A stretch of DNA of 58,715 nucleotides, taken from assembly GCA_002483745.1 (NCBI GenBank), contig DLIM01000006.1:18193-76907 (forward strand), read 5' to 3'. The stretch is from Bacillales bacterium UBA7642 (lineage in GTDB: Bacteria > Bacillota_I > Bacilli_A > RFN20 > CAG-288). Positions 1-58,715 of this stretch are shown piece after piece. Every line of letters begins with the position of its first letter. Positions within the stretch are counted from its first letter, which is position 1. Under the pieces are notes generated by a model. The model was not told where the DNA came from and ran no database searches. It saw only the letters and a list, made by a program, of their open reading frames with translations. The position numbers were made by a program, and so were the translations under genes.

Positions 1-251
1 GAAAAGTATTCAATGCCTTGGCTTTTTAGATAGCTAGTGTCATCAGGATTGCTACTCACTTCTTTTAAAGTTCTTAAATCTATTACGCCTTTAACGTTAT
101 GTTCAATAAGAAGCAACTTGAATTCATCATCCAAAGAAGTCAAAGATTTACTTCTCACATAAAAAGAGGAATGGGTAACTGAGGAAGCTGTCCTCAGTCC
201 ACCCAAATCCCTGAAATTATATTTATTGATTACTGTTTCTTTAGAGATCAT
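1..251 (-). CDS. Protein-tyrosine phosphatase-like protein (Y_phosphatase3 family). Only the N-terminal ~83 codons are present and the gene runs off the left edge.
   Basis: Not in the ORF track. My minus-strand translation from the ATG at 251..249 reads MISKETVINKYNFRDLGGLRTASSVTHSSFYVRSKSLTSLDDEFKLLLIEHNVKGVIDLRTLKEVSSNPDDTSYLKSQGIEYF. NFRDLGG followed by a (V/I)IDLR segment is the usual N-terminal signature of this family. The start overlaps the last 11 nt of galE. Confidence 0.7.
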   Translation of the reverse strand, partial: MISKETVINKYNFRDLGGLRTASSVTHSSFYVRSKSLTSLDDEFKLLLIEHNVKGVIDLRTLKEVSSNPDDTSYLKSQGIEYF

Positions 252-1371
252 TAGCGACTTTGATCTTATGGGCTTTGATACGGTCGATGTTTTCTAATTC
301 TTCATAAAGGGAAGAATGGTTTCTAGTCTCATTGACCTTATCAACATGCTGAAGCTGAACCTTAGAGAACTTGTTATTCGGATTGCCGTAAAGCTCCGGA
401 TGCTTCTTTCTCCAATTGACATCATCAGTGATCATCTGCTTTAAGTCACGGGTCGGCTTCCAGCCTAAGATTTCCATAGCTTTCTTGTTAGAGGCAACAA
501 TTGAATCCGCATCGCCAGCACGGCGAGGACCAAAGACATAGTTGACCTTCTTGCCAGTGACTTCACCGACAGTCTCAACTATTTCCTTATTGGTATAGCC
601 CGTCTCACTGCCTAAGTTGATGATAGCTGAATTGCCACCGTTTAAGAGCATCTTCATGCCTAAAACATGGGCATCAGCTAAATCAAGGACATGGATATAA
701 TCACGTAAGTTAGTGCCATCTCTAGTGGCATAATCGTTACCGAAAATCTGCATCTGTTTACCAGATTCAGAAGCATTGACGGTGACTGGAATCAAGTGAG
801 TTTCAACTGGGTGAGCCTCACCGATTGAACTATCTTCGCTAGCACCGGCAACGTTGAAGTAACGGAAGATGCAGTGCTTGATACCATAGGCTTTTTCGCA
901 ATCGCAGATTAAATGCTCGGCAGCTAATTTAGAGAATCCATAAGGTGATTCAGGATGCAAAGGAGCATCCTCAGTGATAGCTGGCTCCTTAGAGGAACCA
1001 TAGACAGCTGCTGTAGAAGAGAAGACGATATTTTTGCAGTCATGAGCTCTCATCGCTCTTAAGATAGCTAAGACACCAGAGAAGTTATCATCAAAATAAC
1101 TCAGAGGATGGCTAACGGATTCCGGAACAATGATTTTGCCGGCAAACTGCATAACGCCGACAATCTTGTTTTTGGTGAAGATAGCATCTAGAAGACCTAA
1201 GTTTCTGACATCGCCATAAACAAACTCGGCTTTTGGATCAACGGCATCGAGATGTCCGGTAGAAAGATTATCTACTACTACCACCTGAAAACCTGATTTG
1301 ACCAACTGTCTGACGGCATGAGAGCCAATATAACCGGCTCCTCCAGTAACTAAAATCTTTCCTTCTTCCAT
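241..1371 (-). CDS. galE: UDP-glucose 4-epimerase with a ~45-aa C-terminal extension
   Basis: N-terminal Rossmann motif ILVTGGAGYIGSH, then DNLSTGH and a YGFSK (YxxxK) active site. A GGAGG RBS lies upstream of the ATG. At 376 aa it is longer than the usual ~335 aa. Confidence 0.9.
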   Translation of the reverse strand: MEEGKILVTGGAGYIGSHAVRQLVKSGFQVVVVDNLSTGHLDAVDPKAEFVYGDVRNLGLLDAIFTKNKIVGVMQFAGKIIVPESVSHPLSYFDDNFSGVLAILRAMRAHDCKNIVFSSTAAVYGSSKEPAITEDAPLHPESPYGFSKLAAEHLICDCEKAYGIKHCIFRYFNVAGASEDSSIGEAHPVETHLIPVTVNASESGKQMQIFGNDYATRDGTNLRDYIHVLDLADAHVLGMKMLLNGGNSAIINLGSETGYTNKEIVETVGEVTGKKVNYVFGPRRAGDADSIVASNKKAMEILGWKPTRDLKQMITDDVNWRKKHPELYGNPNNKFSKVQLQHVDKVNETRNHSSLYEELENIDRIKAHKIKVANDL

Positions 1372-1387
1372 ATAACTTCCTCCTTTT

Positions 1388-2698
1388 TTAGCAATTGGCT
1401 AAGACGCTAGCTATCGTCTCTAAATAACTGCTATCCGAATTGTTGATAATAAAGCTTTCTTTTCCTAGCTTGGAGCTTACGCTAGGAACTAAGTCATTGC
1501 CGATGATTCCGGCATATGCCTGACCTGCTAAACCTAAGTAACCGGCAGTCTCTCTGATTTCAGGGTTGAAGTCATAACCGCCAAGCTGGCTGTTGGAACT
1601 TAAAGTTTTAGTCTTTAACGTATTAAAGCCATAACTATTATATATGGAACAACGACTTTCGGAAATGGAATTACTTAGAGCTAGGCTAATATTGCTATTA
1701 GCTTCAATAGCTTCAACTAAGGAACTGACGGCTTTTATTTTGTAGCGGGAGACTTCAAGGTTTGAGGCTATCGTTGATAAAACCGAGAGCCTTTCAGCAG
1801 AGCTAGAAGACTGATAAGTTAGGGAGTCCGAGCTTTCCTGATACTGAGCATCATAGATGACAGCATCATAGTAATTAGTAGGCAAAGTTGATCCACAGTT
1901 TACGACACTGATGACAGTGTAAGGAGAGGCGGTGTTGTTCTTGAGGGAAATACGTTTTCTTGTTCCGTCCTCGCTAGGCAAGGAGTAGAAAGTTGTGTTG
2001 ATGGCATCAGAGGAATTGATGGAGAAAGGATAGATCTTAGCCATATCGAGAGAGTTGTTAGTTGAATCATAATATTCGGTTATAGGGAAAATAAGATAGT
2101 CTCCTTCTGAGCAATCCGATAAATCAATATAGTATTTGCCATTCTTAAAGGAAGTGGAAAGGGTTGAAGGAGAGGAGGATTCAGTCGAAAGACTGAATAA
2201 GGCTATATCAGAATAACCAGTTCCGACCACCGAAGTGAGATCAGAGCTTGCTAAAGAGGAAGGGGTAATCTTGCTTTCGCTAAGATAAAGCCTAGCACCT
2301 AAAAGAGCGTAGTCTTTGATTTTAAGTTTATTGGAGATAGTAGTATCAGCTGTACCAAACTTTGAATAGACTGCCTGGCTATCAGCAAAGTTCTTGCTGT
2401 TTAAAAGAATGTAGGAATCATCTTTCTCTTCGGCATAAGCCTGTTCATTGATGACTTCATAGATAGCATAAATTGATGTCCCTAAAAGAGCTAAGACTAG
2501 GGCAGTAGAAATTATTTTTAAGGTAATCTCGACCGGACTTTTCTTTTTGGGGACTGCTTTTGTTTCGGGGATATTGTTAACAACAATGTTGATGGGATTA
2601 GGAATGTTTGGACTAGTATTATTTCCACCGGAAATATTCTGGGGATTCTCAGCGTTTTCTTCAGGCTGACTCAGATTCTCTTTGCGGTGGAAGAACAT
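1388..2698 (-). CDS. Hypothetical N-terminally membrane-anchored, Ser/Thr/Asn-rich protein
   Basis: Long ORF. A polar N-terminus is followed by one hydrophobic helix (IISTALVLALLGTSIYAIY). I recognise no catalytic motif. Its start codon abuts the asnS stop with no gap, so it is probably co-transcribed. Confidence 0.55.
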   Translation of the reverse strand: MFFHRKENLSQPEENAENPQNISGGNNTSPNIPNPINIVVNNIPETKAVPKKKSPVEITLKIISTALVLALLGTSIYAIYEVINEQAYAEEKDDSYILLNSKNFADSQAVYSKFGTADTTISNKLKIKDYALLGARLYLSESKITPSSLASSDLTSVVGTGYSDIALFSLSTESSSPSTLSTSFKNGKYYIDLSDCSEGDYLIFPITEYYDSTNNSLDMAKIYPFSINSSDAINTTFYSLPSEDGTRKRISLKNNTASPYTVISVVNCGSTLPTNYYDAVIYDAQYQESSDSLTYQSSSSAERLSVLSTIASNLEVSRYKIKAVSSLVEAIEANSNISLALSNSISESRCSIYNSYGFNTLKTKTLSSNSQLGGYDFNPEIRETAGYLGLAGQAYAGIIGNDLVPSVSSKLGKESFIINNSDSSYLETIASVLANC

Positions 2699-4084
2699 TT
2701 AGAAAAGCATGTCCTTGTAGCAGCGAGGATAAGGAAGAGTATCACGGATGTTCTGCATGCCAGTAACTAACATTACTAGTCTTTCAAAGCCTAGACCAAA
2801 ACCAGAATGAGGAATAGAGCCATTCTTTCTTAGGTCAAGATACCATTGATAGGCAGGAAGATTCATATGGAGATCATTCATTCTCTTCAAAAGCTTATCG
2901 TAATCGACTTCACGTTCACTGCCACCGCATAATTCACCGATGGTAGGAACTAATAGATCAACAGCGGCAACGGTCTTATTATCGGGGTTCATCTTCATAT
3001 AGAAAGCTTTGATTTCCTTAGGATAATCAGTTAAGAAGATAGGTCCCTTAAAGACCTGTTCAGTTAAATATCTTTCATGTTCGGATCCTAAATCCAAGCC
3101 GAACTTGATATCAGAGACTTCGAACTTATGACCGTTCTTAACGGCATCAGCCAAAATCTTGATAGCATCCTCATATTTGACTCTGGTAAAAGGCTTGTTG
3201 ACGAATTCATCAAGTCTCTTAGGAAGATCTTTATCAATTCTCTGAGCAAAGAAATCCATATCCTGATAGCAGTCTTCCCTGGTATGCTTAACGACATACT
3301 TTAGGAAACTCTCCATCAAGTCTTCATCATCGGCCATATGAGCCCAACTGATTTCCGGCTCAACCATCCAGAATTCAGCGGCATGTCTAGTCGTGTTGGA
3401 CTTTTCAGCTCTGAAAGTTGGCCCAAAAGTATAGACCTTGCCATAGGTTAGGGCAAAAGGTTCAACATGAAGCTGACCAGAAACAGTGAGATGGACATTA
3501 TCTTTACCGAAGAATTCATTAGGATGCTTAGCATCGGAATAGACATTAAAGGTCTGTCCTTCGCCTTCGCAGTCATTGGCAGTAAGAATCGGAGTATGGA
3601 TCCAATAGAAACCATTTTCATGGAAGTACTGATGGATATAATAAGCTAAAGTGCTTCTGACACGGAAGACGGCATTGAAGGTATTGGTCTTAGGTCTCCA
3701 CTGAGGAATTGTTCTTAAATAATCAAAAGAAGTCTTCTTCTTCTGAAGAGGATAGTTATCGCCGACTGAGCCAATCAGTTCAATCTTACTAGCTTCTAAT
3801 TCAAAAGGCTGAGGGGCTTCAGGAGTGACATGAAGAATGCCTTCCACTCTGACAGCTGAACCTAGCTTGATGTTCTTGCTGGCCTCATCAGTGTCTTTAT
3901 AGACAACCTGGATGGAGTCAAAGCAGCTGCCATCATTGACAGCTAAGAAGCCAACCTGACCTAAGCAACGGTTGTTTTTGACATAACCGCCGATTTCTAA
4001 TTCTTTGTTGTCAAAGTCTTTGATTTCCTTGCTTCTGACTTTAAGGAAGAGATCTTTAACATCAATTTTTTCATGAAGTTCCAT
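2699..4084 (-). CDS. asnS: Asparagine--tRNA ligase
   Basis: 461 aa class IIb synthetase layout. An N-terminal OB fold (GGYVKNNRCLGQVGFLAVNDGS) is followed by motif 2 FRAEKSNTTRHAAEFWMVEPE and motif 3 GFGLGFERLVM. Confidence 0.9.
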   Translation of the reverse strand: MELHEKIDVKDLFLKVRSKEIKDFDNKELEIGGYVKNNRCLGQVGFLAVNDGSCFDSIQVVYKDTDEASKNIKLGSAVRVEGILHVTPEAPQPFELEASKIELIGSVGDNYPLQKKKTSFDYLRTIPQWRPKTNTFNAVFRVRSTLAYYIHQYFHENGFYWIHTPILTANDCEGEGQTFNVYSDAKHPNEFFGKDNVHLTVSGQLHVEPFALTYGKVYTFGPTFRAEKSNTTRHAAEFWMVEPEISWAHMADDEDLMESFLKYVVKHTREDCYQDMDFFAQRIDKDLPKRLDEFVNKPFTRVKYEDAIKILADAVKNGHKFEVSDIKFGLDLGSEHERYLTEQVFKGPIFLTDYPKEIKAFYMKMNPDNKTVAAVDLLVPTIGELCGGSEREVDYDKLLKRMNDLHMNLPAYQWYLDLRKNGSIPHSGFGLGFERLVMLVTGMQNIRDTLPYPRCYKDMLF

Positions 4085-4116
4085 AAGATAATGTCCTTTA
4101 CTATTTCCGACTAGAG

Positions 4117-5157
4117 TTAATAAGCTCTATTAGTCTCATCATCCAAGCTTCTATTAGGTTCAGTTGATACTGATAGAGGAGCCAGACGATTCTTTTCTAT
4201 CATATGATGGGCTACTTTTGCAATCATAGCTGCATTATCGGTAGTGCACCAAAGGGGTGGAATAACGACCTGAATATCTTTGCGGTTTTCAAATCTTCTC
4301 TTCACTTCACTTCTTAAATAGGAATTAGCACTGACTCCGCCACCTACTACAACTTCTTTGACCTGATAATCGTTAACCGCCAACTCGACTTTATCTAAGA
4401 GCTGATTAACGAAGTTCTCTTCAGTGGAACGGGCATAGCTTTTAACGACATCTAGAGGCAAAGAGCCATCCGGATTCTTCTTTTCTTTCTCAATCATCCT
4501 GACGATATGGCTCTTCAATCCTGAATAGGAGAGGTTGTAGCCAGAGACTTTAGGAGTCGGTAACTTGAAGGTCTTGATATTGGGATCTTGAGAGATTTTA
4601 TCAATCATGACGCCTCCAGGATAAGGAAGCCCTAATGAACGGGCTACTTTATCAAAGGCTTCACCGATAGCATCATCTTCAGTCTGACCAATAATCTGGA
4701 AGTTTAGTTCATCTTTAAGATAAACAATATCACTGTTGCCACCGCTTGCCACTAAGGCAATCAAAGGATAATTGAAGGGAGCGGCATATTCGTTAGCATA
4801 GATATGTCCGGCTAAATGATGAACCGAGATAAGAGGAACATTCAGATACTGAGCAATAGTTTTAGCGGCCATATTGCCAATCTGTAAAGCACCAGGAAGT
4901 CCAGGGCCTCCAGTAACGGCTACATGAGTAATGGTTTTATAGTCAAAGCCTTTTAAGGAGAGAGCATAGGAGACGACTTTGGTAATATTCTTTAGATGTA
5001 GGCGGCTAGCCAGTTCAGGATAGACACCCCCAAAGCGCTGATGATCCTTGATCTGAGTATTGACAGTGTTAGCTAAAAGCTCAGTGCCATTCTTTAAAAT
5101 GGCCATAGCGGTTTCATCACAGCTAGATTCGATAGCCAGAATTACTTCATCTTTCAT
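4117..5157 (-). CDS. tsaD: tRNA N6-adenosine threonylcarbamoyltransferase
   Basis: ILAIESSCDETA N-terminus and a VHHLAGH metal site. The ORF track extends to 5181. I prefer the ATG at 5157 because AAGGAG lies 8 nt upstream and this start sits 2 nt past the rimI stop. Confidence 0.9.
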   Translation of the reverse strand: MKDEVILAIESSCDETAMAILKNGTELLANTVNTQIKDHQRFGGVYPELASRLHLKNITKVVSYALSLKGFDYKTITHVAVTGGPGLPGALQIGNMAAKTIAQYLNVPLISVHHLAGHIYANEYAAPFNYPLIALVASGGNSDIVYLKDELNFQIIGQTEDDAIGEAFDKVARSLGLPYPGGVMIDKISQDPNIKTFKLPTPKVSGYNLSYSGLKSHIVRMIEKEKKNPDGSLPLDVVKSYARSTEENFVNQLLDKVELAVNDYQVKEVVVGGGVSANSYLRSEVKRRFENRKDIQVVIPPLWCTTDNAAMIAKVAHHMIEKNRLAPLSVSTEPNRSLDDETNRAY

Positions 5158-5159
5158 AT

Positions 5160-5594
5160 CTAGAGCTCCTTTTTGTAGCAAAGAGCGGAAACGGTTAGAT
5201 AATAGTTTTCTCTCCTGCGGTATTGTTTAAAGCCTGTTCTTTCATATAGGGAGATGGCTTTTTTGTTGTTTTCTCTAACTTCTAAGAAGACGGTCTGATA
5301 GTTTTCTTTCTTAAGAAGGCTTAATCCGTAGTTTAGTAAGTAGGTGGCTTCACCTTTGCCTTCACTTTGATCAAGGATAGCTAATTCATCAATCTCAGCT
5401 TCTTGGCCTTCTAATCTAAAGCAAAGATATCCTGTTTTTTCTATTCCTTCAAGAAGAATGAGAACGAGGAAGTTTTTATCTTCGAGATAGGTAAGGATCT
5501 CTTCTTTAGTGGTGGTGGTTGCTAAGATTCTTGTATGAGACAAGCCGAAGATGAAATCTTGGTCATCCTTAGTCGCTGCTCTGACGCTGATCAT
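5160..5594 (-). CDS. rimI: Ribosomal-protein-alanine N-acetyltransferase (GNAT)
   Basis: 144-aa GNAT fold (LAILDQSEGKGEATYLL ... AISLYERTGF). It sits between tsaB and tsaD, as in the Firmicutes ydiBCDE operon. Confidence 0.8.
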   Translation of the reverse strand: MISVRAATKDDQDFIFGLSHTRILATTTTKEEILTYLEDKNFLVLILLEGIEKTGYLCFRLEGQEAEIDELAILDQSEGKGEATYLLNYGLSLLKKENYQTVFLEVRENNKKAISLYERTGFKQYRRRENYYLTVSALCYKKEL

Positions 5595-6205
5595 ATCTTC
5601 AAAGCGTATTCCGGAAGATACTCTTCCTCTTTGGAGGAGAAATCAGTGAAGAGAGAGAGGGAATTCATCATCAAATCAAGAATATCGACTTCTTTGAGGC
5701 TCTTGCCTTTAAGAACTAAATGGGCTAATTCATCTTTCTTCTCAACGATGACTTCAGGATAATCGGCTAATTCCTTTGAGACATCAGCGCGAAGAATCTT
5801 TCTATAAGAATAGACACCAGCCTTGTTTTCTCCGGCAAAGAGATTGCCGCTTCGATCGCTAAGACAGCTGATTGCATTCTTCTTTTCCTGAAGCATCAGT
5901 TTCATGGTTGCAATTCCGTAGATCTTAATTTTGTCATTGATGCCATAGATGGTTCTAGGGATAGCTAAACCTAAGCGGATACCAGTATTGCTTCCTGGTC
6001 CTAATAGGCAATAGAAAGCATCAACATCAGCCAAAGAAAAATGCAGACGGTCACCAAGGTATTCAATGCCTAAGTGTGTTCTCTCTAAGGCTCTTTTAGG
6101 GTCTCCCATATCAACTGTAAGATAGCGAGTTGAAACTGTAGCTCCTAATTCCAAAGCTTTGGTGGCGGTATTAATAAAGAGAGTTACCTTTTGATTATCT
6201 TTCAT
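5591..6205 (-). CDS. tsaB: tRNA threonylcarbamoyladenosine biosynthesis protein TsaB
   Basis: GPGSNTGIRLGLAI motif, ~200 aa, and operon context between tsaE and rimI. Confidence 0.8.
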   Translation of the reverse strand: MKDNQKVTLFINTATKALELGATVSTRYLTVDMGDPKRALERTHLGIEYLGDRLHFSLADVDAFYCLLGPGSNTGIRLGLAIPRTIYGINDKIKIYGIATMKLMLQEKKNAISCLSDRSGNLFAGENKAGVYSYRKILRADVSKELADYPEVIVEKKDELAHLVLKGKSLKEVDILDLMMNSLSLFTDFSSKEEEYLPEYALKI

Positions 6206-6635
6206 CAGTGATTACCAGCTTTCTCTTTTCTTCATCTATGTAAGTAAGCTCAACTTTGATGACTGGATGGTAGTTTATAAGATAACTGTTTCCGAAATTC
6301 GGCCATTCGATGTAAGTGATAATGCTCTTATCGCCTAACACTTCATCTAAGCCTAAGTCTTTTCTTTCTTCATCGGCATTTTCAAGACGATAGCAGTCAA
6401 CATGATAGAGAGTGAACTTGCTTCCTTTATAGACCTTGATGAGGTTGAAAGTTGGGGAATTGATTATTCCTTTGACTCCAATAGCCTTACCTAAGCCTTG
6501 ACAGAAAGCGGTCTTTCCGGCACCAAGAGGGCCAGTAGCCAATATGACTTCTCCACCCTTAAAAGTGCTAGCTAGCTGAGTAGCTATCTGTTTAGTTTCT
6601 TCAGAGCTGTTGGTGATGTATTCAGTAGTTTTCAT
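6195..6635 (-). CDS. tsaE: tRNA t6A ATPase TsaE
   Basis: Walker A GPLGAGKTAFCQGL, then SPTFNLIKVY and LYHVDCYRL motifs typical of the YjeE/TsaE family. Confidence 0.85.
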   Translation of the reverse strand: MKTTEYITNSSEETKQIATQLASTFKGGEVILATGPLGAGKTAFCQGLGKAIGVKGIINSPTFNLIKVYKGSKFTLYHVDCYRLENADEERKDLGLDEVLGDKSIITYIEWPNFGNSYLINYHPVIKVELTYIDEEKRKLVITDER

Positions 6636-8101
6636 TGATTTACTTCAGTCTTCTTTCTTTTAGAGTCGACATAATCGGCAAAATCAAATATCTGATGAGT
6701 AGCTTCTTTGAATTCATCCATGGTTCCAATATGGGGAGCTGTCTTAATCGGCAAAGACATAATATCATCGCTTAAGGTTAAGCCAAATTTGCTGCCATAG
6801 GAATTCAAGGAAATGAAGGCGGACTGAATAGTTAAGCCGACATTAATCTCATTAAGCAAAGCCACACCTTCTTTATCGAAGAATTTAGAAGCTTCACGGG
6901 GATTGATGGCATAAACGACAATATTGCTTCTAAGTCCAGGAACATGAACGGCTTCAAAGCCAGTTAAGTAGTTTGGAAGAACCGTATATTTCTTTTCTCC
7001 CATGAAGGAGATGATAACAGCTTCTTCAGACTCGACATTCATATCATAGCTATAAATCTTTCCAAACAAGCCGGTTGAAGTTTCGGTAGCTTCGGGATTC
7101 TTCTTCTTGGCTTTTTCTTCATCTTTACGTCTCTTATCGCTTTCTTTGCTATTGCCATTAGCTTCGTTAGCTAATTCAAGATCAACCATAGTCATATCCT
7201 TGTCGGATAACTCCTGAGTAGAGGTCAAGGTATCACTATCAACCGGCGAAGGAACATAAGGGGTATCATCAAGGTTTACTAATTCAGTAGGCTTTTTATT
7301 GGCATCCTCAATTTTGATTGAAGGAATAACGACAGCGACCTCAGCAACCTGGAAGTTACGGCCTTTTCTCTTGCCTTCAACTAAGGCACGGGACTGAATA
7401 GAGTTGATAACACGGAAGTAGTGAGACTGAATGATGACCTGATCATCAATCTTCGCATCAGGGCATAAGACAGGATCAGCAACTCCTAAGCCATCGAAGG
7501 TGTAACCATTGACGATATCTTCATAGACGCCTAAATATTCTTCTGCGACCTTGGAATTCTTTTTGTTGAAGACTGAGGCTAAGACAAAGGAACCGATGAT
7601 GATAGCAACAGCAATACCGATGACTGTCCAGGTAATCCACTGAGCACCTTTGTTTGTGAAGGTGACAATGATTACACCGACAAAGGAGATAATCATCAAG
7701 ACAATACTGACAATATCCCAAGTCTTGGACTTGCCAAGTTTAGCCATGAAGGTTTTCCTGGTTTTCTCAATATCTTCATCGATGGTTCTTGTACCATCGT
7801 TAACATACTTGATGGGTTTGAAATAAGAGGCATCAGTAGGCTTAGCTGTTGAACCTTTGGCATTGTAGCTGCCATCGATTGAATCAGCTTTCTCTTCTTC
7901 AGCGGGTTGAGTGATGACATCATTGACGGCTTTATCATCAACAGGAGCCTTATTTTCTTCTTCCGAAACTGAGGCATCAGCAGTTGCCTTTTCAGTTTCC
8001 GGAGCGGTTTCTTCTATAGTTTCTTTTTTGGCAGTATCTTTATCAACTGCTTCAGTTGTGTTTTCTGAAGCATCTAGAGTCTTTTTTTCATTTTCTTCCA
8101 T
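6632..8101 (-). CDS. Hypothetical membrane protein with an acidic N-terminal region, two TM helices and a C-terminal domain carrying a Lys/Glu-rich insert
   Basis: 489-aa ORF whose stop overlaps the tsaE start by 4 nt. The TM helices are WDIVSIVLMIISFVGVIIVTF and WITWTVIGIAVAIIIGSFVLASVF. I recognise no enzymatic motif. Confidence 0.55.
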   Translation of the reverse strand: MEENEKKTLDASENTTEAVDKDTAKKETIEETAPETEKATADASVSEEENKAPVDDKAVNDVITQPAEEEKADSIDGSYNAKGSTAKPTDASYFKPIKYVNDGTRTIDEDIEKTRKTFMAKLGKSKTWDIVSIVLMIISFVGVIIVTFTNKGAQWITWTVIGIAVAIIIGSFVLASVFNKKNSKVAEEYLGVYEDIVNGYTFDGLGVADPVLCPDAKIDDQVIIQSHYFRVINSIQSRALVEGKRKGRNFQVAEVAVVIPSIKIEDANKKPTELVNLDDTPYVPSPVDSDTLTSTQELSDKDMTMVDLELANEANGNSKESDKRRKDEEKAKKKNPEATETSTGLFGKIYSYDMNVESEEAVIISFMGEKKYTVLPNYLTGFEAVHVPGLRSNIVVYAINPREASKFFDKEGVALLNEINVGLTIQSAFISLNSYGSKFGLTLSDDIMSLPIKTAPHIGTMDEFKEATHQIFDFADYVDSKRKKTEVNQ

Positions 8102-8133
8102 GGGGTTTCACCTTTCTTTTGTATAGCCTCTTA

Positions 8134-8142
8134 ATTATAACA
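8134..8142 (-). promoter_or_regulatory. Candidate extended -10 element (TGTTATAAT) for the 6632-8101/tsaEB-rimI-tsaD transcription unit
   Basis: The reverse complement of attataaca reads TGTTATAAT, about 35 nt upstream of the ATG at 8101. There is no convincing -35. Confidence 0.3.
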
Positions 8143-8220
8143 AAATTATTTTAAACAAGAGAATATAATCAAGTAAATATATATATTTATATATTTCCTT
8201 TTAAAGGGTTTATTTTATTC

Positions 8221-8252
8221 AAAGAAAAAGGTTCCTGCTTTTTACAGGAACC
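8221..8252 (-). terminator. Rho-independent terminator after the 8279-9130 membrane-protein gene
   Basis: 8-bp GC-containing stem ggttcctg/caggaacc with a 7-nt loop. On the minus strand it is followed by TTTTTCTTT. Confidence 0.65.
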
Positions 8253-8278
8253 ATTTGTTTCTTAGAACTAAGCTTTAA

Positions 8279-9130
8279 TTAGACAGCAGCAATCATTCCG
8301 TAATAGAAGATAGCTACCGCATCTAAAGCAAAAGCAGCGAATGTCAGGAAATTGAAGGCGGTATGATAACCGGTCTTTTTCTTTCCGGAAGCTAAGAAAA
8401 TTAAGCTTAAATCCATGACGACAGAAGCAACGATAACTAAGGCCATACCAGTCTTTCCGACAGCATAAGTCTTGGCCATAATCGGATAGAAGCAGACAAT
8501 TACCCAAAGAAGAATAGCTAACATGACATAGTTAATAGTCTTTAAAGTCTTAGGATTCTTCTTTATTAGGACAAAGTTTAAGACGATAGCGGCAATGATG
8601 AACAAACAGACTAATCCTAAAAGCAAATATTCCATGTAAGAATATACACCACCATTAAGAAGCTGATAAGCTTCAATGTTGCTGCCTCTTAAGGGAATCA
8701 AAGCAAAGCCGGTGTAAAGAGCGCCGATCATGACGTAGAAGAGAGAATAATAAATTGCTTTCTGAAGGTCATGACTCTTAGTTTCTGCATATTTGAGCTT
8801 GTAGAACAAAGAGTAGGCAATCAAAGCTAAACCGGCGACACTGATTAAGACGATAGCGACAATACCACCGATTCCATAGCCATCCTGGCCCTTAAAGGAA
8901 GTAGTATTGCTAATACCATAGTAGAGTGCGCAGACTAAGAAACAAATGAAGCCAGCGAATCCGATAGAGTGTAAGACAATGTTGGTGATTCTCTCAGCTT
9001 TTCCCATCTTCGGAAAATCACGGTAAGAGGTATCCTCTTCCTGACCCTTTCGATAGAGATAGCTGAAGTCCATGTTGTCTATTTCGCTATCATTGTTCTG
9101 AATCTTTTTGTTAGATTTCTTTTCAGACAT
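8279..9130 (-). CDS. Hypothetical multi-pass membrane protein
   Basis: 283-aa ORF with about seven hydrophobic segments after a polar N-terminus. A GGAGGA RBS lies upstream. Confidence 0.55.
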   Translation of the reverse strand: MSEKKSNKKIQNNDSEIDNMDFSYLYRKGQEEDTSYRDFPKMGKAERITNIVLHSIGFAGFICFLVCALYYGISNTTSFKGQDGYGIGGIVAIVLISVAGLALIAYSLFYKLKYAETKSHDLQKAIYYSLFYVMIGALYTGFALIPLRGSNIEAYQLLNGGVYSYMEYLLLGLVCLFIIAAIVLNFVLIKKNPKTLKTINYVMLAILLWVIVCFYPIMAKTYAVGKTGMALVIVASVVMDLSLIFLASGKKKTGYHTAFNFLTFAAFALDAVAIFYYGMIAAV

Positions 9131-9204
9131 TTTTAAATCCTCCAGAGAAAATAGTAAATCCTATAGATTATAGTAAATTTTATAGCAAAAAAGAATTACT
9201 TTTT

Positions 9205-10152
9205 TTATTTCTTATCTTTATTCAAGGAATGGGGCTTGAAATAACTGATATTTTCCATCCAAGGAATTTTAGTTGTAAAGGTACCTTCTTCAGTAGTCTT
9301 GAAAGCTTCAAAAAGAATCTCCATCTTGGCATCAAGATCATCAAGAGCATGAAGGACATAGGCTTCCGGAGTAGCAGGGATTTTAGGAGAACCAAAATCA
9401 GGTTCACCATGATGGGCTAAAACCATATGAGTTAAAACATCTAGCTTTTCAGGCGAAATCTTCATTTCCTGACCTTTTTGATAAACCATCATTGCTCCTA
9501 AAGAGATATGACCTAAAAGGTTGCCTTCATCAGTATAGGTTGCAGCTTTAGGTCCACTTAATTCTTTAGTCTTGCCGATATCATGAAGCAAGCTGCCACT
9601 AACTAAATAATCTAAGCTCAGGAAAGGGTAATGCTCTTGAACTTTGATAGCCAAAGAACAAATTGAAAGAGAATGATAAAGAAGTCCTCCTAGATAGGCA
9701 TGATGGACAGTGACGGCAGCCGGATAGGTGGTATAGGCTTCAAAGTTTTCTTTGAGAAGAGTAATAGTCAGCTTTTTCAATTCATCATCCTGAATCAGTT
9801 CGATATCGCTTTTCAGCTCTTTCTTCATATCATCAATTGATCTAGGCGCAGTCGGAATAAATTTAGACATATCGACTGAATCCTGATCAACGAAAGCTAA
9901 TTCATTAATCTTAAGCTGCGGGTGGCCTTTATACATGCCAACTAAGCCATTGACTCTGACTAAGCTTCCAGGAGTTGTCAGTTCAATATCGGAATCTTCA
10001 ATTTGCCACATCTTGGCATCGATAGTGCCAGAGACGTCCTGTAGAATCAAAGAGAGATAGGGTGAGCCATTGTTAGAAACAGCTCTAGTGGACTGCTTGA
10101 CCATAAAAATCATGTCTACCGGTCCATCGGTATTGATAATATCTTTAATCAT
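9205..10152 (-). CDS. yhaM: 3'-5' exoribonuclease YhaM-like (OB fold plus HD domain)
   Basis: N-terminal OB segment (LSLILQDVSGTIDAKMW) and HD-domain motifs HHAYLGGLLYHSL, LLHDIGK and AHHG. The 315-aa length is typical of YhaM. Confidence 0.8.
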   Translation of the reverse strand: MIKDIINTDGPVDMIFMVKQSTRAVSNNGSPYLSLILQDVSGTIDAKMWQIEDSDIELTTPGSLVRVNGLVGMYKGHPQLKINELAFVDQDSVDMSKFIPTAPRSIDDMKKELKSDIELIQDDELKKLTITLLKENFEAYTTYPAAVTVHHAYLGGLLYHSLSICSLAIKVQEHYPFLSLDYLVSGSLLHDIGKTKELSGPKAATYTDEGNLLGHISLGAMMVYQKGQEMKISPEKLDVLTHMVLAHHGEPDFGSPKIPATPEAYVLHALDDLDAKMEILFEAFKTTEEGTFTTKIPWMENISYFKPHSLNKDKK

Positions 10153-10996
10153 TGAATGTGTTGCCTGAACTTTCTAGCCAGCCTTGTATTTCCGATGAAG
10201 AGAAGCCTTTTTCTAAAAGGTGAGCGAAGAATCTTTGCTTCTGTTTCATCTTGTCGGGATAGCGTTTTGCATATGAATTATAACATTTTTCAGCCTCTTG
10301 CTTCAGTAAAGATGACCGATTGTTTTCTTCCTGCTCTTTTTCTTCATCGCTTCGGCCCTGATAGAAGGCATCGATGGCTTTTAAAGATTCGCTTGAAGAA
10401 TAACCTCGACGGATAAGAAAAGAAAAAATGCTTTGCTTTCTTTTCTCAATAGTTTGATTTCTTTTTGCTTTGTCGGCTCTTTTGATTAGTTCTTCTAAAT
10501 TAAAGGAAGTGCTTTCAAAGACAGATAAAAAATCTTCGCTGCTTAGAATAGTTGGTCCAATACCTCTTTTTCTTAGGTTAGCTAAGATGGCGGTTTTACC
10601 ATGACCGGTTCTGATTTGGCTTTCAGCATAATCCTGACTATAGGTTAAGTCATCGATCACTTGAGCTTCCTTGTAAGGATAGATCAACTTCTCTATCTCG
10701 TAAGGGGAAAGCTGATACTTCTTTTTAAGACGGTCTTTTAATTGTTTTTCCGTATAACGACCTATGGAGAGAAGATAGGAAAGGTAGGCGGTAGCTTTAA
10801 TTGTCTTCTTCTCCGCTTTTAGTTTGCTAATCTCTTCTACGGTTAGTTTCTTTCCTGGGTAGTAGTAATTAGAAAGATAAGCATCATAAGAAACTGGAAT
10901 GCTTTCTTTTCCGATTGTAATGATGACTTCCTTCCCTTTGACAGTAAGGTCAGTAATTTCTTTAGAAGTTTGTCCTTTGAGCTTTTTTATAGACAT
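10145..10996 (-). CDS. recX: RecX-family regulatory protein
   Basis: Repeated helical RecX-type modules (LRKRGIGPTIL, FLIRRGYSSSESLKAI, LLEKGFSSSEIQGWL). The ORF track starts at 11041. I prefer the ATG at 10996 (MSIKKLKG) because AAAGGA lies 6 nt upstream. It still overlaps the glycosyltransferase 3' end. Confidence 0.6.
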   Translation of the reverse strand: MSIKKLKGQTSKEITDLTVKGKEVIITIGKESIPVSYDAYLSNYYYPGKKLTVEEISKLKAEKKTIKATAYLSYLLSIGRYTEKQLKDRLKKKYQLSPYEIEKLIYPYKEAQVIDDLTYSQDYAESQIRTGHGKTAILANLRKRGIGPTILSSEDFLSVFESTSFNLEELIKRADKAKRNQTIEKRKQSIFSFLIRRGYSSSESLKAIDAFYQGRSDEEKEQEENNRSSLLKQEAEKCYNSYAKRYPDKMKQKQRFFAHLLEKGFSSSEIQGWLESSGNTFND

Positions 10997-12143
10997 GCAT
11001 GATCCTTTCATAATAGCTAGTGACAGAGAAGATTTCTTCATTTCTCTGATAGCCTCTATCTATTATTTGTTTTTTCTCGTCAGAATTTATAGTAAGAATC
11101 ATGTGAATGCGATCAACCAGGGTATGCTCATCGTCATAGAAGAAGCCAGTTACGCCATCATCGATTAAGCCGACTAAATTAAAATCATACTTAGCTAGAA
11201 CTAAAGTTCTACTTGCCATAGCTTCCGAATAGGTCAGTCCTTGGGTCTCAGTGGTTGAGGCACAGAGGAAGGCATCGGCCATTTGATAGTAAAAGACGGT
11301 TTCATCGTGGGGGACACTACCAATGGAGATAAAGAAATCCTTGTAGCGGGAATCAGCTATTTCTTTAAGTATTTCCTTGTTTTCCGGTCCATCTCCTACC
11401 AGCATGAAAACGGTATTGTCATCATCGTACTTGTCTTTATATCCTTCAAAGCCTTTGATCAGTTCATCAATGTTCTTTTCTTTAGCAATACGGCCTAAAT
11501 ACAAAAGAATTCTTTTGCCTTCTAGATGATGTTCCTTTTTGAACTGAGCTTCTCTAGCTAAATTTCTCGGCTTATCAAACTCCGAGAAGGACAAAGCGTT
11601 TGGAACTACATTGATAAAGTTAGTTACTCCATAGCTTCTTAACAGATGTCTGGACTTATTTGATGGAGTAATGATAGTAGCTTTCTTGCTGGCTATCTTT
11701 TTGACGATGATCTGAATAGCTTTCTTGGTGATCTTGTCAGAGAACTTATTGCCATTAGAAAGATAATAGGAATAATCTTCATAGGAAGTATGGTAAGTAT
11801 AGACGAGAGGAACATGAAATCTTTTAGCACAGAGTCTTCCAAAGATTGAGATACCAAACTCCTGCTGGACATGGATGATATCAAAAGGAATCTTTTTAAG
11901 AATCTTATAGGCTTTACTGTTATAGATAAAAGACATACGGTAGTTGTAAAGGAACTTCAAAGACTTGCCAGGTATACGAAGAACTTTATTTTCAAAAGTA
12001 AAATGCTTTTGTCCTTTTAATCCTGTGGTGACAACGTAAACATCATTGCCATGGGCAATTAAACTATCGCGTAAAGTCTTAGTAGCAGTAGCTACTCCAT
12101 TGACATCCGGATGATAGGTGTCTGAAAATATACCAATTACCAT
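10962..12143 (-). CDS. GT4 glycosyltransferase, resembling 1,2-diacylglycerol 3-alpha-glucosyltransferase (alMGS-like glucolipid synthase)
   Basis: N-terminus MVIGIFSDTYHPDVNGVATA and a C-terminal E..G....EAMA-type segment (TETQGLTYSEAMAS) are typical of GT4 enzymes. The N-terminus resembles Acholeplasma/Streptococcus monoglucosyl-DAG synthases. Confidence 0.7.
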   Translation of the reverse strand: MVIGIFSDTYHPDVNGVATATKTLRDSLIAHGNDVYVVTTGLKGQKHFTFENKVLRIPGKSLKFLYNYRMSFIYNSKAYKILKKIPFDIIHVQQEFGISIFGRLCAKRFHVPLVYTYHTSYEDYSYYLSNGNKFSDKITKKAIQIIVKKIASKKATIITPSNKSRHLLRSYGVTNFINVVPNALSFSEFDKPRNLAREAQFKKEHHLEGKRILLYLGRIAKEKNIDELIKGFEGYKDKYDDDNTVFMLVGDGPENKEILKEIADSRYKDFFISIGSVPHDETVFYYQMADAFLCASTTETQGLTYSEAMASRTLVLAKYDFNLVGLIDDGVTGFFYDDEHTLVDRIHMILTINSDEKKQIIDRGYQRNEEIFSVTSYYERIMHVYKKAQRTNF

Positions 12144-13853
12144 TTATTTTTTGCCCTTCTTGCTTTCCTTAAACACTGGCTTAATTACGGCACTATCCAT
12201 AGTATTATCTTCCGATAAATCAGAATCCTCGGGATCGCTAGTGGTGATGGTTCTTTCTTCATCGATTTCCGGCCCTTCGAAATCAAGTCCTTTTTCTTTG
12301 TCGACTTTGATAGTGGTTCCATAAGGCTGCATTTTCTGAAGTCTGATTTTCTCTTTTTCGGCCTTCTTAGCTTTTTTGATGGCCTGTTTCTTCTTCTTTC
12401 TTTGGACACGGCGTTTCTCGTTCTGCTCGGAATAAGAGTATTCGCTAGCTGATTCTGCCTGAATTTCCTGATCAAGAGATTCTGACCCGTTTAAAGCCTG
12501 GCTTTCTTTTAAAGCCTGTGCTAAACGCTTCTTTTCAATAGTTAAAGTCATTGTTAGGTCTTTCTTCTCTTCGCTGCTATCTTTTACCATGGCTTTGCTA
12601 TTCTCCATGTTTCTTCTGATTCTATCAAAAGATTCCTCAATTTCGGCTTCAGAGAGCAAAGGCTCATTCGAGCTTTTAGGCTTAACGTTGTTGACGAATT
12701 CCTTGGTAGAGGCATCGGTAGAATTATTATAGTTCATTACTTCTAAATCGTAGAGAGTAGCGGTGTTGCTGAGAAGCTCATATTTTTTAGGAGAACCTTT
12801 ATATAAAGCAAAAGTCAGTCCTCCAACCACGATGTTGAAGTAAAGACTTAAAGAACGCCAGATTAAGTTACCAGCACTGGCTAGAGAGTTAGCAGAGGAA
12901 ACAACTGATTCTACTGAACTACCATTAGCGATCAAATAATAGAAAATAGCCTGGAAAGCGACTTCCGGAGCACCCATTGTCAAGTAGGAGGAAATCAAAG
13001 TGATATAGCTAGTTCCGCCTAGACAGCTAAGGAAGCTTAAGGAAGTTAAATCAGCTCCTAAAGCCCAGAAGCAAAGATAAGGAAGAATATTGCTTAGGAA
13101 TTGTTTGGCAATATTGATAAAGAGGAGAACCAACATAATTCTCTTATGACTCAAAAGACGTTTGGACTCAATTCTATAAGTAGCGAATTTCAAAGTCCAT
13201 TTCTTTCTAGTGGCATCGGGGTCTTTGATGATATGAAGCTTTGCTAAAAACCTTACTCCGAAGTCAACGACAAATCGGTGAAGAGGTCGGCACCAAGCTA
13301 GAAGGACTATGACAATCAGGAAAGCGGCATCAATGCCAAAACCGATCAAAGAAAGAGGGAAGATCTTAATTCCGCCTAAGAGAGTAAGAGGAATATCTTT
13401 CACAAAAGGATAACCGACAAAAATCATTACCAGCGAATAGAAAGTCAAAGTGAACTGATACATCAGAAAGTTCATAGTCAGAATGGAAGCAGCATTTGGT
13501 CCATCGACATCCTGCTTAGTGAAAGTATAGGCCTGGATGAAGTTGGCGCTAGTCTTATTGAGGCAACCGATAAATGCTCCAATCTGAGCATTGATCAGTC
13601 CTTGGTAATAATGATAGTTATGGTTGTAGATTCTAGCCAGTAAGGTAATAGAGACACCTTCTAAAATATTAGTAAGAACCACTGTCCCAATTGCTAAAAG
13701 GAGCGGGAAGAAATTAGCTCCGCCTAAGATCTTAAAGGCCTCTTGAGGATTATCCTTTAAGATGTAGTAGAGAGCTAAGGCACTTAAAGCCACAAAAAAG
13801 ATGATGTTGACAGTTACCTTAATTGTCTTCTGCGTCTTCTTTGAGACAGTCAT
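12144..13853 (-). CDS. Flippase-like membrane protein (LPG-synthase-TM / UPF0104 family) with a ~190-aa charged C-terminal tail
   Basis: Multi-pass N-terminal ~370 aa. It is adjacent to the glycosyltransferase gene with no gap, a common pairing. The tail is rich in K/E/S (KKKKQAIKKAKKAEKEK...). Confidence 0.55.
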   Translation of the reverse strand: MTVSKKTQKTIKVTVNIIFFVALSALALYYILKDNPQEAFKILGGANFFPLLLAIGTVVLTNILEGVSITLLARIYNHNYHYYQGLINAQIGAFIGCLNKTSANFIQAYTFTKQDVDGPNAASILTMNFLMYQFTLTFYSLVMIFVGYPFVKDIPLTLLGGIKIFPLSLIGFGIDAAFLIVIVLLAWCRPLHRFVVDFGVRFLAKLHIIKDPDATRKKWTLKFATYRIESKRLLSHKRIMLVLLFINIAKQFLSNILPYLCFWALGADLTSLSFLSCLGGTSYITLISSYLTMGAPEVAFQAIFYYLIANGSSVESVVSSANSLASAGNLIWRSLSLYFNIVVGGLTFALYKGSPKKYELLSNTATLYDLEVMNYNNSTDASTKEFVNNVKPKSSNEPLLSEAEIEESFDRIRRNMENSKAMVKDSSEEKKDLTMTLTIEKKRLAQALKESQALNGSESLDQEIQAESASEYSYSEQNEKRRVQRKKKKQAIKKAKKAEKEKIRLQKMQPYGTTIKVDKEKGLDFEGPEIDEERTITTSDPEDSDLSEDNTMDSAVIKPVFKESKKGKK

Positions 13854-13857
13854 GCGA

Positions 13858-15531
13858 TTAACCTAATAAGGAAGTGACTAATTTTATACGGCGAGTAATT
13901 TCATCTTTTCCCAGAATCTCAAGAACATCATAAAGCTTAGGAGCCTGAGTGGAACCAGAGACTGCGACTCTTATTAAAGAGATGCAGTCAGCATACCAGC
14001 CGTTATAGGCCTTAGGATCTTTCTTATAGACTTTGCGGTCATTGCAGAAATTATGTTTGACGCCTAAAGACTTCATAGCTTCAAACCAGGTATTCTCATC
14101 CATTGAAAGGTCTAAAGTATTCTCAAAGTCAGTTAAGAAATCCTTAATGACTTTCTTATCGATGAATTCGTTGAAAGGAAGAGGTCCGGCTTTAACGAGC
14201 TTATCAAACTCATCGGCATAGAAGAATCTGATCTTAGGAGTGACATCAGAGAAACGCTCGTAGTCTTTTCTAGGCTTTTCCTGTTCTCTTTCGATATTGA
14301 TGATTCTTTCAAACTTAGGTCGGTCGGATTCAATATAGTTAGCTAATTCAGGATCGTATGATTTAGCCCAAGCCAAAGCCTGATCAGTAAAAGTGGTCTT
14401 ATCCATATTAGCTAAGACTTCCTTAGAAATATTGTTAAGCTTAGGTAAATCAAACAAGGCACCATCAAGAGAGAATTTATCGAAAGACAGATTGAAGTCA
14501 TCCATGTTCCCTTTAGGGTTAGCCATCAGCCAAGCCTCGAAGTTAGAGTTAGCAATAGTCATTAGGTATTCGATGAATCCTTTAACTGGATAACCAGCCT
14601 TTAAGAAGTAACTAGTAGCAGCTTCAGGATCCTTACGCTTAGAAAGCTTTCTCTTGTTGCCAGTATCCTTATCAGTGATCATGATAACCGGAAGATGAGC
14701 ATACTTAGGAGCCTTCCATCCCATAGCTTCAAATAACTCTAAATGGATAGGAAGAGAAGAAACCCATTCTTCTCCTCTAGTTACAAGAGTAGTACCCATA
14801 AAGTGATCATCGACTAGATGGGCAAAATGATAGGTGGGAAGACCATCACTTTTAAGAATGACTATATCCTGATCGTTTTCAGTCAGATCCATATCGCCTC
14901 TGATTTCATCATGGGCTTTGATGTGATTGAGATGATTGCCTTTAGATTTGAAACGGATGACATAAGGCTTACCAGCCTTAATCATTTCTATTTCTTCATC
15001 GATTGTATAATGACGGCATTTAGCATATTCGCCATAGTAGCCAGGAATAACTTTATTGGCTTCCTGGACTAATCTTAACTGATCAAGGTCTTCTTTAGTG
15101 CAGAAGCAAGGATAGGCACGGCCTTTCTTGATTAGCTCCTTAATGACAATTTTGTAGATATCGCCTCTTTCAGACTGGACATAAGGACCATAATTGCCTT
15201 CTTCGTGGTCACCGAAATAACCTTCATCGGCAACGATTCCGAAAGTCTTTAACTGTTTGACTAAGTCCATTCCGGTGCCGGCAATCTCACGCTTCTGGTC
15301 AGTATCTTCAAGACGGAAGAAATAAACGCCATGAGTCTGTTTAGCAAACTTATGGGCGACCATTGCGGTGAATAAGGAACCAGTGTGAAGGAAACCAGTC
15401 GGAGAAGGAGCAAAACGGGTTACTTCAGTACCTTCAGGTAAGTTTCTAGGTGGGAATCTCTTGTCGAGATCTTTGATAGTAAGCTTGACGTCAGGGAATA
15501 TCAGATCAGCTAAATCTTTGTTTGTTGCCAT
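13858..15531 (-). CDS. gltX: Glutamate--tRNA ligase (long form)
   Basis: RFAPSPTGFLHTGS (HIGH region), RLEDTDQKRE, YGPYVQSER, PTYHFAHLVDDH and the KLSKRK (KMSKS) motif. Confidence 0.85.
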   Translation of the reverse strand: MATNKDLADLIFPDVKLTIKDLDKRFPPRNLPEGTEVTRFAPSPTGFLHTGSLFTAMVAHKFAKQTHGVYFFRLEDTDQKREIAGTGMDLVKQLKTFGIVADEGYFGDHEEGNYGPYVQSERGDIYKIVIKELIKKGRAYPCFCTKEDLDQLRLVQEANKVIPGYYGEYAKCRHYTIDEEIEMIKAGKPYVIRFKSKGNHLNHIKAHDEIRGDMDLTENDQDIVILKSDGLPTYHFAHLVDDHFMGTTLVTRGEEWVSSLPIHLELFEAMGWKAPKYAHLPVIMITDKDTGNKRKLSKRKDPEAATSYFLKAGYPVKGFIEYLMTIANSNFEAWLMANPKGNMDDFNLSFDKFSLDGALFDLPKLNNISKEVLANMDKTTFTDQALAWAKSYDPELANYIESDRPKFERIINIEREQEKPRKDYERFSDVTPKIRFFYADEFDKLVKAGPLPFNEFIDKKVIKDFLTDFENTLDLSMDENTWFEAMKSLGVKHNFCNDRKVYKKDPKAYNGWYADCISLIRVAVSGSTQAPKLYDVLEILGKDEITRRIKLVTSLLG

Positions 15532-15551
15532 ATTAATTTTCTCCTATTGGT

Positions 15552-16619
15552 TTATTCAAACGGCTTAATGTAGAAACGTCCATAGACCTGTTCGATATCA
15601 GTGACGGTGACAAAGGACTTAGGATCTACAGAATTAATCATCTTAATTGCTTTCTTCTTCTCGCTTCTTGAGATGACCATATAGACAATCATATTCTTCT
15701 TTCCGGTAAAGGCACCTTTGGATTCGACAATGGTGCAGGTATGGGGGAAGGAATGAACCATAATCAAAGGCAACTGCTCATCGTTGGTGAAGATCTGAAT
15801 CTCTTGTTTACGGTTCTTAGTATTTAAGAGATCAACTACCTTAGAAGAAATGAAGAAATAAATAATAGTATACAAAGCCATTGTGACAATACTGGAAATA
15901 GATTGAGTATTCCAAGATGGGTTAATCTTAATGCCCATGACTGAGAAAAGAACGTAGAAAATAACAATGGTAGTATTCATCGTTAAAGAGTATTTGCCTA
16001 CCGAGGTAGATTTCTTTTCGGATAAATAAATAGTAATGACATCAATACCGCCAGAAGAAGTTCCAACCATCATCGCTAATCCTGAAGAAATACCAGTCAA
16101 TAAGCCTGCAAAGATTGTTCTAGCTAAGTAATCGTTATAAAGGTTTATGACCTGATAGATCCATTGATCACGAATGACATAGTTGAATAAGGAGACTAAG
16201 CCGACATTGATGAGGGTGAAGACAGTGAACTGCTTAGAGATTTTAAACCAAGACAGAATCATAATCGGAATATTGACGGCAAAGTAGGAGACGGAAATGA
16301 TAATAGTCTCATAATTTGCGGTATTTGTGAAGATGTTGATGAAGGCATCAATAGTTTGACCAATACCGGAAGCTCCGCCCGAGATTAGATGAACAGGGGA
16401 AGCAATATCGGCATCTGTGATGCTGGTATCTCCTAAGGCTTTCCAGCCCTCGACACAGCCAGTTGTTGGAGTTATTAAGGCTCGTAATTCATAGGCAAAA
16501 ATAAAAGCAGAAAGGACTTCAACAAAAAAGATGCCAATCCATCTCAGCCATTGCCTGGTTCGAGGATGGTCCATCAAGAAATCGGTAATATCGGTTCTAG
16601 TTTTACTAAGCCATTCCAT
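15552..16619 (-). CDS. YitT-family membrane protein (with DUF2179 C-terminal domain)
   Basis: Two repeated membrane halves with SGGASGIGQ and SSGGIDV motifs, plus a soluble C-terminal ~80 aa. This is the typical YitT layout. Confidence 0.7.
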   Translation of the reverse strand: MEWLSKTRTDITDFLMDHPRTRQWLRWIGIFFVEVLSAFIFAYELRALITPTTGCVEGWKALGDTSITDADIASPVHLISGGASGIGQTIDAFINIFTNTANYETIIISVSYFAVNIPIMILSWFKISKQFTVFTLINVGLVSLFNYVIRDQWIYQVINLYNDYLARTIFAGLLTGISSGLAMMVGTSSGGIDVITIYLSEKKSTSVGKYSLTMNTTIVIFYVLFSVMGIKINPSWNTQSISSIVTMALYTIIYFFISSKVVDLLNTKNRKQEIQIFTNDEQLPLIMVHSFPHTCTIVESKGAFTGKKNMIVYMVISRSEKKKAIKMINSVDPKSFVTVTDIEQVYGRFYIKPFE

Positions 16620-16792
16620 AATTTTTAAATTTCCCTTTTATAAAGATTAGTTTGTAGTCTTATATATAATACTAGTTACTAAGTTATTTGCAACGAAAAA
16701 TAGCACCATATTATATGCTTTTCCTATTTCAATTTTGCTTACAAGTAGCTTATAATTATAAAAGATAACTTAAGCAACAAAGAGGATTGAAC

Positions 16793-17959
16793 ATGATTAA
16801 TGGTAACCTGAAAGCTGGTTTCGAAAAGATTTTCGGAAAGGGCGGAGACATCAGGGGCTTTTTTGCTCCCGGAAGAGTCAATTTGATTGGCGAACATATC
16901 GACTATAATGGTGGGCATGTCTTCCCTTGTGCCTTATCGGTAGGAAATTATTGCGTTGCTAGGGCTAGAAACGATGATAAACTTTGCTTCTATTCTGAAA
17001 ATTTCAAGAAGGGCGGAGTAATTACTACTTCGATTAATGACTTGGTTTTTGATTCCACTCTTGGCTGGACTAACTATCCCAAGGGTGTCATGTGGGCCTT
17101 TGATAAAAAAGGTATGAAAATGACACATGGATTCGATATCTATATTTATGGAAATATCCCTGGCTCCGGATTATCTTCTTCCGCTGCTATGGAAGTAGTT
17201 ATCGGTGTCATGCTTAAAGATTATTTTGGCTTTGATGTCTCTATGCAGGATATCGCTTTAATTGGACAATATTCTGAAAACAACTTCAATGGTATGAATT
17301 GTGGAATTATGGATCAGTTTGCTTCGGCAATGGGCAAAAAAGACCATGCTATCTTCCTAGATTGCAGCACTTTAAAATATGAATATGTTCCTTTAAAGCT
17401 AGTAGGATATAAGATTATTGTGACTAACTCTAATAAGCCTCATTCACTCTGCAATTCTCATTATAACGATAGACGTAAAGAGTGTGAGGAAGCCGTTAAG
17501 GATCTTCAGACTGTAGTTGATATTAAGAATCTTTGCCAGTTGACTCCTGAACAGTTTGATAAATATCAGAATGTCATCAAGAGTCCTATTTCTAAGAGAA
17601 GAGCATTCTTTGCTATCAATGAGGAAAAGAGAACCAAGGATGCTGTTGAAGCTTTAAAGAAGAACGATATTGAAACTTTCGGAAAGCTCATTAAAGAAGC
17701 TGGGACTTCTTTAAGATACGATTATGAAGCCACCTGCGATGAGATTGATGTTCTTGTTGATGAGGCTAATAAGCAGCTAGGCTGCTTAGGCTCACGTGAA
17801 ACTGGTGGCGGCTGGGGTGGAAATACTGTCTCTATCGTTAAGGATGACTGCATTGATGCTTTTAAGAAGGAAGTCGGTATGGTCTATAAGAAGAAGACAG
17901 GCTTAAAAGCTGATTTCTATTCTCTAGAAATCGGTGATGGCGGAAGGAGGATCTTCTAG
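16793..17959 (+). CDS. galK: Galactokinase
   Basis: GRVNLIGEHIDYNGG signature and the GHMP motif PGSGLSSSAA. The ORF track starts at TTG 16787. The ATG at 16793 lies 6 nt after AGAGGA, so I prefer it. Confidence 0.9.
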   Translation: MINGNLKAGFEKIFGKGGDIRGFFAPGRVNLIGEHIDYNGGHVFPCALSVGNYCVARARNDDKLCFYSENFKKGGVITTSINDLVFDSTLGWTNYPKGVMWAFDKKGMKMTHGFDIYIYGNIPGSGLSSSAAMEVVIGVMLKDYFGFDVSMQDIALIGQYSENNFNGMNCGIMDQFASAMGKKDHAIFLDCSTLKYEYVPLKLVGYKIIVTNSNKPHSLCNSHYNDRRKECEEAVKDLQTVVDIKNLCQLTPEQFDKYQNVIKSPISKRRAFFAINEEKRTKDAVEALKKNDIETFGKLIKEAGTSLRYDYEATCDEIDVLVDEANKQLGCLGSRETGGGWGGNTVSIVKDDCIDAFKKEVGMVYKKKTGLKADFYSLEIGDGGRRIF

Positions 17960-19467
17960 TGGAAGATATTAATGTCAGTATTAAGAAGTTAGCCGATTAT
18001 GCTATTGATAAGCATCTGATAAGTGAGACGGAGAAAAGCTATTCTATCAATTTGCTGCTTGATGTTTTGAATCTCAATGAATATGAGGAACCTTCGACAA
18101 CTTATTCCGATGTTGATTTAGAGAGCACCCTAGCTAATATCCTTGATTATGCCTACAGTCAAAAACTCTTTGCTGAGAACACAACTGTCTATCGTGATCT
18201 CTTTGATACTAAAGTAATGAATTGCTTTGTTCCTAGACCTGATACTATTAGTGCCAAGTTCTGGAATCTTTATAAAGATTTTTCACCTAAAGCGGCTACA
18301 GATTGGTATTATCAGTTCTCTAAGGACTCTGACTATATTAGAGACTATCGAGTCAAGAAAGATCTTAAGTGGAAGACTCCGACTGATTATGGTGACTTAG
18401 ATATTACTATCAATCTATCAAAACCGGAAAAAGATCCTAAGGCCATCATGGCTGCTAGGACTATGAAGCAGTCTTCTTACCCTAAATGTCAGCTCTGTAA
18501 AGAGAACATGGGCTATCGTGGAACCTTAAATCATCCCGCTAGAGAGACTATTCGTATTATTCCTTTAAGGCTTTATGGAGATAACTTCTTCCTTCAGTAT
18601 TCACCTTACTCATACTATAACGAACACTGCATCGTCTTTAACACTGAGCATATTCCTATGGTCATCAATGAGAAAGCTTTCCGTCATCTGATTGCCTTTG
18701 TAGAAATGTTCCCCTCCTATATGCTTGGTTCAAATGCTGACTTGCCGATTGTCGGTGGATCAATTCTTACTCATGATCACTACCAGGGCGGTTGCTACGA
18801 CTTCCCGATGTTTAGAGCCTCGGTGGTTTGTGATCTTCACTTCACTGGTTACGATAACGTTGAGGCATCTTTACTTAAATGGCCTTTAACTGTTATTAGA
18901 CTTAAGTGTTCTGATAAAGAAGAGCTAATCAAGCTTTCTACAAAGATTCTAACTGTCTGGAGAACCTATACTGATAAGAGCAGCCAAATTGAAGCCATGA
19001 CGAATGGCGAGATGCATAACACTGTTACTCCTATCTGCCGTAAAGAAAACGGTCTGTTTATTATGGACTTAGCTTTAAGAAACAACATCGCTACAGTCGA
19101 ATATCCTTTAGGCTTGTTCCATCCGCATCCGGAATACTGGAACATCAAGAAAGAGAATATCGGCTTAATCGAAGTCATGGGCTTAGCTATTTTGCCTTCT
19201 CGTCTTAAAAAGGAGTTAGGAGCGGTCAAAGACTGCCTTTTGAACAACAAGAATCTTAACGCTGACCCTTTAGCCAAGAAGCATGCTACTTGGGTTGAGG
19301 GATTTATCCATAACTATGATTACAATGCCAATAACATTGATGAGATTCTTCATAAGGAAGTTGGCCTGACTTTCATGAAGGTCCTAGAGTGCTCAGGAGT
19401 CTATAAGCAGACACCTTCTGGATATGAGGGAGTAGCTCGTTTCATCCAAGCCGTCAACCAAGCCTAA
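17959..19467 (+). CDS. galT: Galactose-1-phosphate uridylyltransferase (type 2, Firmicutes type)
   Basis: ~500-aa type-2 GalT. The GTG start overlaps the galK TAG by 1 nt and GGAAGGAGG lies 8 nt upstream. It directly follows galK. Confidence 0.85.
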   Translation: MEDINVSIKKLADYAIDKHLISETEKSYSINLLLDVLNLNEYEEPSTTYSDVDLESTLANILDYAYSQKLFAENTTVYRDLFDTKVMNCFVPRPDTISAKFWNLYKDFSPKAATDWYYQFSKDSDYIRDYRVKKDLKWKTPTDYGDLDITINLSKPEKDPKAIMAARTMKQSSYPKCQLCKENMGYRGTLNHPARETIRIIPLRLYGDNFFLQYSPYSYYNEHCIVFNTEHIPMVINEKAFRHLIAFVEMFPSYMLGSNADLPIVGGSILTHDHYQGGCYDFPMFRASVVCDLHFTGYDNVEASLLKWPLTVIRLKCSDKEELIKLSTKILTVWRTYTDKSSQIEAMTNGEMHNTVTPICRKENGLFIMDLALRNNIATVEYPLGLFHPHPEYWNIKKENIGLIEVMGLAILPSRLKKELGAVKDCLLNNKNLNADPLAKKHATWVEGFIHNYDYNANNIDEILHKEVGLTFMKVLECSGVYKQTPSGYEGVARFIQAVNQA

Positions 19468-19475
19468 AAGTTAAA

Positions 19476-19516
19476 AAAGCCTTCACATTTAGTCTGTAGT
19501 GAAGGCTTTTATTTTG
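19476..19516 (+). terminator. Rho-independent terminator after galT
   Basis: 11-bp stem aaagccttcac/gtgaaggcttt with a 12-nt loop, followed by a T-rich tract. Confidence 0.7.
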
Positions 19517-19650
19517 GCTTAAAAAGATAGCAGGAGTACTTGGCCCCTTTGCCTTTTTTAGGCTCTTTAATATAAATAAATAGTAAATATATACTTTTTT
19601 ATGGCTGAATAAATGTTATACTTTTTGTGTATCTTCTAATTGAACAAACT

Positions 19651-22599
19651 ATGGAAAACAATAATAAAAAAGATAAACCGGAATCGTTAAAGGATTGGCT
19701 TGTAATCTCTCTAGGCTTTATCCTTGTGCTTTTAGCTGTGATTGGTGGGACAGGGAAGACTTTTATTGGCGAATTTTTTACTTATAGCAGTGCCTATCTC
19801 TTTGGTGTCCTCTATCCGTTAGTTTTTGTCTTTATGGTTATTTTAGGAATCCGCCTGATTTATTCTAAGAAAGCTTTTCCTGTTAAAGGCTATGGCCTTT
19901 TCTGGGTTGGCTTATTTTTGATTCTTCTGAATGTCTTAGCTTTTGGCTCTTACCCCTTTATTTTGGAAGATAAGACTTTGAATTTCACACAGCTCAATGA
20001 TTTCTATTCTGATCGGGTCTTAGCTTTTGCTAGATACCCCTTCAATATTGATAACTATCAGTCCCTATCAGGATTAGGAGGCGGCTATATTGGAACCCTT
20101 TTAGTTACTCTCTTTGGCTCAATGTGGGGTTATATCGGAGATGCAGTTTTCTTCTCCATCATGCTTCTTCTAGGATTATTCTTTGTTTGCTTCAAGCCGG
20201 CTAAGAATGCCATTATTGAAGCCAAAGTTGAAAAGAATCAGAAAGTCGGCTATTCCTCGCCTTATCAGAAGAAGAACGGCAAGAGAATAAATAACGGCAA
20301 TCAGGATGATGAGATTCCTACCCCAATCAAAAGAGATCCTTCTTTAACCGATCCTTTTCCCACTGACTGGAGCAAGGACTATGCTGTCAGCGACAAAGAC
20401 AAAACCAAAGCCCTCTCTCCCGAAGAAGAACAGTTAGCTAAAAGAAACAGTGAATCTCAAGGTGGCTTTTCCAGCACCATGACGTTCTCAGCAGTTCCTG
20501 AAGCCCGTGATAGACCCTTAGTTGATCAAGACAATGAAAGAAAAATCACCAATTACTCTAGCCAGCCGGAAGAAAAGAAACCGGCTGACCCAATAGTTTC
20601 AATTCCTACAGTAGTAGCAACTAAGCCAACTATTGCTCCCGCTTTTACTCCCGCTTCTAATAGCTCTTCCTCTAATCAGCAACCTGATACGCCTTATCAA
20701 AGAAAAACTATTTCCACTCCCTTAAATGAAGAAGAGGAAAACTTCGATAATCTTTCTGAAGAAGATGACCTTAAGGCTAGCGACCTAGCTAAAGCCTTTA
20801 AGAACAATTCTCAGGCTAAAGATTCTTCGACTTTTGAAGTTGAAAAGCCTGACCCGGCCATTAACTATGAAAAAGAACAGGCTACTGTAGCCTCTCAGCC
20901 TTATGTCAACCCTTTAAAGAGACAGGCTGAGGAAGTCAGCTCTTCACCATTCAGAGAAACTAAGCCTCAGGAATTCAGCGTTGAATCAGAACAGAAAGAA
21001 GCAGAAAAGCCTACTGCTCCTGTTGAGACTGAAGAAGAAAAGGAAGCTCGTCTTGAACAGGAATACTTCATTCAGAAACAAAAGAACGAACAAGCAGAGA
21101 TTTTAAAGAAAGAGCAAGCCGAAAAGAAACGTCTTGATTCGATGATGAAGTATGTCACTGATAAACCTAAAAATTATACCTATAAATTGCCTGATGATTC
21201 TTTGTTGAATGATATTGATGATTCTGATAAATTGGCAGTCAATTCCGAATCGGCCCAGGAAAAAGCCAAGACTATCAACAAGGTCTTCGATGACTTTGGC
21301 GTTGGCGCCAAAGCTATCTCCTTTACTATTGGAGCCTCTGTTACTAGATTCAATATTCAGACTGACCCAGGAGTGAAAAGCGAAAAGATCACTTCTTTAG
21401 TCAATGAATTCCAGCGTGCCTTGGGCGGAGATAAATCAGTCCGTATTGAAACTGTTGTTGAAGGTAAGACAACTTCAGGAATCGAAGTCGGAAACGCCGC
21501 TCCTATGGCTGTTCCTTTTAAAGAAGCCTTTAGAGTCATAGAACAGAATTCTAACGATAATCTTCTCTTGCCGATAGGCAAAGATATTTCGGGTAAGATT
21601 GTTACCTTCCCGCTAAATGATATGCCTCACCTTTTGGTCGCCGGTACGACCGGTTCTGGCAAATCCGTTTTGGTCAATTGCATGATCATGACTTTGATCA
21701 TGAGAAATTATCCTAGCCAGCTTAAATTGATGCTGATTGATCCTAAGCAGGTTGAATTTGCTAAATATGCGATGGAACCTCATCTTTTCTGCCCGGTTAT
21801 TTCTGATAGCGGAGCCGCTATTAATGGTCTAAAGAAACTCTGCGATGAAATGGACCGCCGTTATACGGTCTTGAAGAATTGGTCTTGTGTAAAAATCAGT
21901 GAATACCGAAGCAAACGTGTAGGCAGAGAAGATCAGATGGAAGAACTACCTGATATTGTCTGCGTCATTGATGAATTTGCGGAATTGATGCAGACTTCCG
22001 AAGATGAGGTGGCAAGCTATGTCCAACGTCTGACTCAGAAAGCCAGAGCTGCCGGAATCTATTTGATTATTGCTACTCAACGTCCTGATAAGCATGTTAT
22101 TCCGATGGTCATTAAAGCTAACATTGTGTGCCGTATCGGTCTATCCTGCTCTTCTCAGGTCGATAGCCGAGTTATCTTGGATGAAAATGGCACAGAGACT
22201 TTATTAGGCAAAGGTGATTTGCTCTTTAAGTGCCCTGGCAAAAAGGCTTTGATTAGAGCCCAGTCGCCTTTCATTTCTAATCTGGATATGGATAAGGTTC
22301 TTGATTACGTGAAGAAGAATGCCGGCAATCCTTGCTATAACCCTGGCTTCTTGGATTTAGAAGTCAAGAGCGATGATCCTAGCAATGGCGAAGCTCCCAA
22401 TAGTGAAGACCTCTATCTTGAGATGAAAGAATTTGTTATGAAGACTGGCATTGTCTCTAAATCAAAACTGATGCGTAACTTCTCCTTGTCTTATTCGAAA
22501 GTCGATAGTTATTTGGTGAGACTGCTTCAAGATGGTATTATCATGCAGGTTCAGGGTGGCAAATATGCGGTGACGAAGAGATTGCCGATGGAGGATTAA
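19651..22599 (+). CDS. ftsK: DNA translocase FtsK/SpoIIIE
   Basis: N-terminal TM helices, a long P/Q/E-rich linker, and a C-terminal motor with Walker A GTTGSGKS, Walker B CVIDEFAEL and IIATQRP, plus a gamma-like winged helix. The start is uncertain. The ORF opens at GTG 19627, I use ATG 19651, and neither has a clear SD. Confidence 0.9.
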   Translation: MENNNKKDKPESLKDWLVISLGFILVLLAVIGGTGKTFIGEFFTYSSAYLFGVLYPLVFVFMVILGIRLIYSKKAFPVKGYGLFWVGLFLILLNVLAFGSYPFILEDKTLNFTQLNDFYSDRVLAFARYPFNIDNYQSLSGLGGGYIGTLLVTLFGSMWGYIGDAVFFSIMLLLGLFFVCFKPAKNAIIEAKVEKNQKVGYSSPYQKKNGKRINNGNQDDEIPTPIKRDPSLTDPFPTDWSKDYAVSDKDKTKALSPEEEQLAKRNSESQGGFSSTMTFSAVPEARDRPLVDQDNERKITNYSSQPEEKKPADPIVSIPTVVATKPTIAPAFTPASNSSSSNQQPDTPYQRKTISTPLNEEEENFDNLSEEDDLKASDLAKAFKNNSQAKDSSTFEVEKPDPAINYEKEQATVASQPYVNPLKRQAEEVSSSPFRETKPQEFSVESEQKEAEKPTAPVETEEEKEARLEQEYFIQKQKNEQAEILKKEQAEKKRLDSMMKYVTDKPKNYTYKLPDDSLLNDIDDSDKLAVNSESAQEKAKTINKVFDDFGVGAKAISFTIGASVTRFNIQTDPGVKSEKITSLVNEFQRALGGDKSVRIETVVEGKTTSGIEVGNAAPMAVPFKEAFRVIEQNSNDNLLLPIGKDISGKIVTFPLNDMPHLLVAGTTGSGKSVLVNCMIMTLIMRNYPSQLKLMLIDPKQVEFAKYAMEPHLFCPVISDSGAAINGLKKLCDEMDRRYTVLKNWSCVKISEYRSKRVGREDQMEELPDIVCVIDEFAELMQTSEDEVASYVQRLTQKARAAGIYLIIATQRPDKHVIPMVIKANIVCRIGLSCSSQVDSRVILDENGTETLLGKGDLLFKCPGKKALIRAQSPFISNLDMDKVLDYVKKNAGNPCYNPGFLDLEVKSDDPSNGEAPNSEDLYLEMKEFVMKTGIVSKSKLMRNFSLSYSKVDSYLVRLLQDGIIMQVQGGKYAVTKRLPMED

Positions 22600-22602
22600 C
22601 CA

Positions 22603-23757
22603 ATGTCTCAGATTGAAAATTATTTGTATACTTCCGACTATGGCCAAAGAATAATTGTTAGAAGAGTCTTTCTTAAATCCAGTGATGTCGTTTTTGAGAA
22701 TCTTTATCTTTTAGCTGAGCTTCTTAATATGGCTCCTTGCTACACTGATAAAAAATTATTAAGCGAATATGCCGATGGTAAAGCCACTTTTAAAGCTTAT
22801 TGCTATGGCGGAGGTTATGTTTTTGAAGGAAGGTTATGCCAGACTCAAAACAAGAACCTTTTCTTCTTTAACAACCCTTATAAGAAAGGCATTTCTATTT
22901 TCAATGATATCTTCGAGCTAGGCTTTAAGACTGATGAAAAAGGTTTCCTTGCCGCTAAAGAAAGGGCCTTAGCTAATTACCTCTTAGTAAAGAAGGATCC
23001 TTCAAAGAACCTTGAAGGAAGAATGGAAATCAATTATGCCATTCCGAATATTGATGAAAAGCTTTTCAATGAAGTCACCTATGATGATGAAAAGCTACTT
23101 TTGAAAGCTATTAAGAGCAGTACTGTCGGTGAATATCTTTTCTTAGGGGAGAAGAGCAAGAAAGATCCTTTGGCTTTGCTTCCTAAGTATCAGGATGATT
23201 TCTCTTCTTTGACCTCTTCTTATTTACCTTCGTCAAAATCTTTTTCATCCGCTGATTTTAGTTCTGAGGCTTTGACTTACTTATTCAAAATCAAGGAAAT
23301 AAAGACTAGCCATGATATTGAAGTCCTGAAAGTCAGCTCTGATATTCTCTTTAAGGCTATCAGCTTGAGCTTTATGAAGTCTTTGAGCACTAAGACTAGT
23401 TATAGTATGCATGTCGTCAATAAAGAGACAATGGCTCTTGAGATTGTTGCTGAAGGCAGCCGTCTATCTGAAAACCAGTCTTATTTTCTCAATGATTTAG
23501 AGAAAACTATCAATACTAATAATGCTGACTTGATCTCTTCTTCCTTGAATGATTATGCTCTTTCACAAGTTGAACTTACCATTCATAGCTCTAAGGCTAT
23601 TGAAAAAGCTTTGCTATTACAGGATTTAGGAATCTCTTTTGAGAGTTTCTTTAAGGAACCGGATGTTAAAGCTGAAGAAGTTAAAGAGAGCCTTGCTGAC
23701 TTTAAGGAAATAAATAAGCTTACTGCCACTATCCTAAGAGGAAAAACCAATGATTAA
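22603..23757 (+). CDS. M16 (pitrilysin)-like protein, YmfF-like, apparently non-catalytic
   Basis: The position directly after ftsK and before a second M16-like gene mirrors the Firmicutes ymfF/ymfH pair. No HxxEH motif is present. The assignment rests mostly on context and size. Confidence 0.45.
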   Translation: MSQIENYLYTSDYGQRIIVRRVFLKSSDVVFENLYLLAELLNMAPCYTDKKLLSEYADGKATFKAYCYGGGYVFEGRLCQTQNKNLFFFNNPYKKGISIFNDIFELGFKTDEKGFLAAKERALANYLLVKKDPSKNLEGRMEINYAIPNIDEKLFNEVTYDDEKLLLKAIKSSTVGEYLFLGEKSKKDPLALLPKYQDDFSSLTSSYLPSSKSFSSADFSSEALTYLFKIKEIKTSHDIEVLKVSSDILFKAISLSFMKSLSTKTSYSMHVVNKETMALEIVAEGSRLSENQSYFLNDLEKTINTNNADLISSSLNDYALSQVELTIHSSKAIEKALLLQDLGISFESFFKEPDVKAEEVKESLADFKEINKLTATILRGKTND

Positions 23758-24997
23758 AAATGATTTAGGACATCTTAACTGTCCCTTCTATGAGCAAAAG
23801 CTAGAGAATGGCTTAAATGTTATTTTTGTACCCAGAAAAAGCGAATTGAAGAGCGGTGTTATTTATATTGCTCAAGGCGGTTATCCTCACGATGAGGAAA
23901 TCAACTCTTCTAAGATTCCTTTTGGCTCCGCTTATTTCTTAGAGAAGATGATCATGTCTTATAAGACTAAGAATGAATTGAAAGCAATGAAGACTAACGG
24001 CACTAGCCATATTGATTTCTCCTATACTTGCTTCAATGTTGATACTCTTGGTGATGTCTTTTCAGCTATTCAATTAGTCTTAAATAAAATCTGCACTCTT
24101 GATTTTAATGAGGATGATGTGGAAAAATTCAAGCAGGACAATGCTTCCTTTTTCCAAAAGCAATCCGACGATCCTTTAATACAGACTAAGAAGGCCTGCC
24201 TTAATAATCTTTATTTCAATTCACCGATTAGGAATGGCTTCTTACCTACTAAGGAACAGTCAGTTTTCATCCATGCCTCTTCTTTAAAGAAACTTCTTAC
24301 TAAGTATTATGCTTCTAATAATATGACCATAATGATCTCTGGTGATTTCACTCCTGGTGAAGTCATTGCTAAGATCAAAGAGATGAAGGTCCCTGGGAAA
24401 ACCACCACCTATAGTAAAGCCGTTTCCTATCAGGAAGATTATTCTAAGGTCAATCATTACAATAAGACACTTCATCTTCCCTACAATTACAATGTCATGA
24501 ACTTAGGCTTTAAGTTTCCGGAAAGAAAGAAGCTTTATGACGACTATGGCATCATGATGTTTGAATCCTACGAGATTATCTCTAAGGTTCTCTTTACCGA
24601 AAACCTCAATTTCCTTAAAGGACTTCATGATATCAAATGCGATTTATTAGGGGTCTCCTTATCACAAGGCGGTGAAGATACCTATCTACTGCTTACGATG
24701 AAGTCTGATGACAAAAACACTTTAGGCAATTATCTGACTGATTATTGCAGCCGTTTAGACAAAAGATTCACGCATGCCGACTATCAAAGAGTAGTGAATA
24801 GCTATTACTATAAAGCTATCCGTGATTTGGCCTGCCCCAGAACGGCTTTAGATGATTTCACTGTTGCTTATGCCAACAATCTGCCTTTTACCGGCTTAGT
24901 TGGTTCTACTACTAAGATGCGCTTTGCTAATTTTAAAAACTTTGTGGCTTTAATATCTACTTATCCTAAAGCCACCTCTGTATTAGAAAAAATATGA
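23750..24997 (+). CDS. M16 (pitrilysin)-like protein, YmfH-like, with a degenerate zinc motif
   Basis: N-terminal pattern LENGLNVIFVPRK ... GSAYFLEKM matches the M16 N-domain, where GxAHFLEH is expected. It is 415 aa and overlaps the upstream gene by 8 nt. Confidence 0.6.
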   Translation: MIKNDLGHLNCPFYEQKLENGLNVIFVPRKSELKSGVIYIAQGGYPHDEEINSSKIPFGSAYFLEKMIMSYKTKNELKAMKTNGTSHIDFSYTCFNVDTLGDVFSAIQLVLNKICTLDFNEDDVEKFKQDNASFFQKQSDDPLIQTKKACLNNLYFNSPIRNGFLPTKEQSVFIHASSLKKLLTKYYASNNMTIMISGDFTPGEVIAKIKEMKVPGKTTTYSKAVSYQEDYSKVNHYNKTLHLPYNYNVMNLGFKFPERKKLYDDYGIMMFESYEIISKVLFTENLNFLKGLHDIKCDLLGVSLSQGGEDTYLLLTMKSDDKNTLGNYLTDYCSRLDKRFTHADYQRVVNSYYYKAIRDLACPRTALDDFTVAYANNLPFTGLVGSTTKMRFANFKNFVALISTYPKATSVLEKI

Positions 24998-25329
24998 AGA
25001 TAACTGGAGTAGGCATTGATTTAGCATTAGTATCACGCTTTAAAGATAAAGCTGATCTAGCTAAAAGGATTCTTTCACCTAATGAGTTTTCTCTTTATGA
25101 GAAAAGCCACTCTCCTGATGCTTACTTAGCTAGCCGTTTTGCTGTTAAGGAAAGCTATGTCAAAGCTTCTAATGATAAGACTATCGATTATCGGGCTATC
25201 GAAGTCCAAGATGATTCTACTGGCAAGCCTCATTTGTTGATTGATGGCAAAGAAATCAACGCCTTTATCTCTATTACTCATGAAGAAGAGGCTGGGGCGA
25301 TTGTGATATTATATGAGATGGAAAAATAG
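24994..25329 (+). CDS. acpS: Holo-[acyl-carrier-protein] synthase
   Basis: ITGVGIDLALVSRF N-terminus, FAVKESYVKA and ISITHEE motifs. It is 111 aa with an ATGA overlap with the upstream gene. Confidence 0.85.
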   Translation: MKITGVGIDLALVSRFKDKADLAKRILSPNEFSLYEKSHSPDAYLASRFAVKESYVKASNDKTIDYRAIEVQDDSTGKPHLLIDGKEINAFISITHEEEAGAIVILYEMEK

Positions 25330-25343
25330 AAAGATAAACCACC

Positions 25344-27497
25344 ATGGAAAAAGCATTAATTCAGGCCACCGCTAAAAGTAATAATGTCATCGAAGTCTAT
25401 GTCAGCAAAGATTTTTGCTTTTCCGAATTGAAGGTTTTCCGTCTTTACGAGAATGGTAAATTAGTTCAGAAGATTAAGCCTGTCAGCATGTCGGAATCAA
25501 CTTCTAGTTATATCTATACTCTCTTACTTAAAGAGTACCAATATACTCCGGGATTTACTTATGAGCTTGCTACTGAGCATAACTATTTTGTTTCTATCGA
25601 TATTTCTTTTATTGCTACCACTAAGGAATTCGAAGAGAAGTACCGCTATGATGGAAAACTTGGTGCTATCTATTCCAAAAACTCCACTGTCTTCAGAGTT
25701 TTCTCCCCTTTTGCTACTCAAATAGTCCTTAATCTTATCAGGAAGGATTCTCATGAGATTGAATGCTTCAATATGAATCATAATCTCAAGAATGGTATCT
25801 ATGAGACCACTATTCCTGGCGATTTAGATGAAGCTAGCTATACCTTTTCAGCGACTGTCTTTGGCAACACCAAGGAAGTCGTGGATCCTTATGCCTATGG
25901 TCTTAACAGCAATTCCCGAAAAGGCTTTGTTATCAATCCGGATAGAGTCAAAGAAATAAAAACTAATTCGGATCAGCTTCCGGAATTCAAAGACTATCAG
26001 AAAGCTGTCATCTATGAATGCGATGTCAGAGATATGACAAGCCTTACTTCAGTCCCTGACAAAGGAACTTATAAGGCCTTAAGCCAAGAAGGGCTTAAAG
26101 AAAAGAATATTCCAGTCGGATTAGACTATTTAGCATCTTTAGGAGTCAGTCATATTCAGCTTCAGCCAATCTTGGATTTCCAGACCATTGATGATGATCA
26201 TCCTTTTGATTCTTATAACTGGGGTTATGACCCTTCTTTCTTCTTTGCTCCTGAAGGCAGCTATTCCCTTAATCCTAATGATCCTTATAGCCGAGTAGTC
26301 GAATTAAGAAATTTAATTGCCTCTTTCCATGCTAAAGGCCTAAGAGTCAACATCGATGTTGTCTATAACCATGTCTTTTCCGCTGATTTCAATTCTTTAG
26401 CTATCTTAGTGCCTCAGTATTATTTCCGTCTCAACGGCGATAAGACTTTATCTAATGGCTCTGGCTGCGGCAACGATTTTGAATCCTGCCACTATATGGC
26501 AAGGAAACTCATCATTGATTCTTTGCTCCATCTGCTTGATTTCTATGATGTGGATGGCTTCAGATTCGATTTAATGGGTATTATTGATACTGATACATTG
26601 AAATTGGCTTTTGATGAAGTCAAGAAAGTCAAAGCTGACATCATGTTCTATGGCGAAGGCTGGGATTTATGGACTAATCTTCCGGCTGATAAGAAAGGCA
26701 GCTATTTCAATGCCGATAAGATGCCTTATTGTGCTTTCTTTAATGACCGTTTCCGCGATGTAGTCAAAGGTAAGAGCAACGCTTCGGAATTGCTCGTTAA
26801 AGGCTATCTCTCTGGTGATACTAACTATCTGGATGGTTTCAAGCATGTCCTGTTAGGATCTTCGGTAGCTTTAGCCTTTGCTCCTTTATTTAAGTCTCCG
26901 ACTCAGTCGGTCAATTACGTTGAATGCCATGATAACAACACTCTTTACGATAAGCTTCTAGCCTGCTGCCCCGAAGATAAGCCCGATGAGATCCTAAAGA
27001 GAATCAAGATGTGCAATATGGCTGTGCTTTTAGCTTGCGGTATTCCTTTCTTCCATGAAGGACAGGAAATCGGCCATTCTAAAGGCGGTATTGCTAATTC
27101 CTATAATTCATCCGATAAAGTCAACGGCTTTGATTATTCCTTGGTTGAGAAAAGAAAGAGCCTTTATGAGTTCTTTAAGGATGCTGTTGAATTCACAAAG
27201 CGCTTCTATACGCTAGCAAATGGCGAATTTGATACCTTGAGCACTCATATCACTTTCGATAATCTCCCAGAAGGGGCCGTGAAGATCAATTATAATTTCA
27301 CAGACTTTACTGTCTTTGTGATTTTTAATCCCAGCAAGAAGTCTTTTGTCTACTCTTTTAACGATTATGTCAACTTAGTCTTCAATGAATCAGGCAATGT
27401 AGAAAAGAGCGACTTCTATATCCGAATGGCTATCATCAATGCTCTATCTGTCAATATCTTCACAGCCAGGAAAGGAAAAGATAGTAAAAAGCAATGA
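25344..27497 (+). CDS. pulA: Type I pullulanase / glycogen-debranching enzyme (GH13), cytoplasmic
   Basis: YNWGYDP, GFRFDLMG, YGEGWD and VECHDN conserved GH13 regions, preceded by a CBM48-like segment. There is no signal peptide. Confidence 0.85.
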   Translation: MEKALIQATAKSNNVIEVYVSKDFCFSELKVFRLYENGKLVQKIKPVSMSESTSSYIYTLLLKEYQYTPGFTYELATEHNYFVSIDISFIATTKEFEEKYRYDGKLGAIYSKNSTVFRVFSPFATQIVLNLIRKDSHEIECFNMNHNLKNGIYETTIPGDLDEASYTFSATVFGNTKEVVDPYAYGLNSNSRKGFVINPDRVKEIKTNSDQLPEFKDYQKAVIYECDVRDMTSLTSVPDKGTYKALSQEGLKEKNIPVGLDYLASLGVSHIQLQPILDFQTIDDDHPFDSYNWGYDPSFFFAPEGSYSLNPNDPYSRVVELRNLIASFHAKGLRVNIDVVYNHVFSADFNSLAILVPQYYFRLNGDKTLSNGSGCGNDFESCHYMARKLIIDSLLHLLDFYDVDGFRFDLMGIIDTDTLKLAFDEVKKVKADIMFYGEGWDLWTNLPADKKGSYFNADKMPYCAFFNDRFRDVVKGKSNASELLVKGYLSGDTNYLDGFKHVLLGSSVALAFAPLFKSPTQSVNYVECHDNNTLYDKLLACCPEDKPDEILKRIKMCNMAVLLACGIPFFHEGQEIGHSKGGIANSYNSSDKVNGFDYSLVEKRKSLYEFFKDAVEFTKRFYTLANGEFDTLSTHITFDNLPEGAVKINYNFTDFTVFVIFNPSKKSFVYSFNDYVNLVFNESGNVEKSDFYIRMAIINALSVNIFTARKGKDSKKQ

Positions 27498-28306
27498 AAT
27501 ATGTAAGATATGTTCTTACTGCCTTGCCAACTATCATTCATTACTACCCTTACTTAAATAAATGCAGCAAGAAACCGGAATATCAGACTATTACTGAACG
27601 TTTCAACAAAGCTCAGGAATTCCTTAGGACCGTCAATAGGAAGGCTTTCCATATTGTCTTCTATATTTCCGGTCAGGAAAAACTACCTAAAGGGCAAGTC
27701 ATCTTTACTCCTAACCACACTTCTAACGGTGATCCTATCACGATGCTCTGCACTGCTGATCGGCCGATTGCTTTTCTTTCCAAGAAGGAAGTTTTGAAGA
27801 TGCCTATCATCGGTAAAGCCAACAAGACCTTGAAAGGCAGCTTTATTGATAGAGCTGATTTAAGAAGCGAATTAGTAGCTTTCAAGCAGATTGATAAAGA
27901 ATTAGATGAATCTCCTGAACTTTCTTATGTGATTTTCCCTGAAGGGACGAGATCTTTAGGACCGGATTTTAAGTTAGGTCAATTCCATCCCGGCTCATTC
28001 AAAGTAGCATATAACAGGAATCTTCCAATCTGCCCAGTAGTTATGTATTTGACGGATAGAGTTCTAAATCCTCATTACCACTATAAGAAATATCCGATTC
28101 AGGTGAGATTCTTGGCTCCTCTTTATCCGGCTGACTATGAGGATATGACTACTAAGGATATTGCCAATCTTCTTTCTCAAAGAATGGCAATTGCCTTAGA
28201 GGAAATGAAGAAATCTGATCCTCTTCTAGTTAAGAATCTTAATGGCTATTCGGATAAGAAGATCAGTAAAGTTCTGATCTGCAAGAAAGACATTAAGAAA
28301 AGATAA
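27494..28306 (+). CDS. plsC: 1-acyl-sn-glycerol-3-phosphate acyltransferase
   Basis: NHTSNGDP (HX4D) and FPEGTRS motifs. It has an ATGA overlap with pulA. Confidence 0.8.
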   Translation: MKYVRYVLTALPTIIHYYPYLNKCSKKPEYQTITERFNKAQEFLRTVNRKAFHIVFYISGQEKLPKGQVIFTPNHTSNGDPITMLCTADRPIAFLSKKEVLKMPIIGKANKTLKGSFIDRADLRSELVAFKQIDKELDESPELSYVIFPEGTRSLGPDFKLGQFHPGSFKVAYNRNLPICPVVMYLTDRVLNPHYHYKKYPIQVRFLAPLYPADYEDMTTKDIANLLSQRMAIALEEMKKSDPLLVKNLNGYSDKKISKVLICKKDIKKR

Positions 28307-28308
28307 GC

Positions 28309-29946
28309 TTACTTGCTTTGCTTAATAAGGGCTTCATATAAGCCCTTTTTTAGATTCTCAATCAGCTTCATCTCGTCAATTTTGCCAATAGAAGTATAAG
28401 GGAAATCATTTAGGACAATAATCTTTTCCGGCAAGGAATATTTGATTAGGCAGTTTAAAAGATGATCCTTAATTTCTTTAGCTAAGGAAGAGGAATCCAA
28501 AGAAGATTCTTTCTTTACAAAAAGAGCAAAATAAGGATGATTATTGTCTTTGATGAAGATAGCTTTTGAAGCTAAGACGCCTTTAACTTCGTTGCTGTAT
28601 TTTTCAATATTGGAAGGGAAGACATTGTAACCGGCTATTTTATAGACATCCTGGCTGCGGTTTTCAAAGAAAAGAAAACCTTTTTCATCATAGTAGCCAA
28701 TATCTTCGGTGATGAGCCATTTGGTTTTGTCTTGATCATAGTAGAAAGGATTTCTTTCTTTCCCAGTGTTTAAATAGCCTAGGCAGACAGTAGGAGAAGA
28801 AATCATTATTTTCCCGTTCTTGTTAGGACCGATATCCTTAGAGTAATCATTGCTACTAGCTAGACGAAGCTTCACACCTAAAAGAGGTTTACCAACTGAG
28901 CCTATTTCATAGTCGCTGCTTCTATTTACGAAGTTAACGGCTACTGTCTCCGTGAGCCCGTATCCTTCCAGAAGCCGGTTAGAAGAGCCATAGTCCTTCA
29001 TTCTCCCATTGAATTCCTGGAAGAGTCTAGCTTCTGGCTTATCAGCACCGATATAGGTAGCATAAAGATTTCGAAGCTTCTTCCCTTTAAAGTGCCTGTC
29101 TTGAAGAAGCTTATCGCACATATAAGGAATAGTGATCAGAACATTAAGCTTTCCTTGCCTGATCTTTGAGCAGATTTCTTTACCGCTATATTTAATCATT
29201 AAGCAGGAAGCGGCATTATTCATTAAAGGAGCTACTACTCCCATAGATAAACCGAATCCATGAAAGAGAGGCAATAAGCCAATCATTGAGATACCTGGTA
29301 TTTTATGGTTGAGTATCCATTCTGACTGAGTACCAGGATACATGATATTGCTATCAGAGAGGATTACGGTTTTGCTTTTACCGGTTGTTCCTCCGCTTCT
29401 TAAGTAGACGGAAGGCTTGTTTGAATCGGTATTTAATGGAAAATCTTCTTTTTCTTCATTCAGTCTATAAAGATAGTTGCTCTTATTGATTGCTTTAAGT
29501 TGTTTACGGTAAAGGAATTTGAATCCTAATTTTTCTAAAGGATTTAAATCCGGATAGGCACTAAGAAAATAGACTTTGACTGATGAATCATTTAATAAAG
29601 ATTCATATTCTTGATAACGGACATCAAGAATAAGAAGAAAAGAAGCTTTTGTCTCAGAAAGAGAATCTTTTAAGCTATTAATTGGTATTAAGGGATGAAG
29701 AATTGCGACTAAGGCTCCGATTTTATTTAGGGCATATAAAGCTAGAATGGCTTCTGGCACGTTAGGAGCCAATAAAGAAACAACAGTATTGTTTCTTATT
29801 CCTAAAGAATAAAGCTTATTAGCTAAGCCATCTACTCTTTTAACTAAGGAGATATAATCTATTTTTTTGTTTCTAAAATAAAGAGCAGTATTGGTGCTAT
29901 CTTGAAATTTCTTAATAGATTGGTAAAGGGTCAAGCACTCAGCCAT
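28309..29946 (-). CDS. AMP-dependent synthetase/ligase (long-chain fatty acid--CoA ligase-like)
   Basis: AMP-binding motif LRSGGTTGKSKTV, then EGYGLTE and GKI(D) near the C-terminus. 545 aa. Confidence 0.75.
   Translation of the reverse strand: MAECLTLYQSIKKFQDSTNTALYFRNKKIDYISLVKRVDGLANKLYSLGIRNNTVVSLLAPNVPEAILALYALNKIGALVAILHPLIPINSLKDSLSETKASFLLILDVRYQEYESLLNDSSVKVYFLSAYPDLNPLEKLGFKFLYRKQLKAINKSNYLYRLNEEKEDFPLNTDSNKPSVYLRSGGTTGKSKTVILSDSNIMYPGTQSEWILNHKIPGISMIGLLPLFHGFGLSMGVVAPLMNNAASCLMIKYSGKEICSKIRQGKLNVLITIPYMCDKLLQDRHFKGKKLRNLYATYIGADKPEARLFQEFNGRMKDYGSSNRLLEGYGLTETVAVNFVNRSSDYEIGSVGKPLLGVKLRLASSNDYSKDIGPNKNGKIMISSPTVCLGYLNTGKERNPFYYDQDKTKWLITEDIGYYDEKGFLFFENRSQDVYKIAGYNVFPSNIEKYSNEVKGVLASKAIFIKDNNHPYFALFVKKESSLDSSSLAKEIKDHLLNCLIKYSLPEKIIVLNDFPYTSIGKIDEMKLIENLKKGLYEALIKQSK
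28327..28351 (+). terminator. Rho-independent terminator for pulA-plsC, embedded in the 3' end of the convergent acyl-CoA ligase CDS
   Basis: Stem aagggctt/aagccctt with a 5-nt loop, followed by TTTTT. The two convergent stop codons are only 2 nt apart. Confidence 0.55.
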
Positions 29947-30881
29947 TGCACTTTGGCTCCCATAGGTAAAAGAATTGCTGCTAGAATCAAAACAATAACA
30001 AACTGATGAAGAAGATAAATCAGTAAAGTATGTCTTCCGATAAAGCAGAAAGGCTCAACTATCTTCTTATTAACTTTAGGGAACTTGGTTTTCTTTTCTT
30101 TCCCATACAAGACTTTTCCAAAGGCAATACCAACTAAGATAACACCGGCAAAGGGGAATATCGGCCACCAGTCGACAACATTCCCATAATATCCAAGGGC
30201 CGATAAGATAAAAGACCACGGGTTTTTCTCATACATCTTTATTGGTCCGCCGTAATAAACATCTACTGGCCAGTGGGTGAATAAACCATAACTGTTTTTA
30301 TATCCGATTTGGTTAAGTATGTTTCCTATTAAGAAAATCAGTATTCCTAAAGTGAGACAAGAAAAGCTGCTGATCTCTTTTTTAAGCACTTTCTTAAAGA
30401 ACAGTTCCACTAAAGAATAGATCAGTATGACTAAACCCATTAGGTTGATGACTCCAAAACAGATGAAGAGATCATCATCTAAGATATAGGAGGCTAACCA
30501 AGAACCTAAAGAAATGACTAGCCCTCCTAAAGATAGAAGGATCCCCCTTTTGATGTTGTTTTTGGATAGTTCGGTTGATATACCGCAGACGAACAAGAAG
30601 ACTCCTCCAAAAAAGGAGACTAGGTAATAATTAATAAAAGTATTATTAGTGATGCTAGTACAGAACTTCACGAAGTCGGCTAGATTCTTATGGTCTTCGA
30701 TTAGGTCAGAATAGTTTGTTATCACTAGAGGAAGGCTATTCAAGTCATAGCAGATATGGTAAAGGATTACTAAGATGATTGGTAGGCACCTTAAAAAATC
30801 CACTTCCCAGATTCTTTCTTTCTTCTTTTTCGGTAAAAGCCTGTTAGTTAGGACCTTATAATTGTTACCTATAATTAGCAT
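29931..30881 (-). CDS. DUF1624-family membrane acyltransferase-like protein (heparan-alpha-glucosaminide N-acetyltransferase-like)
   Basis: The RIWEVDFLRCLPIILVILYH N-terminal motif is typical of the family, and the protein is multi-pass. It overlaps the ligase gene by 16 nt. Confidence 0.6.
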   Translation of the reverse strand: MLIIGNNYKVLTNRLLPKKKKERIWEVDFLRCLPIILVILYHICYDLNSLPLVITNYSDLIEDHKNLADFVKFCTSITNNTFINYYLVSFFGGVFLFVCGISTELSKNNIKRGILLSLGGLVISLGSWLASYILDDDLFICFGVINLMGLVILIYSLVELFFKKVLKKEISSFSCLTLGILIFLIGNILNQIGYKNSYGLFTHWPVDVYYGGPIKMYEKNPWSFILSALGYYGNVVDWWPIFPFAGVILVGIAFGKVLYGKEKKTKFPKVNKKIVEPFCFIGRHTLLIYLLHQFVIVLILAAILLPMGAKVQWLSA

Positions 30882-31039
30882 TATTATCCTTTAGACTCTT
30901 TAATTTTAATCGTTTTAAGATAGTTGAGATACTAAAAGAGCGGAAATGCTTAATTATTGTAGTTGTATAGCATTGATAGTTATTAAAGTTGTTTCTAACA
31001 AATGTCATTATATAGTATAAATAAATCTTACCTATTCTA

Positions 31040-31068
31040 TTGTAATAAGTTTCCCTCAATATTATAAT
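31040..31068 (+). promoter_or_regulatory. Sigma-70-type promoter of the jetABC-like operon
   Basis: TTGTAA (31040-31045), an exact 17-nt spacer, then TATAAT (31063-31068), about 40 nt upstream of the TTG start. Confidence 0.55.
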
Positions 31069-31109
31069 TTTCTTAGATTAAATAAAATTGTGAAAGGCAG
31101 GAAGCCATC

Positions 31110-32597
31110 TTGACCCGTTTATTTGAAAAAATCCCCGAGGACCTCTTTAGTCCTTTATCGAGGAAGTATAAATCCATCTATGCTTTCAGTTTAATTAGCC
31201 TTTATCATCTTTTGAGACTTTATAAAACCGATATTAAAAAGACCGATTATGTCAATCTCTTAAAGTCGAAAGGCGAAGAAATCCTTTCGCTTTTTAATGT
31301 AGAGACTGATCAGCTTGATGATACTGATGATTCCGAAAAGATTGCTTTAGAGACAAAGATTCCTCTTGATGATACTGAGGCTCAGCTTAACGATAAAGTA
31401 AACTATATTGTCAGAAAGCTAGCTAAATTCGGTTGGTACATTATTTCCAAAAACCCCAAAAACAATGTCGAATATATTTTTATACCAGCTTATTCTATTA
31501 AGCTTTTACAGATTCTGGATGAACTGACAAGCGATATTGGATCCTACTTGCCTTTAGTCCATCAGACTTATGCTGAGCTGAAGATGGAAGATGAGAAGGA
31601 AGACGACTATATGTATCGCTCTCTTCTTAATGCTAGACAGAATGCTGATTCTATTGAAATGTCAGTCACTCTTCTAAGACAGCAGATCTGTGTCTTTGGA
31701 AACAAGCTTACTTCGGTATTAGATCCTAATGTGGCCCTCAAGCAGCATTTTGATGAATACCGTATTGATGTTTCTGATAAATATTATCATCCGATGAAGA
31801 CTTTCGATTCACTAGGTCTTTATTCTCAGCCGACTATCGCTATTTTAAATAAATGGCTGAAGTCTGAAAGAATCCTGACTCTCTTAGTCAGGGAAGCTAA
31901 GACTGAGCCTGCCAATAGAGAAAAAGAAGAAGCTGAGGTTGTTAAGGAAATCATCAAGACTATTCAGGATATCATTGATATCTTTTCCCGTATCACTTCT
32001 GCTTTCAATGATATTGATAGTGCTAACGCTAACTACACCGAAGCTGTTCAAAGAAAGGTCAATTACCTTTCTTCCACTGATAAGACGGTTAAAGGCAAGG
32101 TTGATAGGATTATTTTAGCTTTAGCTAATGAAATCAAATCCAATCCAGCTTTAACCTATGAGGAATTGCCGATTCTGTCAAAGGCTACTGATAGCTGCGC
32201 TTTTTATAGGCAAGGCTATATTGATTCCTTCTCTTTGACTATGCCTTTTAGAAGAAGCCAAATTGAAGAAAGCGAGCCTCTTCCTCTTGAAGACGATATT
32301 GATTTTGGCGAGCAGGCTGAGTTAATGAACCAGGTCTTTGATAATGAACTCAACCGTTTCTCCGATTCTGCTATCTTGGAATTCATTGATAACAATATGA
32401 AAGACAAGGATGAAATCACCACTTATGATGTAAAGATTGATAACACTGACCAGTTGGTCTTAATGATTTTAGGTATTCTTAAGGCTATGCTTGGTGTTAT
32501 TCCTTATCAGGCTACTAAGCTATCTGACCGCATCGAGTATTGCGGTTATTATATGCCACTCTATAAGTTCACCAGAAAGAAAAAAACAGTGAGGTAA
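31110..32597 (+). CDS. jetA: JetA/MksB-like kleisin subunit (MukF analogue) of an SMC-type complex
   Basis: First gene of a tightly coupled triplet whose 2nd and 3rd genes are recognisable as MukE-like and MukB-like. Size (495 aa) and helical composition fit JetA. The TTG start lies 5 nt after AGGAAG. The assignment is largely by position. Confidence 0.55.
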   Translation: MTRLFEKIPEDLFSPLSRKYKSIYAFSLISLYHLLRLYKTDIKKTDYVNLLKSKGEEILSLFNVETDQLDDTDDSEKIALETKIPLDDTEAQLNDKVNYIVRKLAKFGWYIISKNPKNNVEYIFIPAYSIKLLQILDELTSDIGSYLPLVHQTYAELKMEDEKEDDYMYRSLLNARQNADSIEMSVTLLRQQICVFGNKLTSVLDPNVALKQHFDEYRIDVSDKYYHPMKTFDSLGLYSQPTIAILNKWLKSERILTLLVREAKTEPANREKEEAEVVKEIIKTIQDIIDIFSRITSAFNDIDSANANYTEAVQRKVNYLSSTDKTVKGKVDRIILALANEIKSNPALTYEELPILSKATDSCAFYRQGYIDSFSLTMPFRRSQIEESEPLPLEDDIDFGEQAELMNQVFDNELNRFSDSAILEFIDNNMKDKDEITTYDVKIDNTDQLVLMILGILKAMLGVIPYQATKLSDRIEYCGYYMPLYKFTRKKKTVR

Positions 32598-32603
32598 AGA
32601 TTT

Positions 32604-33476
32604 ATGTTTATTGATGATTACAACAAAATGAGTCGCAGTGACAGAGACTTGTTCTCAGAAGCTGTGAATGACTTACTCTATCAGTGCTTCATTGTCAGAA
32701 AGTCCTACGACCGTAAAGGCAAGATGTTCAGGGCTGACCCTGATTATCTTTTCATCGAAAGACATTATTCCACGTTTGAGGATTATCTTTCTTATATGGA
32801 TATGCAGTTATCCAAAAACGACGAAGATGGTGTTATTTTCTTAACTTCCGGTGCTGAAAGAAACCATTTAAGAATCGATTCTGTCACTACTTTGATGGTC
32901 TATGCTCTTAGGTCTTACTATGAAGGAGCTATCAGCAAAGCCCCTGAAGAGACCGAAGTCATGATGACTTCCGGTGCTCTTAATTCCTTGGTTCAGGAAA
33001 TGGGCTTATCCAATCTTTCCAAGAGACTTTCTTCTTCGACGATTGCTTCTTCCTTAAGGACCTTGGATTCCTTCAATGTTGTTAGCAGAGCTAATGGCAC
33101 TTATGGTGATCCTAGTTATAGTTTCTTTATTATGCCGACTATTAGGTATGTCATCTCCTCTGAGAAGATGAATACTCTTTATACTTTCCTGACTAAAGGT
33201 CCCGAGACCGAAGAGTCCCCTAACCTCTTTGATATGGAGCAGAAACCTAATGATGAGACTGAAGAAGAGTCTCATGCTGGCTTTGCTTCTGCCTTGAAGA
33301 AGGCTTCAATTGAGGAGAGTGATACTCCAAATAGGACGGTTGATATTCCGGTCAATCCTGATATTGATCCTGCCGCTAAAGCTACTGACAATACTGCTAC
33401 TAACGATATTCCTGTCAGCAATGAAGGCGCTGGAGATGATGAAGGAACTGATAATAAAGAGGGAGGCAATAACTAA
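32604..33476 (+). CDS. jetB: JetB/MksE-like (DUF4194, MukE analogue) with a ~80-aa acidic low-complexity C-terminal tail
   Basis: The core ~210 aa follows the DUF4194 pattern (LFSEAVNDLLYQCFIVRK ... FEDYLSYMDMQLSKNDEDGVIFLTS ... LTTLMVYALRSYY). The tail is rich in D/E/N/T/P. Confidence 0.6.
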   Translation: MFIDDYNKMSRSDRDLFSEAVNDLLYQCFIVRKSYDRKGKMFRADPDYLFIERHYSTFEDYLSYMDMQLSKNDEDGVIFLTSGAERNHLRIDSVTTLMVYALRSYYEGAISKAPEETEVMMTSGALNSLVQEMGLSNLSKRLSSSTIASSLRTLDSFNVVSRANGTYGDPSYSFFIMPTIRYVISSEKMNTLYTFLTKGPETEESPNLFDMEQKPNDETEEESHAGFASALKKASIEESDTPNRTVDIPVNPDIDPAAKATDNTATNDIPVSNEGAGDDEGTDNKEGGNN

Positions 33477-36400
33477 TGAAAAGCTTAACTAAGCTTCGCC
33501 TCATCAATTGGCATTTCTTTTCCAATACTACTACTGATATCAAGAATATTACTTTCCTTACTGGTCCTAATGGTACTGGTAAGTCGACTATTATTGATGC
33601 TCTTCAAATTCTTATCTTAGGTTCTACTAGACCGGATAACTTCAATAAGGCAGCCAACGAAAAGGGTCGTTCAGGGAGATCTCTTTTATCATATTTGAGA
33701 GGTCAGACCGGTATTAAGGATGATGGCTCGGTTATGAACTTAAGAGAAGGCAGTTTCTCCTCTTATTTGGCTATTGAGATCTTCGATGATGTTGAAAAGA
33801 AGACCTTTACTTTAGGTGTTGTCTTTGATGTCGATTCCACTGATGCTATCGATAAGCATTACTTTTATCTTGATTCTCCTTTCCCGGAGAATGATTTCAC
33901 TAATTCCGATACCGAAACAGCGAAGTCGAAAATCCGACCGATGCGTTACCGTGAGCTTTCCAGTTATGTGAGAGCTAACTACAAAGTCAACCATTTCCGT
34001 TTCTTTGATTCGGATATCGATTATCAGGCCTTCACGAAGGTTGCTTTCGGAAACTTACCTGATAAGTACTTCTCCTTGCTCAAAAAGGCTGTCTCCTTCT
34101 CCCCTATCAGCGATATTTCTTCCTTTATCACTGAATATATCTGCGATGCTGATATCAATGTTGATATCACTCCGATGCAGAAGAATATCGAACAGTACAA
34201 AATCCTGGAATTAGAGGCCAAAAGACTTAAATCCAAGCAGGATACTTTGACTCAGATCCATGGTACCTATACCTCTTATCGCTCTTACGACAAGAAGATG
34301 GATATGCTGACCTATATCAATGCCAGAGTCTACTATGAAGAGAACAAGAAGAAGCTTGATACTTTGAACGAAAAGCTCAAGAAGAACAACGACCGTCTCT
34401 TTGCTATCACTAATCAGCTGAATCTTTTTGATACCCAGATGTCTGATCTAAGAAGTGATTTATCTTCCTATCAGGCTAAGAAGCTTCAATCAAGCAATTA
34501 TTCTTTGACAGAAAAGCTTTCTATGAAGAAGGAAAACATCACTAAGCAGATTACTTCTATCCAGATGTCGATTTCTTCTGTTATGACAAAGCTTGTCAAT
34601 TACTGCTCTGACTATAAGAAAACCTGCTCAGAATTCGCTCTTTATTATGCTCAGTTCAATTCCGAAAGATTAGGAAGCAAGATTTCCAAGAGTTTCAATG
34701 ATTTAGTCGAATTGGCTAAGGATGTCTCTAATGAAGCCAATGAACTATTGACTGAGGTTGATAATGACACAGTTGACTTCGATAATGTCAAAGCCTTTAG
34801 AAACGATATGGAGACTTTAAGGAACGAGACTCTCTCTCTCCGCTCTTTGCTTAACAACGAATTCTATGAAGTCTCCGATAATCTACAGTCTTTGCAGTCG
34901 GATTTAAGCGCAGTCAATCAAGGCAAGAAGCCTTTCGAGAAGCTTGGACCTAGCTATCTTGCTATTAAGGAAAGCTTAGAGACTAATCTAAGAAGCCGTC
35001 ATTCTGATGCTTATGTCCATATCTACTGTGATCTAGTCGATGTCAATGATCAAGAATGGGCTATGGCTCTTGAAGCTGTTCTTTATGGGCAGAAGTTCAA
35101 TTTCTTTGTCAATCCTCAGTACTATGAAGAAGCCAATAGGCTCTTAAAGGAACTGACTGATAACTATCATTTCTATCGTGTCTCCCTAGTTGATACTGAA
35201 AGACTATTGAGAGCTGATATTGTTCCTAATGATGATTCTATTGCAAACCTTATTGCTACTGAAGATGAGGGTGCTAGAGCCTATACGGACTATATCTTAG
35301 GTAGAATCAAGAAGTGCTCAACTTTTGAGGAAGCTAGAGCCTCCGGTTCCGGCTTGCTTTCTGACTGCACTGGCTATCGAGGCTATGCTACTTGGTATCT
35401 TAATAAGAACAATGCTTCGGTCTATTTCTTAGGAACTAAGGTTTCTAATGACACTAAGGCTCTTTCTGCTAAAGACTATCAGGATATGAATAAGCGTTAT
35501 TCCTTATTGTCCGAAGCTTTGAATAAGCTTCAGAACTTACTGACTTTGCCAGTAATGTCTATCGAGGAATGCAACACCTATCAAAGCGATATTGATCGTA
35601 CTAAGGATATTTCCGAATTACAGAATAACCTTTCCAATGTCGATTCTGAGATGCATGATGCCACCTTTGGGGATATGGCTGAAGTCGATAAGAAGATTAC
35701 TGCCTTGAACACTGATATTGCCACTATCTCTAAGGAAAGAGAGGATCTTCTTACTGAAAGAGGTTCTATCCTTAATGAGACTAACCGTCTCAATGCTGAG
35801 GAAATTCCTTTGGCCACTAAGAATCTTGCTGACTTCAAGAAACAGTTGGAATCCTTTGATGCCGATGTTGCTAACAAGGAATATGATCCTTTCTACAACA
35901 AGCTTTTCGATGAACAGCATATGACTCTAGCTCAGATCAGAGTCGAAGCTAGCCGCGAATATATTCAGGCTCAGAATAAACAGCGTCAGGATAAGGAAAA
36001 CCTGCTTAAACTGAGAACGGATTACTGCACCACTTATTCTCTCAACTATAATGTCATGAACGATAAAGACAATACCGAATTCGATAGTGAACTTGACAAT
36101 ATCTCTAAAGTCCAGCTACCGGAATATGAAAGCAAAATTGTCTCCGCTCATGAGCAGTCCATCAGAGAATTCAAGGATGACTTCATCTATAAATTAAGAA
36201 CGGCTATTGAGACTGTCAATTCTCAGATTACGGAGCTTAACAATGCTCTTGTCGATAGTCGCTTTGGCCGTGATGCCTATCAGTTCAAGGTTTCACCCAA
36301 TAAGGACTATATTGAATACTACAATATGATTATGGATCCGCTTCTCCTTAAAGCCGGTGATGCTGAGAATCTTTTCATGGAGAAGTATAAGACCACCATG

Positions 36401-36928
36401 GATGATTTGTTCGGCCTGATTTCTTCCTCGACTTCCGCTACTGGCGAACAGCGAGAGCAGATCTTAAAGAATGTCGAGACCTTCACTTCCTATACTACCT
36501 ATATTGTCTTCGATCTATTGGTTACCCGTGGTACTGGTCCTGAGGCCCAGACTATCTCCTTAGGAAGATCGTTCAAGTCTCAGTCTGGTGGTGAGACCCA
36601 GACTCCGTTCTATATCGCTATTTTAGCCTCCTTTGCTTCTTTGACTAGAGCTAATAACCCGAAAGACAACAATACCTTAAGACTGGTTATCTTCGATGAA
36701 GCCTTCTCCAAAATGGATTCAGCCCGTATTATGAAGTCGACTGACTTATTAAGACAGTTCGGCTTGCAGGCTATCTTATCGACTCCTAGTGAAAAGCTGA
36801 GAGACTTAGTCTCTTATGTTGATTTGATCTTAGTCACTATCCATGATGAGAAGAAGAAGAGAAGCGGACTTGATGTCTATGAGGAAAAGCCTAAAGACGA
36901 AAAGCCTGCTAATGGAAGTGCTAGCTGA
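33476..36928 (+). CDS. jetC: JetC/MksF-like SMC-family ATPase (MukB analogue)
   Basis: N-terminus LRLINWHFF...FLTGPNGTGKSTIIDALQILILG...RSLLSYLRG (Walker A, AAA_29-type). About 800 aa of coiled coil with a central non-coil segment. C-terminal signature QSGGETQ and Walker B LVIFDEAFSKMD. The start overlaps the jetB stop (TAATG) and GGGAGG lies upstream. Confidence 0.8.
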   Translation: MKSLTKLRLINWHFFSNTTTDIKNITFLTGPNGTGKSTIIDALQILILGSTRPDNFNKAANEKGRSGRSLLSYLRGQTGIKDDGSVMNLREGSFSSYLAIEIFDDVEKKTFTLGVVFDVDSTDAIDKHYFYLDSPFPENDFTNSDTETAKSKIRPMRYRELSSYVRANYKVNHFRFFDSDIDYQAFTKVAFGNLPDKYFSLLKKAVSFSPISDISSFITEYICDADINVDITPMQKNIEQYKILELEAKRLKSKQDTLTQIHGTYTSYRSYDKKMDMLTYINARVYYEENKKKLDTLNEKLKKNNDRLFAITNQLNLFDTQMSDLRSDLSSYQAKKLQSSNYSLTEKLSMKKENITKQITSIQMSISSVMTKLVNYCSDYKKTCSEFALYYAQFNSERLGSKISKSFNDLVELAKDVSNEANELLTEVDNDTVDFDNVKAFRNDMETLRNETLSLRSLLNNEFYEVSDNLQSLQSDLSAVNQGKKPFEKLGPSYLAIKESLETNLRSRHSDAYVHIYCDLVDVNDQEWAMALEAVLYGQKFNFFVNPQYYEEANRLLKELTDNYHFYRVSLVDTERLLRADIVPNDDSIANLIATEDEGARAYTDYILGRIKKCSTFEEARASGSGLLSDCTGYRGYATWYLNKNNASVYFLGTKVSNDTKALSAKDYQDMNKRYSLLSEALNKLQNLLTLPVMSIEECNTYQSDIDRTKDISELQNNLSNVDSEMHDATFGDMAEVDKKITALNTDIATISKEREDLLTERGSILNETNRLNAEEIPLATKNLADFKKQLESFDADVANKEYDPFYNKLFDEQHMTLAQIRVEASREYIQAQNKQRQDKENLLKLRTDYCTTYSLNYNVMNDKDNTEFDSELDNISKVQLPEYESKIVSAHEQSIREFKDDFIYKLRTAIETVNSQITELNNALVDSRFGRDAYQFKVSPNKDYIEYYNMIMDPLLLKAGDAENLFMEKYKTTMDDLFGLISSSTSATGEQREQILKNVETFTSYTTYIVFDLLVTRGTGPEAQTISLGRSFKSQSGGETQTPFYIAILASFASLTRANNPKDNNTLRLVIFDEAFSKMDSARIMKSTDLLRQFGLQAILSTPSEKLRDLVSYVDLILVTIHDEKKKRSGLDVYEEKPKDEKPANGSAS

Positions 36929-36950
36929 TTTTCAGCAAAGAAAGCAAACT

Positions 36951-36977
36951 AAAAGGAGGCATTAAGCCTCCTTTTTT
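36951..36977. terminator. Bidirectional rho-independent terminator between jetC and the convergent GH30 gene
   Basis: 10-bp stem aaaaggaggc/gcctcctttt with a 5-nt loop. The A-run and T-run arms allow termination in both directions. It begins 22 nt after the jetC stop. Confidence 0.8.
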
Positions 36978-37005
36978 GCTGATTGATATTGTTTGTTAAG
37001 ACTTC

Positions 37006-38301
37006 CTAAACTACTAAGGTTGCTAATTCGTTAGTCCTTAAGGAGAAATTGAAGACCCGGTCTTTAACGATGACATCAATTCTCTTTTCCGGCCCTTCGT
37101 TCAGCAGTTCTACGACAATACTGTTATCCGGATTTAAAAAGGCGGTGGAAAGAATGTTCTCTTTGCTTGTAGTCTCAATGTTGTAGGCATCTTTCTGGAT
37201 GAAGTGAGCAAAGTGATAGACTCCATAGAAAGAGCTGTTGACTCTTAGTTTTTTCCCTCTTTTCATGATTAAGGCTTCACAGTAGTTTCCAACATGGTTA
37301 GGACCGCCTTTTTCATCGAGAAGCAGGTTCCAATCAAAGAAAGCAGTAGCCCCGTTATTGCTGTCTAAAAGGTAGTTCTTGAAGTACCTAATGGCTCCAT
37401 CATAGTTGCCGATAGCTGAGGTGGGGTCTTCTCTATTGAGATTAAGGAGCTCTAGACAGCCCTCCGAGAAGATTAAGTCACGGTCAGGATAGGTGTCCTT
37501 TACTAGTTTTATCTGATCGTTTTGATAGCCTTCATACCAATGGTAGGCTAAACCCTTAAAGACTTTTTTGTCTTTGTCCAATGAGTAAAGCGTGTTTGCC
37601 CAATTCATCAGGTGATCACGATTGTGGTCATAGCCATAGATATCACACTCGGGAAGGTACTTCTTAACGATTGTTGCATACTGGTATTCCTCTTCAGGAG
37701 TGAAGAGACAGCTTTCCCAGGTCTGAGTGGCTTCCGGCTCATTTTGGACAGTGAGAGCGGAGATAGTCAATCCTTCCTTCTTCATGTTCTCAACATAGAG
37801 AGCAAGGTATTTAGCGGCCATATCGTAATATTCGGGAAGCAAAGTTCCGCCATGGCATTTATCCTGGTTGCTTTTGTATTTAGCTAAAGGCGACCAGCAA
37901 GAGGCTAGAAGAGTAAGATTGGTGACTTTATTAGCTTCCTTAATGAATGGAATGATCTCCATTCTGTCATGAACTAAAGTGAAATCCGAGAGATCATCTT
38001 CTCTGGCATAGTCATAGGGAGCAATAGAGAAATCACAGCTTCCGACTGTGGTCCTTCCTAAGTTATAGTGAAGACCTCTTCTAGAAAAGAGAATCTTCAT
38101 CACTAACAGTTGGTTCATTCGGTTAAGGGTGTAGTAGACATGAGCCGAACTTTCAGTAAAAGCACCTCCAAACCCCTTTATTTGCTGTCTTTTGACTGAT
38201 TGGTTGACATTTATAGTAGGGTAGGAAGCCTCTTTTTTGGAAAAAAGAATCTTTTTATGGAGCCGATAATCCTTACTGCTTCGATAAATATGAGCAATCA
38301 T
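37006..38301 (-). CDS. Glycoside hydrolase family 30 (glucosylceramidase-like), cytoplasmic
   Basis: IKGFGGAFTESSA N-terminal motif and VQNEPEA acid/base motif typical of GH30. There is no signal peptide. Confidence 0.75.
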   Translation of the reverse strand: MIAHIYRSSKDYRLHKKILFSKKEASYPTINVNQSVKRQQIKGFGGAFTESSAHVYYTLNRMNQLLVMKILFSRRGLHYNLGRTTVGSCDFSIAPYDYAREDDLSDFTLVHDRMEIIPFIKEANKVTNLTLLASCWSPLAKYKSNQDKCHGGTLLPEYYDMAAKYLALYVENMKKEGLTISALTVQNEPEATQTWESCLFTPEEEYQYATIVKKYLPECDIYGYDHNRDHLMNWANTLYSLDKDKKVFKGLAYHWYEGYQNDQIKLVKDTYPDRDLIFSEGCLELLNLNREDPTSAIGNYDGAIRYFKNYLLDSNNGATAFFDWNLLLDEKGGPNHVGNYCEALIMKRGKKLRVNSSFYGVYHFAHFIQKDAYNIETTSKENILSTAFLNPDNSIVVELLNEGPEKRIDVIVKDRVFNFSLRTNELATLVV

Positions 38302-38556
38302 TTAAATTTCTTTTCTCTACTTAAGTAAATTAAATATTCTTATTTTAACTATTGTTTAGCTAGTAGTGCAATTAAAGAAAGCAAAAAAGGCTAAATTGTA
38401 TCTTAAATTTAGGTTTCTTTTAGTAAAAAGTGTCAAAAGAAACTGCTTTTTTCCTATAAAGGTTTCTTGTTAAAAAATTAGTAGTAAAATAAAAACATAG
38501 AAAGGCTTTCAAACTCACCAGTCAGTTTTTACTTAAGATTTTCTGAAAGAAAGTCT

Positions 38557-38592
38557 CATATTTCACTTTTGTTAAAAAAGGAGTGAAATATG
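38557..38592 (+). repeat. Perfect 11-bp inverted repeat (catatttcact N14 agtgaaatatg) upstream of glgC
   Basis: Read directly from the sequence. The 3' arm overlaps an AAGGAG-ATG pair that opens only an 11-codon ORF. Confidence 0.6.
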
Positions 38593-38622
38593 GCAAGTAC
38601 TAGAGATATAATAATTGTAGTT

Positions 38623-38636
38623 TGAAAGCGTTTACA
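38623..38636 (+). promoter_or_regulatory. Catabolite-responsive element (cre) just downstream of a TATAAT box (38607-38612) ahead of glgCDA
   Basis: TGAAAGCGTTTACA matches every specified position of TGWAANCGNTNWCA. With the flanking T it also matches WTGNAANCGNWNNCW. It lies 29 nt upstream of the glgC ATG. Confidence 0.55.
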
Positions 38637-38664
38637 AGAAGCCAAGCAAAGGAGGCCTATCTTT

Positions 38665-39774
38665 ATGAAAGAAGAGATGGTTGCAATGATCCTCGCCGGT
38701 GGCCGTGGCACACGTTTACAGTCATTGACGGCGAAAGTCGCTAAGCCAGCTGTGTTTTTTGGTGGTAAGTATCGTATTATTGATTTTCCTCTCTCCAATG
38801 TTGCTAATTCTGGTATTCATGCAGTTGGTGTAGCTACTCAGTATGAATCAACTGCGCTCAATAACTATATTGGTACTGGAAGGAACTGGGGCTTAAATGG
38901 AAATGGAGCTTTAACTTCTATTCTCCCTCCTAGAGAGACTCCTAAAGGTGCTAACTGGTATTCTGGAACAGCTGATGCTATTTATCAGAATATTGATTGG
39001 CTAGATAAGACACACTGTGAATATGTTGTCATTCTTTCAGGCGATCATGTGTATAAGATGGATTATTCTGAGATGCTTAACTTCCATAAGAAGAATGCCG
39101 CTGATGTTACTATTTCCTGCATCAAGGTTCCTTTATCTGAGGCACCCAGGTTTGGTATTGTCTGCACTGATAAGGAAAACCGTATTAATGAATTCCAAGA
39201 GAAACCTAAGGTTCCTAAATCAGATTATGCATCAATGGGTATTTATATTTTTACCTATTCTCTATTAAGAGAAGCTTTGATTGCTGATGCCGACAACAAG
39301 AAATCAACTCATGATTTCGGTAAGGATATTCTTCCTGATTTTCTAGCTTCAGGAAAGAGACTCTTTGCTTATCCATTCACTGGTTATTGGAAGGATGTTG
39401 GAACTATTCATTCTCTTTGGGAATCCAATATGGATCTTCTTGATGATAAATGCACCCTTGATCTCTTCTCTGATGAGTTCAAGATCTATTCAGCTGATAC
39501 TTTCTCAACTCCTCAGTTTATCTCTCCTTCAGCCTCGGTCGATGATTGCATCATCAACCAAGGTGCTGTCATTAGAGGCCAGATTGTTCATTCAGTCATC
39601 TCTAATGAGGTCACTGTTGAAAAAGGCGCTTATGTTCAGGATAGTTTTGTGATGCCTGGAGCTATCATCAAAGCCGGTGTCAAGGTCATTGATGCCATTG
39701 TCGGTAGTTCAGTGGTAGTCGATAAAGACAAGATTGGCACTCCTACTGATGCTCTTCTTGTGAATGATAAGTAA
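38665..39774 (+). CDS. glgC: Glucose-1-phosphate adenylyltransferase
   Basis: AMILAGGRGTRLQSLT N-terminus, FGGKYRIIDF, a C-terminal left-handed beta-helix repeat, and an AAAGGAGG RBS. Confidence 0.9.
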   Translation: MKEEMVAMILAGGRGTRLQSLTAKVAKPAVFFGGKYRIIDFPLSNVANSGIHAVGVATQYESTALNNYIGTGRNWGLNGNGALTSILPPRETPKGANWYSGTADAIYQNIDWLDKTHCEYVVILSGDHVYKMDYSEMLNFHKKNAADVTISCIKVPLSEAPRFGIVCTDKENRINEFQEKPKVPKSDYASMGIYIFTYSLLREALIADADNKKSTHDFGKDILPDFLASGKRLFAYPFTGYWKDVGTIHSLWESNMDLLDDKCTLDLFSDEFKIYSADTFSTPQFISPSASVDDCIINQGAVIRGQIVHSVISNEVTVEKGAYVQDSFVMPGAIIKAGVKVIDAIVGSSVVVDKDKIGTPTDALLVNDK

Positions 39775-39791
39775 AAGGGAGGGAGATAATC

Positions 39792-40907
39792 ATGTCAGTC
39801 AAAGTACTTGGCTTAGTTAATTGCTTCGATAATCCGGAATTTGGCCCGATGACACGTCATCGTTCCATTGCCTCTACTTCCTTCTTAGGACGTTATGCTT
39901 TTATGGATATGGCTTTGTCGAACTTCTTGAATTCCCATATTCCTTCAATTGGTATTCTCTGTCAGAACCATATTAGATCTTTAACTAGACACGTTGGCTC
40001 TGGAAGAGCCTGGACTTCTAATACGAAAATCGGTGATTTCCAGATTCTTTATGATGAACCTAATGTTGCTAATCCTGGATATAACACTGATGTTGCTGAT
40101 TTGACTGAGAACCGTTGGTTCTTGAAGCAAGTTAATCCTGATTATGTGGTTATTGCACCTCCATATATGGTTTATGAAGCTAACTTTGATGCCTTAATCA
40201 AGGACCATATTGCTTCTGGTGCCCGTATCACGATGCTTTATACTCATGCCACTAACTTGAAGAGAGCGTTTATTAATACTAACAAACTTTTAATCTCTGA
40301 AAGAGGCAAGGTTACGAAGATGGAGCCTAACCGTGGCGAAAGCGAAGAAGGCGATGTTTCTTTATGCACATACATCATGGATTACCCGATGCTTGAGAGT
40401 CTTCTTGAATATGCTAAAGGGACTTCTTCTTTCTTTGGCTTAGCTGATACCTTGAATTATCTTTCTCCCTCAGTCCTGATCAGAGCGGTCAAACATAATG
40501 ACTATGTGAGATCATTTGATTCCTTAAGCCACTATTTAAAGTTCTCCCTCGAGCTTCTTGATGAAACTACCTTCCATCAGCTTTTCAAGGACAAATGGCC
40601 GATTTATACTAAGACTTATGATACTCCTCCGGTTCTTTATAAGCATGGCTGCCAGGTGGAGAACTCCTATATTGCAAATGGCTCCATCATTGAAGGAACG
40701 GTTATCAATTCTGTCTTAGGAAGAGGGGTAGTTGTTAAGAAAGGGACTGTCATCAAGAATGCGGTCATCGGCTCTGATGCCATCATTGATGAGAACACCC
40801 ATATTGAGAACGCTGTTGTCGATAAGGAAGCTCAGGTTCTTCATATTTCGGAAGTTGTGGGAACTTTGGATGATCCTCTCTATATAGCTAGAGGAGACAT
40901 CGTTTAA
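39792..40907 (+). CDS. glgD: Glucose-1-phosphate adenylyltransferase regulatory subunit GlgD
   Basis: GlgC paralogue lacking the GGxGxR loop (LGLVNCFDNPEFGPMT), located immediately after glgC as in Firmicutes. Confidence 0.8.
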   Translation: MSVKVLGLVNCFDNPEFGPMTRHRSIASTSFLGRYAFMDMALSNFLNSHIPSIGILCQNHIRSLTRHVGSGRAWTSNTKIGDFQILYDEPNVANPGYNTDVADLTENRWFLKQVNPDYVVIAPPYMVYEANFDALIKDHIASGARITMLYTHATNLKRAFINTNKLLISERGKVTKMEPNRGESEEGDVSLCTYIMDYPMLESLLEYAKGTSSFFGLADTLNYLSPSVLIRAVKHNDYVRSFDSLSHYLKFSLELLDETTFHQLFKDKWPIYTKTYDTPPVLYKHGCQVENSYIANGSIIEGTVINSVLGRGVVVKKGTVIKNAVIGSDAIIDENTHIENAVVDKEAQVLHISEVVGTLDDPLYIARGDIV

Positions 40908-42313
40908 TGAATATCCTTCTCGTCACTAGTGAAGCCTTACCTTATGCTAAGTCAGGCGGTTTAGCTGATTTCATCTATTCCTATTCCAAAGCCTTAGTCA
41001 AGGAAGGTGAGAAGGCTTCTGTCATTATGCCTCTTTATAACATCGTCAAACAGAAGCATCCTGAAGTTACTCAGCAGCTATTTGATCAGTTTGAATTCAA
41101 AATGAACTGGAGAACCCAGGGCTGTGGCGTTTTCCATGTTGTTAACCATGGGGTTGATTTCTATTTTACGGCTATGGATAGATTTGAAAGAGATAACCTT
41201 TATGGCTATGGTGACGATAATGAAAGATTTGCCTGTTTTATGATGGCAGTCAATACCTTTATCACTAGGCATAATGATTTTGATGTGGTTCACTGCAATG
41301 ACTGGGAGACGGCGGTCCTACCTTTGCTTTTAAACTATAATTCCAAGTCAATCAAGACCGTTCTTACTATTCATAATCCTGCTTATCAGGGCTGGGCTAA
41401 AAGAGAAGACCTTTCTTTATACTTCAATCTTCATACTGGCTATTATGACACCGGCTATGCCCGTCTAGGCGATTCCTTCAACTATTTGAAGACTGGTATT
41501 ATGTCAGCTGATAAGGTCAATACGGTCTCTAAGACGCATGCTAATGAATTGATCAATGATCACAACGGCTTTGGCGGAATCGGAGCCATTATTGATTGGT
41601 GCCGTCACTTTGATTTTTCCGGAATTGTCAACGGACTTGATACTGAAGTTTGGAATCCTCAGACCGATAAAAATTTAGCCAAGAACTATGGTATTGAAGA
41701 CTATCAGGAAGGGAAAAGAGCAAATAGAGAAGCTATCCTCAAGAAGTTAGGCATGAAGGATGACTTTAAAGGACCCTTATTCTCGGCTATTACTAGGCTT
41801 TCTGGTCAAAAAGGCGTTGAAAGAATCATGGATACCTTTGCTAATCTCCATGCAGCCGATGCCCGTTTGATTGTTATTGGAACCGGTGAGATGGAGAATC
41901 AATTCCTCTATAAATCGCTTCCTTATCCGGAAGTGTATTTCATTAAACGCTATGATGAAAGCTTGGCCCATCTTCTCTATGCCGCCTCTGATTATTTCCT
42001 GATGCCTAGCTACTTTGAACCCTGTGGGACTTCTCAATTGATTTCTATGCGTTATGGAACCGTTCCGATTGTTTCTAATGTCGGCGGCCTTAATGATACC
42101 GTCAAGGATCTATCAAGAGGCCAAGAGGCTACCGGCTTTGTCTTCAACAATTCTGATTATTATGGCTTCATCAATTGCTTTAGGGCCGCTGAGGATTACT
42201 TCCATAATCCTAACTTCCATGTCTTAATTGAAAACGGCATGAAGGGCGATTATAGCTGGTCCAAATCGGCTAAAGAGTACTTGGCGCTTTATAATTCAAT
42301 CAGTTGGAAGTAG
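40907..42313 (+). CDS. glgA: Glycogen synthase (ADP-glucose type, GT5)
   Basis: MNILLVTSEALPYAKSGGLADF N-terminus (KxGGL motif), then PSYFEPCG and a C-terminal SW motif. Confidence 0.9.
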   Translation: MNILLVTSEALPYAKSGGLADFIYSYSKALVKEGEKASVIMPLYNIVKQKHPEVTQQLFDQFEFKMNWRTQGCGVFHVVNHGVDFYFTAMDRFERDNLYGYGDDNERFACFMMAVNTFITRHNDFDVVHCNDWETAVLPLLLNYNSKSIKTVLTIHNPAYQGWAKREDLSLYFNLHTGYYDTGYARLGDSFNYLKTGIMSADKVNTVSKTHANELINDHNGFGGIGAIIDWCRHFDFSGIVNGLDTEVWNPQTDKNLAKNYGIEDYQEGKRANREAILKKLGMKDDFKGPLFSAITRLSGQKGVERIMDTFANLHAADARLIVIGTGEMENQFLYKSLPYPEVYFIKRYDESLAHLLYAASDYFLMPSYFEPCGTSQLISMRYGTVPIVSNVGGLNDTVKDLSRGQEATGFVFNNSDYYGFINCFRAAEDYFHNPNFHVLIENGMKGDYSWSKSAKEYLALYNSISWK

Positions 42314-42469
42314 AAGGATTTCTTCTCTTGGCGTTAGTTTCGTGCCGATAAAGCCGATTAGAAGAGCATCAAGACTAAATCGCTCAATTTTTTGTTTACT
42401 TTCAAACTGGCTGGCTTTATAATAAGCCTTGCTGTTTAGAAGAAAAGAATATAACGGAGGTAAAGTGAT

Positions 42470-42655
42470 ATGGCAGTACCTTTTAGAAGAACTGGCGTCA
42501 CCGCTAAGAGACTTAGAAGACAGCATTTAGGATTAAAGGCTACCAATGTATCGGCTTGCCCGAACTGTGGAGCTATGGTTAGACCCCATCATGTCTGCCC
42601 TAATTGCGGTTATTACAACGGCAAGAAGGTCATTGACGTTAAGGAAAAGGCTTAA
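42470..42655 (+). CDS. rpmF: 50S ribosomal protein L32 (zinc-ribbon form)
   Basis: MAVPFRRTGVTAKRLRRQH N-terminus plus CPNCG...CPNCG. GGAGG lies 7 nt upstream. Confidence 0.9.
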   Translation: MAVPFRRTGVTAKRLRRQHLGLKATNVSACPNCGAMVRPHHVCPNCGYYNGKKVIDVKEKA

Positions 42656-42685
42656 TACCTTCTCTCTGTTTCTGTTTTAGAAAAT

Positions 42686-42710
42686 AAACCCACTCAAGGT
42701 GGGTTTTTTA
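42686..42710 (+). terminator. Rho-independent terminator after rpmF
   Basis: Stem aaacccac/gtgggttt with a 5-nt loop, followed by TTT run. Confidence 0.7.
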
Positions 42711-42729
42711 TTCTTGTTAGGAGGAATGA

Positions 42730-43179
42730 ATGACATTCTTAGAAAAAATTACTTTTTTGACTGGTAAGTTCCTTCAACTTTCTCAGTATGTCCTTAAAAA
42801 CGCCTATCGTGCCGTCTCTTTAATCGATGCTAAAGAAAAATATGATCAGAAGGAAGAGAAAAGCTTAGTCTTAGCAGCTAGCGAAGTCAAAGCCATCAGT
42901 CTTATTACTGATATGGAGAACAAAGGCTCTGCTGAATTAATATCCTTCTTCAACGATAAAGGCTTAGATGAAAAAGATAAGGCTTCTTTGAAGACACTTC
43001 TTCTGAAGAGAGACTATCTGGTTTCTTATTTTTATATTGATAATGCTAATAGTCTTGCTAAAGAAGATCCTGGCATCTATGAGAGCAAGATTGCCGAGCT
43101 TAATGACTATTGCTCAATGGCTACTAAGCTTAATAAGTCCTTGTCTAAGGTCTGCGATGATATTTATGAGACGATGTAA
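42730..43179 (+). CDS. Hypothetical helical protein
   Basis: 149-aa ORF with its own terminators on both sides. AGGAGG lies upstream. I recognise no motif. Confidence 0.5.
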   Translation: MTFLEKITFLTGKFLQLSQYVLKNAYRAVSLIDAKEKYDQKEEKSLVLAASEVKAISLITDMENKGSAELISFFNDKGLDEKDKASLKTLLLKRDYLVSYFYIDNANSLAKEDPGIYESKIAELNDYCSMATKLNKSLSKVCDDIYETM

Positions 43180-43184
43180 GTATT

Positions 43185-43214
43185 AAACCGGTCTTGAAAG
43201 GGACCGGTTTTTTC
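43185..43214 (+). terminator. Rho-independent terminator
   Basis: 9-bp stem aaaccggtc/gaccggttt with an 8-nt loop, followed by TTTT. Confidence 0.7.
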
Positions 43215-43329
43215 TTTCAAAAGAGGCTTTTAGCCAAGAAAGTTGAAACTTTTTTGTAGTATTTAGCAGTTCTTCTTAATTTATACTAGATTATCGACTA
43301 TAATTAATAAATACAGGTGAAATTTTAAC

Positions 43330-44607
43330 ATGGAAGATTTAATACCAGCGTATCTGGCCGTTAAGCAGATTATCTCTGAAAGAAAGCCTTATGCTTCCAC
43401 TATCTTTAAAGTCCTTCAGACAGAGAAGGTTGCTCCTTCTTCAGCTAAGAGGATTAGGGTAGTTGTTTACGGAGTTTTGAATAACTATAACAAGCTTTGC
43501 TTTGAGTCATTGAATATCTTTGACGAATATAAGAAAGATTCTGATGAATCATTTTTGAACATTGTCACTATCTATGAAATCAGGACTTTCCCTGAAGATG
43601 AAGAGGAGATTCTGACTTCTTATATCAATTCTTTTGAGGTTTTGCGTTTGTTTGGTGACGCCAAGACCAATTCTAACAAGATCAAGGAAGCATTAAAGAC
43701 TCCTTTTAAGATTCCCGATGAAGTTAAGGAACTGCCTTTCTCTTATAATGCTTTGACTCTAGAAATGCCGGAATTCCTTTTAAAGATTATGTTTAAGGAA
43801 TTAGGTGGCGATAAAGCAATTGAGTTATCTTTAGCGCTTCATAAAAAGCCTTTCAATTTCTATCAGGCTAATTTATATAAGACTAATAGTGATTTTCTAA
43901 TCAATGACAAGAGATTCGAGAGTACTAAACTAGTTGATGGCACTATTCTTTATAAGTATCTTTCTACTGATCATACCCCTAAAGAAGTTAAAGAGGCTTT
44001 GCTTTACCGTCTTGACTACTCTTTAGCCTTTCCTTATAGCATTATTGAGCTTCCTCAAGTTTCCCCTAAGATCTTAATGGCTGCTTCCAATCATCCTGAC
44101 ACCGGTGCTTTCTTTGCTATGAAGACTAAGGATCTCTTTGAATCGGAGATTATCAGCTGCTTTGCTAACCCTCTTGTTTACCGTTTAGCTGTTGATGAGA
44201 AGAACAAGAACAATCTGACTTCTTTGACTCCTGTTCTTACTCCGGTTAATTTAATCAAGACCTACTATGATTATGATAGCTTTGATTTAGTTTGCTATGA
44301 AGGCGATGATTCTGGAATCGGTCTTTCTAGAAGGCATCCAGGAGCTTTACCCTCATTGACTTTAAAGAGGATGCAGTCTTCTTTCAAGAAACAGGTAAAT
44401 GATCTTTTAGAAGCTAGTGAGTTTGTTAAGAATAACGGTTATCTGTTATTGACTAACAATGCCATCACAGATTTAGAAGGCGCTGATGTCACTGCTGAAT
44501 TCTTAAAGATGAAGAAAAACTTCAGCTTAGTTAAGGAAGCCTATATTTATCCGATGGAAATGAATAGCGACTCTGGCTACTATGCCATTCTTAGGAGAAA
44601 AGAATAA
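43330..44607 (+). CDS. RsmB/Sun-like protein (NusB-like N-domain plus m5C methyltransferase-like fold) lacking the canonical catalytic residues
   Basis: It occupies the rsmB slot upstream of rlmN-stp-prkC-rsgA-rpe. Residual motif IV context FDLVCYEGDDSGIGLSRRHPG aligns with FDxxLxDAPCSGxGxxRRHPD, and GYLLLTNNAI aligns with GxLVYSTCS. Confidence 0.6.
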   Translation: MEDLIPAYLAVKQIISERKPYASTIFKVLQTEKVAPSSAKRIRVVVYGVLNNYNKLCFESLNIFDEYKKDSDESFLNIVTIYEIRTFPEDEEEILTSYINSFEVLRLFGDAKTNSNKIKEALKTPFKIPDEVKELPFSYNALTLEMPEFLLKIMFKELGGDKAIELSLALHKKPFNFYQANLYKTNSDFLINDKRFESTKLVDGTILYKYLSTDHTPKEVKEALLYRLDYSLAFPYSIIELPQVSPKILMAASNHPDTGAFFAMKTKDLFESEIISCFANPLVYRLAVDEKNKNNLTSLTPVLTPVNLIKTYYDYDSFDLVCYEGDDSGIGLSRRHPGALPSLTLKRMQSSFKKQVNDLLEASEFVKNNGYLLLTNNAITDLEGADVTAEFLKMKKNFSLVKEAYIYPMEMNSDSGYYAILRRKE

Positions 44608-45647
44608 TGAAAAGTATTTACTCCTTCTCACTTGAAGAGCTTACTGCTGAGATGCTTCGTTTAGGGCAGTCAAAGTTCCGTTCTAAACAGATTTTTGCTT
44701 GGCTTTATAAGAAAAACGCTTCTAACTTTGATGAGATGAGTGATATCTCTAAAGATTTCAGAGAAGTCTTAAAGGCTAACTATGACTTTAATTTGCCTTC
44801 TCCGACTATTACTCAGGAATCACGTGATGGCACTGTCAAATGCCTTTTTAAGCTTGATGATGGGGAAGAGGTTGAAAGTGTTTTAATGCATTATATCTAT
44901 GGATATAGTGTCTGTGTAACTAGTGAAGTTGGCTGCAATATGGGCTGCGCTTTCTGCGCTTCTGGGCTTTTAAAGAAGAAAAGAGTCTTGCTTCCTCATG
45001 AGATGCTAGGTCAGGTAATAGCCTTTGATAAATATTTGAAGAAGAAGGATCCGGCTTTAGGTGTCACTCATGTGGTTGTTATGGGAACAGGTGAGCCTTT
45101 TGATAACTACGATAACGTTTTATCTTTTGTTAGGATTGTCAATTCTCCCTTTGGACTTGATATTGGTGCTAGGCACATCACTATTTCTACCTGCGGTATT
45201 GCTCCAAAGATTGTTAAATTCGGCAAGGAAGGCTTGCAGGTTAACTTAGCTATTTCTCTTCATGCCCCGAATGATGAGCTGAGAGATAAACTGATGCCTA
45301 TCAATAAGGCTTATCCGTTAGAGGTTTTAATTCCTGCCATTATCCAATACCAGAAAGATAGCGGAAGAAGAGTTACTTTTGAATATATCCTGATTAAAGG
45401 CGTTAATGATTCTATCGATGAAGCTAGGGAGCTTTTCAATTTGATTGCTCCGACTTTCGGTTATGTCAATTTAATCCCTTATAATCCGGTTATGGAGAAC
45501 GGCTTTGAAAGAAGCCCGGATGAGAATATCGAGCTTTTCCATGATTTCCTTTTACAGAAAGGCGTTAAATCAACTATCAGAAAGGAATTCGGAAGCGATA
45601 TTGATGCTGCCTGTGGACAGCTGAGGGCTAAATATGCAAAAAAATAG
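44607..45647 (+). CDS. rlmN: 23S rRNA/tRNA (adenine-C2)-methyltransferase, radical SAM
   Basis: CNMGCAFCASG radical-SAM cluster motif, GTGEP, and the C-terminal cysteine in DIDAACGQL. Confidence 0.9.
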   Translation: MKSIYSFSLEELTAEMLRLGQSKFRSKQIFAWLYKKNASNFDEMSDISKDFREVLKANYDFNLPSPTITQESRDGTVKCLFKLDDGEEVESVLMHYIYGYSVCVTSEVGCNMGCAFCASGLLKKKRVLLPHEMLGQVIAFDKYLKKKDPALGVTHVVVMGTGEPFDNYDNVLSFVRIVNSPFGLDIGARHITISTCGIAPKIVKFGKEGLQVNLAISLHAPNDELRDKLMPINKAYPLEVLIPAIIQYQKDSGRRVTFEYILIKGVNDSIDEARELFNLIAPTFGYVNLIPYNPVMENGFERSPDENIELFHDFLLQKGVKSTIRKEFGSDIDAACGQLRAKYAKK

Positions 45648-46398
45648 CACGGCAATTACTGAAAAGAAAACCATTGCCTGTTTAAGCGATAAAGGCAACA
45701 AAAGAAAAAACAATGAAGATGCTGCCTATACTGCTAAAAGCCAATATGGCACTTTGCTGATTGTCGCTGATGGCATGGGCGGACATCGAAAAGGTGAGAT
45801 TGCCTCTAAATTAGTCATTGATTCTTTGGCTTTGCCTTTTGCTAGCACTAGACATCCTTTTTCGGTCTCTTCAGCTAAGAAATTCATTCATAGCTGTTTA
45901 AAGAAAGCAAATAAGAATATCTACAAGATGTCTTTGAATGTTGAATTCAAGGAAATGGGGACCACTGCAGTTGTTGCCATTAAAGCTAAGAATGGCACTT
46001 TCATCACTTCTATCGGTGATTCTCGCTGCTATACCTATTCTAAGAAAGATGGCCTAGTTTTAAGAACTACCGATCAGACTTATGTCGAACTGCTTTTTGA
46101 AGCCGGCAAGATTGCTAAAGGCGATATCAAGACTCATCCTCAGAGAAACCTTTTAGTTAATGCTATCGGAATCAATCAGGATCTCAGTTCAATTGAGGAA
46201 TCCTCTATTTCTAATTCCGACTATGATTCTTTGCTTCTTTGCTCTGATGGCTTATACAATATGGTTAGTGAAGAAAGTGTTATTGCGACTTTGTCTAACA
46301 TTAAGCTATCAGTTGATGAGAAGGCTAAGGAATTAATCAAGAAAGCACTAGCTGGCGGTGGCAGTGACAATGTCGCTGTGGCCGTTTTGGAGAATTAA
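45634..46398 (+). CDS. stp: PP2C-family Ser/Thr phosphatase
   Basis: NEDA, ADGMGGH and GGSDNV(A) motifs. It sits immediately upstream of the Hanks kinase gene. Confidence 0.85.
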   Translation: MQKNSTAITEKKTIACLSDKGNKRKNNEDAAYTAKSQYGTLLIVADGMGGHRKGEIASKLVIDSLALPFASTRHPFSVSSAKKFIHSCLKKANKNIYKMSLNVEFKEMGTTAVVAIKAKNGTFITSIGDSRCYTYSKKDGLVLRTTDQTYVELLFEAGKIAKGDIKTHPQRNLLVNAIGINQDLSSIEESSISNSDYDSLLLCSDGLYNMVSEESVIATLSNIKLSVDEKAKELIKKALAGGGSDNVAVAVLEN

Positions 46399-46403
46399 TC
46401 AAC

Positions 46404-47393
46404 ATGGATGATGAATTAAAAAGAAACAATGAAGTAATCGATGATCGCTACAAGATCATTAACACCTTAGGAGAGGGCGGAATGGCCGTTGTCTATAAGG
46501 CCCATGATTTAATCACTGACAAGGATGTTGCTATCAAGATGATGAAGCCGGAGACGGCAGCCAACAAGACTAACTTCTCCCGTTTTGAAAGAGAAGCGCG
46601 AGCAGCAGCCTCTTTGAATCAGCAGAATATCGTCAAGGTTGTTAATGTCGGCTCTTATCAAGGGCTTCCCTACATGGTCAATGAATTCATCAATGGCCAG
46701 ACTTTAAGACAGGTTTTGGATGTTAGAGGCAAGTTCTCATTCCTTGAAGCCTGCGATATCATGTATCAGCTTTGCTCTGCTGTCATGTATGCTCACCAGC
46801 ATGGAGTCATTCATCGTGATATCAAGCCCCAGAATATTTATCTGACTAATGATGGAACTATCAAATTAGGTGATTTTGGTATTGCTACTTTTCAGAATGC
46901 CAGTCACGTCACTCGCTCAGAGGTTGTTATTGGATCGGTTCATTATATGGCTCCGGAAATCTCTCAAGGAAATCCGGCTAGTGAAAGAAGCGATATTTAT
47001 TCAATGGGTATTACTTTCTTTGAACTGATTACTGGAAGAGTTCCTTTTGATTCTGATAGTCCGGTAACGGTGGCTTTGATGCATATCAATGAAAAGTTCC
47101 CATCCATCAAGAAATACAATCCTAAGACTCCCGAATCCATTGAGAAGATTATTTACAAAGCCTGTATGAAGAATCCGGTTGACCGTTATTTCTCCGCTGA
47201 AGAAATGCGTAAGGATATTGAGAAGATCCTTAAGAATCCGACCATGCTTCAGGAGAAGAGCGGCTTCTTCTATAATCTGTTCCATCCGCATTCGCCGGAT
47301 AATGAGGCTAAGAGAATTGAAAAGTCTCAGAAGAAAGCCTTATTAAGGGCCGCTAAAGCCGCCAAGAAAGAAAAAAAGCAGGATGAAAGATAA
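46404..47393 (+). CDS. prkC: Hanks-type Ser/Thr protein kinase, kinase domain only (no TM, no PASTA)
   Basis: GEGGMAVVYKA, VAIK, HRDIKPQN, DFGIA and APE motifs are intact. The protein ends after a basic tail (KKALLRAAKAAKKEKKQDER) at 329 aa. Confidence 0.85.
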   Translation: MDDELKRNNEVIDDRYKIINTLGEGGMAVVYKAHDLITDKDVAIKMMKPETAANKTNFSRFEREARAAASLNQQNIVKVVNVGSYQGLPYMVNEFINGQTLRQVLDVRGKFSFLEACDIMYQLCSAVMYAHQHGVIHRDIKPQNIYLTNDGTIKLGDFGIATFQNASHVTRSEVVIGSVHYMAPEISQGNPASERSDIYSMGITFFELITGRVPFDSDSPVTVALMHINEKFPSIKKYNPKTPESIEKIIYKACMKNPVDRYFSAEEMRKDIEKILKNPTMLQEKSGFFYNLFHPHSPDNEAKRIEKSQKKALLRAAKAAKKEKKQDER

Positions 47394-48282
47394 TTCCTAT
47401 CTGGTTTTGTCTTCAACCTCTTCAGGATATCAGCTTTACTCTTTTTTAGATCAATCCATTTCCCTTCACAGAAATCGTGGCAAGGCAAACTATGACGGGG
47501 AGAAGATCCTTATCGGTGATGAGGTTCTTCTTGATGATGAAGGAATGATTTATAAGGTCTTAGAGAGACATAACTTGTTAAAAAGGCCGAGACTTGCTAA
47601 CGCTGACGAAGTCTTGGTTTTGGTTTCGGCTAAGGAACCAGAGTTTTCTTCCTATCTTTTAGATAAGTTCTTATCATTGATAAACTTTAGTTCCATTAAA
47701 GCCTCAATTGTTATTACTAAAACTGATCTGCTCACTAAAAGAGAACTGCTTTCTTTAAAGAAACGTCTTTCTTATTATTCAGCGCTTCGCTATCAGGTCT
47801 TCTTCCTTGACTGCCATGACAAGATTAGATTTGATTATCCGGCCTTCTTAGAATTTATTAAGAACAAGAAGGTTGCTTTTGTTGGTCAGACTGGTGTTGG
47901 CAAATCAACTCTCATTAATTTAATTGATCCGGAATTCAACAGGAGAGTGGATAGCCTTGATGTTACTAAGGGCCGAGGAAGACATACCACTAAGGAAGTT
48001 ATCTTGCTTCCTTCTAAGGTAGGTTTCATCTTCGATACTCCCGGCTTTTCTAATTTGCAACTTCTAGAAATGAAGCCTTTGGATTTAGCTACTTTCTTCC
48101 CTGGGTTTGAATCCCATTTCGGTGAATGCAAATTCAAGGATTGTCTTCATTTAGAAGGCACTAAAGGGTGTAGTATCCTTGAAAATATCAAAGAGGGTAA
48201 ACTTTCTAGTGACTCCTATAAGAATTACGTTAAAATATATGAAGAAGTTAAAACTAATGATGTATGGAAAAAGAAACTCTGA
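47383..48282 (+). CDS. rsgA: Ribosome small-subunit-dependent GTPase A
   Basis: Circularly permuted GTPase with TKTD before GQTGVGKST, and the C-terminal zinc motif CKFKDCLHLEGTKGC. Confidence 0.85.
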   Translation: MKDNSYLVLSSTSSGYQLYSFLDQSISLHRNRGKANYDGEKILIGDEVLLDDEGMIYKVLERHNLLKRPRLANADEVLVLVSAKEPEFSSYLLDKFLSLINFSSIKASIVITKTDLLTKRELLSLKKRLSYYSALRYQVFFLDCHDKIRFDYPAFLEFIKNKKVAFVGQTGVGKSTLINLIDPEFNRRVDSLDVTKGRGRHTTKEVILLPSKVGFIFDTPGFSNLQLLEMKPLDLATFFPGFESHFGECKFKDCLHLEGTKGCSILENIKEGKLSSDSYKNYVKIYEEVKTNDVWKKKL

Positions 48283-48947
48283 TTAGACCCTCTCTTCTCT
48301 CTGCTGATTTCACTAATCTCAACAAAGACTTGAGGACACTTATCGCTTTAAAGATTACCCATTGTCACTTTGATGTGATGGATGGAACTTTTGTCGATAA
48401 CATTTCTTTTGGTGAGCCTCTCTTTAAGTCTGTTAATGACAGATACGGAAAGAAGATTACTTTTGATGTTCATCTAATGACTCTCTCTCCTTTAAGGCAG
48501 GCTAAACAGTTTGCCCTTTTAGGAGCTAAAGAAATTTCTTTTCATTATGAAGCCATGCATAATCACTTTAATCAGGTCAAAAGACTGAAGAAACAGTTCC
48601 CTAATGTAAAATTCGGATTAGCTGTTTCTCCCGAAACTGATATTTCCTTTGTCTTAGGATTAACTAATTTATTTGATTATTTTTTGATCATGTCAGTGAT
48701 TCCCGGGAAAGGCGGACAAAGCTTCATTCCTGGTTCGGAACTGAAAGTTAAGAGATTAGCAGAAGTCAGGAAAATGAATAATCTTCATTTTGAAATCGGA
48801 GTCGATGGTGGCTTAAATGACATCACCGGTCCCTTATGCTATCAAAATGGAGCCGACTTTCTCGTGATGGGAAGCTACTTTTTTAAAGCTCCTGACCGGG
48901 CTTTAGCTTTAGAAAAGGTTCATAAGAACCTTGCTTTAGGGAGATAG
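48264..48947 (+). CDS. rpe: Ribulose-phosphate 3-epimerase
   Basis: IRPSLLSADF, HFDVMDG, and VDGG / GS near the C-terminus. Confidence 0.85.
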   Translation: MEKETLIRPSLLSADFTNLNKDLRTLIALKITHCHFDVMDGTFVDNISFGEPLFKSVNDRYGKKITFDVHLMTLSPLRQAKQFALLGAKEISFHYEAMHNHFNQVKRLKKQFPNVKFGLAVSPETDISFVLGLTNLFDYFLIMSVIPGKGGQSFIPGSELKVKRLAEVRKMNNLHFEIGVDGGLNDITGPLCYQNGADFLVMGSYFFKAPDRALALEKVHKNLALGR

Positions 48948-48950
48948 AAC

Positions 48951-49631
48951 ATGAAAGCTACAGTTATGTCATCAATTTTTTTAGTTATTGCTATGGCATC
49001 ATTCTTTTTATATACTGCCATACTTGTTTATTGCAATTCTGTATTGGAGAAGAAAGACCGTTGTTCTTTCTTGAACTCCTATCCTTATCAGTTCTATTCA
49101 AACTATAAACCCTCGGCTAGAATTGCCCTTTATGTGATTCTTGGTATCAATGTGCTTTCTTTAGCAGTTGGTGAGTCTTTCTTCTTGGTTTCCTTAAAAT
49201 CCACTTATGCGATGATTCTGGCAGTGGCTTTCCCTTTAGCTATTATTTGTCTTGGCATATCGAATATCCTTCCTTTAAACCAATACAAAGCTCATATTGC
49301 TTTGGCCTCGGTCAGTTTTTTTTCTTTTGCTTTTGCTTCAATCCTGTTTAGTTTTATTACGGTTATTGCTTCTGGTCTTCTTGATCCGCTTTCTATTTCT
49401 CTTCCAATCACAATTGTTATTGGTGTCTTTGGATTTTTAGGATTCTTAAGTATGTTCAATTCCAAACTTTTTAGCTGGTTTAAGATGGATAAAGCTGAAG
49501 AGAATGGCAAAGTCATTTATGTCAAACCTAAGGTTAATTGGTTTGCTTTTTATGAATGGATCTTCTTTGTTATGGAGAATCTCACTGGAATTATCTTCTT
49601 TATTAATATTATGGTTACTGGCACTTATTAG
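48951..49631 (+). CDS. Hypothetical multi-pass membrane protein
   Basis: 226-aa ORF with about six hydrophobic segments, starting 4 nt after rpe. Confidence 0.5.
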   Translation: MKATVMSSIFLVIAMASFFLYTAILVYCNSVLEKKDRCSFLNSYPYQFYSNYKPSARIALYVILGINVLSLAVGESFFLVSLKSTYAMILAVAFPLAIICLGISNILPLNQYKAHIALASVSFFSFAFASILFSFITVIASGLLDPLSISLPITIVIGVFGFLGFLSMFNSKLFSWFKMDKAEENGKVIYVKPKVNWFAFYEWIFFVMENLTGIIFFINIMVTGTY

Positions 49632-49660
49632 ATTTGTTACATTTAGTCAGCCTAGAACAC

Positions 49661-49688
49661 AAAAAAGCGGTCCGGTGAAGGACCGCTT
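49661..49688 (-). terminator. Rho-independent terminator of rpmB
   Basis: 9-bp stem aagcggtcc/ggaccgctt with a 6-nt loop. On the minus strand it is followed by TTTTTT. Confidence 0.75.
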
Positions 49689-49710
49689 AATAAATAAAAG
49701 AAGGAAAAGA

Positions 49711-50031
49711 CTACTTAGCTTCAGCAGCTTTAGTAGCTTCGGCCTTAACTTCAGTTTTGGCATCAGCCTTAACTTCAGTCTTGACTTCCGGTTTAACTTC
49801 AGCTTTGACTTCAGTCTTAGCAGCTTCCGGTTTAACAGAAGTGGCTTTGGCATTCTTTCTCAAAGTACGTAAAGCAGAAGTAGAAACTCTAACTCTCTGT
49901 TTCTTGCCATTGATAACAATGGTAGTAGTCTGAAGATTGACATTCCATCTACGACGGGTATGTCTCATTGAATGAGAAACATTGTTGCCAGTCATCGGGC
50001 CTTTTCCAGTAATAGGGCACTTTCTTGACAT
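49711..50031 (-). CDS. rpmB: 50S ribosomal protein L28 with a repetitive Lys/Glu/Val/Ala C-terminal extension
   Basis: [34 protein letters not shown] is the canonical L28 core. A tail ...[35 protein letters not shown] follows. A GGAGGA RBS lies upstream. Confidence 0.9.
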
Positions 50032-50189
50032 ATAGCTAATCCTCCTAGGTTTTTAATCCAAAGTGTTATTAAAAAACGTGCTTATAAAGGATAACATAAA
50101 CATATAATATATTCAATAAAAACTTTGGCAAAACTAGTTTTGTTTAAGAATTGCATAGTAAGCATATAAAAAATGCGTGTTTCTTCTCA

Positions 50190-50227
50190 AAATGAGCAAA
50201 ATATATGCAAATGAGCAAAAAATATGG
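50190..50227 (+). repeat. Tandem direct repeat (core AAATGAGCAAAA, period 19 bp) in the adhE upstream region
   Basis: Exact 12-nt cores at 50190-50201 and 50209-50220, each followed by (A)ATAT(AT)G. The second copy ends about 85 nt upstream of the adhE ATG. Confidence 0.6.
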
Positions 50228-50309
50228 TTGAAATGTGCACAAATCTATTTACTAAGGTGCGCGAAACGCTTATACTTATTAAAGTTGTGATAGGAGGAAA
50301 TAAACTATC

Positions 50310-52949
50310 ATGGAAGAAGAACAAAAATTGAAAGCCAGCGAGGAACTCGCTCAGCTTATCAATCGTGTCAGAAAAGCCGAAGAGATCTACTCTACTTATT
50401 CTCAGGAACAGGTAGATAAGATTTTCCGTGCTGCCGCTATTGCTGCCAACAAGGCCCGTATTCCTCTAGCTAAGGAAGCTGTGGCTGAAACCGGTATGGG
50501 TGTTATCGAAGATAAGGTTATTAAGAATCATTTTGCCTCTGAATATATTTACAACACTTATCGTGATACCAAAACCTGTGGCGTTGTTGAAGAAGAAGAT
50601 GATATGGGATATGAGAGAATTGCTGAACCGTTAGGAGTCTTAGCCGGTATTGTCCCTTGCACCAATCCCACTTCTACCGCTATCTTTAAGTCACTCATTG
50701 CCTTAAAGACCCGTAATGGTATTATTTTCTCACCTCATCCCCGTGCTAAAAACTGCACTATTCATGCTGCTCAGATTGTCTTAGACGCCGCTGTTGAAGC
50801 TGGTGCCCCTAAAGACATTATTGCTTGGATTTCCGAACCTTCTATTGAAGGCTCCAATCAGTTGATGAAGTCCTGTGACTGCATCTTAGCTACTGGTGGT
50901 CCGGGCATGGTTACTGCTGCTTATTCTTCAGGCAAACCGGCTATTGGTGTTGGACCTGGAAATGCTCCCTGCATCATTGATACCACTGCTGATATCAAGA
51001 TGGCTGTCAGCTCAATCATCCATTCCAAGACTTTTGATAATGGCATGATCTGTGCTAGTGAAAACTCAATTATTGCTGTTAAGGATGTCTATGATGCTGT
51101 TAAGGCTGAATTTATCTATAGAGGCTGCTACTTCTTAAATGCTGAAGAATTAAACAAGGTCAGAAAGACTGTTATCATTAATGGTTCTTCTAACGCTAAG
51201 GTTGTTGGAAAGTCTGCTGCTACCATTGCTTCTATGGCTGGTTTTACTGTTCCCGAAGAAACTAAGATTCTGATCGGTGAAGTTTCCAAGACTGATAAGA
51301 GCGAAGAGTTTGCTCATGAAAAGCTTTGCCCTGTTCTAGCTTTATATCAGGCTGAGGACTTTGAAGATGCCATTACTAAGGCTGACCGTCTTGTCAGAGA
51401 TGGTGGATTTGGCCATACTGCTGACTTATATGCCGATGAAGTCTTAGCTAAGGATCATATTGATGAATTTGCCAATAAGATGAAAACTTGCCGTATCCTT
51501 ATTAATACCCCTTCGTCTTTGGGCGGTATTGGTGATATCTACAACTTTAAGATTAAGCCTAGTATGACTTTAGGCTGTGGCTCTTGGGGTGGAAACTCTG
51601 TTAGTGAGAACGTTACCGTTAAGCAGCTTCTTAACCTTAAGACAGTTGCTAAAAGGAGAGAAAATATGCTTTGGTTCAGAACTCCGTCGAAGGTCTTCTT
51701 CAAGAATGGCTGCTTAAGCAAGGCTCTTGAAGAATTAAAGACTGTCTATAACCGTAAGAGAGTTTTAGTGGTCACTGATAAATTCCTATATCAGTCTGGT
51801 ATGTCTAAGAAGGTTACTGATGTTCTTGATAATCTTGGTATTCAGACTGAAGTTTTCTCTGATGTTGCTCCTGATCCGACTTTAGCCTGTGCTCAGGAAG
51901 GCGCCAAACTCTGTGCTTCCTATCTTCCTGATGCCATCATCGCTTTAGGCGGCGGCTCTCCTATGGATGCTGCTAAGATTATGTGGGTTTTATATGAGAA
52001 TCCGAATGCCGACTTCTCTGATATGGCTATGGATTTCATGGATATTAGAAAGAAGATTGTCACTTTCCCGCAAATGGGATCTAAGGCCATGCTTGTCTGT
52101 GTTCCTACTACTGCTGGAACTGGTTCTGAAGTCACTCCTTTTGCTATTATCACTGATCAGAGAGATGGCACTAAGTATCCTATTACCGATTATGAATTAA
52201 TGCCTAATATGGCTATTATTGACTCTGATTTAATGAGAAACATCCCTAAAGGACTTACTCGTGCATCTGGTATTGATGCTTTAACTCACTGCATGGAAGC
52301 CTATGCTTCTACTTATGCTTCCGTCTTTACTGATGGTATTGCAAAGGAAGGAATCAAGGAAATCTTTGAGTGGCTACCTAGAGCTTACAAGAATTTAGGC
52401 AATGATCCTGAAGCCAGAGAGCATATGGCTCATGCTGCTACTTTAGGCGGTATGGCTTTTGCTAATGCCTTCTTAGGTATTGACCATTCTTTAGGTCATA
52501 AGTTAGGTGCTTACCATCATCTTCCTCATGGTGTCTGTGTTTCTCTTCTCTTACAGGAAGTCATGAAGTTCAATGCTGGAGAAGTCCCGACTAAGATGGG
52601 GACCTTCCCTCAGTATAAGTATCCTAATACTTTAAGAAGATACTGCGAGATTGCTGAGATGCTTGGCATTACTGGCAAGAACAATCAAGATAAATTCAAT
52701 AAGCTTATCAAGAAGATTGATTCTTTACAGAGAGAAATCGAACTTCCGATGACTATTAAGGAAGCTGGCATCGATGAAACTAAGTTCTTAGCCTCTCTTG
52801 ATGAGATGTCTGAAGCTGCCTTTAATGACCAGTGCACTGGTACAAACCCTCGTTATCCACTCATCTCTGAAGTGAAAACTATCTATCTTAAGGCATATTA
52901 CGGCGAAACTGAGTATAATAAGAAGTATACAAAGTCTTTAAAGAAGTAA
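50310..52949 (+). CDS. adhE: Bifunctional acetaldehyde-CoA / alcohol dehydrogenase
   Basis: 879 aa. The N-terminal ALDH domain contains the catalytic cysteine (NGMICASE). The C-terminal iron-ADH domain has GGGSPMDAAK and histidine-rich metal motifs. A TAGGAGG RBS lies upstream. Confidence 0.92.
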   Translation: MEEEQKLKASEELAQLINRVRKAEEIYSTYSQEQVDKIFRAAAIAANKARIPLAKEAVAETGMGVIEDKVIKNHFASEYIYNTYRDTKTCGVVEEEDDMGYERIAEPLGVLAGIVPCTNPTSTAIFKSLIALKTRNGIIFSPHPRAKNCTIHAAQIVLDAAVEAGAPKDIIAWISEPSIEGSNQLMKSCDCILATGGPGMVTAAYSSGKPAIGVGPGNAPCIIDTTADIKMAVSSIIHSKTFDNGMICASENSIIAVKDVYDAVKAEFIYRGCYFLNAEELNKVRKTVIINGSSNAKVVGKSAATIASMAGFTVPEETKILIGEVSKTDKSEEFAHEKLCPVLALYQAEDFEDAITKADRLVRDGGFGHTADLYADEVLAKDHIDEFANKMKTCRILINTPSSLGGIGDIYNFKIKPSMTLGCGSWGGNSVSENVTVKQLLNLKTVAKRRENMLWFRTPSKVFFKNGCLSKALEELKTVYNRKRVLVVTDKFLYQSGMSKKVTDVLDNLGIQTEVFSDVAPDPTLACAQEGAKLCASYLPDAIIALGGGSPMDAAKIMWVLYENPNADFSDMAMDFMDIRKKIVTFPQMGSKAMLVCVPTTAGTGSEVTPFAIITDQRDGTKYPITDYELMPNMAIIDSDLMRNIPKGLTRASGIDALTHCMEAYASTYASVFTDGIAKEGIKEIFEWLPRAYKNLGNDPEAREHMAHAATLGGMAFANAFLGIDHSLGHKLGAYHHLPHGVCVSLLLQEVMKFNAGEVPTKMGTFPQYKYPNTLRRYCEIAEMLGITGKNNQDKFNKLIKKIDSLQREIELPMTIKEAGIDETKFLASLDEMSEAAFNDQCTGTNPRYPLISEVKTIYLKAYYGETEYNKKYTKSLKK

Positions 52950-52967
52950 GCATAAGGAGGCTATAAC

Positions 52968-53735
52968 ATGGTTACTGAGAAAGATTTAGGACAACTGGTC
53001 CTGACTAGACACAACAAAAAGATCTACTCTAAAGATGGCATCATTACTAAAGTCTTTGATTCCAAATTCTATCAGGCTAGTGATGTTCTAAAAGAAGCTA
53101 TGAATCAGGAATATGCTGTTGAAAGCTCCTTACCTGCTCCGCATGTTGATTCTGTCTTCATGGTTGGAAAGAATTGGGCTATCTCCTCAGATGAGATTAA
53201 GGGTAAAACCTTAGCCAAAATGATGGAAGAAGATCCTGCCAACAAGAAGAAGTATATCGATAAGTTAGTTCAGATTCAGATTTCAATTCTTTCTCATTTA
53301 AGCGATAACCTTAAGCTTCCTAAGCTCAAGGATAAGCTTAACAATTACATCACCGATTCCGGTCTTGATGCTACCACTAGATATGATCTCCACGTCAGAC
53401 TTGAGAAGATGCCAAACCATTACAAGTTCTGCCATGGCGATTTAACTCCTCAGAATATTATTTTTGAAGGCGATAAAGCTTATGTCCTTGATTGGGCCCA
53501 TGCTACTCGTGGCAATGCTTCCGCCGATGCCGCTATGACTTACTTAATGTTCACCCTCGAAGGCGATGATAAGGGCGCTAGCATGTATCTTAAGGATTTC
53601 TGCAAGAAGTCTGACACTAGACCCGAATATGTTCAGTCTTGGATTTCCGTGGTCTCAGCCACTAAGCTTTGCACCATCTCTGATCCTAAGCAGCGTGAAC
53701 TGCTGATGAGAAACATCAACGTCGTTGAATACTAA
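52968..53735 (+). CDS. Aminoglycoside/choline-kinase-family phosphotransferase (APH fold)
   Basis: Brenner-type motif CHGDLTPQNIIF followed by VLDWAHA. 255 aa with an AAGGAGG RBS. Confidence 0.65.
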   Translation: MVTEKDLGQLVLTRHNKKIYSKDGIITKVFDSKFYQASDVLKEAMNQEYAVESSLPAPHVDSVFMVGKNWAISSDEIKGKTLAKMMEEDPANKKKYIDKLVQIQISILSHLSDNLKLPKLKDKLNNYITDSGLDATTRYDLHVRLEKMPNHYKFCHGDLTPQNIIFEGDKAYVLDWAHATRGNASADAAMTYLMFTLEGDDKGASMYLKDFCKKSDTRPEYVQSWISVVSATKLCTISDPKQRELLMRNINVVEY

Positions 53736-53745
53736 ACAATAATAA

Positions 53746-53780
53746 AAGAGGGGCTGACCAAATAAGGTCAGCCCCTTTTA
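53746..53780. terminator. Bidirectional rho-independent terminator
   Basis: Stem aaaagaggggctgacc/ggtcagcccctttt with a 6-nt loop, between convergent genes. Confidence 0.8.
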
Positions 53781-53799
53781 TTTACTTAAAAGTTGGGAG

Positions 53800-55284
53800 C
53801 TAGGAAATATCGGAATGCTTACTCACTTCGTAGTCACTCCAAGAAGGAGCCGTTAAAGCCGAAGATAAATTAGCAGTCGTGGAATAAGTAGAAGTCACGG
53901 TGATGGTATAGTCTGAAGTTCCCGTTACTACTTTATTTCCGTTAGCAACAATAGAAACAGTCTTATTAGAAGAATCAACGATAGTACCGGCGTTATAGAG
54001 ATTATCAATGGTTGAATTACCATTAACGATCCATTTAGAATTGCTAGCTAGATAAATAGCACTAGTCTTAGAACCAGTATAGGTAGTATCAACACTAGAA
54101 GCACCCGTCCATGTCGAAGAGCCGGTTAGATAAAGATTAAGAGTAGAAGCTGAATCATAGATGACTTTACCATTCATGGTCTGGTCGATTGTGGTGAAGT
54201 TACAGGTAGACCCTGCCTCAGAATTCCATCTCTTGTTGCCACAGCATCTGATTAAGTATTCATAAGAGTCGTTGTTAGTATGAGTTAAAGAAACATTATC
54301 GAATAAGAACTCAGAAGCAGTCGAGTTAGTATGGAAGAAGCCACCGTTTTGAATATCAAGTGAACCTCCTACCATACTGAATTCAGAAGTGCCGACTGTT
54401 GAATCCCCGGAACTTGACTGATAAAGGATGACACCCCAAGTATTATCGTTCTCAGAAGAATCAGGCATCTTACCAGTTAAATTGCAGTCGAACAGTTTAA
54501 TAGTGTTCTTGCCTTCAATAGAAGCCGCCTCTGATCCAGTAGCTTTTAATGTGGCATCATGAATAGCGATTTCGGCAGTGGAGTAGATGGCTGGAGAACC
54601 TGCTCCGGTGGAATTATAGGTTCCGCCATCGACTCTCATGGTTCCTCCGCCTCGATCAGATCTAATAGCGGCTGAATGCTGCCCAGCTGTATTGACATTC
54701 AAGTCCCAAGCGTTGACCTTTCAGCCACCGCAGGCATGAATGCCGCCAGCGGCATTCAACGTTGTAGTAATTGCAGTATCGGCAATATTAACCGTTCCAG
54801 AGTTATATCCGCAGGCTCCGGGAGCCCCTTAACCAGTAGAATTAATAGTTCCCCCTTTAACATCAAGAGTTCCATTCGTGGCTAAGAGAGAAGCGTTTTG
54901 ACCATAGAAAGAGGAATTATCAGCTGAAGAAGTATCACCTGATTTAGAAATTGTAGGATTTAAAATAGTTCCAGTCACACTACTGGTTTTACAAAGAATT
55001 GCACTTTCATCGCTAGAAGTTGAAGTATATGTTTGGCTAGTCTCTGTTGAAGTGGCAGTGATTTCTTTTACAGCACCATAAGTAGCTGAAGAAGACCCTG
55101 ACCCTGATCCTCCACCTCCAGGTCCACCTGTATAGTTCTCTGAGGTTGAATTTGAAGTTCCGGTTGAAGCGGAACTGGTACTGGAATTAGCTGAAGTAGA
55201 AGCTGATGATGAAGTCTCATTTGAACAGCCTGTTAAAAACAAGGGCAGTGATAAGAGAATAGCCAAAAATTCTTTTCTTTTCAT
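53800..55284 (-). pseudogene. Lipoprotein with a Ser/Thr-rich linker and beta-helix-like repeat domain, interrupted by two in-frame stop codons
   Basis: Track ORFs 54829..55284 and 53800..54702 are in the same frame, since the coordinate difference is divisible by 3. My translation across the gap reads ...INSTG*GAPGACGYNSGTVNIADTAITTTLNAAGGIHACGG*KVNAWDLNVNTAGQ... with TAA at 54831-54829 and TGA at 54723-54721. The N-terminus MKRKEFLAILLSLPLFLTGC is a lipoprotein signal. The downstream ORF only starts at a TTG with no RBS. Confidence 0.7.
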
Positions 55285-55561
55285 TTTCCTTACCTCTTGC
55301 CTGAATTATAGGATTTCAAGGTTGGCATTTAAAGCAAACCGATGGCTTTAAATCTTTCTTAAAGACTGCTCAAAATAGCTATTTTTATAGAACAAATATC
55401 AAAAACTCCTTGTTTATATTAGTATTTTGAATTCCAACTTTATGAATTGTTCTTTCCTAAAAACTATAATTCTTAAAGAAAGCTTAATCATTCAATTAAA
55501 CTATATTCTGAAAATTGAAAAAATAGAATTCGAAAAGCCTCAAAGAAATCTTTTCGTACTG

Positions 55562-55591
55562 TTCCACTAAGAGAACAAAATAAGGTATGAT
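55562..55591 (+). promoter_or_regulatory. Candidate promoter of the phosphoketolase gene
   Basis: TTCCAC, an 18-nt spacer, then TATGAT, about 40 nt upstream of the ATG. The region is AT-rich and alternative -10 boxes exist. Confidence 0.3.
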
Positions 55592-55629
55592 ATATATACT
55601 AATGAGTTTTTCTCAAAAGGAGATTATCA

Positions 55630-58017
55630 ATGGCTAAAAGGCAAGTTAATGACTGTGAAGAAAAAGGACCTATTACTGATTCTCTTTTAAGTAAGATGAA
55701 TGAGTATTGGATGGCTGCTAACTATTTAGCTGCCTGTCAGCTCTATCTGCTTGATGATCCCCTTCTTGATCGTCCTTTGACGATGAAGGATATTAAGAAA
55801 AAGATTGTCGGACATTGGGGAACCGTGCCTGGTCAGAATTTTGTTTATGTCCACTGCAACCGTGTCATTAAAAGATATGATCTGGATATGATTCTTCTTT
55901 CTGGGCCGGGACATGGCGGAAACTTCTTTATTGCTAACGATTATCTTGAAGGGACTTATTCGGAAATTTATCCGAATATTACTCAGGATAAAGCTGGTCT
56001 ACAAAAACTATTTAAGCAGTTCTCTTTCCCAGGTGGCGTTCCTTCCCATTGTGCTCCTGAGACTCCAGGCAGTATTAATGAAGGCGGAGAATTAGGATAT
56101 TCAATCGCTCATGCTTTTGGAGCGGTGTTTGATAATCCTGATTTGATTGCTACTGTTATTGTCGGTGATGGTGAGATGGAGACTGGACCTTTAGCCACTT
56201 CTTGGCAGTCCAATAAGTTCCTTAATCCTATTCACGACGGTGCCGTTTTACCTATTATCAATTTAAATGGCTATAAGATTGCTAATCCGACTGTCTTCAG
56301 CCGTATTTCCCACAAGGAATTACAGGAATACTTAGAAGGTTCAGGCTGGGAACCTATCTTTGTTGAAGGCAATGATCCTATGAAGATGCATGAATTGATG
56401 GCTGAGGCTATGGATACTTGCATTGAAAAAATCAAAGCTATCCAAAAACATGCTCGTCTTAAGAATGACCCCACTAGACCGATTTGGCCGATGATTGTCC
56501 TTCGTTCTCCTAAAGGCTGGACTGGACCTAAGGTTGTTGATGGCTTACCGGTTGAGAATTCCTTTAGGGCTCATCAGGTCCCAATCATGATTGACTCTCC
56601 TGAACACTTGAAGGAGCTTTCTACTTGGCTACGTTCTTATCATCCTGAAAGATTATTTGATAAGGGAGGTCATTTCCGTCCTGACTTAAAGGAATTGGCT
56701 CCTAAAGGCAATCAGCGTATTGGTTCTAATCCTCATGCTAATGGCGGATTGCTCTTAAAAGATTTGAAGATGCCTGATTTTAGAAAATATGCTTTCCCAG
56801 TAAATAAACATGGTTCTACTGATGCTCAGGATATGACTGAACTAGGAAAGTTTATCCGTGATGTCATTAAGAAGAATGATGACACTAAGAACTTCCGCAT
56901 CTTTGGACCGGATGAAACTCTATCTAATAGATTAAATGCTGTTTTCGAGGCTACAAACAGGCAGTGGGATAATGCTACTCTTCCGACTGATGAATTCCTA
57001 GCTTCCGATGGCAGAGTCATCGATAGCATGCTCTCTGAGCATTGCTGTGAAGGCTGGCTTGAAGGCTACTTATTGACTGGAAGACATGGCTTCTTCTGCT
57101 CTTATGAGGCTTTTATCAGGATTGTTGATAGCATGGTAGCTCAGCATGCAAAATGGCTGAAGGTTTCTAATCAGTTGCCTTGGAGACAGAAGATTTCTTC
57201 TCTTAACTTGTTATTGGCATCAACTGTCTGGCAACAGGATCACAATGGCTTTACCCATCAGGATCCAGGCTTTATGGATCATATAGCTAACAAGAAAGCC
57301 GATGTCGTTAGAATCTACTTACCTCCGGATGCAAACTGCTTATTGTCCTGTATGGATCACTGCTTAAGAAGCCGTAACTATGTCAACGTCATCATTGCTT
57401 CTAAACATCCTCGCCCTCAGTGGCTCAATATGGAAGAAGCAGTCAAACACTGCACTCAGGGCATTGGTATCTGGGAGTGGGCTAGTAATGACCAAGGTCA
57501 GGAACCGGATGTCGTAATGGCTTGTGCTGGTGAGACTCCTACTCTTGAGACTTTAGCAGCTGTTTCTATTCTTAATAAGGAACTTCCTGAGATTAAGATC
57601 AGAGTAATCAATGTCGTTGATCTCTTTAAACTTCAGCCACAGAGCGAGCATCCGCATGGACTTTCTGATTCCGAATACGACATGCTCTTTACCAAAGACA
57701 AGCCCATCATCTTCAACTTCCATGGCTATCCGACTTTGATTCATGAGCTTACCTATAGGAGACATAATCGCAACCTCCATGTCAGGGGTTATAAGGAAGA
57801 AGGAACCATCACCACTCCTTTTGATATGAGAGTCCAGAACGACATCGATAGGTTCCATTTGGTCCAGGATGTCTTATTGAGACTTCCTCAGTTAGGAAAC
57901 AAAGGTGCTTACCTCTATCAGAAGATGTCAGACAAACTGGTCGAGCATAAGCAGTACATCCACGAGTATGGTGTTGATATGCCTGAAATCGCCGACTGGA
58001 GATGGAATAAGAAGTAG
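55630..58017 (+). CDS. xfp: Xylulose-5-phosphate/fructose-6-phosphate phosphoketolase
   Basis: 795 aa. [17 protein letters not shown] (ThDP binding) and [10 protein letters not shown] motifs are typical of Xfp. An AAAGGAG RBS lies upstream. Confidence 0.92.
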
Positions 58018-58043
58018 AAAGCCAAGTTGTCTTATTGTTTTTT

Positions 58044-58076
58044 GGCACTTGCCACTTAAAGGCAGGTGCCTTTTTA
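58044..58076 (+). terminator. Rho-independent terminator after xfp
   Basis: Stem ggcacttgcc/ggcaggtgcc (one G-U pair) with a 7-nt loop, followed by TTTTT. Confidence 0.75.
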
Positions 58077-58332
58077 TTGATAGAAGTGTAAATGACTAAA
58101 ACAGCGAAGTGTCTATCAATAGAAAATTAATTACAAATAAATCACGGATGTAAAGCAATGGTAAAAGTAACAAATTAGCAAAAAAAGTAACAACTATATT
58201 AAAAAGCTTTTCTTCGTGTTCATCGGCTTAAATGATTAATTAGCATAAAATTCCCCGCTATAATAGTATCATTTTTAAGAAATGCTGTTTTTCATTAAAG
58301 CTTTGCAAAATATTTAAAAAGGAACAAATGTT

Positions 58333-58715
58333 ATGCACAAAAAGAGATTTTTAGGTCTTATTGCAATCATCGGTATGTCAGCGGGGCTTCTTTTCTCCTG
58401 CTCCAATCCGGCTTCCAGCTCCCAATCAGGCGATACTGATAAAGTCGACACTGTCTATGAGGTCTACCAGCTTGCTAAGGAGGCTGGCTACACCGGCTCC
58501 TACGAGGATTGGATTGCAGCCTTGAAGGGAGACACGGGTGACACCGGCCTTTCCTTCTTGTCAGGCACCGGTGCCCCTGCCGCCACTTTAGGGAACAGCG
58601 GAGACACTTATTTGGATACCTCGGGCTATGATCTGTATCTCGGGAACCGATGGCTTGGTCAAGGTCGGCAACATCAAGGGAGCAAACGGTATAGCTGGCA
58701 CTAACGGAACCAACG
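58333..58715 (+). CDS. Putative lipoprotein with collagen-like/tail-fibre-like Gly-X-X repeats. It runs off the right edge and the reading frame changes near 58642.
   Basis: Signal MHKKRFLGLIAIIGMSAGLLFSC, then KGDTGDTG and GDTYLDTSGYDLYL. The track ORF ends at 58704, but the +1 frame reads GTDGLVKVGNIKGANGIAGTNGTN to the window end. Confidence 0.55.

What the first reader, a model, noticed from the sequence alone, without database searches (positions are those of the whole stretch)
31040..36977. Stand-alone JetABC / MksBEF-like SMC operon with no JetD/MksG nuclease, in a genome with wall-less-Firmicute traits
Seen in sequence: three genes form one compact unit. A near-consensus promoter (TTGTAA-17-TATAAT) precedes a TTG start with an AGGAAG RBS. 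There is a 6-nt gap between genes 1 and 2 and a TAATG overlap between genes 2 and 3. A strong bidirectional hairpin starts 22 nt after the last stop. Gene 3 (1150 aa) has the N-terminal head LINWHFF...FLTGPNGTGKSTIIDAL, about 800 aa of coiled coil, then QSGGETQ and LVIFDEAFSKMD. That is the MukB/MksF/JetC architecture. Gene 2 has a DUF4194/MukE-like core. Gene 1 has kleisin-like size and position. Established knowledge: Wadjet plasmid restriction needs a fourth Toprim-nuclease subunit, JetD (MksG in Corynebacterium), encoded directly after jetC. Nuclease-less MksBEF acts as an auxiliary condensin in Pseudomonas. Here the jetD slot is empty, because the next gene is a convergent GH30 hydrolase. 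Inference: this may be a degraded Wadjet. It may instead be a DNA-silencing or compaction system that works without cleavage, one that recruits a nuclease in trans, or the main or auxiliary chromosome condensin of a reduced genome. No integrase, repeats or obvious compositional break flank it. Its neighbours are lipid-scavenging and sugar genes.
Basis: partly seen in the sequence, partly recalled or inferred. Interest (0 to 1): 0.8.

Follow-up and report, generated by a model that had tools for sequence, protein, structure and literature searches.

The report
Nuclease-less JetABC SMC operon, lineage-fixed
This is an intact three-gene relative of the Wadjet anti-plasmid SMC machine that lacks its DNA-cutting subunit and has been inherited vertically at one chromosomal site across a whole lineage of uncultured gut Bacilli, which suggests a defence motor now used for a housekeeping DNA-organising job.

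Summary
jetA (31110-32597), jetB (32604-33476) and jetC (33476-36928) form one compact operon with a promoter, an RBS, a TAATG overlap and a terminator hairpin. Profile searches place all three proteins in type I Wadjet (PADLOC JetA1 2.9e-83, JetB1 2.6e-64, JetC1 4.9e-289).

No JetD is present in the window. None lies within about 10 kb of jetABC in roughly 60 related loci. The same arrangement recurs in at least 23 independent assemblies.

The new result is evolutionary:
- In about 50 species-level relatives (RFN20 / 'Candidatus Enterosoma'-type Bacilli, JetC identity 43-86%), jetABC sits at the same site inside the glycogen gene cluster.
- It diverges in step with glgC, glgD and glgA.
- dN/dS is 0.01-0.17, the same as those housekeeping genes.
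- All ATPase motifs are kept.
- In a simple NJ tree the JetD-less JetCs form one clade. Four-gene JetABCD relatives (28-30% identity) fall outside it and lie in variable, defence-island-like contexts.

It is therefore not a decaying Wadjet. The best reading is a domesticated, nuclease-free loop-extruding complex that plays an MksBEF-like role. I could not test whether the genome also has Smc-ScpAB, or a JetD gene elsewhere. JetB has gained an acidic tail with conserved short motifs.

The parts
31040..31068 (+). Sigma-70-type promoter-like site, TTGTAA-17-TATAAT, upstream of jetA
   Evidence: Read in the sequence. It is the best-scoring site of the scan at 10 of 12. The number of sites in the region is not above the shuffle expectation, so the function is inferred.
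31099..31104 (+). Ribosome-binding site AGGAAG, 5 nt before the TTG start
   Evidence: Read in the sequence.
31110..32597 (+). jetA: kleisin subunit (495 aa, TTG start)
   Evidence: Pfam JetA PF18982 at 3.8e-61. PADLOC JetA1 PDLC00449 at 2.9e-83, full length. The N-terminal residues L4, P9, F13, L16, K19, Y24 and L28 are invariant, including in a JetD-bearing relative. dN/dS is 0.007-0.14.
32604..33476 (+). jetB: KITE (MukE-like) subunit (290 aa)
   Evidence: Pfam DUF4194/JetB PF13835 at 2.4e-16. PADLOC JetB1 PDLC00502 at 2.6e-64 over residues 1-205. dN/dS is 0.01-0.17.
33216..33473 (+). Region of jetB that encodes a lineage-specific acidic, disordered C-terminal tail (about aa 205-290). It carries the short motifs NLFD, DIPV (twice) and a terminal EGGNN.
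   Evidence: The tail lies beyond the end of the JetB1 model. AF2 predicts it disordered, but the model is poor. The motifs are conserved across 46 orthologues far above shuffle expectation. JetD-bearing JetBs have 0-13-aa acidic ends and lack these motifs.
33476..36928 (+). jetC: MukB-like SMC ATPase (1150 aa)
   Evidence: PADLOC JetC1 PDLC00519 at 4.9e-289, full length. Pfam AAA_29 and SbcC_Walker_B. PDB JetC of E. coli GF4-3 (9qxt/8as8) at 9e-15 and of P. aeruginosa PA14 (8dk1) at 5e-13. 92 invariant residues across 48 orthologues.
33563..33589 (+). JetC Walker A, GPNGTGKST (aa 30-38)
   Evidence: Translation. At least 95% conserved in 48 orthologues, except P31 (70-95%).
34973..35395 (+). 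JetC hinge region (about aa 500-640)
   Evidence: Weak Pfam SMC_hinge hit at aa 519-622, E 0.0023, below the gathering score. It forms a strongly conserved block in the orthologue alignment.
36581..36601 (+). JetC signature motif, QSGGETQ (aa 1036-1042)
   Evidence: Translation. SGGE.QTPFY is conserved in 48 orthologues.
36677..36718 (+). JetC Walker B / D-loop, LRLVIFDEAFSKMD (aa 1068-1081; catalytic E1075)
   Evidence: Translation. FDEAFSKMD is at least 95% conserved in 48 orthologues.
36951..36975 (.). Bidirectional intrinsic-terminator-like hairpin between jetC and the convergent GH30 gene
   Evidence: Read in the sequence. The scan reports 10 pairs, 5 of them G-C.

Best explanation
The locus encodes a complete, functional JetA-JetB-JetC complex (kleisin, KITE, SMC ATPase) of the type I Wadjet sequence family. 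It lost its JetD Toprim nuclease before the radiation of a lineage of uncultured, probably wall-less gut Bacilli (RFN20 / Candidatus Enterosoma type). Since then it has been kept as a vertically inherited core gene set.

Most likely mechanism (inferred from the solved type I JetABC complexes, not shown here): two JetC dimers are bridged by JetA and decorated by JetB dimers. This assembly loads on DNA and extrudes loops using ATP. With no nuclease attached, the output is DNA folding and compaction rather than cleavage. The complex would then act on the host chromosome as an MksBEF-like condensin, either auxiliary or main.

Shown here:
- family membership of all three subunits;
- intact ATPase motifs;
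- purifying selection;
- conserved synteny and lineage-wide fixation;
- local absence of JetD.

Inferred:
- loop extrusion;
- action on the chromosome;
- a partner-recruiting role for the JetB tail.
For: 1. Identity. JetA1, JetB1 and JetC1 profiles match at 2.9e-83, 2.6e-64 and 4.9e-289, with Pfam support and PDB JetC hits. A four-gene JetABCD system (L046) hits the very same sub-family models.

2. No JetD.
- It is not in the window.
- The ORFs after jetC in relatives are comFA/comFC, GGDEF, GH3 or glgC.
- A JetD HMM built from 116 sequences, run over 2.34 Mb of six-frame translation (the window plus 137 loci), hits only the positive control L046.

3. Fixation and vertical descent.
- In about 35 GTDB species representatives, jetABC lies between plsC/AMP-binding/HGSNAT and glgC-glgD-glgA.
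- In a scan anchored on GlgC rather than on Jet, all 9 loci with GlgC at 71% identity or more and full upstream DNA carry jetABC. Two truncated loci show the end of jetC at the contig edge.
- JetC identity tracks GlgC/GlgD/GlgA identity from 86% down to 43%.
- The JetD-less JetCs are monophyletic in a simple NJ tree.

4. Selection. dN/dS is 0.007-0.17 for jetA, jetB and jetC against 0.012-0.09 for glgC, glgD and glgA (one mis-paired glgD comparison set aside). Walker A, the signature motif and Walker B are conserved.

5. Contrast. JetD-bearing relatives sit in variable contexts, in two of three cases next to restriction or Abi genes.

6. Precedent. P. aeruginosa MksBEF has no nuclease, acts on the chromosome and is fixed in the whole genus (10.1101/2020.05.18.101659). 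[quoted passage not shown]
Against: - No direct evidence that the complex acts on the chromosome.
- The whole genome could not be searched, so a JetD or another nuclease encoded elsewhere is not excluded.
- Chromosomal loop extrusion has not been documented for any bona fide JetABCD system (PMC10586767).
- By sequence the proteins are Wadjet type I, whose only demonstrated role is plasmid restriction.
- If Smc-ScpAB is present, as it is in nearly all Firmicutes (my own knowledge), the need for a second condensin is unexplained.
- The lineage-specific JetB tail could equally be the docking site for a replacement effector.
Confidence: 0.55

Rival explanations
1. It is still a plasmid or foreign-DNA defence system. 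JetABC senses small circular DNA by complete extrusion, as in Wadjet. The cutting or inactivating activity comes from a protein encoded elsewhere: an unlinked JetD, or a different effector recruited through the new JetB tail motifs.
For: - The proteins belong to the same type I sub-family as four-gene JetABCD systems.
- JetB acquired conserved short linear motifs in an acidic tail exactly in the JetD-less clade.
- In one sub-clade jetC is directly followed by the DNA-uptake genes comFA and comFC.
- The genome-wide absence of JetD was not tested.
Against: - No JetD lies within about 10 kb in roughly 60 loci.
- In the four JetD-bearing systems seen here jetD directly follows or overlaps jetC.
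- Lineage-wide fixation, strict synteny and housekeeping-like dN/dS are atypical for defence systems. The JetD-bearing relatives sit in variable islands.
- Named JetD homologues retrieved were from Clostridia, none from Bacilli or Enterosoma. This is a weak test because only the top 120 hits were listed.
Confidence: 0.2
2. It is a nuclease-independent restraint on extrachromosomal DNA. JetABC alone extrudes small circles completely and stalls on them, compacting or silencing them or disturbing their segregation. This would resemble Smc5/6 silencing of viral episomes.
For: - The motor is intact and the kleisin N-terminus, which mediates dimerisation in solved JetABC, is conserved.
- Cryo-EM of JetABC without JetD shows stalled motors that trap a U-shaped plasmid segment (10.1101/2023.11.03.565488).
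- The review draws the analogy with Smc5/6 (PMC10586767).
Against: - In the systems tested, the nuclease subunit is described as the executing part of plasmid defence (PMC10123090, title and abstract).
- No plasmids are known for these uncultured organisms.
- Long-term fixation argues for a constant rather than a sporadic selective pressure.
Confidence: 0.15
3. It is a degraded Wadjet remnant on its way to loss.
For: Only that the fourth gene, which defines Wadjet, is missing.
Against: - All three ORFs are intact in at least 23 assemblies and about 50 species.
- dN/dS is 0.007-0.17.
- 92 residues are invariant, including the catalytic motifs.
- The operon has been retained down to 43% JetC identity.
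Confidence: 0.02

Closest known systems
Type I Wadjet / JetABCD (E. coli GF4-3, P. aeruginosa PA14; MksBEFG of Corynebacterium glutamicum)
   Same: The three core subunits, their gene order (jetA-jetB-jetC) and their tight coupling are the same. The best profile matches are JetA1, JetB1 and JetC1. The JetC head matches the solved JetC structures. The sub-family models are the same as for a four-gene relative.
   Different: - There is no JetD nuclease at the locus in any member of the clade.
- The operon is not in a defence island. It sits at a fixed place inside the glycogen gene cluster.
- It is inherited vertically.
- JetB carries an added acidic tail with motifs.
- JetA and JetB are too diverged to match the solved chains by sequence.
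Pseudomonas aeruginosa MksBEF (nuclease-less, chromosome-acting, fixed in the genus)
   Same: It is also a three-gene kleisin/KITE/SMC operon without a nuclease, and it is fixed across a whole lineage. Its proposed role is an auxiliary condensin (10.1101/2020.05.18.101659). [quoted passage not shown]
   Different: - The window's JetB hits Pfam JetB (PF13835) and not the MksE family PF21980 at E up to 1. By sequence it is therefore of Wadjet type I, an independent nuclease-less lineage.
- The host is a Firmicute with a small genome.
- No functional data exist.
- Co-existence with Smc-ScpAB is shown for Pseudomonas and is unknown here.
MukBEF of gamma-proteobacteria
   Same: It has the same architecture (MukF kleisin, MukE KITE, MukB SMC). 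JetC gives a sub-threshold MukB N-terminal Pfam hit (21.2 bits against a cut-off of 23). MukBEF is a lineage-fixed chromosomal condensin thought to have a Wadjet-like ancestry (PMC10586767).
   Different: MukBEF replaced Smc-ScpAB, and whether that happened here is untested. Sequence similarity to MukB is marginal. The co-evolved partners of MukBEF (MatP, the topoisomerase IV interaction) are not known here.
Mycobacterial MksB / EptABCD pair
   Same: The same superfamily occurs both as a chromosome-associated form (MksB) and as a plasmid-restricting four-gene form (EptABCD) (PMC11329512 abstract).
   Different: The phylum and the sequence sub-family differ. In mycobacteria both forms co-exist with SMC in one genome.

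Membership tests
Wadjet (JetABCD) type I defence system | JetA kleisin (DUF5716 / PF18982) | tested here: met
   PF18982 at 3.8e-61, 207 bits against a cut-off of 26.2. PADLOC JetA1 at 2.9e-83.
Wadjet (JetABCD) type I defence system | JetB KITE (DUF4194 / PF13835) | tested here: met
   PF13835 at 2.4e-16, 60.3 bits against a cut-off of 32.7. PADLOC JetB1 at 2.6e-64.
Wadjet (JetABCD) type I defence system | JetC SMC-like ATPase with Walker A, signature motif and Walker B | tested here: met
   PADLOC JetC1 at 4.9e-289. AAA_29 and SbcC_Walker_B. Motifs conserved. PDB JetC hits.
Wadjet (JetABCD) type I defence system | JetD (CAP + Toprim nuclease, PF09983/PF11795) encoded in the operon after jetC | tested here: not met
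   77 nt after jetC comes a convergent GH30 gene. The JetD HMM gives no hit at E up to 10 in the window or in any related locus. The positive control L046 hits at 4.8e-123. PADLOC finds JetD1 in L046 only.
Wadjet (JetABCD) type I defence system | JetD encoded anywhere in the genome | not testable with these tools
   Only the 58.7-kb window and flanks of about 10 kb are accessible.
Wadjet (JetABCD) type I defence system | Restricts small circular plasmids by cleavage | not testable with these tools
   Experimental.
Nuclease-less MksBEF-type condensins (functional class) | Three-gene kleisin-KITE-SMC operon without a nuclease gene | tested here: met
Nuclease-less MksBEF-type condensins (functional class) | Stable, lineage-wide chromosomal gene rather than a sporadically transferred island | tested here: met
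   Same syntenic site in about 50 species. Identity tracks the neighbouring genes. Monophyly in an NJ tree. dN/dS 0.007-0.17. No tRNA, repeats or GC break.
Nuclease-less MksBEF-type condensins (functional class) | Acts on the chromosome (long-range contacts, segregation) | not testable with these tools
   Needs Hi-C, ChIP or genetics.
Pseudomonas-type MksBEF sequence families | KITE subunit matches Pfam MksE (PF21980) | tested here: not met
   A Pfam scan of JetB at E up to 1 lists only PF13835. PF21980 is on record only as a weak hit for a JetD-bearing JetB, in L138.
MukBEF | MukB N-terminal domain (PF04310) at family threshold | tested here: not met
   21.2 bits against a cut-off of 23, E 2.7e-4. 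This indicates related architecture, not membership.

The most novel reading that the evidence does not exclude
In this RFN20 / Enterosoma-type lineage a type I Wadjet lost its nuclease and took over as the principal chromosome condensin, replacing Smc-ScpAB. That would be a second, independent takeover of the MukBEF kind, caught at a stage where the Wadjet ancestry is still obvious in the sequence. On this reading, the new JetB acidic tail (LFD, DIPV and terminal GGN or GF motifs) is the adaptor that couples the complex to host replication or repair proteins.
Probability: 0.15. Interest if true: 0.85.

Novelty: new variant of a known kind. Interest (0 to 1): 0.55.

Why it matters
Two published views disagree on whether chromosomal MksBEF/MukBEF condensins descend from Wadjet-type defence systems:
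- The review PMC10586767 proposes descent by loss of JetD.
- Lioy et al. (10.1101/2020.05.18.101659) considered a common ancestor unlikely, because they saw no sequence similarity.

In this lineage the JetABC proteins are still unmistakably type I Wadjet. Yet the nuclease is gone, the operon is fixed in a housekeeping context, and selection is as strong as on the core metabolic genes next to it. That makes the lineage a natural intermediate for testing several questions:
- What changes when a defence SMC motor is domesticated?
- Can JetABC act on chromosomes at all?
- Which features are tied to the switch, for example the JetB tail?

There is also a practical consequence. Defence-system annotators that require four genes will not report these operons. 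The operons are abundant in gut metagenomes: one JetB cluster is seen on 596 contigs, and a related JetC cluster has 1911 member sequences.

Tried and rejected
1. JetD candidates after jetC in relatives were tested and rejected. L035 and L041 carry comFA and comFC, L038 a GGDEF protein, L012 a GH3 enzyme, and L036 and L011 have no hit.

2. tblastn with one JetD against the window and the first 54 loci fetched gave nothing. Nor did a 116-sequence JetD HMM against the window and all 137 loci outside the control.

3. SMC genes among all fetched loci: none. I checked ORFs of at least 700 aa with an N-terminal Walker A and a C-terminal SGGE/Q motif. This says nothing about the rest of the genome.

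4. Smc-ScpAB status in the literature:
- Two RFN20 genomics papers and their supplements contain no smc, scpA, scpB or KO entries.
- Full-text searches for a 'sole condensin' MksBEF found no precedent.

5. Sequence and profile searches of JetA and JetB against the PDB gave no significant hit, even at E up to 10 for JetB.

6. AlphaFold2 of JetB:
- The second attempt used 20 close orthologues and gave a poor model (mean pLDDT 51, pTM 0.32). I did not run a fold search, because it would be meaningless.

7. The JetD homologue search listed named hits only from Clostridia. This is too shallow to exclude a JetD in RFN20 genomes.

8. Mobile-element explanation rejected: no tRNA, no flanking repeats, no GC break and no integrase in the window.

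9. One malformed paper search failed, and one script timed out and was rerun.


Full report
**1. The observation**

The sequence shows the following signals:
- TTGTAA-17-TATAAT at 31040-31068;
- AGGAAG at 31099-31104, five bases before the TTG;
- a 6-nt gap between jetA and jetB;
- a one-base TAATG overlap between jetB and jetC;
- a 10-bp-stem hairpin at 36951-36975, 22 nt after the jetC stop.

The consensus scan ranks that promoter first in the region and finds the hairpin. The number of promoter-like sites is no higher than in shuffled sequence, so promoter function is plausible but not shown. The next gene is a convergent GH30 hydrolase. There is no tRNA, no flanking repeat and no compositional break. 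The identical arrangement is present in at least 23 contigs from independent assemblies, including the NCBI MAG GCA_002397545.1. The empty jetD slot is therefore not an assembly artefact.

**2. What the proteins are**

Pfam places gene 1 in JetA (PF18982, 3.8e-61) and gene 2 in DUF4194/JetB (PF13835, 2.4e-16). Gene 3 has AAA_29 and SbcC_Walker_B domains, with sub-threshold MukB, SMC_N and SMC_hinge hits.

PADLOC assigns all three, over their full length, to the type I Wadjet models:
- JetA1 at 2.9e-83;
- JetB1 at 2.6e-64;
- JetC1 at 4.9e-289.

The JetC head matches the solved JetC chains of E. coli GF4-3 and P. aeruginosa PA14. JetA and JetB are too diverged to match solved chains by sequence or by profile. 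NCBIfam has no model that claims any of the three proteins.

**3. JetD is absent**

Every called gene in the window has a precomputed Pfam annotation, and none is a JetD or an SMC. The neighbours are housekeeping genes: tRNA synthetases, tsaBDE, ftsK, galKT, glgB, plsC, glgCDA, rpmF, rlmN, prpC, prkC, rsgA, rpe, rpmB, adhE and a phosphoketolase.

- As a positive control, a distant relative from an Oscillospiraceae MAG (L046, JetC about 30% identical) does have a JetD1 gene overlapping the end of jetC (PADLOC 1.7e-86). Its JetA, JetB and JetC hit the very same sub-family models as the window proteins.
- I built an HMM from 116 JetD sequences and ran it over the six-frame translation of the window and all 137 fetched loci, 2.34 Mb in total. 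It hits only L046, and nothing else at E up to 10.

**4. The evolutionary pattern**

A scan of one genome per GTDB species with JetC returned 44 loci. In the roughly 35 that belong to the same lineage, jetABC lies at the same place: after glgB, plsC and the divergently oriented AMP-binding and HGSNAT-type genes, and directly before glgC-glgD-glgA-rpmF. These records are named Bacilli bacterium, Candidatus Enterosoma or uncultured Mollicutes. A few bins carry other taxon names. JetC identity to the window ranges from 43% to 86%. No fourth gene is present.

Where an ORF does follow jetC, it is something other than JetD:
- comFA-comFC in L035, L041 and L135;
- a GGDEF protein in L038;
- a GH3 enzyme in L012;
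- an unannotated ORF followed by glgC in L137.

To avoid the bias of searching with Jet itself, I also scanned metagenome contigs with the neighbouring GlgC:
- All nine loci with GlgC at 71% identity or more and full upstream DNA carry jetABC directly upstream.
- Two truncated loci show the end of jetC at the contig edge.
- One further locus, L061, is explained by an insertion also seen in L025.
- Loci from other lineages (GlgC 59% or less) lack jetABC, apart from L081, which belongs to the deeper Jet-bearing sub-clade.

Three further results fit vertical descent and purifying selection:
- Across loci, JetC identity falls in step with GlgC, GlgD and GlgA. JetC is more conserved than the upstream lipid genes.
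- Pairwise dN/dS is 0.007-0.14 for jetA, 0.01-0.17 for jetB and 0.011-0.096 for jetC. For glgC, glgD and glgA it is 0.012-0.088, setting aside one mis-paired glgD comparison.
- Across 48 distinct JetC orthologues, 92 residues are invariant, and Walker A, the SGGE signature and the FDEAFSKMD Walker B/D-loop are conserved.

In a neighbour-joining tree of 51 JetC sequences, the JetD-less proteins form one clade on a long stem. An Acholeplasmatales MAG (L050, also without a JetD hit) is its sister. Four JetD-bearing systems from Clostridia-type contigs fall outside. The tree is a simple distance tree without support values. Those four-gene systems are 28-30% identical to the window JetC. Their contexts are not conserved, and two of the three are defence-island-like (an NgoFVII-type restriction/helicase gene, AbiEii).

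**5. Interpretation**

'Degraded Wadjet' is excluded by the selection and conservation data.

The best-supported reading is that this lineage inherited a type I Wadjet whose nuclease was lost once, early. The remaining JetABC motor has been kept ever since as a core chromosomal gene. Lineage-wide fixation, strict synteny and housekeeping-like constraint match the pattern described for the nuclease-less MksBEF of Pseudomonas. That complex is present in every species of the genus and extends long-range chromosome contacts (10.1101/2020.05.18.101659). The JetD-bearing relatives fetched here show the contrasting pattern: none shares a genomic context with another.

By homology with the solved JetABC complexes, the mechanism would be ATP-driven loop extrusion by a kleisin-bridged dimer of SMC motors. 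The JetA N-terminus is conserved, including in JetD-bearing relatives. Without a nuclease, the outcome would be DNA folding rather than cleavage. These mechanistic steps are inferred, not shown.

Two rivals stay open. The first is a nuclease or other effector supplied in trans. The second is nuclease-free restraint of small circular DNA: cryo-EM shows JetABC alone stalled on plasmid DNA, trapping a U-shaped segment (10.1101/2023.11.03.565488). I give the condensin-like reading 0.55, the trans-effector reading 0.20, the nuclease-free silencing reading 0.15 and decay 0.02.

**6. What I could not do**

I could not test whether these genomes encode Smc-ScpAB, or a JetD elsewhere. Contig look-ups are restricted to window proteins and to search hits, all of which map to this one locus. 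Two RFN20 genomics papers and their supplements do not list smc, scpA or scpB. This is the decisive missing computation.

**7. A lineage-specific feature**

The window JetB has an acidic tail of about 85 aa beyond the end of the JetB1 model. In 46 JetD-less orthologues the tail varies from 14 to 92 aa and is always net acidic. It keeps short motifs at frequencies far above those in shuffled tails:
- [LIM]F[DSNGQ] in 32 of 46 (shuffle mean 2.0);
- D[IV]P[VFA] in 17 of 46 (shuffle mean 0.13);
- a terminal GGN-type end in 25 of 46 (shuffle mean 0.36);
- in the deeper sub-clade, a terminal GF.

Relatedness of the sequences inflates such counts. JetD-bearing JetBs end in 0-13 acidic residues and lack these motifs. 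From memory, and not tested, the motifs resemble the acidic SSB C-terminal tip and clamp-binding peptides. This suggests a partner-recruiting adaptor. An AF2 model from a shallow alignment was poor (pLDDT 51) and only agrees that residues 198-290 are disordered.

**8. Comparison with known systems, and novelty**

The operon works like, and is best filed with, the nuclease-less MksBEF-type complexes. It is not a member of Wadjet as defined, because JetD was tested and not found at the locus. It is not a member of the Pseudomonas MksE sequence family either, since there is no PF21980 hit. By sequence it is Wadjet type I.

Three-gene Mks operons have been known since 2011, so the kind is known. 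The new elements are:
- an unambiguous type I Wadjet core;
- without its nuclease;
- fixed and vertically inherited across a whole lineage of uncultured gut Bacilli;
- with a modified KITE subunit.

This bears directly on a disagreement in the literature over whether chromosomal Mks/Muk condensins descend from defence systems. I rate it a new variant of a known kind, with interest 0.55. If these genomes lack Smc-ScpAB (my estimate 0.15), it would be a second takeover of the MukBEF kind and considerably more interesting.

Noticed in passing
window 33216-33473 (JetB aa ~205-290); orthologues in L007-L045, L055-L070, L135-L137: JetB has a lineage-specific acidic, disordered C-terminal tail (14-92 aa). 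It carries conserved short motifs: PSLFD-like, DIPV (twice in the window) and a terminal EGGN[NED]. In the deeper sub-clade the tail ends in GF. JetD-bearing JetBs lack the motifs. From memory they resemble the SSB C-terminal tip and clamp-binding peptides.
   Followed up: partly
window 37006-38301 (-): The GH30 gene between jetC and glgC is absent from most relatives mapped. In L007, L008, L016, L020 and others jetC is followed by glgC after a 100-330-bp gap. jetABC is thus embedded in the glycogen cluster: glgB upstream and glgC-glgD-glgA downstream.
   Followed up: partly
L035 13508-15314; L135 8577-10332; L041 6032-7805 (-): In the deeper Jet-bearing sub-clade (Clostridium sp. CAG:568 type, JetC about 47% identical) jetC is followed by comFA (DEAD/ResIII helicase) and comFC (PRTase). 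These are the DNA-uptake genes of natural competence. The adjacency may be a coincidence.
   Followed up: no
L046 9178-10843: The JetD of the nearest four-gene relative is split over two reading frames (HMM hits in frames +0 and +2). It lacks a PF09983 annotation. This is either a frameshifted gene, possibly decaying, or an assembly error.
   Followed up: partly
L050 4066-9297 (Acholeplasmatales MAG UBA12489): A second Mollicutes-related lineage has jetA and jetC, with room between them for a ~195-aa jetB that was not annotated. No JetD hit is found in 7 kb downstream. It is sister to the RFN20 clade in the NJ tree, so the JetD loss may predate RFN20 or have happened twice. The 1.7 kb after jetC holds only doubtful ORFs.
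   Followed up: partly
window 22603-24997 (+): Two adjacent conserved ORFs (384 and 415 aa) lie between ftsK and acpS. They have no Pfam hit on record and are conserved at 23-40% identity in relatives.
   Followed up: no
L137 10594-11619; L038 15268-16308; L040 16729-17754: In the deeper sub-clade an ORF of about 341-346 aa sits directly upstream of glgC. The L137 copy has no Pfam hit on record. It travels with glgC rather than with jetC.
   Followed up: no
window 1-58715: Cumulative GC skew rises almost monotonically across the whole window. The window therefore lies on one replichore, and jetABC is co-oriented with replication.
   Followed up: no
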